A DNA stretch of 20,000 nt. It comes from Rhizaria sp. SCN 62-66. Taxonomy: Eukaryota. Of this stretch, positions 1 through 20,000 are shown piece by piece (position 1 is the first letter of the stretch; every line of letters begins with the position of its first letter). The DNA is taken from assembly GCA_001724265.1 (NCBI GenBank), contig MEDY01000020.1, positions 117,450 through 137,449 of the forward strand, read 5' to 3'. The translations under genes were made by a program, and so were the position numbers. The notes below the pieces were generated by a model, which saw only the letters and a program-made list of their open reading frames with translations, had not been told where the DNA came from and did no database searches.

Positions 1-1
1 C

Positions 2-3000
2 GACGCTGAGGCCGAGGCCGAGGCCGAGGCTGAGTCCGCGGAGGCGGAAGCTGACGAGGCGGGCGCGCGCTGCGGCCGCCAAGCGGGCGCTGCGGTCGAG
101 GGCATGGGCCCCTGCACGTGCCCGAAGCCCGACGCGGCGGCCTCCGCGCCCGCCGCCGCGTCCGACAGCGCAGTCGCTGCCGCTGCCTCACCGCGTGTGG
201 ACTCGCGGTCGCCGTCGCCGGCCTCCGCTGCCGCTGCCGCTGCCCCGGTGCTGTCCGCGAGCGACGCGGCGGCGATCGCGGCTGTGACCGCGCTGGCTGC
301 GCGCGCCGCGGCCGCAGTGTCCCGGCTCGCGCGGCGCACGCGCGCGCACGCCGCGCACCTGCGACAGCTCGGCGCCGTGGCCGCCGCGGCGGCGGGCGCG
401 GCGGGCGCGCAGGCCGAGGCTGAGGCCGAGAGCGCGCGCACCCTGCAGACGGCGCGCCGCGCACACGTGCGCTGGGTGGAGCGCCGTGCTCGTCGGGCCC
501 GCGCCGCGCGGCTGGGGCTTGAGGACTCGGACGCGGAGAACGGCGCCGCCGACTGCTACTCGGATACCGAGGACGAACAAGTTGCTGCTGCGCAGCAGGC
601 TGAGCCGCAGCAGGATGTTGGCAAGGCAGATATTGTGACCGAAATTAGCGCTGAGGTAGTACCTGAGGCCGATGCAAGTGCTGATGTTGATGCCGAAGAG
701 GGCTTTAGTACTCCTATTGCTGTCGCAGCCGAGCCTGTCGCTAAGCTTATCGAGCCCTCTGTAGCCTCCGCTGTCGAGTCTGCTGCTTCCGATGCTGCTA
801 GCACAGACTCTGCTGCGGCTGTGGCGGCCGCCTCCGTCTCTGCTGCAGAGTCCACTGCGATTGCAGATCTTGTTGCTGTAACCGAGTCTGCTGTGGCTGT
901 GTGCCCGCAGCATGGCGCATTCTCGCCTCGCTCCATGCGCCCGCGCTCGCGCGCCAACACGCAGTCCCTCTCTCCGCTGCCGGTGTCCCCCGCTCCTGCT
1001 CCTGTGTCCGCCCCTGTTGCCCCTGTGCCTGTACCTGCGCCTGTGTTAAGCGCGAGCGCTGGCCCCGCAGTGAGCGCAGTGAGCGCCGTGAGCGCTGGCG
1101 GCGCGGTGTCGGTGCTCGCGTCGCTGGCGCTGGCGTTCCCATCGCGCCCGCCCGCGGCGTCGGCGCTGCCGCTGCCGCCGCCGCCCTGCGCGCTCGACGG
1201 CGCACTCGCGGCGCGCGCGGCGGCCGTGGCGGCGGCGACGGCGGCGCTGGGGGAGGTCATGGCCCGCGAGCGCGCCGAGGTCGCCATGGCCGTGCGCGTC
1301 GCGCGCGCGCTGCATCGCGACGAGGCCGCCGCGCGCCGCAAGCAGGAGGAGAAGGAACGCGACGCAGCGCAAGCTGCCGCCGACGCCAAGGCCGCCGCCG
1401 ATGCCAAGACCGCAGCGGTCGCCGCGGCCGCTGCTGCTGCTGAGGCCGATGCTGAAGTCAAGACCAAGGCCAATGCTGAGTCTGAGGCCAAGACGGAGGC
1501 AGAACCCGAGACCGGGTCGAAGACTGAGGTTAATGCTGACGCGCCTGCTGATGCCATTTCTGACGCTGTGACTCATGCTGCTGATGCTAAGGCTGTGCCT
1601 GAGCCTGACGTGGCTGCGTCCACTACTGTCGAGCCGAATACGGTTCTCTCTGCTGCTGCGGACGCTGAGCCCGCTGCCGCCCAGTCCGAGGCCGACGCCG
1701 AGGCTGCGGCCGCTGCAGAGGCTGTGGCTGAGGCGAAGGCTGATGCCGAAGCCAAGGCCAAGGCGGAAGCCGACGCAGAGCACCGGCGGCAGCGCCGCCG
1801 CTCCGCGCTGGCCTCGTTGCCGCCGGTGCCGTATCCGTTCCCCTCCTCCGTGGCCGCGCCGTGGATCCCTCTGCCGGGCCTCGCGCCCGGCGACCCCGTG
1901 CCCGCCTCCGCGCTTCCCGTCTCGACTCCCGCATGCGTGCCTGCTACTGCCGCAGCTGCGGCTGAGAGCGTCGTGGCGGCGGCCGTGCTGCCCGCCGCGC
2001 TGCAGCCGCCCGCGCCGCTGCTGCCACATGTCGCCGCGTTCCTGCCCGCGCGCCCGCTGCGGTTGTGCCGCACCGTCGTGAAGCCGCCCGCCGTAGCGTT
2101 GCTGCGGCTCGACCGCACCGGCGACGCCGCGCAGGCCTCCGCGCGCGCCGCCGCCGCCGCGCTCGCCGCCGCCACGGGCGAAGACGACGGCTTCGGCGAC
2201 GACGACGCCGGCGATGACGGTCAGAACGACGGCAACCTTGTCGGTCAGGGCACCAGCGTTGCGACGGAGGGCGCGGGCTCAGCTGCAGCGGCATCTGCCG
2301 CCGCTGCTGCTGCGGCCTCCGCCGCTGCCGCCGCCGCGTCCGGCTCCGGCAGCCGGTCCATGTGGTCCTGGCTGCCATGGGCTCGCTCTGACGCCGACGC
2401 CGCCGCTGCCGCGGCAGCTGCCGCCGCTGCCAGCGCGAACAGCAGCAGCAACAGCAGCAGTCTGAGCGGGAGCAGCAGCAGTTCGTCGCTATTCGGCTTC
2501 GGTGGGCAGTCCAAGGCGACGGCGCCCGTGTCTCTGCCGCTGTCTGCGCCGCTGTTCGGCCAGCACCGCCTTACGCGCGCGCTCGCCGCCGCGCTCCGCA
2601 CCGCCGCCACCACCGCCGCCGCCACCGCCGCTAGCAGTGGCGCCTCTGCGTCCGACGCCACCGCTGATGTCGACGCGCGCGCTGGCGCGCTGCAGCGCCT
2701 GTGCGACGACGCCGACGCTTGGGAGCTCTCTTGCGTCGACCCCGGTGCGTTAGCACTTAGCGCCGGCGCGATCAGCGCTGCGGGCGGCGCGGGCGCGGCG
2801 TACTCGCTGCGCGGGCTCGTGACGCACTCCGGCGCGTCCCGCGCTGGAGGGCACTACGCAGCCGTGCAGGCGGCGCGCGGCGACGGCGTGTGGTACGTGC
2901 TCGACGACGCCGCCGTCACGCCGCTGCTGCTCAACGCGCCCGCGGTCTCCTCGCGCGACGCGTACGTCGCAGTCTATGTCCGCGAACAGACGGCTGGCGC

Positions 3001-3010
3001 GCGGCCCTGA
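2..3010 (+). CDS. Ubiquitin-specific protease (peptidase C19/UCH family), C-terminal part; 5'-truncated by the window edge
   Basis: The frame is open from base 2, so the ATG at 104 is internal. C-terminal His box: YSLRGLVTHSGASRAGGHY (His at 2852-2854), WYVLDD (2891-2908), AYVAVYVR. Upstream KPPAVALLRLDR (~2081-2116) resembles the USP PxxLxxxLKRF box, and KATAPVSLP resembles the KxxxxVxFP box. The Cys box is not in the window. Stop TGA at 3008-3010, followed by an AT-rich spacer. Confidence 0.85.
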   Translation, partial: DAEAEAEAEAESAEAEADEAGARCGRQAGAAVEGMGPCTCPKPDAAASAPAAASDSAVAAAASPRVDSRSPSPASAAAAAAPVLSASDAAAIAAVTALAARAAAAVSRLARRTRAHAAHLRQLGAVAAAAAGAAGAQAEAEAESARTLQTARRAHVRWVERRARRARAARLGLEDSDAENGAADCYSDTEDEQVAAAQQAEPQQDVGKADIVTEISAEVVPEADASADVDAEEGFSTPIAVAAEPVAKLIEPSVASAVESAASDAASTDSAAAVAAASVSAAESTAIADLVAVTESAVAVCPQHGAFSPRSMRPRSRANTQSLSPLPVSPAPAPVSAPVAPVPVPAPVLSASAGPAVSAVSAVSAGGAVSVLASLALAFPSRPPAASALPLPPPPCALDGALAARAAAVAAATAALGEVMARERAEVAMAVRVARALHRDEAAARRKQEEKERDAAQAAADAKAAADAKTAAVAAAAAAAEADAEVKTKANAESEAKTEAEPETGSKTEVNADAPADAISDAVTHAADAKAVPEPDVAASTTVEPNTVLSAAADAEPAAAQSEADAEAAAAAEAVAEAKADAEAKAKAEADAEHRRQRRRSALASLPPVPYPFPSSVAAPWIPLPGLAPGDPVPASALPVSTPACVPATAAAAAESVVAAAVLPAALQPPAPLLPHVAAFLPARPLRLCRTVVKPPAVALLRLDRTGDAAQASARAAAAALAAATGEDDGFGDDDAGDDGQNDGNLVGQGTSVATEGAGSAAAASAAAAAAASAAAAAASGSGSRSMWSWLPWARSDADAAAAAAAAAAASANSSSNSSSLSGSSSSSSLFGFGGQSKATAPVSLPLSAPLFGQHRLTRALAAALRTAATTAAATAASSGASASDATADVDARAGALQRLCDDADAWELSCVDPGALALSAGAISAAGGAGAAYSLRGLVTHSGASRAGGHYAAVQAARGDGVWYVLDDAAVTPLLLNAPAVSSRDAYVAVYVREQTAGARP

Positions 3011-3325
3011 GCCAACATAAGTTATGCGTGCTGAATGACATGATCTTGGTCGTTGTACGTGTTGTTGGTGGTCTATGCTAATGTGATAAACATGTTCAAT
3101 TGTTATTGAGATTACAAATAATAACTCTAGAATAAATTATTAAGGCTTTTTTCCAAATTCTATGTTATCTATTTCAGTCACAGCATCTGTGCTGAATTAT
3201 TAAACTAAAATCTACTCAAAATGTCATCATGCGAACACAAAAATATTATCAAAAATACAACAGCATTCATCAAGACAGTTTCCTTGTCACTGCACACCCT
3301 TCTATCAAAATCGATACAGTTAACG
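3011..3325. terminator. AT-rich convergent 3' region of the USP and kinase genes, with AATAAA at 3131
   Basis: Tail-to-tail genes, a sharp fall in GC and an AATAAA hexamer on the + strand. Function inferred only. Confidence 0.35.
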
Positions 3326-6300
3326 TTACGCCCACTCCCAGTCGCGAATATTGCCCTCATCAGGGAGTGCACCCTCGATCTCACCCTGGGTTTGACCCTC
3401 CTCCTGGTGCTGCGGCTGCTGCTGAGGCTGGCCCTGCTGCGCATCGTTGCGCATCCACTTCGTCACTGGCGCCGCGGCAGCAGCCTTTGCCACAATGGCG
3501 GCCTTGGCCTCGGCCTTAAGAGCTGCCCGGGCCTCGGCCGTGGCGCGGGCCTCATCCGCAGTGCTGGCCTGCACCTGCTGCGCCTGCGCCCGAAGCTGCG
3601 CCTGCGCCCGGGCCTGCGCCGCGGCATCTGTCTGCGCCTGGGCCTGCGCACGCGCCGTCGCGAAGGCCGCGGCCTGCGCCAGCACCTGCGCCTGCACCTT
3701 GGCGGCGGCGTCGGCCTTGGCCTTGGCCTCGGCGTTCTCGGCCGTGAGCGCGTCGATCTGCGCCTGCTGCTGCACCAGCTGCTGCTGCGCCTGCTGGAGC
3801 TGATGCTGCTGCAGCGCAGCGTGAAACACTTGCTGCGACGCCGCGTCTACGACCGGCGGCATGCCGTAGCCGTAACCGGTGCCGGCAAAGCCTCCCGGCG
3901 CGACGCCGTAGGCCATGTGCTGCCCGGCGTAGGGCGCGTAGCCATACGGCACGCCAGCGCCCGCCGCGGCCATGCCCGCCGCTGGCATGTGCGGGTGCCC
4001 GGCGGCGCCGTAGCCCGGGGCGGCGCCGTACGCGGCGGGCGCGGGCGCGGCGCCGTAGCCGGGCATGGGGAAGCCGTAGGCACCAGCGCCCGCGTGGGGT
4101 GCCGGGTACCCGTGAGGGTACTGTCCGTGCGCGTGCCCGTGTGTGTGCGCGTACGCGGCCTCGTGGCCCACGGCGGCAGCAGCGGCAGCGGGCTCACCAT
4201 CGGCGTCTTTAACAGCAGCGGCGGCGGCACGAGTCGCGCGCAGCGCCTGTGCCTGTGCCTGTGCCTGCGCAGCCGCGGCGCCCTTAGCACCTGCCGCCAC
4301 GGCGGGAGCGCCTCCAGCTGGGACGGGAGCGACCGAGTCGTTGCTGACCCAGCCCATAACGGGGCGGTCGCGGGCGGGTGGCGCCGCCTTGGCCAGCGGC
4401 AGCGGCGCCACAGGGTGCAGCGCCTTGGGCGGCTGGTACGGGCCCTTGAAGGTGTTAGCATTGCGAGCAGGACCAACGTTGCCGCGGTAATTGTTTCCTC
4501 CGGTGTTGTAGACCTTAGCAGGCGGCGCGCGCTGTTGATGTTGATGGTGCTGTTGCCGCTGCTGTTGCCGCTGCTAATGCTGTTGATGCTGATGCTGCAC
4601 GCGGCCGCCGTCGGGGCTGTGGTCACCACGGATACGGTCGTCCGCGCGGGCGAACTTATTGCGGGCCCCTGTGAAGTTGCTGTTGTTGTTGTTGTTATCG
4701 CCATTGTTCTGGAGCTCCGCCGCCTCCTCGGCGGCCTTCTCGCGCGCCCGGCGCAGCGCGCGCTCACCCGCGGCCATGCACCGCGCCGCAAGCGCTGCCG
4801 CCGACACAGAGTGCTGGCGTCGCGCCGCAAGCGCCTCCGCGCTCTCAGCCTCGGCCGCCGGCTCCTGCTCCTGCTCCTGCTGCTGCTGCAGTTCATGGTC
4901 GTTTCCGTCCTGCATCGCAAGCACGGGCGCGGGCGCGGGCGCGGGGTCCCAGGCCGCGGCGTAGGTGAGCGAGCCGAGCATTGCGGCGAGCGCAACGGCA
5001 GCCTGCTCCTCGTCGTTGGCATTGACCGTGACGACCGCGGCGAAGCCCTCGCTGGCGACGGGCGCCTCGAACTCGTCCTGCTGGCGGTGCACGACGCCGC
5101 CGACGCGCGCGCGCGCCTCTGCGGGCGACTCGTCCGCCTGCGCGCCCAGCCTCAGGTGGCCCACGCGCGCCAGGACGCGGTCGACCGAGTCCTTGGCCGG
5201 CAGCAGCAGGTGCACGCACAGCCGCAGCGGCAGCGGGACAGGCGCCACGCCGAACGCCGCGGGCGCCAGCGCCGGCGACGGCAGCTGCGTCGGCATGTTC
5301 GCGGCCGCGGCGGCGGCGTCGGCAACGGCCGCGGCCGCGGCGATGGCGGCAACAGCGGCGCCGTCGTTGTCGCGCGCAGCATTGTTATTAAGATTGTTGT
5401 GATCGTTCACGACAACACCGTCCTCCTCAGCTTCTTCTTCGTCGACGAAAGTGAATGCAACGTGACCGGGCTTAAACGCCACAGCAGGGGCAGCAGCCGG
5501 AGCGGCGCGTGCGGCAGGAGCGGCGGCCGCCTGTTGCTCGCGCCGCCCCTGCCTGTCCTGCTCTAGCTGCTGTCGCAGATTCTGGAGCCGCTCCGCCGCG
5601 TCCACCGCCTCCACGGCCACGACGGCGTCAATGGCGGCGGCGGCGGCGTTGAGCTCCGCCTCGGCCTTGGTAAGCGCATTGACGGCGCGCGCGTCGGGCG
5701 CCTGCGGCGCGGCGGCCACGTTGAGCCAGTGCGCGCGCTGCTGCTTGGTGAGGTTCGTGCGGTCCACGACGAGGCGCGGCACGCCCAGCGCGTCAAGCGC
5801 GGCGTCCCACGCTCTCACGCCCGCGGCCACGCGGTCGCGCTCCGCGTCGCGCTGGGCCTTGACCTGCTCGCGAGGCTTGTTGTTGGCGTTGTTGTTACCG
5901 GCCAACGCTTGCGTCTCGAGCTGGTTCAGAGGCAGCGGCAACAGCGCGGGCAGCAGCGCCGCCAGCGCGGGCCGCGAGCCCGACACAAGCGCGTCGGACA
6001 GCCCCTGGCGCGCGGCGGCGCGGGCCGCAGCGGAGCTAGACAGCAGCGTCGCCGTCGCCGCGTCTATCGCGGCAGACGCGGCGGTCACGACAGGAGGCTG
6101 CTGCAGCTGTTGCTGTTGCTGCTGCACATGGAGAGGGAGAAAGGCCTCAGCAGGGCCCGCGGCAGCCTCGTCAGCGGCGGCCCGCGCGGCGGCCGCGGCG
6201 ACAGTCGTGGCGTAGGCTGCACTCAGCGCGGCGGCGGAAGCGACGTTGTCAGCGAGATTGACAGCGGGAGTCAGCGCGGTCGTCACTGCGAACTCGCACG

Positions 6301-6568
6301 CGCGGCGGTCGCCCATCGCGTCCTGGTTGACCACGCACCACGGTGACGCAGTGTCAACGTCCTCGGTGATGGCGGCCGCGGCGGCAGCGGCGGGCAGAGC
6401 GGAATTGGCTCGCAGGGCGCCCGTGAAGGAGGACTTGCCGGCGCCAGAGAGGCCGACGAGCACAATGAGGCGCGGCAACGGCAGCAGAGATGGCCACTCG
6501 TTACTCGTAAACGACGCCGGCAGCGCGCCCGCGCGCGCCAGCGAAGGGTGGATGCGGAACGAGAACAT
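3326..6568 (-). CDS. P-loop kinase (AAA_33 / polynucleotide-kinase-like) with a long low-complexity C-terminus; about 1080 aa if the in-frame TAG at 4574-4576 is read as sense
   Basis: Walker A LIVLVGLSGAGKS (~6431-6470), WCVVNQDAMGDRRAC, LVVDRTNLTKQQRAHW, HLLLPAKDSVDRVLARVGH and FEAPVASEGF occur in the order typical of AAA_33 kinases. ORFs 4574..6568 and 3326..4411 share a frame and are separated by one TAG plus 54 sense codons. True stop is TAA at 3326-3328, before AT-rich DNA. The start is uncertain because the frame is open up to 6691, so an upstream exon is possible. Confidence 0.8.
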
Positions 6569-6987
6569 TCCGAGCTTGGCCGAGACGCGAGGCAGGACCG
6601 GAACGGGTGGGTTCGCTCTATGGAAGATCGCTGCGTTGTTTGGAGAAAACTGGACAGGGGATTCAAGCGCAAGATGTGATGAGTCTGCGTATTAAATAAA
6701 GTAAAATGTGTTAAACAACACAGTAAACTCTAACAAATTCGTGTTATTCCGACCTGACGACGTATATAGAGCATTATCAACATGCTTATTGTGTGGACGA
6801 ACGATCTCGGTCGGACGGCGCTGCCACAGAGAGACCACCACAAACGAAGCGTGGCTCATAAGCATTGCTGTTGCGCACCACAATCATCGTCAAAGCAAGA
6901 TTGTTTGTGTGCTTATTGGTTTAAACGTGGTTTTAACAACTTGTCTTGTTTTTTGTGCTTTTAATTGCTTAGGAACGCGCGTATCGC
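6569..6987. promoter_or_regulatory. Short divergent intergenic region (putative bidirectional promoter) between the P-loop kinase and TRAPPC5
   Basis: Head-to-head genes about 0.4 kb apart with a drop in GC content. No specific motif identified. Confidence 0.4.
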
Positions 6988-7768
6988 ATGGATCCACTGA
7001 CCGGTGCCCGCAAGCCGCTGCCTGACGGACGCGGCGAGGTTCCCCTGAGCACCTTCACCTACATGTTCAATGAGGTGATTCGTTACTATCAGAACCAGGC
7101 ACAAGACATCAACGACATTGAAGCTGGGTACGTCTCTTATCAGCGCTATCCGACCTGAGCCGTGGAGTCCTCATATTGCGCTCTGTTCACCTCCGTTCCC
7201 TCGATATTTCCATGTCCTCACTAACCGTTGTCTGCCACTCCTGTATAACCTTGTTTTCTTGTGTCGCCCCCTTCGAAGCCTGCACCGCATGGGCGTGTCG
7301 ATGGGCCCGCGAATTTTGGAGCTGCTGGCGTTCCGGGAGGGCAAGCACCAGCGCAAACCTGCTGGCTCGCCGATCGCGCTGCTGACCTTCGTGCAGACGA
7401 CTGTGTGGCGCGCGCTCTTCGGCCAGCCCGCGCGCGGGCTCGAGCGCTCGGGCGAGGCGGCGTGCGAGTACTTCCTGCTCGAGGGCGAGCCGGTGACGAA
7501 CCGCTTCGTGTCGGTCCCGCGCGCGCTGGGCCAGCTCAACTGCGCGGCGTTTGTTGCCGGGATCGTCGAGGGCGTGCTTGTCGCAGCAGGGCTGCGCTGC
7601 GGCGTCCAGGCCGCCTGGGCCGCCGCGGGCGCCGGTGCTGCGCAGCAGACTGTCTACGTTGTGCGCATCGAGTCGGAGGACCCCGGGGCCGAGGCCGTCG
7701 CGCAAGCTGAGGCCGAGGCCGAGGCTGCTGCTGCCGCCGCCGCCGCTGCGAACAACACTGGCAAGTGA
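6988..7768 (+). CDS. TRAPPC5: Trafficking protein particle complex subunit 5 (Trs31); exons 6988-7127 and 7279-7768
   Basis: Exon 1 reads MDPLTGARKPLPDGRGEVPLSTFTYMFNEVIRYYQ (EVSLSxF-type motif). Exon 2 reads LHRMGVSMGPRILELL...VWRALFG...EPVTNRFVSVPR...QLNCAAFVAGIVEGVL. Splicing 7128-7278 restores the frame (GG|C = Gly). Stop TGA at 7766-7768. Confidence 0.93.
7128..7278 (+). other. Spliceosomal intron in TRAPPC5 (151 nt, phase 2)
   Basis: GTACGT donor, CACTAAC branch-point-like sequence near 7219-7225, pyrimidine-rich 3' part and an AAG acceptor. Removal joins conserved coding blocks in frame. Confidence 0.85.
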
Positions 7769-8322
7769 ACGGCGCGAGCGTTGGCGTGATCATGATGGTT
7801 GTTTGTTGGACTGATACTGCAGGCATGGGTGTGCGTATGGTGCGACTGATGAGCTTGGCGTGTTTGGGGTGTCTGTGAGTGTAATAGCTTTAAGTGCAGT
7901 TGCTGATTCAGCTTCAGTCCGGTCTTAGTGGGGCCAGCCTGGGCTGGTCTCAGTTATGAGCTTCATATCAGCTGTAATGTTACATTAGATTTACGATACA
8001 CAACAGAATTTGCGTTCATGCCTTCATATACATCTCACAGGCCAATGATTCTCAAGTTGGCCTTACATCTGCACGGTCATCGCTCCTTGGCGTGGCCGAA
8101 ATGCAAACAAGGTTTTCCCGTTATATTGCGATGGTATCTTCGTTAATCTGCTTAAACTTAGCTACATTGAGATTTATATACACATTTAATTATTATACTC
8201 AAATTACACATTGTAATTCTGTTATTAACCTTCTGAACCCCTCACAACAAAACTGTACTGTTCGACTGCCCGCTCGAATCCCGCGCCTTGTCTACATCGC
8301 GGCTGATGCAGCTCTCTAGTCA

Positions 8323-10108
8323 ATGTCTGACGACCCCTGGGCCTCCCCCGCTCCTGGCAAGCGCGCCCACAACTTTACCGCAGGTACGAGCAAATCCTTG
8401 TGTAACACCTTGACCCCTCTATCATCCGCGCTGTTCGCTTCTCTCTCCTCAACTCCGCATTCACAAAGTGTCCTCGACTCACCTCTCACTTGACATCCGC
8501 ACGTCGCTCAACCCGACACACAGGCCCGAGCGCACTGCCCGCAAGCGTCCTCGTTGAGATTCAACGCGAGATGCTTGATTTCGCAGGCATGGGAGCCGGC
8601 GTGCTAGAGGTCAGCCACCGCTCCAAACCCTTTATGGCCGCCGTCAAGGAGGCCGAGGTCGACCTGCGCGCTCTCATGTACGTCATCACATCAAACGACA
8701 CGTGCCAAATCTGTCAGCCTAATAGTATCTACTGTGTTTCTATTTGCTATGGTTGCACTCGTATCTGTGTATCAACTGACTTCGTCTCGTCTTACTCTTT
8801 TGTAGCAAACCCCACTTGCATACTCATCCTCGCATGAACTGTTTCGTCATTGTCCACATTATATCACTACACGCCCGCGTCTACTCTCTCCAGCAACATC
8901 CCCGACGACTACGCGGTAATGTTTGTGCCCGGTGGTGCGACGACCCAGTTCGCCTCCGTGCCCCTCAACCTTTTCAACCACCTCAACATCACCAACGACA
9001 GCGACAGCAAGGCCGCTGCGCGCCCGACGGCGCACTACGTGGTGACGGGCGTGTGGAGCGAGAAGGCCGCCGAGGAGGCCGCCAAGTACGTCGACGTCGT
9101 CGTCACCGCGACCTCCAAGTCGGCTGAGGGACGCTACCAGTCCCTCCCGGTCCTGCCCGCCGCGGACGCCGACAACGCCGCGCTGCAGGGCCCCGCGCCG
9201 CTGTACACCTACGTGTGTTCGAACGAGACCGTCCATGGCGTCGAGCTCCCCCTCCCCGGGGCCTCTGCGGACTCCGCGGCCGGAACCAGCGGCGCTGGAG
9301 ACTACGACGCGTACGCGTGGATCGAGTCGCTTGCGCGCCCGGGCTCGCTGCTCGTGGCTGACATGTCGTCACACTTCTGCGGCGCGCCCTTCGACGTCTC
9401 GCGCTTCGACGTCATCTTTGCGGGCGCGCAGAAGAACATCGGCCCCGCGGGCGTGACTGTGGTGATCGTGCGCAAGGACCTGCTCAAGCCCGGCGTGGCG
9501 CGCGCCGACACGCCCGTGATGCTGTCGTGGGCCACGGCCGCCGCCAACGGCTCGCTGTACAACACGCCCCCCGCGGGCGCGCTCCACGCCACGGGCAAGG
9601 TGCTGCGCTGGCTGCGCGGGCCCGTCGGCGGGCTAGCGCGCGTCGCCGCCGTCAACGCCGAGAAGGCCGCCGCGCTGTATGGCGCCATCGACGGCAGCGA
9701 GGGGTTCTACTCTGCGCCCGTGCAGCCCGCCGCGCGGTCCAAGATGAACGTTGTCTTCCGCATTAAGGGCGGCGACAAGGTACGTTTGCGCTTTGTGCGC
9801 AGTGATTTGGCCTGCTATGCTTTGTTGTGCCTCTGTTATGTTCTGCTTGTAGTTTTCTATGGTGTATCGAATCTACCACTTCATTCTCACTTACACTCTA
9901 AATTATTATTTTTGCTTTTATCATACTTCCTCCGCAGGCGCTGGAGGCCGCGTTCGTGTCCGAGGCCGAGGCCGCGGGGCTGCTGGGGCTCGACGGCCAC
10001 CGCTCCGTCGGCGGGCTGCGCGCCTCGCTCTACAACGCGGTCTCGCGCGCCTCCGTCCAGGCGCTCATTGCGTTCATGAACGAGTTCCGCGCCAAGCACT
10101 CCGCGTAA
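8323..10108 (+). CDS. PSAT1: Phosphoserine aminotransferase (SerC/PSAT); exons 8323-8383, 8524-8677, 8894-9779, 9938-10108
   Basis: Spliced product contains [63 protein letters not shown] (PLP lysine), [15 protein letters not shown] and [15 protein letters not shown]. It ends [14 protein letters not shown] (10106-10108). Confidence 0.97.
8384..8523 (+). other. PSAT intron 1 (140 nt, phase 1)
   Basis: GTACGA donor and CAG acceptor; removal rebuilds NFTAG-PSALP. Confidence 0.92.
8678..8893 (+). other. PSAT intron 2 (216 nt, phase 2)
   Basis: GTACGT donor and CTCTCCAG acceptor; removal gives DLRALI-NIPDDY. Confidence 0.9.
9780..9937 (+). other. PSAT intron 3 (158 nt, phase 0)
   Basis: GTACGT donor, T-rich body and CCGCAG acceptor; removal gives KGGDK-ALEAAF. 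Confidence 0.92.
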
Positions 10109-10333
10109 GCGCGCGTGCTATTTGTGAACAAAAGACCACTGCGTCTGTGACATATTTTACGCATGGCGTGTTGCCCGTTGTAGCAGTGATGTCTCTGTGT
10201 TTTAGAGTGTGAGAAGTTCGAATATGATTATAAAAAGCGAATAAATACATGTATTATTGATAACTCTAAATAAACTATGGAGTAATCACACCTCTCAGTG
10301 GAACAATATTGCTCTCTAGATAACATGACAATA
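10109..10333. terminator. AT-rich convergent 3' region of the PSAT and DEG15-like genes, with AATAAA at 10240
   Basis: 225 nt between two stop codons, with AATAAA at 10240-10245 on the + strand. Function inferred only. Confidence 0.35.
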
Positions 10334-13300
10334 TCATAACACTTCAGCTCCCGTGCCCGGCGCGGCAGTTGCTCCCGTCGCCGCCCTCGCTGCCTCGAGG
10401 GCCTCGAGCTGCGTCCGCGCGCGCGCAATATCGCGCACCGCGTGTGCGCTGAAGGGCACCATGTCCCTCGCCGCGTCCTGTGCAGCCCACTGCGGCCGCC
10501 ACTGCCACGCGTGAGACCACCGCGGCGGCGCGTCACTGCTGTTACCATCCACACCGTCGCTCGGTAGCTGCATTTGCGACTGCGGCTCCGGTTGCGGCTG
10601 TGTATCCGTGACAAGAACGGCGTACGCGTGCGTTTTGCGAGCGCGCATGTCGCGCACTCGCGCCGCCCACCGCGCATCAGCGGCATCGTCTGCTGCAATA
10701 GCAGCAGCAATGCCTGTGGCACCTGTAGAAGTGGAAGCGTCGGTGTACAACGCAGAGTCAGCGACTGCGGCAAGTGGGTCCGCGGTGTCCGCAACGTCTT
10801 CAAGCGCCCACAGCGCCGACAGCAGCGGCGAGGGCAAGTCCAGCAGCAGCAGCCACAGGTGCGACGGCAACAGCACCCGGCGTGCCTGCGACTTCGGGCA
10901 CAACCGCGGCAGTAGCCAGGCCAGCGCGGCGGAGGGCGGGCCCGAGTGCGCCGCAGTCGGCGGCGCCAGCAGCATCGCAGACACTGACACCGCAGCCGTG
11001 TCCTCGGAGGCGTTTGCGAGAGTCATCGTCGGTGACGCTGCCGATGCCGTAGCCGGTGCATTGTTGGTGATGATGGGCTGCTCGTCTGGGAGTGGCGTTA
11101 ACAGCCAACGCAGATACACGCCTGCGCCGGTTGCACTCGCGCTCGTCCTTGTGGCGCTAAGGCCAAAGTCGGACGACTCAAGACCAGTCACTGCACGCAG
11201 CACGGCCGCGAATGACGCCTGCCGCACAAGCGCACCCAGCGTCAGTCCCATGTCTCCTGGAGAGCTTTCCTGCGCAGCGGCTGCCGCAGCGTGGCGCAGC
11301 GCGTCGCGCGCGGCAAGCCGCAGCGCAGCGAGCGCGTGCGGCAGCAGCGCGCGGGGGAACGGCGCGGCGAGCAGCGCCAGCACGGCGGGCGCCAGCAGCG
11401 GCGGCGGCAGCGCGAAGTTGAGGTGTGGTAGCAGCGTCGTCGCCGGCTGCGCGACGGGACACAACGCCGCCGCGTCCACGCCACCGTCGCGCACACTGTC
11501 CGCAAAGGGCGGCGCGGTGAGTGTCGCGTGCAGCAACCCCGACCCACGGCCCTGCGCCGCCGCCAGCGCCACGTCGCGCAGCGCTGCCGTGGTAGCCAGC
11601 CGCGCGTCGCAGGCGCCGTCGCACGCAGCGCCGCTGACGCGCTTGGTGCAGTCAGCAAGGCCGCAACGGTCGCCCTGGAGGCGGGAACCGCGCCGCAGCC
11701 GCAACGCCACTGGGGACAGCGCTGAGTCGTCATTATTCGTGATGTTCTTCGTGGCAGGACTCACTTTGCCATTGTTCGCCTTGTAGTTGTTGGCGGTGTT
11801 GAGAATTGCCTCGACGGCGTCAAAGTCAAGCTCAACCTCGCCCGCGCCCGCGTTCGAGCTCTCGCGGCAGTGTTCGCGCACTGCCTCGCGAGCACCAGAA
11901 GTCGCAGTCGAACTCGCACAAGAGCTTGATGCGGCTGTCGGTTGTGCCTGCGGTGCAGACGCGGCAAGCGCAGCGGCAGCTTCCCAGGGCAACGGTGGGT
12001 TGAGTGTGTGCACGCAGTTACTCGTAATGAGACCCGCGAACGCCCCTGTACCCACGGTCACACGAGCCGCTATATCTGCTGACTCACAGTCGCTGCGAGC
12101 GTTAATGCCACGAAGGCGCGTGTTCGCTGCGATCGCAGTGCCTGGTGCGTTGACAGAGAGGTGGACGCTGTCAGTGACTGTGACGAGCGCGCCGCCTGAA
12201 GCGCCGCCGGAGACTGCACAGTCCGTCTGCACCATGCTCATCATCGTCGTCGACGCTGTGGGTGCTCTCTGCAACTGCGAGTGGGGGGCGCGGACCGAGG
12301 GCGTTACGATTGTCACTGCGGCAGTGCGCGGCAGCGCAACAGAAGCGACTGTGATTACGGCGGGCAGTGTAACACTGAAGGTAAGTCCTTCGCCGCATGC
12401 GCTCCTTGCCATGCCGGTCACAGCGTCGACACCGATTGCAGCATTGACGTCCGTATCACCAGTCGCGCACGCAGTGGGGGCGTTCTTCGCCGCAGTCTAG
12501 GCCCGCACGAGCGCGGAGTGGAAGGGACACGTGGCAGCGAGCGCTGCGGCGGCAAGCGGCGCCCAGCGCGGCGCCGGTAGCCGAGTGACGCGCGCGACCG
12601 TGCCCGCCGTGGTCGTCGCCGCGGGCCACGCCGCGCCGCGCCACAGCGCAGACGGCGACGCCAGCGACGCCAGCGGTGGCGGTGCGGCGCCCTTCGACGA
12701 CGCAGCTCTGCCAGCGCTCCCGGCGGCGGCGGCAGTCGCGGCGGCGGCAAGCGCGTGCGCACCGATTTTGCCGCTGGCGCTGTGCGGGTGCAGGCTGTGC
12801 GAGTGCGGCTGCAAATGCGCGTCGCGCGCAAGGAAGGGCGGCGGCGGCGGCGTCAGCACGGGGTGGCCCACGGTCACCACGCGCTGCCCGCGTGCAAGCA
12901 CCGGCACGCGCACAGACGCCGCAGCGGCGGAGGACGAACAAGCATTCGACGGCGCAGCCTGCGAGAGCGGGTGCTCGAATTGCTGTGCGGACTGTGTGTG
13001 TGAGTGCTCATGATCGTGCGTTTGTGGGTCGTCGCTGGTGCTGTAGCCGCATACGCAAACAGGCACAGAGGCAACTGCGGCGCACACTACGTCAGACAAC
13101 CACGTCTCCCATGCCTGCTCACGGTCACCCAACAGAAACGGCTCACATTCACCAGTCGATTGGCCGCGGCTGATGTCAGAGAGCAAGTCAAGCACGGACT
13201 GCGGAAGCACAACAGATACTGCGTATGGCACCGATGCAATCGGAAGCAAAACCGGCACGGGCACAGCAAGAGGCATTGATCGTGGCATTGATTGGGGCGC

Positions 13301-16300
13301 TGAAGGCGTGACTGCAACAGCGCGCTGGAGTGGCAGCGGCAACGGCGGCGGCGTCGGCAGGCGGATCGCGATGAGCGCAACGTCGCAAGCGCCCGCAGCG
13401 ACCCACAGCAGCGACGCGGGCAGCCACAGCGGCGCGCCGCCCGGTGCGGCCAGCGCAGGCCCGGCCCACTGCAGCGCGGCGGGGCACGCGTGCCAGAGCG
13501 CGGGGTCCACGCGCACGCGCAGCGCCGCAGCGGGGGGCAGCTGCGCGCGGCCGCGCAGCGCGCGCGGGGACACGGCCCGCAGCAGCCGCCGCTGCGTCGC
13601 CACGGCGGCGTCCACGGTCGCCGTCTCGGGCGCTCTCTCGTCGTCCGCAGACTCCGCGTTCACGCCAGCTTCATTCGCAGCGCGCGCGTCGTCTTCAGCG
13701 GCGGCAACGGCGGCGGCGGCGGCCTCAGCGGGCGCGGGCAGCGGAAGCAGCAGCGGCCGCACCAGATGCGCACTCGTCAGCGCATACGCAATGCCACCGT
13801 GCGCGAACTGCATCATCGGCGACTGCGACTGTGAAGACTGCGGTGCGCGACTGTTGGTGGTGACCGTAAGCGTACGATTGGCGACCGCGAGCGGGCGCGG
13901 CGGCGTGCAGTGGACCACGACCGCAGAGCCCCACGAAGAAGCGCCCGCGCGCACGAGCACGACGCTGCGCCCCGCGGGCAGCCCCGTGGGCAGCGGCGAC
14001 TGCAGCCACCGCGCCAGCGACTGCAACTGCAGCAGCAGTGACTGTGATCGAGGCTGTGCGAGGGGACGGGGCACGGACGCTTGCTGTGGGCGCAGAAGCG
14101 GTGGGTAATGCGAGTGGTGCTGCTGGTGTTGATGTTGGTGTTGATGCTGTAGTTGCTGAACGTGCGTGAGCGCGTGTGTCTCGCATGTGCCTGCTTGCAT
14201 CGCATCTGGTGCATATGGCACTGAGAAGCGCGAGTTGCTTAACGAATCTTGCGGCCCGCGCACCTACAAGCGCGCCTACTGCGGCGCTGCTAGCAACTGC
14301 GACGGGACAATCGGCGGCAGCGCGCTCCAACGCGCGACGAGAAAGGCGAGCGCGGGCGCCGAGGCCGCGGTGGGGATCTGTGCCGTGAAGGACACGCACT
14401 GCCACGACAGCTGCGCCAGCACAGGCGCCATCGCGCTGACTGCGCCGTCGCCAGTGCTGCCGCCGCCGCTGCCCGAGGCGGTGATGGCGGCTTGGACAGC
14501 GGCGACGAGCGGCGGCCGTGGCACGGCAACTTGCAGCAGCGGCAGCGACATCACGCCGCAGAAAGTCAGGCCGCCACGATAATCTCCGTCGATGGCATCA
14601 CTGTTGTTGCTGGTGGCATTGTGATTGGACGCAGAAGACGTGAGAAGCGCGCCGCCCTCGGCTCCGGGCAGACAGCGCATGTCCACTAGATACATCGACG
14701 CGGACGCAGCGTCGCCGCTGCCGGCTGTTGCAGTCGATGTGGGATCACCTCCAGCGCCTGCCACGGCCACGGTCACGGTGGTCATGGAAGAACCTGGCGA
14801 CGGCGACTGCGAGTATGGTGACTGCAACTGCAGACTTGGCTATGACTGTGACGGTAAGCTTTCAGCAGCCGAGTGTGGCGTGAAGCGTGCGGCGAGGGTG
14901 CCCCAGCCGGCGGACAGCTCTACCAACGCCGCCGCAGCGCGCGCGCTCAGCGCCGCCGCCGACAGCTGCGGCGATTGTGCCTGAGGCGGCGACTGCAACG
15001 GCGGTTGCTGCTGTTGCTATTGCTGAGAGGCTTGCAGCGACTGTGACGCTGCAAACGTGGGCGTGTAGGTGCGGCTCTGTCCGTGTGCGTGGCGCAACCC
15101 AGGAGCGTCACTCTGGTTCGCACTGTGCGATTGACTGTGGGCAGCGCCCTGGCTGCGACTGCTACTGCTTCGGCGAACGCTCGTCTTTGTCGACGAACCC
15201 TTAGGTGCCACAGGCTGCGAATGTTTTTGAGGTCGCTGTGGCTGGACATACTGCGCTGGTTGCTGCTGCTGCTGAGCCGGCGCTGCGATCGCGTGTTTCG
15301 CGTCCAAGTACCCCCTTAGTGCGACCGGCAGCGCGGGCGCAACGAGGTTGCCCACGGCGCCCGCGGCGGCCGAGCCCAGGAACGCTAACGGCGACAGCGC
15401 GCCGTAGGGCGTCGCCAACGACACCACGCGCGCGCCCCGCGACAACCGCTGCACGCGCACGTGCACGTCTGGCGCTGGCGCAGACACAGGGCGCTGCAGC
15501 ACTGCGCTGGCCGCACCAAGCGGCGCAAGAGTAAGATATGGGCAGTAGAGCAGCGCCCAGCGCGCGGCGTCCTCCACCGGCGCAGGACCCAGCGACGTGA
15601 ACTCAGCACCGCCGTCCGCTGCGGTGCTCTGTACCGGAGAGGAGTGCGCGACGGGTCGCTGGAGGTTGACAACGGCGTCGATGATGCGCTGCGAGGGCCA
15701 GCCCACGGTCCAACCGCCCGGCCAGCCGCCGCCGGGCGCGGGCGACACGCGCACCGTACCAGCAGCGGCCGTCAGTGGTGCAGCAACTCCGACAGCACCG
15801 GTGTCAGAGCTGAGGCAAGGGTGAGCGTCAGCGTGAGTGTCCCGCTGAGGCGGGCTGAGTGCGGATGCACTCGCACCGAGGCTGACGCCGAGGCTCTGAC
15901 CTAAGCTATGGCCGAGGTTGTAGCTCTGGCTCTGGTTCTGGCTCGAGTTTGCGCTCTGGCTTTGCTCAAGCATGCGCTGCAAGTAAGCCTCGTGTTGCTT
16001 GTCAGTGCTAATACTGGGATTATTGCTAGGAGTGCCGCTAATGCTTTGTCCTTGCTGCAGCGGCAGCTGCTGCTGCTGCAACTGTTGATGTTGATACTGC
16101 TGCTGCTGTTGCAGGGCCTCAACCTCCTCGGCCAATCCGTCCCCGCCCGACGTGGAATGCAGGCCGCCTGCGCTGGAAGTCAGGCCGCCAGACGCGATGC
16201 CGCTGGTGAGCCTGTTTAGCGCCGCTGCGGCCGCCGCAGATGTGCCCACACAGAGCAGCGAGCACGGCAGCCAGCGCGCGCGCGCACTCGCAGCGCCTGC

Positions 16301-17155
16301 GCTCGACGTGCTCTGGCAAGGGGGATCGCTAGAGTGAGAGGGTAAGTCAGCCGTGTCTAACAGCGCTGGCTCTGAGAGTGTCGGCGGGGCAAACGCAAAC
16401 GTGCCTTCAGCATAACTCAAGGCGTGACTGTGGGCAGAGTGACTGTGAGGGATGTCAACGAGGATGTCTACGGTCGTGCCGGGAGCTAGCGGCGGCCGCA
16501 GACAACGCGATGCGGCCGCAAAGGCGCGTCCATGCGGGTCCCGCGCTAGCCGCGACAGCGGCGACGTCACAACTGTTGCGGAGCCACTGTTGCTGCTGCT
16601 TGCAGCGTGAGCGCTGTTTTTGCGTGTTGCAGTGGTGGCGAGGTATGGTGCAATGAGGGCGCCAGGGCAGAGAATAACAACGCCGTGGCCCGCGGGTGAG
16701 AGTGTGAAGCCGGCGTTTGCGACGATGCTGCGCAACGGCGACAGCGGAGGAGCTCCAACAGATGCTTCAGTAGCCGTTGATGTTGATGCAGACGCAGTAA
16801 CAGCCGCAGTGACAGCAGAGCTGTGAGTCTGAGGCGTTGGGGGTCCGTATACGCGCCCTGTAAAACCCGTTGTTGGCGCAGTGGCAGTGCCAGCAGTGGA
16901 ATCGTGGGGCGTTGCAGTTGTGGCCGCGCCGAGAGGGCAGAGGGGGAAGATAGTGCCTGATGCGGCGGTGATCACGCGCGCCGGGCTGGCGGGGTCGTGC
17001 ACGAAGGACGCAGCGCGTGCGGCCACGGCGCCGGTAGGGTCAAGCCCGGACACACGCACGAGCGCCACGCGCGTCGCTGCTGCGTCCAGATGAGGCAGCG
17101 CGCACGCCGCAGCGCGGGCTGCCGGGAGGGGCGCCGAGCTCGGGAATGTTGACAT
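10334..17155 (-). CDS. TYSND1: DEG15/TYSND1-type peroxisomal leader-peptide-processing trypsin-like serine protease; 2273 aa in one frame with five in-frame TAG codons
   Basis: ORFs 15017..17155, 14276..14827, 12497..14263 and 10334..12421 are all in one frame. Family motifs appear in order: VALVRVSGLDP, TAASGTIFP, RGARVVSLATPYGALSPLAFLGSAAAGAVGNL, YLVDMRCLPGAEGG, SVVLV...WGSAVVV, LTSAHLV (His 13766-13768), DVALIAI (Asp 13382-13384), VVTVGHP, GTVARV, MVQTDCAVSGGASGGALV (Ser 12197-12199), GLITSN, LPHLNFALP, LSALWAL. Internal TAGs at 15017, 14840, 14276, 14264 and 12497. Terminal TGA at 10334-10336. Confidence 0.88.
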
Positions 17156-17854
17156 GCACCAAAACCCGCGGCTAGATGGGAATAAGTCAATAAATAGGAG
17201 GTAGATATTAAATATATAATCCTTGGTTTTTCATGTATATGAGAAACATGCATGATTCATCATATTGTAGCGATAGGCAGATAATTGAATGCATTTGTCA
17301 ACGTGATTCGGTGTGTGGTGCCACACGCGGTCAGCATGTCGTCTGATGACGAATTTGCACTGTAAAACGACTGAGCTCTCGGCCGCACCAACGTCAAGCG
17401 CTTTACAACTTGGACATCGTGTTGAAATGCGCAAGGCATTAGTGTCTTTAAAACTGGGCTGTTAGACGTCGATTGGTTGTGGCTGGTAGACTGCTGAAAG
17501 AATTGGGTCATGGGTCAAAGGCGGAAGCCTCGTGCCCTCGTCTCACTACGTCATCATCTCCACCGACACTCAATGCTTAGCTGTGCCGTTTCGGTCAATT
17601 TGCCCGTGCTTCTTTGGTCTTAAATGTGATGTTTCTTATTCTTTCATTTCTCACGCACGTACCGTACCCCTGTTCAATCCTTCGTTTCTGCGCCCACCAC
17701 CACCTTCCACCCACCTCACTTCATTCTCCGCGTCGCTCACCACCGCCACAGCACGCGCCCCGCCACCTTTTTGCGTGCGCATCCACATTGTCTCTGCCCT
17801 GAATCTGGCCTGTTTGCTTACTTTCGTGCCACAGAAGCCCTCGTGTGGCCCCCC
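17156..17854. promoter_or_regulatory. Divergent intergenic region between the DEG15-like gene and the 7TM gene
   Basis: Head-to-head arrangement with an AT-rich block at ~17180-17290. It may include a 5' intron of the 7TM gene (acceptor-like CCACAG at 17829-17834). Confidence 0.35.
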
Positions 17855-20000
17855 ATGCGGCTCCCCAGCCCGCCGCAGCCTCGGACGCTGCAGCCGCCGC
17901 TGGCAATGCCGCTGCCACAATCACTGACGACGCCGCAGTCACCGCTGGCGACGCAGAAGCCCCGGGGGCCGGCGCACGCCTCGTTCCTGACGCGCGCACC
18001 GTCGCTGCTGAGCTGTGCCGTGCTGCTGAGCGCGCTGCTGTCGGCGCTGCTCTCGCCCGCGGCCGCGATGATCGTCAAGGATGAATCGGTCTCGGTGCCC
18101 TCCGACTTCCGCTTCAGTTCGCTCTTCTCCTTCACGTTCGCCCAGGGCGGCAGCCTTGACCTGACGCTTAAGGCCAAGATGCCGCTGCCTGTGACGTTCA
18201 TGCTTTGCTCTGACGCGGCGCTGTCGCCGCTGCAGGCGTCTGACATCTCCTTCTCCGAGCTCTGCAGCAACCCGCGGCTGTACTTGCCCGCGTGCACGCA
18301 CTACGGGTCCAACGATACGGACCCCAGCTCGGTCACCTACACCAGCGCGCACGCGCTCATTGGCAGCGCCGGCGCGGGCGTGCCCATGTCCACCCAGAGC
18401 ACCCAGAGCAACACACACACCGCCCACGGCCACGCCCGCGCTGCCGGTGCTGCTCCGTACAGCGGCAGCGGCAGTGGCAGTGAGCGCGTGTCCGGGTCCG
18501 TGGCCGCGCAGTCGCGCGCGCACCACTACGACGACGAGAGCGGCGGCTGGGGCGGCGGCGGGCTTCCCTCGGCCTCCATCACCGCGACGCTCCTCAGCTA
18601 CCTGCCCTTCACCTCGTCGCACGCGCCCGTCGCTACCGCCAACGCGGTGCGCAGTGACGTAACGCGTCGGCACGGCGCCCGCGCGCGCCCAGCCAGCACC
18701 GACGCCGACGCCGCCGCCGGCTCTGACGCGGGCGCCAGCTCCGGTGACGGGACTGGGACTGGGACAGGGGATTACTACTACGAGGACACGCCGGTGTACA
18801 GCGACCTGGCGCTGGAGCGCACGCTGGTGGTGGACGTGCCGTCGATCCCTGCGCGCGACCGCTACCGGCTGCTGCAGCTCAACTGCCGCGAGACAGCGTG
18901 GTCGGGCTCGCTGAGCTACACCGCCATGAACCCCGGCGGCGAGCACCTGTCGCTCACGCTCGTGCCGTACAAGACGCTCTACCTCTGGCTCGTCGTCGCG
19001 TACGTTTATAGTTACACATTCATGTTAAAACTGCAATGCTTAATCATATCATCGTACAGCAATGCGTTCATCTTAACTTCATGCTGACTCACGTCTTGTT
19101 CATACCTCTCTTCTTCTCCTGCGTGCACTCTATTTCAGCTGGATCATCGGTCTGGTGACGTGGGTGCTGCACTGGGCGCGCTACTGGCGCTGGTACGTGC
19201 TGCCGCAGCTGGCGCTGTCGCTGCCGCCGCTGCTGCAGATGCTGCAGTCGTTCGCGCTGCTGCTCTACTGGCGCACGTGCTCCGTCACGGGCATCATGCC
19301 CGTGGGGCTCTACGCGCTGTCGTTTGTGCTCACGCTCTCGGCGCGCGCCGCGCTCTTCTACCTGCTCTTTGTGCTGGCCGCTGGATGGGGTATGGTGTCG
19401 CGCCGCGTGGCTCGCCCGCTGCTGCTGCGCATCGGCGCCATAGTCGCCGTCAACGCGATGGGGCTCGCCATGTACCACCTCAACCTGGGCCTCGCCGTGC
19501 TCATCCTGCTCATCAACTACGCCGTGCTGTGGCAGGCGTTCGGGCTGGTGTGCCTCGTCACGCGCCGCACGCTCGACGCGCAGGCGCAGTTGCTGCTCTC
19601 GGTCGACGTCGCGCCCTCCAAGACGCCTCTGGCGGCCAAGACGCACGCCGTGCACACGCTGCACGCGGGCGTCGCTGTCTTCATCCTCGCCGACCTGACG
19701 GTGCACATGTGGTCCTCGGTCGCCGCCGCCACGGCACCCTGGGCCGAGGACGCGCTCGAGCACGCCTCGGTCGCCGCGCTCTGGGCGCTCGTCGCCTGGG
19801 GCGCGTACCGCATGCGGCCCTTCAACCCGCATCTCAACGCGCTCGCGCGCGCGCAGTCGTCGCCGCTGGCCGCCGCCGACCTGGCCGCGGTCACAGCCGC
19901 GCTGCGCCCGCGCATCTCGCCGCCCGCGCCGGCTCACTTTGCGGTCGCCGCCGCCGATGCCGCGCGCGAGGCTGCTGAGGCGCAGGCCGCCGCTGACGCT
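17855..20000 (+). CDS. GPR107/GPR108/TMEM87-like (lung seven-transmembrane, GOST family) membrane protein; exons ~17855-18999 and 19139 to beyond 20000; 3'-truncated
   Basis: Signal-peptide-like LLSCAVLLSALLSALLSPAAA, luminal FSFTFAQGGSLDL, and juxtamembrane YTAMNPGGEHLS...PYKTLY. After splicing there are multiple hydrophobic helices, including LFVLAAGWGMV and the terminal YRMRPFNP. The exon 2 frame is missing from the ORF track because it runs off the window. The start codon is uncertain. Confidence 0.75.
19000..19138 (+). other. Intron in the 7TM gene (139 nt, phase 2)
   Basis: GTACGT donor, GCTGAC branch-like motif near 19083, pyrimidine tract and TTTCAG acceptor. Removal gives LWLVVA-WIIGLV, completing the first TM helix. 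Confidence 0.9.

Follow-up and report, generated by a model that had tools for sequence, protein, structure and literature searches.

To our knowledge, UAA and UAG are almost always reassigned together in nuclear codes. Reassignment of UAG alone has been described in the rhizarian exLh, where it specifies Leu, and in Iotanema spirale, where it specifies Gln (PMC5304391), and a further study reports Leu or Gln in phyllopharyngean ciliates and cites Ser in Scotinosphaera (PMC11687900). UAG specifies Glu in Oligohymenophorea sp. PL0344, which reads UAA as Lys and has ten CUA tRNA genes (PMC10553269), and in Blastocrithidia, where UAR is Glu, tRNA-Glu(CUA) reads UAG and recoding is linked to a decrease in GC (PMC12153298). 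Peritrich ciliates also use UAR as Glu (as cited in PMC11687900).

We have analyzed a 20,000-nucleotide stretch of DNA from Rhizaria sp. SCN 62-66 (the window, in whose positions coordinates are given) together with the stop codon usage of its genome. We think it probable that UAG is a rare Glu codon in the nuclear code of this flagellate protist, with UAA and UGA kept for termination, and that a protease gene in the window is read through a TAG at 12499. UAG would be decoded by the product of a single nuclear tRNA gene, in which a CUA anticodon is set in a tRNA-Glu body and which would be charged with Glu, while the eRF1 changes T32S, G57S, T58K and L124M would have weakened or abolished recognition of UAG. 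If UAG is sense genome-wide, then translation of the protease mRNA should continue through 12499-12497 and yield a single polypeptide that contains the His, Asp and Ser, with the residue at the TAG falling in what appears to be an unconstrained loop insertion of a presumably active protease.

The proposed code resembles the UAG-only codes in that UAG is sense, UAA and UGA are stops and there is a tRNA, predicted or found, with a CUA anticodon. It also resembles that of I. spirale in an eRF1 altered at T32, which is in contact with the G of UAG (T32G there, T32S here; PMC5304391). It differs in that the tRNA is Glu-type without a long variable arm and that Glu outscores Leu, Ser, Tyr and Trp, and while most of 71 marker genes of exLh carry at least one UAG (PMC5304391), UAG constitutes 0.017% of codons here. 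UAG would be read as Glu, as in PL0344, through a CUA tRNA nearest to tRNA-Glu (tRNA-Sup(CUA) genes in PL0344). However, UAA is sense in PL0344, whereas here it is the most frequent stop; we saw no UUA tRNA here and found one CUA gene. Blastocrithidia and the peritrichs likewise decode UAG by tRNA-Glu(CUA) and avoid reassigned codons in highly expressed genes, but they have recoded both UAA and UAG, whereas UAG alone would be recoded here, in GC-rich exons. If true, UAG as Glu would occur in a GC-rich genome, to which the AT-pressure explanation does not apply. The published exceptions that keep UAA as a stop use Leu, Gln or Ser, so that UAG as Glu alone would, if true, be a further nuclear code; a literature search outside subscription-only papers found no description of a code that reads UAG as Glu and stops at UAA and UGA. 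We lean somewhat towards an undescribed nuclear code at an early stage in a GC-rich protist that is not a ciliate, in which UAG is the rarest sense codon, the one Glu-type tRNA is nearer to bacterial tRNAs than to the organism's own tRNA-Glu, and the UAG in eRF1 may regulate its own gene as in bacterial RF2. A UAG this rare, decoded by one tRNA gene and combined with slight changes in eRF1, would be a testable case for codon capture versus an ambiguous intermediate, and the tRNA and eRF1 pair is a candidate natural eukaryotic amber-reading system.

The protease frame and its TAG codons

The minus strand of the window has an open frame from 17230 to 10337 that comprises 2,298 codons with zero TAA or TGA and no frameshift. 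From its first ATG at 17155 to a closing TGA at 10336-10334, it would encode an insertion-rich HtrA/trypsin-type protease (10334..17155) of 2,273 codons in a single long frame, five of which are TAG (15019, 14842, 14278, 14266 and 12499). As the preliminary description had claimed, the TAG under study (codon 1578; 12497..12499; context LVRA*TAAK) shares this frame with the three residues of a putative catalytic triad (13768, 13384 and 12199), with no TAA or TGA between them. Judged from motifs, these are a His in TSAHL (codon 1155; 13766..13768), an Asp in CDVAL (codon 1283; 13382..13384) and the Ser of GASGG (codon 1678; 12199-12197) within the motif MVQTDCAVSGGASGG (12191..12235), which aligns with the HtrA Ser motif. 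The remaining TAGs lie within a polyQ run (codon 738; 15017..15019), in an S/Q-rich part (codon 797; 14840..14842) and, as a pair, in the stretch that separates the N-terminal part from the protease domain (codons 985 and 989; 14264..14278). A neighboring frame of 1,121 codons has a minus-strand TAG in a polyQ/H run (4574..4576). The protease frame is of low complexity with many A-ending codons.

The HtrA-type motifs GQRVVTVGHP and TTTAGTVAR (12590..12889, minus strand) lie upstream of TAG 12499, and by-eye comparison of their positions with an HtrA1 chain places the TAG in the loop that precedes the QTD motif, within an expansion of ~120 residues; the preliminary description had put this TAG in a non-conserved insert. 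Three database proteins (P0002, P0130 and P0131) all terminate exactly at ALVRA; therefore, the TAG is present in other assemblies too, and these may have a common source with the present one.

The name DEG15/TYSND1, given to this protease in the preliminary description, was confirmed by no search. DEG15/TYSND1 constitutes clade IV of the Deg/HtrA proteases, with an N-terminal extension, a protease domain toward the C-terminus and no PDZ domain (PMC3473262). The frame may be similar in that an N-terminal extension appears to precede a putative HtrA-type protease domain with no PDZ match, and its motifs, among them ATPYG and YLVDMRCLPGAEGG at the N-terminal end (14651..15415, minus strand), appear to resemble those of DEG15/TYSND1 and its N-terminal region. 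Among the triad regions a tool match was obtained solely at the Ser, with Pfam Trypsin_2 at E=0.004, which falls short of the Pfam cut-off, and with 11 PDB chains that are all HtrA/DegQ (weak, E 0.2-1.4). The His/Asp stretch and the whole frame gave no Pfam match, PDZ included. In homologue searches, all matches were pieces of the gene itself, with no DEG15/TYSND1 or other relative among them, a search with the N-terminal motif region returned no relative, and a genome-wide Trypsin_2 search found two other genes and missed this locus. A single-sequence AlphaFold model has a pLDDT of 37. The protease part occupies residues ~1150-1750 of 2,298 and is followed by a tail of ~600 residues. A PTS1 peroxisomal targeting signal is expected at the C-terminus of the DEG15/TYSND1 subfamily; the frame as read, which may precede an unseen last exon, ends with EVL and then TGA and has no PTS1-type tripeptide. 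Further differences are its length (~2,270 residues versus 709 in Arabidopsis DEG15), its very long loop insertions, the tail and no detected sequence homology. By its motifs the protein may be DEG15/TYSND1-like, and the tools give a weak HtrA-type match at the Ser region.

UAG usage, cognate tRNA and eRF1

In a model-based rather than transcript-based census of 966 kb, in which stops were scored after coding-like sequence, coding continues past 28 of 38 TAGs, as opposed to 3 of 96 TAAs and 5 of 64 TGAs (8/160 for the latter together; Fisher p ~1e-18). Terminal-like sites without a splice donor number 69 for TAA, 47 for TGA and five for TAG; one of these five is an internal TAG of the protease itself and, by the same model, four are possible gene ends. 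TAGs also occur in conserved genes that are intact, at positions that can be aligned, namely in those of eRF1, five kinases, a Ubc6-type E2, SUV3, a USP5-like protein and a Ras-family member. UAG is thus very probably a sense codon in this genome, and the protease TAG is best explained as an instance of this genome-wide usage. Translation through UAG 12499, as proposed previously, is most likely in light of the census, the conserved-gene TAGs and the CUA tRNA. The protease TAG had been regarded as the strongest evidence for sense decoding, a place that now belongs to the TAGs in the eRF1, kinase, Ubc6-type and SUV3 genes, the stop census and the cognate tRNA.

UAG is nevertheless rare (30 of 174,709 codons), as are ATA (65) and AGA (79), which are similarly depleted in codon-biased genes, and it is absent from the 37,464 codons of the dynein-locus frames. 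There was no usable TAG site in dynein heavy chains or in 149 WD40, 20 ABC, 54 kinesin, 43 DEAD, 25 SNF2 and 114 mitochondrial-carrier matches, the single TAGs in these family matches being intron acceptors or donor-adjacent. The analysis of UAG drew on about 1 Mb of the 34.9 Mb assembly and on tables of family matches. A Pfam-based code scan would meet few informative UAG sites. Exons of this genome are GC-rich and UAA is its main stop. No polyubiquitin junction was found as a lineage marker, and another organism may be the source of the bin's 18S gene.

One tRNA gene with a CUA anticodon was found in the genome (ARAGORN; Rfam 58 bits). It lacks a long variable arm, is followed by a T-run and is flanked by GC-rich host-type genes. 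The UCC..GGA acceptor-class pattern has 10 matches, which are eight Glu-CUC, one Glu-UUC and the CUA gene. Identity is 64% to the organism's own tRNA-Glu(CUC) and 49% to tRNA-Gln(CUG), with 49% and 40% for the two Gln tRNAs. All eight E. coli matches listed are tRNA-Glu, and among 16 annotated rows listed from a phage collection 12 are tRNA-Glu and none is tRNA-Gln. By its sequence, the CUA tRNA is of the glutamate type. A pattern search for UUA and UCA anticodons gave 41 matches versus 42 in the control, none tRNA-like by eye save one that is a shifted match to tRNA-Lys(UUU).

The release factor eRF1 is essential, and the sole eRF1 gene found has an in-frame TAG at human Glu107 in a gap-free alignment. 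Among 117 homologues, this position is E in 108, D in eight, V in one and Q in none. The closest relative (P0007, 84% identical) has Val and no stop, so the position is not fixed in this lineage. At stop-reading motifs the protein has the substitutions T32S, G57S and L124M, each present in 0/117 homologues, and T58K, present in 1/117, which from the sequence probably weaken UAG recognition. The motifs NIKS, E55, S70 and YxCxxxF are retained. At measured rates, a gene with the codon bias of eRF1 would contain a TAG with a chance of 1-7%. A candidate eRF1 transcript (L184) proved to be genomic, with identical sequence.

The amino acid specified by UAG and alternative readings

Glu is the probable meaning of UAG, in place of the Gln of table 15 suggested previously, because the sole CUA tRNA found is Glu-type and conserved sites lean to Glu. 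Pfam scores summed over 10 sites rank residues relative to Glu as K -3.5, Q -4.0, D -6.9, S -7.6, Y -14.9, L -18.0 and W -21.4 bits. Leu, Tyr and Trp (~15 or more bits behind) as well as Ser and Asp were rejected as meanings. These sites leave out acceptor TAGs, insertions (L087 and L181), an unclear site (L091), a possible donor (L219) and a possibly mobile site (L159). If the kinase hinge site is removed, the lead of Glu shrinks to 1.6 bits relative to Q and to 0.3 relative to K. In the column of that site 20 of 27 own paralogues have E and none has Q, and the nearest solved relatives of this kinase (KSR) have Ser. The TAG sites of the Ubc6-type E2 and SUV3 correspond to D in yeast Ubc6 and human SUV3, and Leu scores best at the USP5-like site.

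For UAG to mean Gln, glutaminyl-tRNA synthetase would have to take over the Glu-bodied CUA tRNA, or a tRNA-Gln(CUA) would have to be missing from the assembly. E. coli amber suppressors can be mischarged with Gln, and we regard this reading as unlikely though not negligible. UAG-only Gln codes are already published (PMC5304391, PMC11687900), Gln is 4 Pfam bits behind, and TAG replaces the CAG of own paralogues in the L159 ubiquitin-like domain. TAGs are present in polyQ runs, with none among 81 E-rich sites, and a neighbor-context score over 42 TAGs favors Q (+26 bits) over E (-11), a preference that reverses without four Q-run sites. However, 948 Q-rich sites contain TAG three times, the non-synonymous GAG six and AAG eight times, and CAA 132 times, which makes TAG 44x rarer than CAA. 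Furthermore, a conserved Gln is found at none of the 10 sites that were scored, pointers to Gln being limited to the polyQ runs and L159; Q occurs at the TAG column in no eRF1 homologue and no kinase paralogue; and neither 16 pattern matches nor five DNA-search matches include a Gln-type CUA tRNA.

A slimmer chance is that UAG is ambiguous, with competition between a suppressor tRNA and a partly terminating eRF1 or with a mixture of Glu and Gln on that tRNA. Full-length protease would then be made in part, and the UAG in eRF1 mRNA would exert negative feedback on the eRF1 level. The single CUA gene versus eight Glu-CUC genes, the rarity of UAG, the motifs retained by eRF1, the low chance of a TAG in so biased a gene and the few possibly terminal TAGs fit this reading. 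Against it, the rarity of TAG parallels that of ATA and AGA, which biased genes avoid to the same degree, relative P0007 lacks a stop at position 107, and much full-length protein would be lost if a single gene had five leaky stops.

It is very improbable that the standard code applies and that TAG 12499 is a true stop in a pseudogene or between two genes. The low complexity, the A-ending codons, the five TAGs and the lack of a detected homologue would agree with this, as would the seven residue-changing differences among 15 listed strain differences downstream of the TAG. The preliminary description had named neutral evolution of this downstream part as contrary to read-through; the other eight differences are synonymous versus 28% expected (p=0.03), which counts in favor of read-through. 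A simple pseudogene was rejected given the intact frame and the TAG in the only eRF1 gene found, and TAG is nearly absent at gene ends and has a cognate tRNA.

It is equally improbable that an intron removes the TAG from the mRNA or that A-to-I editing turns it into a Trp codon, and both were rejected; Trp scores worst, 21 bits behind Glu. Donor-like GTGCG words occur upstream, one giving a 12-nt GT..AG that ends at the TAG, and among the sequencing pieces listed over the locus none, RNA included, spans 12497. However, the preliminary description correctly noted no AT-rich intron here. Four real introns, 134-292 nt in length, have GC contents of 0.37-0.52, and the lowest of any 60-nt window across the TAG is 0.62; the TAG would be removed by none of the in-frame GT..AG introns of at least 50 nt with GC <0.58; a longer in-phase candidate from 12913 would cut out conserved HtrA motifs; and the eRF1 alignment is gap-free at its own TAG. 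A cryptic intron is possible near 14264-14278 because the 150 nt that follow are lower in GC (0.52-0.58). A contig from an RNA run spans TAGs 15019 and 14842 with zero differences; it is not counted as support and may be DNA because a second contig of that run crosses the aminotransferase intron (9780-9937) unspliced. Gene callers truncate genes of Rhizaria sp. SCN 62-66 at TAG, and the protein collection splits the protease into four fragments.

UAG usage across the genome and a CUA tRNA

In the eukaryotic source assembly (34.9 Mb, 714 contigs; the window is C20:117450-137449), a codon-model census of 966 kb indicates that coding goes on in 28 of the 38 cases where TAG follows coding-like sequence, as compared to 3/96 for TAA and 5/64 for TGA. 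In the same 966 kb, the terminal-like sites that lack a splice donor comprise 69 TAA, 47 TGA and 5 TAG codons, with codon 989 of the putative protease gene described below being one of the latter. An earlier census with different cut-offs (615 kb) gave continued coding at 10/26 TAG, 0/53 TAA and 0/37 TGA codons. Among 142 kinase matches, nine contain a single TAG, five of which are internal, three intron acceptors and one unclear. We conclude that UAG is very probably a sense codon in this genome. Its frequency is 30 in 174,709 filtered codons, with none in the 37,464 codons of dynein-locus frames, and it is depleted in codon-biased genes, as are ATA (65) and AGA (79). Loci L077 and L090 hold possible TAG-terminated genes, or a TAG at most 20 codons from TAA or TGA, and could show residual use of UAG as a stop.

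Scanning of 15 loci (16 pattern matches) gave one tRNA gene, found in a single copy, to which ARAGORN assigns the anticodon CUA and Rfam a tRNA match of 58 bits (C84:76008-76080, L053:1501-1573, minus strand). There is a T-run downstream and the neighbours are GC-rich and host-type. Among 41 pattern matches, about the control count, no UUA or UCA tRNA stood out as judged by eye. The acceptor and T stems are those of tRNA-Glu, a class whose pattern is otherwise matched by eight Glu-CUC genes and one Glu-UUC gene, and A37-A38 follow the anticodon. Identity is 64% to the organism's own Glu-CUC over its length, 49% to Gln-CUG and 40% to Gln-UUG, while E. coli tRNA-Glu is 74-75% identical over 56-65 nt. 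E. coli matches occur in 5,393 of 5,426 genomes and are tRNA-Glu in 8/8 among those listed; the 16 annotated among 25 listed phage-collection matches are 12 tRNA-Glu, 2 Sup, 1 Phe and 1 other. It is possible that this tRNA is of bacterial or organellar origin.

The residue probably specified by UAG

Eight candidate readings were scored at ten TAG sites within Pfam matches. Relative to Glu, the summed bits are K -3.5, Q -4.0, D -6.9, S -7.6, Y -14.9, L -18.0 and W -21.4; leaving out a kinase hinge site, Glu leads Gln by 1.6 bits and Lys by 0.3. Position 107 of release factor eRF1 is Glu in 108 and Asp in 8 of 117 homologues, the hinge column is Glu in 20 of 27 paralogues, and Asp occupies the TAG-equivalent sites of yeast Ubc6 and human SUV3. 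These protein sites rule out hydrophobic and aromatic residues and tilt toward Glu. UAG probably specifies Glu, with most of the weight coming from the class of the tRNA rather than from protein sites.

The preliminary description had taken UAG to be sense, which stands, under a code (table 15) that reads it as Gln, which we regard as less likely than Glu. TAGs inside polyQ runs pull the context score toward Gln, and L159 has a TAG where its paralogue has CAG. Against this unlikely reading, Gln is present in 0/117 eRF1 homologues and 0/27 kinase paralogues at the TAG sites, and of 948 Q-rich sites 3 are TAG versus 132 CAA. TAG is there as scarce as GAG (6) and AAG (8), which fits non-synonymous CAG-to-TAG drift. 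L159 (C681:1512-4727) contains an internal repeat and two domains, one of them ubiquitin-like and the other a Peptidase_S74 tail-fibre chaperone domain. It has two TAGs at positions that are Gln in the repeat or paralogue, and might be a mobile element in decay or a viral or mobile gene that has integrated. Ambiguous decoding of UAG is slightly less likely again. Speaking against Glu, other residues occur at equivalent positions: Ser in KSR kinases (nearest solved relatives of the hinge-TAG kinase), human UBE2J2 and a second SUV3 chain, and Val at position 107 in the closest eRF1 relative; Leu scores best at a USP5-like site.

Published codes that reassign only UAG use Leu, Gln or Ser in the relevant passages of PMC5304391, PMC11687900 and PMC9161772. 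Those of PMC10553269 and PMC12153298 (peritrichs as cited) have UAG=Glu only alongside recoded UAA, and the corresponding part of PMC12440015 mentions no case but Blastocrithidia. A code with UAG=Glu and UAA as a stop was not found in the mostly open-access genetic-code literature covered. A 2025 heterolobosean phylogenomics paper reportedly describes non-canonical codes.

Release factor and lineage

That UAG is a true stop is very improbable. The only eRF1 gene found (L034:1117-1827, contig C63, minus strand) has an in-frame TAG at human Glu107 in a gap-free alignment, and synthesis of the release factor therefore requires that UAG be read. Given the codon bias of eRF1, the probability that such a gene has a TAG is 1-7%, and there are weak hints that this TAG serves feedback. 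Speaking against feedback is P0007, a metagenome eRF1 of 84% identity that has no internal stop; it has T58K, M34V and F114V in common with our eRF1, is without T32S, G57S and L124M, and is a candidate standard-code relative. Our eRF1 retains NIKS, E55, S70 and YxCxxxF, while T32S, G57S and L124M each occur in 0/117 homologues and T58K in 1/117. PMC5304391 states that T32, which is Gly in Iotanema, makes a bond with the G of UAG. In that paper's supplementary alignment, machine-read with columns that may be off, Tetrahymena eRF1 combines G57S with T58K as ours does, T58K occurs in standard-code ciliates too, and M34V, I38V and L126M of Guttulinopsis and V38, V39 and V45 of exLh, a rhizarian with UAG=Leu, are common with our eRF1. 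These common residues would hint weakly at Rhizaria.

The presence of eleven dynein heavy-chain loci points to a flagellate, and a ciliate seems unlikely given GC-rich exons and introns longer than 130 nt. The 18S rRNA gene in the bin (L156:1501-5945, contig C706) is AT-rich and divergent and has four matches to group I introns. A possible homing-endonuclease frame precedes two of these matches, which adjoin each other. The gene presumably resembles heterolobosean rDNA and may be foreign or co-binned. Each of the ubiquitin genes L157, L158, L160, L161 and L164 consists of one unit, extended by two residues at the N-terminus and by a short tail at the C-terminus, and with several substitutions. 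The assembly yielded no polyubiquitin junction.

The putative protease frame and its TAG

The minus-strand frame 17230-10337 comprises 2,298 codons without TAA or TGA, is closed by TGA and contains five TAGs. As first described, the putative His (13768-13766, codon 1155), putative Asp (13384-13382, codon 1283), TAG (12499-12497, codon 1578) and Ser (12199-12197, codon 1678) share one frame. Removal of this TAG by an intron, or its alteration by editing, is very improbable. The four real introns used for comparison, three from eRF1 and one from the window's aminotransferase, measure 134-292 nt and have GC 0.37-0.52; all 60-nt windows across the TAG have GC of at least 0.62, and no in-frame low-GC intron able to excise it was found, which bears out the original claim that no AT-rich intron surrounds it. 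Database proteins P0002, P0130 and P0131 have C-terminal ends at the same residue; the TAG is thus present in other assemblies too, which may share their source with ours.

For the Ser region, Pfam gives a weak Trypsin_2 match short of the cut-off (E=0.004), and 11/11 PDB matches are HtrA/DegQ (E 0.2-1.4). Comparison with the HtrA1 chain places the TAG in a loop expansion of ~120 residues between a TAGTV-type strand and a QTD motif. The putative protease would work like an HtrA-type enzyme. Its proposed DEG15/TYSND1 label fares less well and is unproven, as it depends on motifs that we presume to be DEG15/TYSND1-like and on broad layout. In databases of 5.8 billion and 1.84 billion proteins, the only homologues found were the gene's own fragments, and a single-sequence structure model is unusable (pLDDT 37). 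The layout resembles that described in PMC3473262, but the C-terminus is EVL instead of a PTS1-type signal.

The window's plus-strand neighbours are a ubiquitin-specific protease end (2-3007), a TRAPP subunit (6985-7765), a class-V aminotransferase (8838-10079, intron 9780-9937) and a weakly matched GOST seven-transmembrane-like gene (19077-20000); no internal TAG was found in the exons of these four. A 1,121-codon minus-strand frame (3329-6691) has an N-terminal P-loop motif, long Ala/Gln-rich stretches and one TAG, with no confident Pfam family.

Runs containing the window are metagenomes of bioreactor, wastewater, activated sludge and fuel cell, and none of the contig pieces listed covers 12497. 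Downstream of the TAG, 8 of 15 listed strain differences are synonymous versus 28% expected (p=0.03), where the 15 are those listed among 17 in two contig pieces, all from sequencing run X4 and downstream only. This mildly supports constraint acting on the half that carries the Ser.
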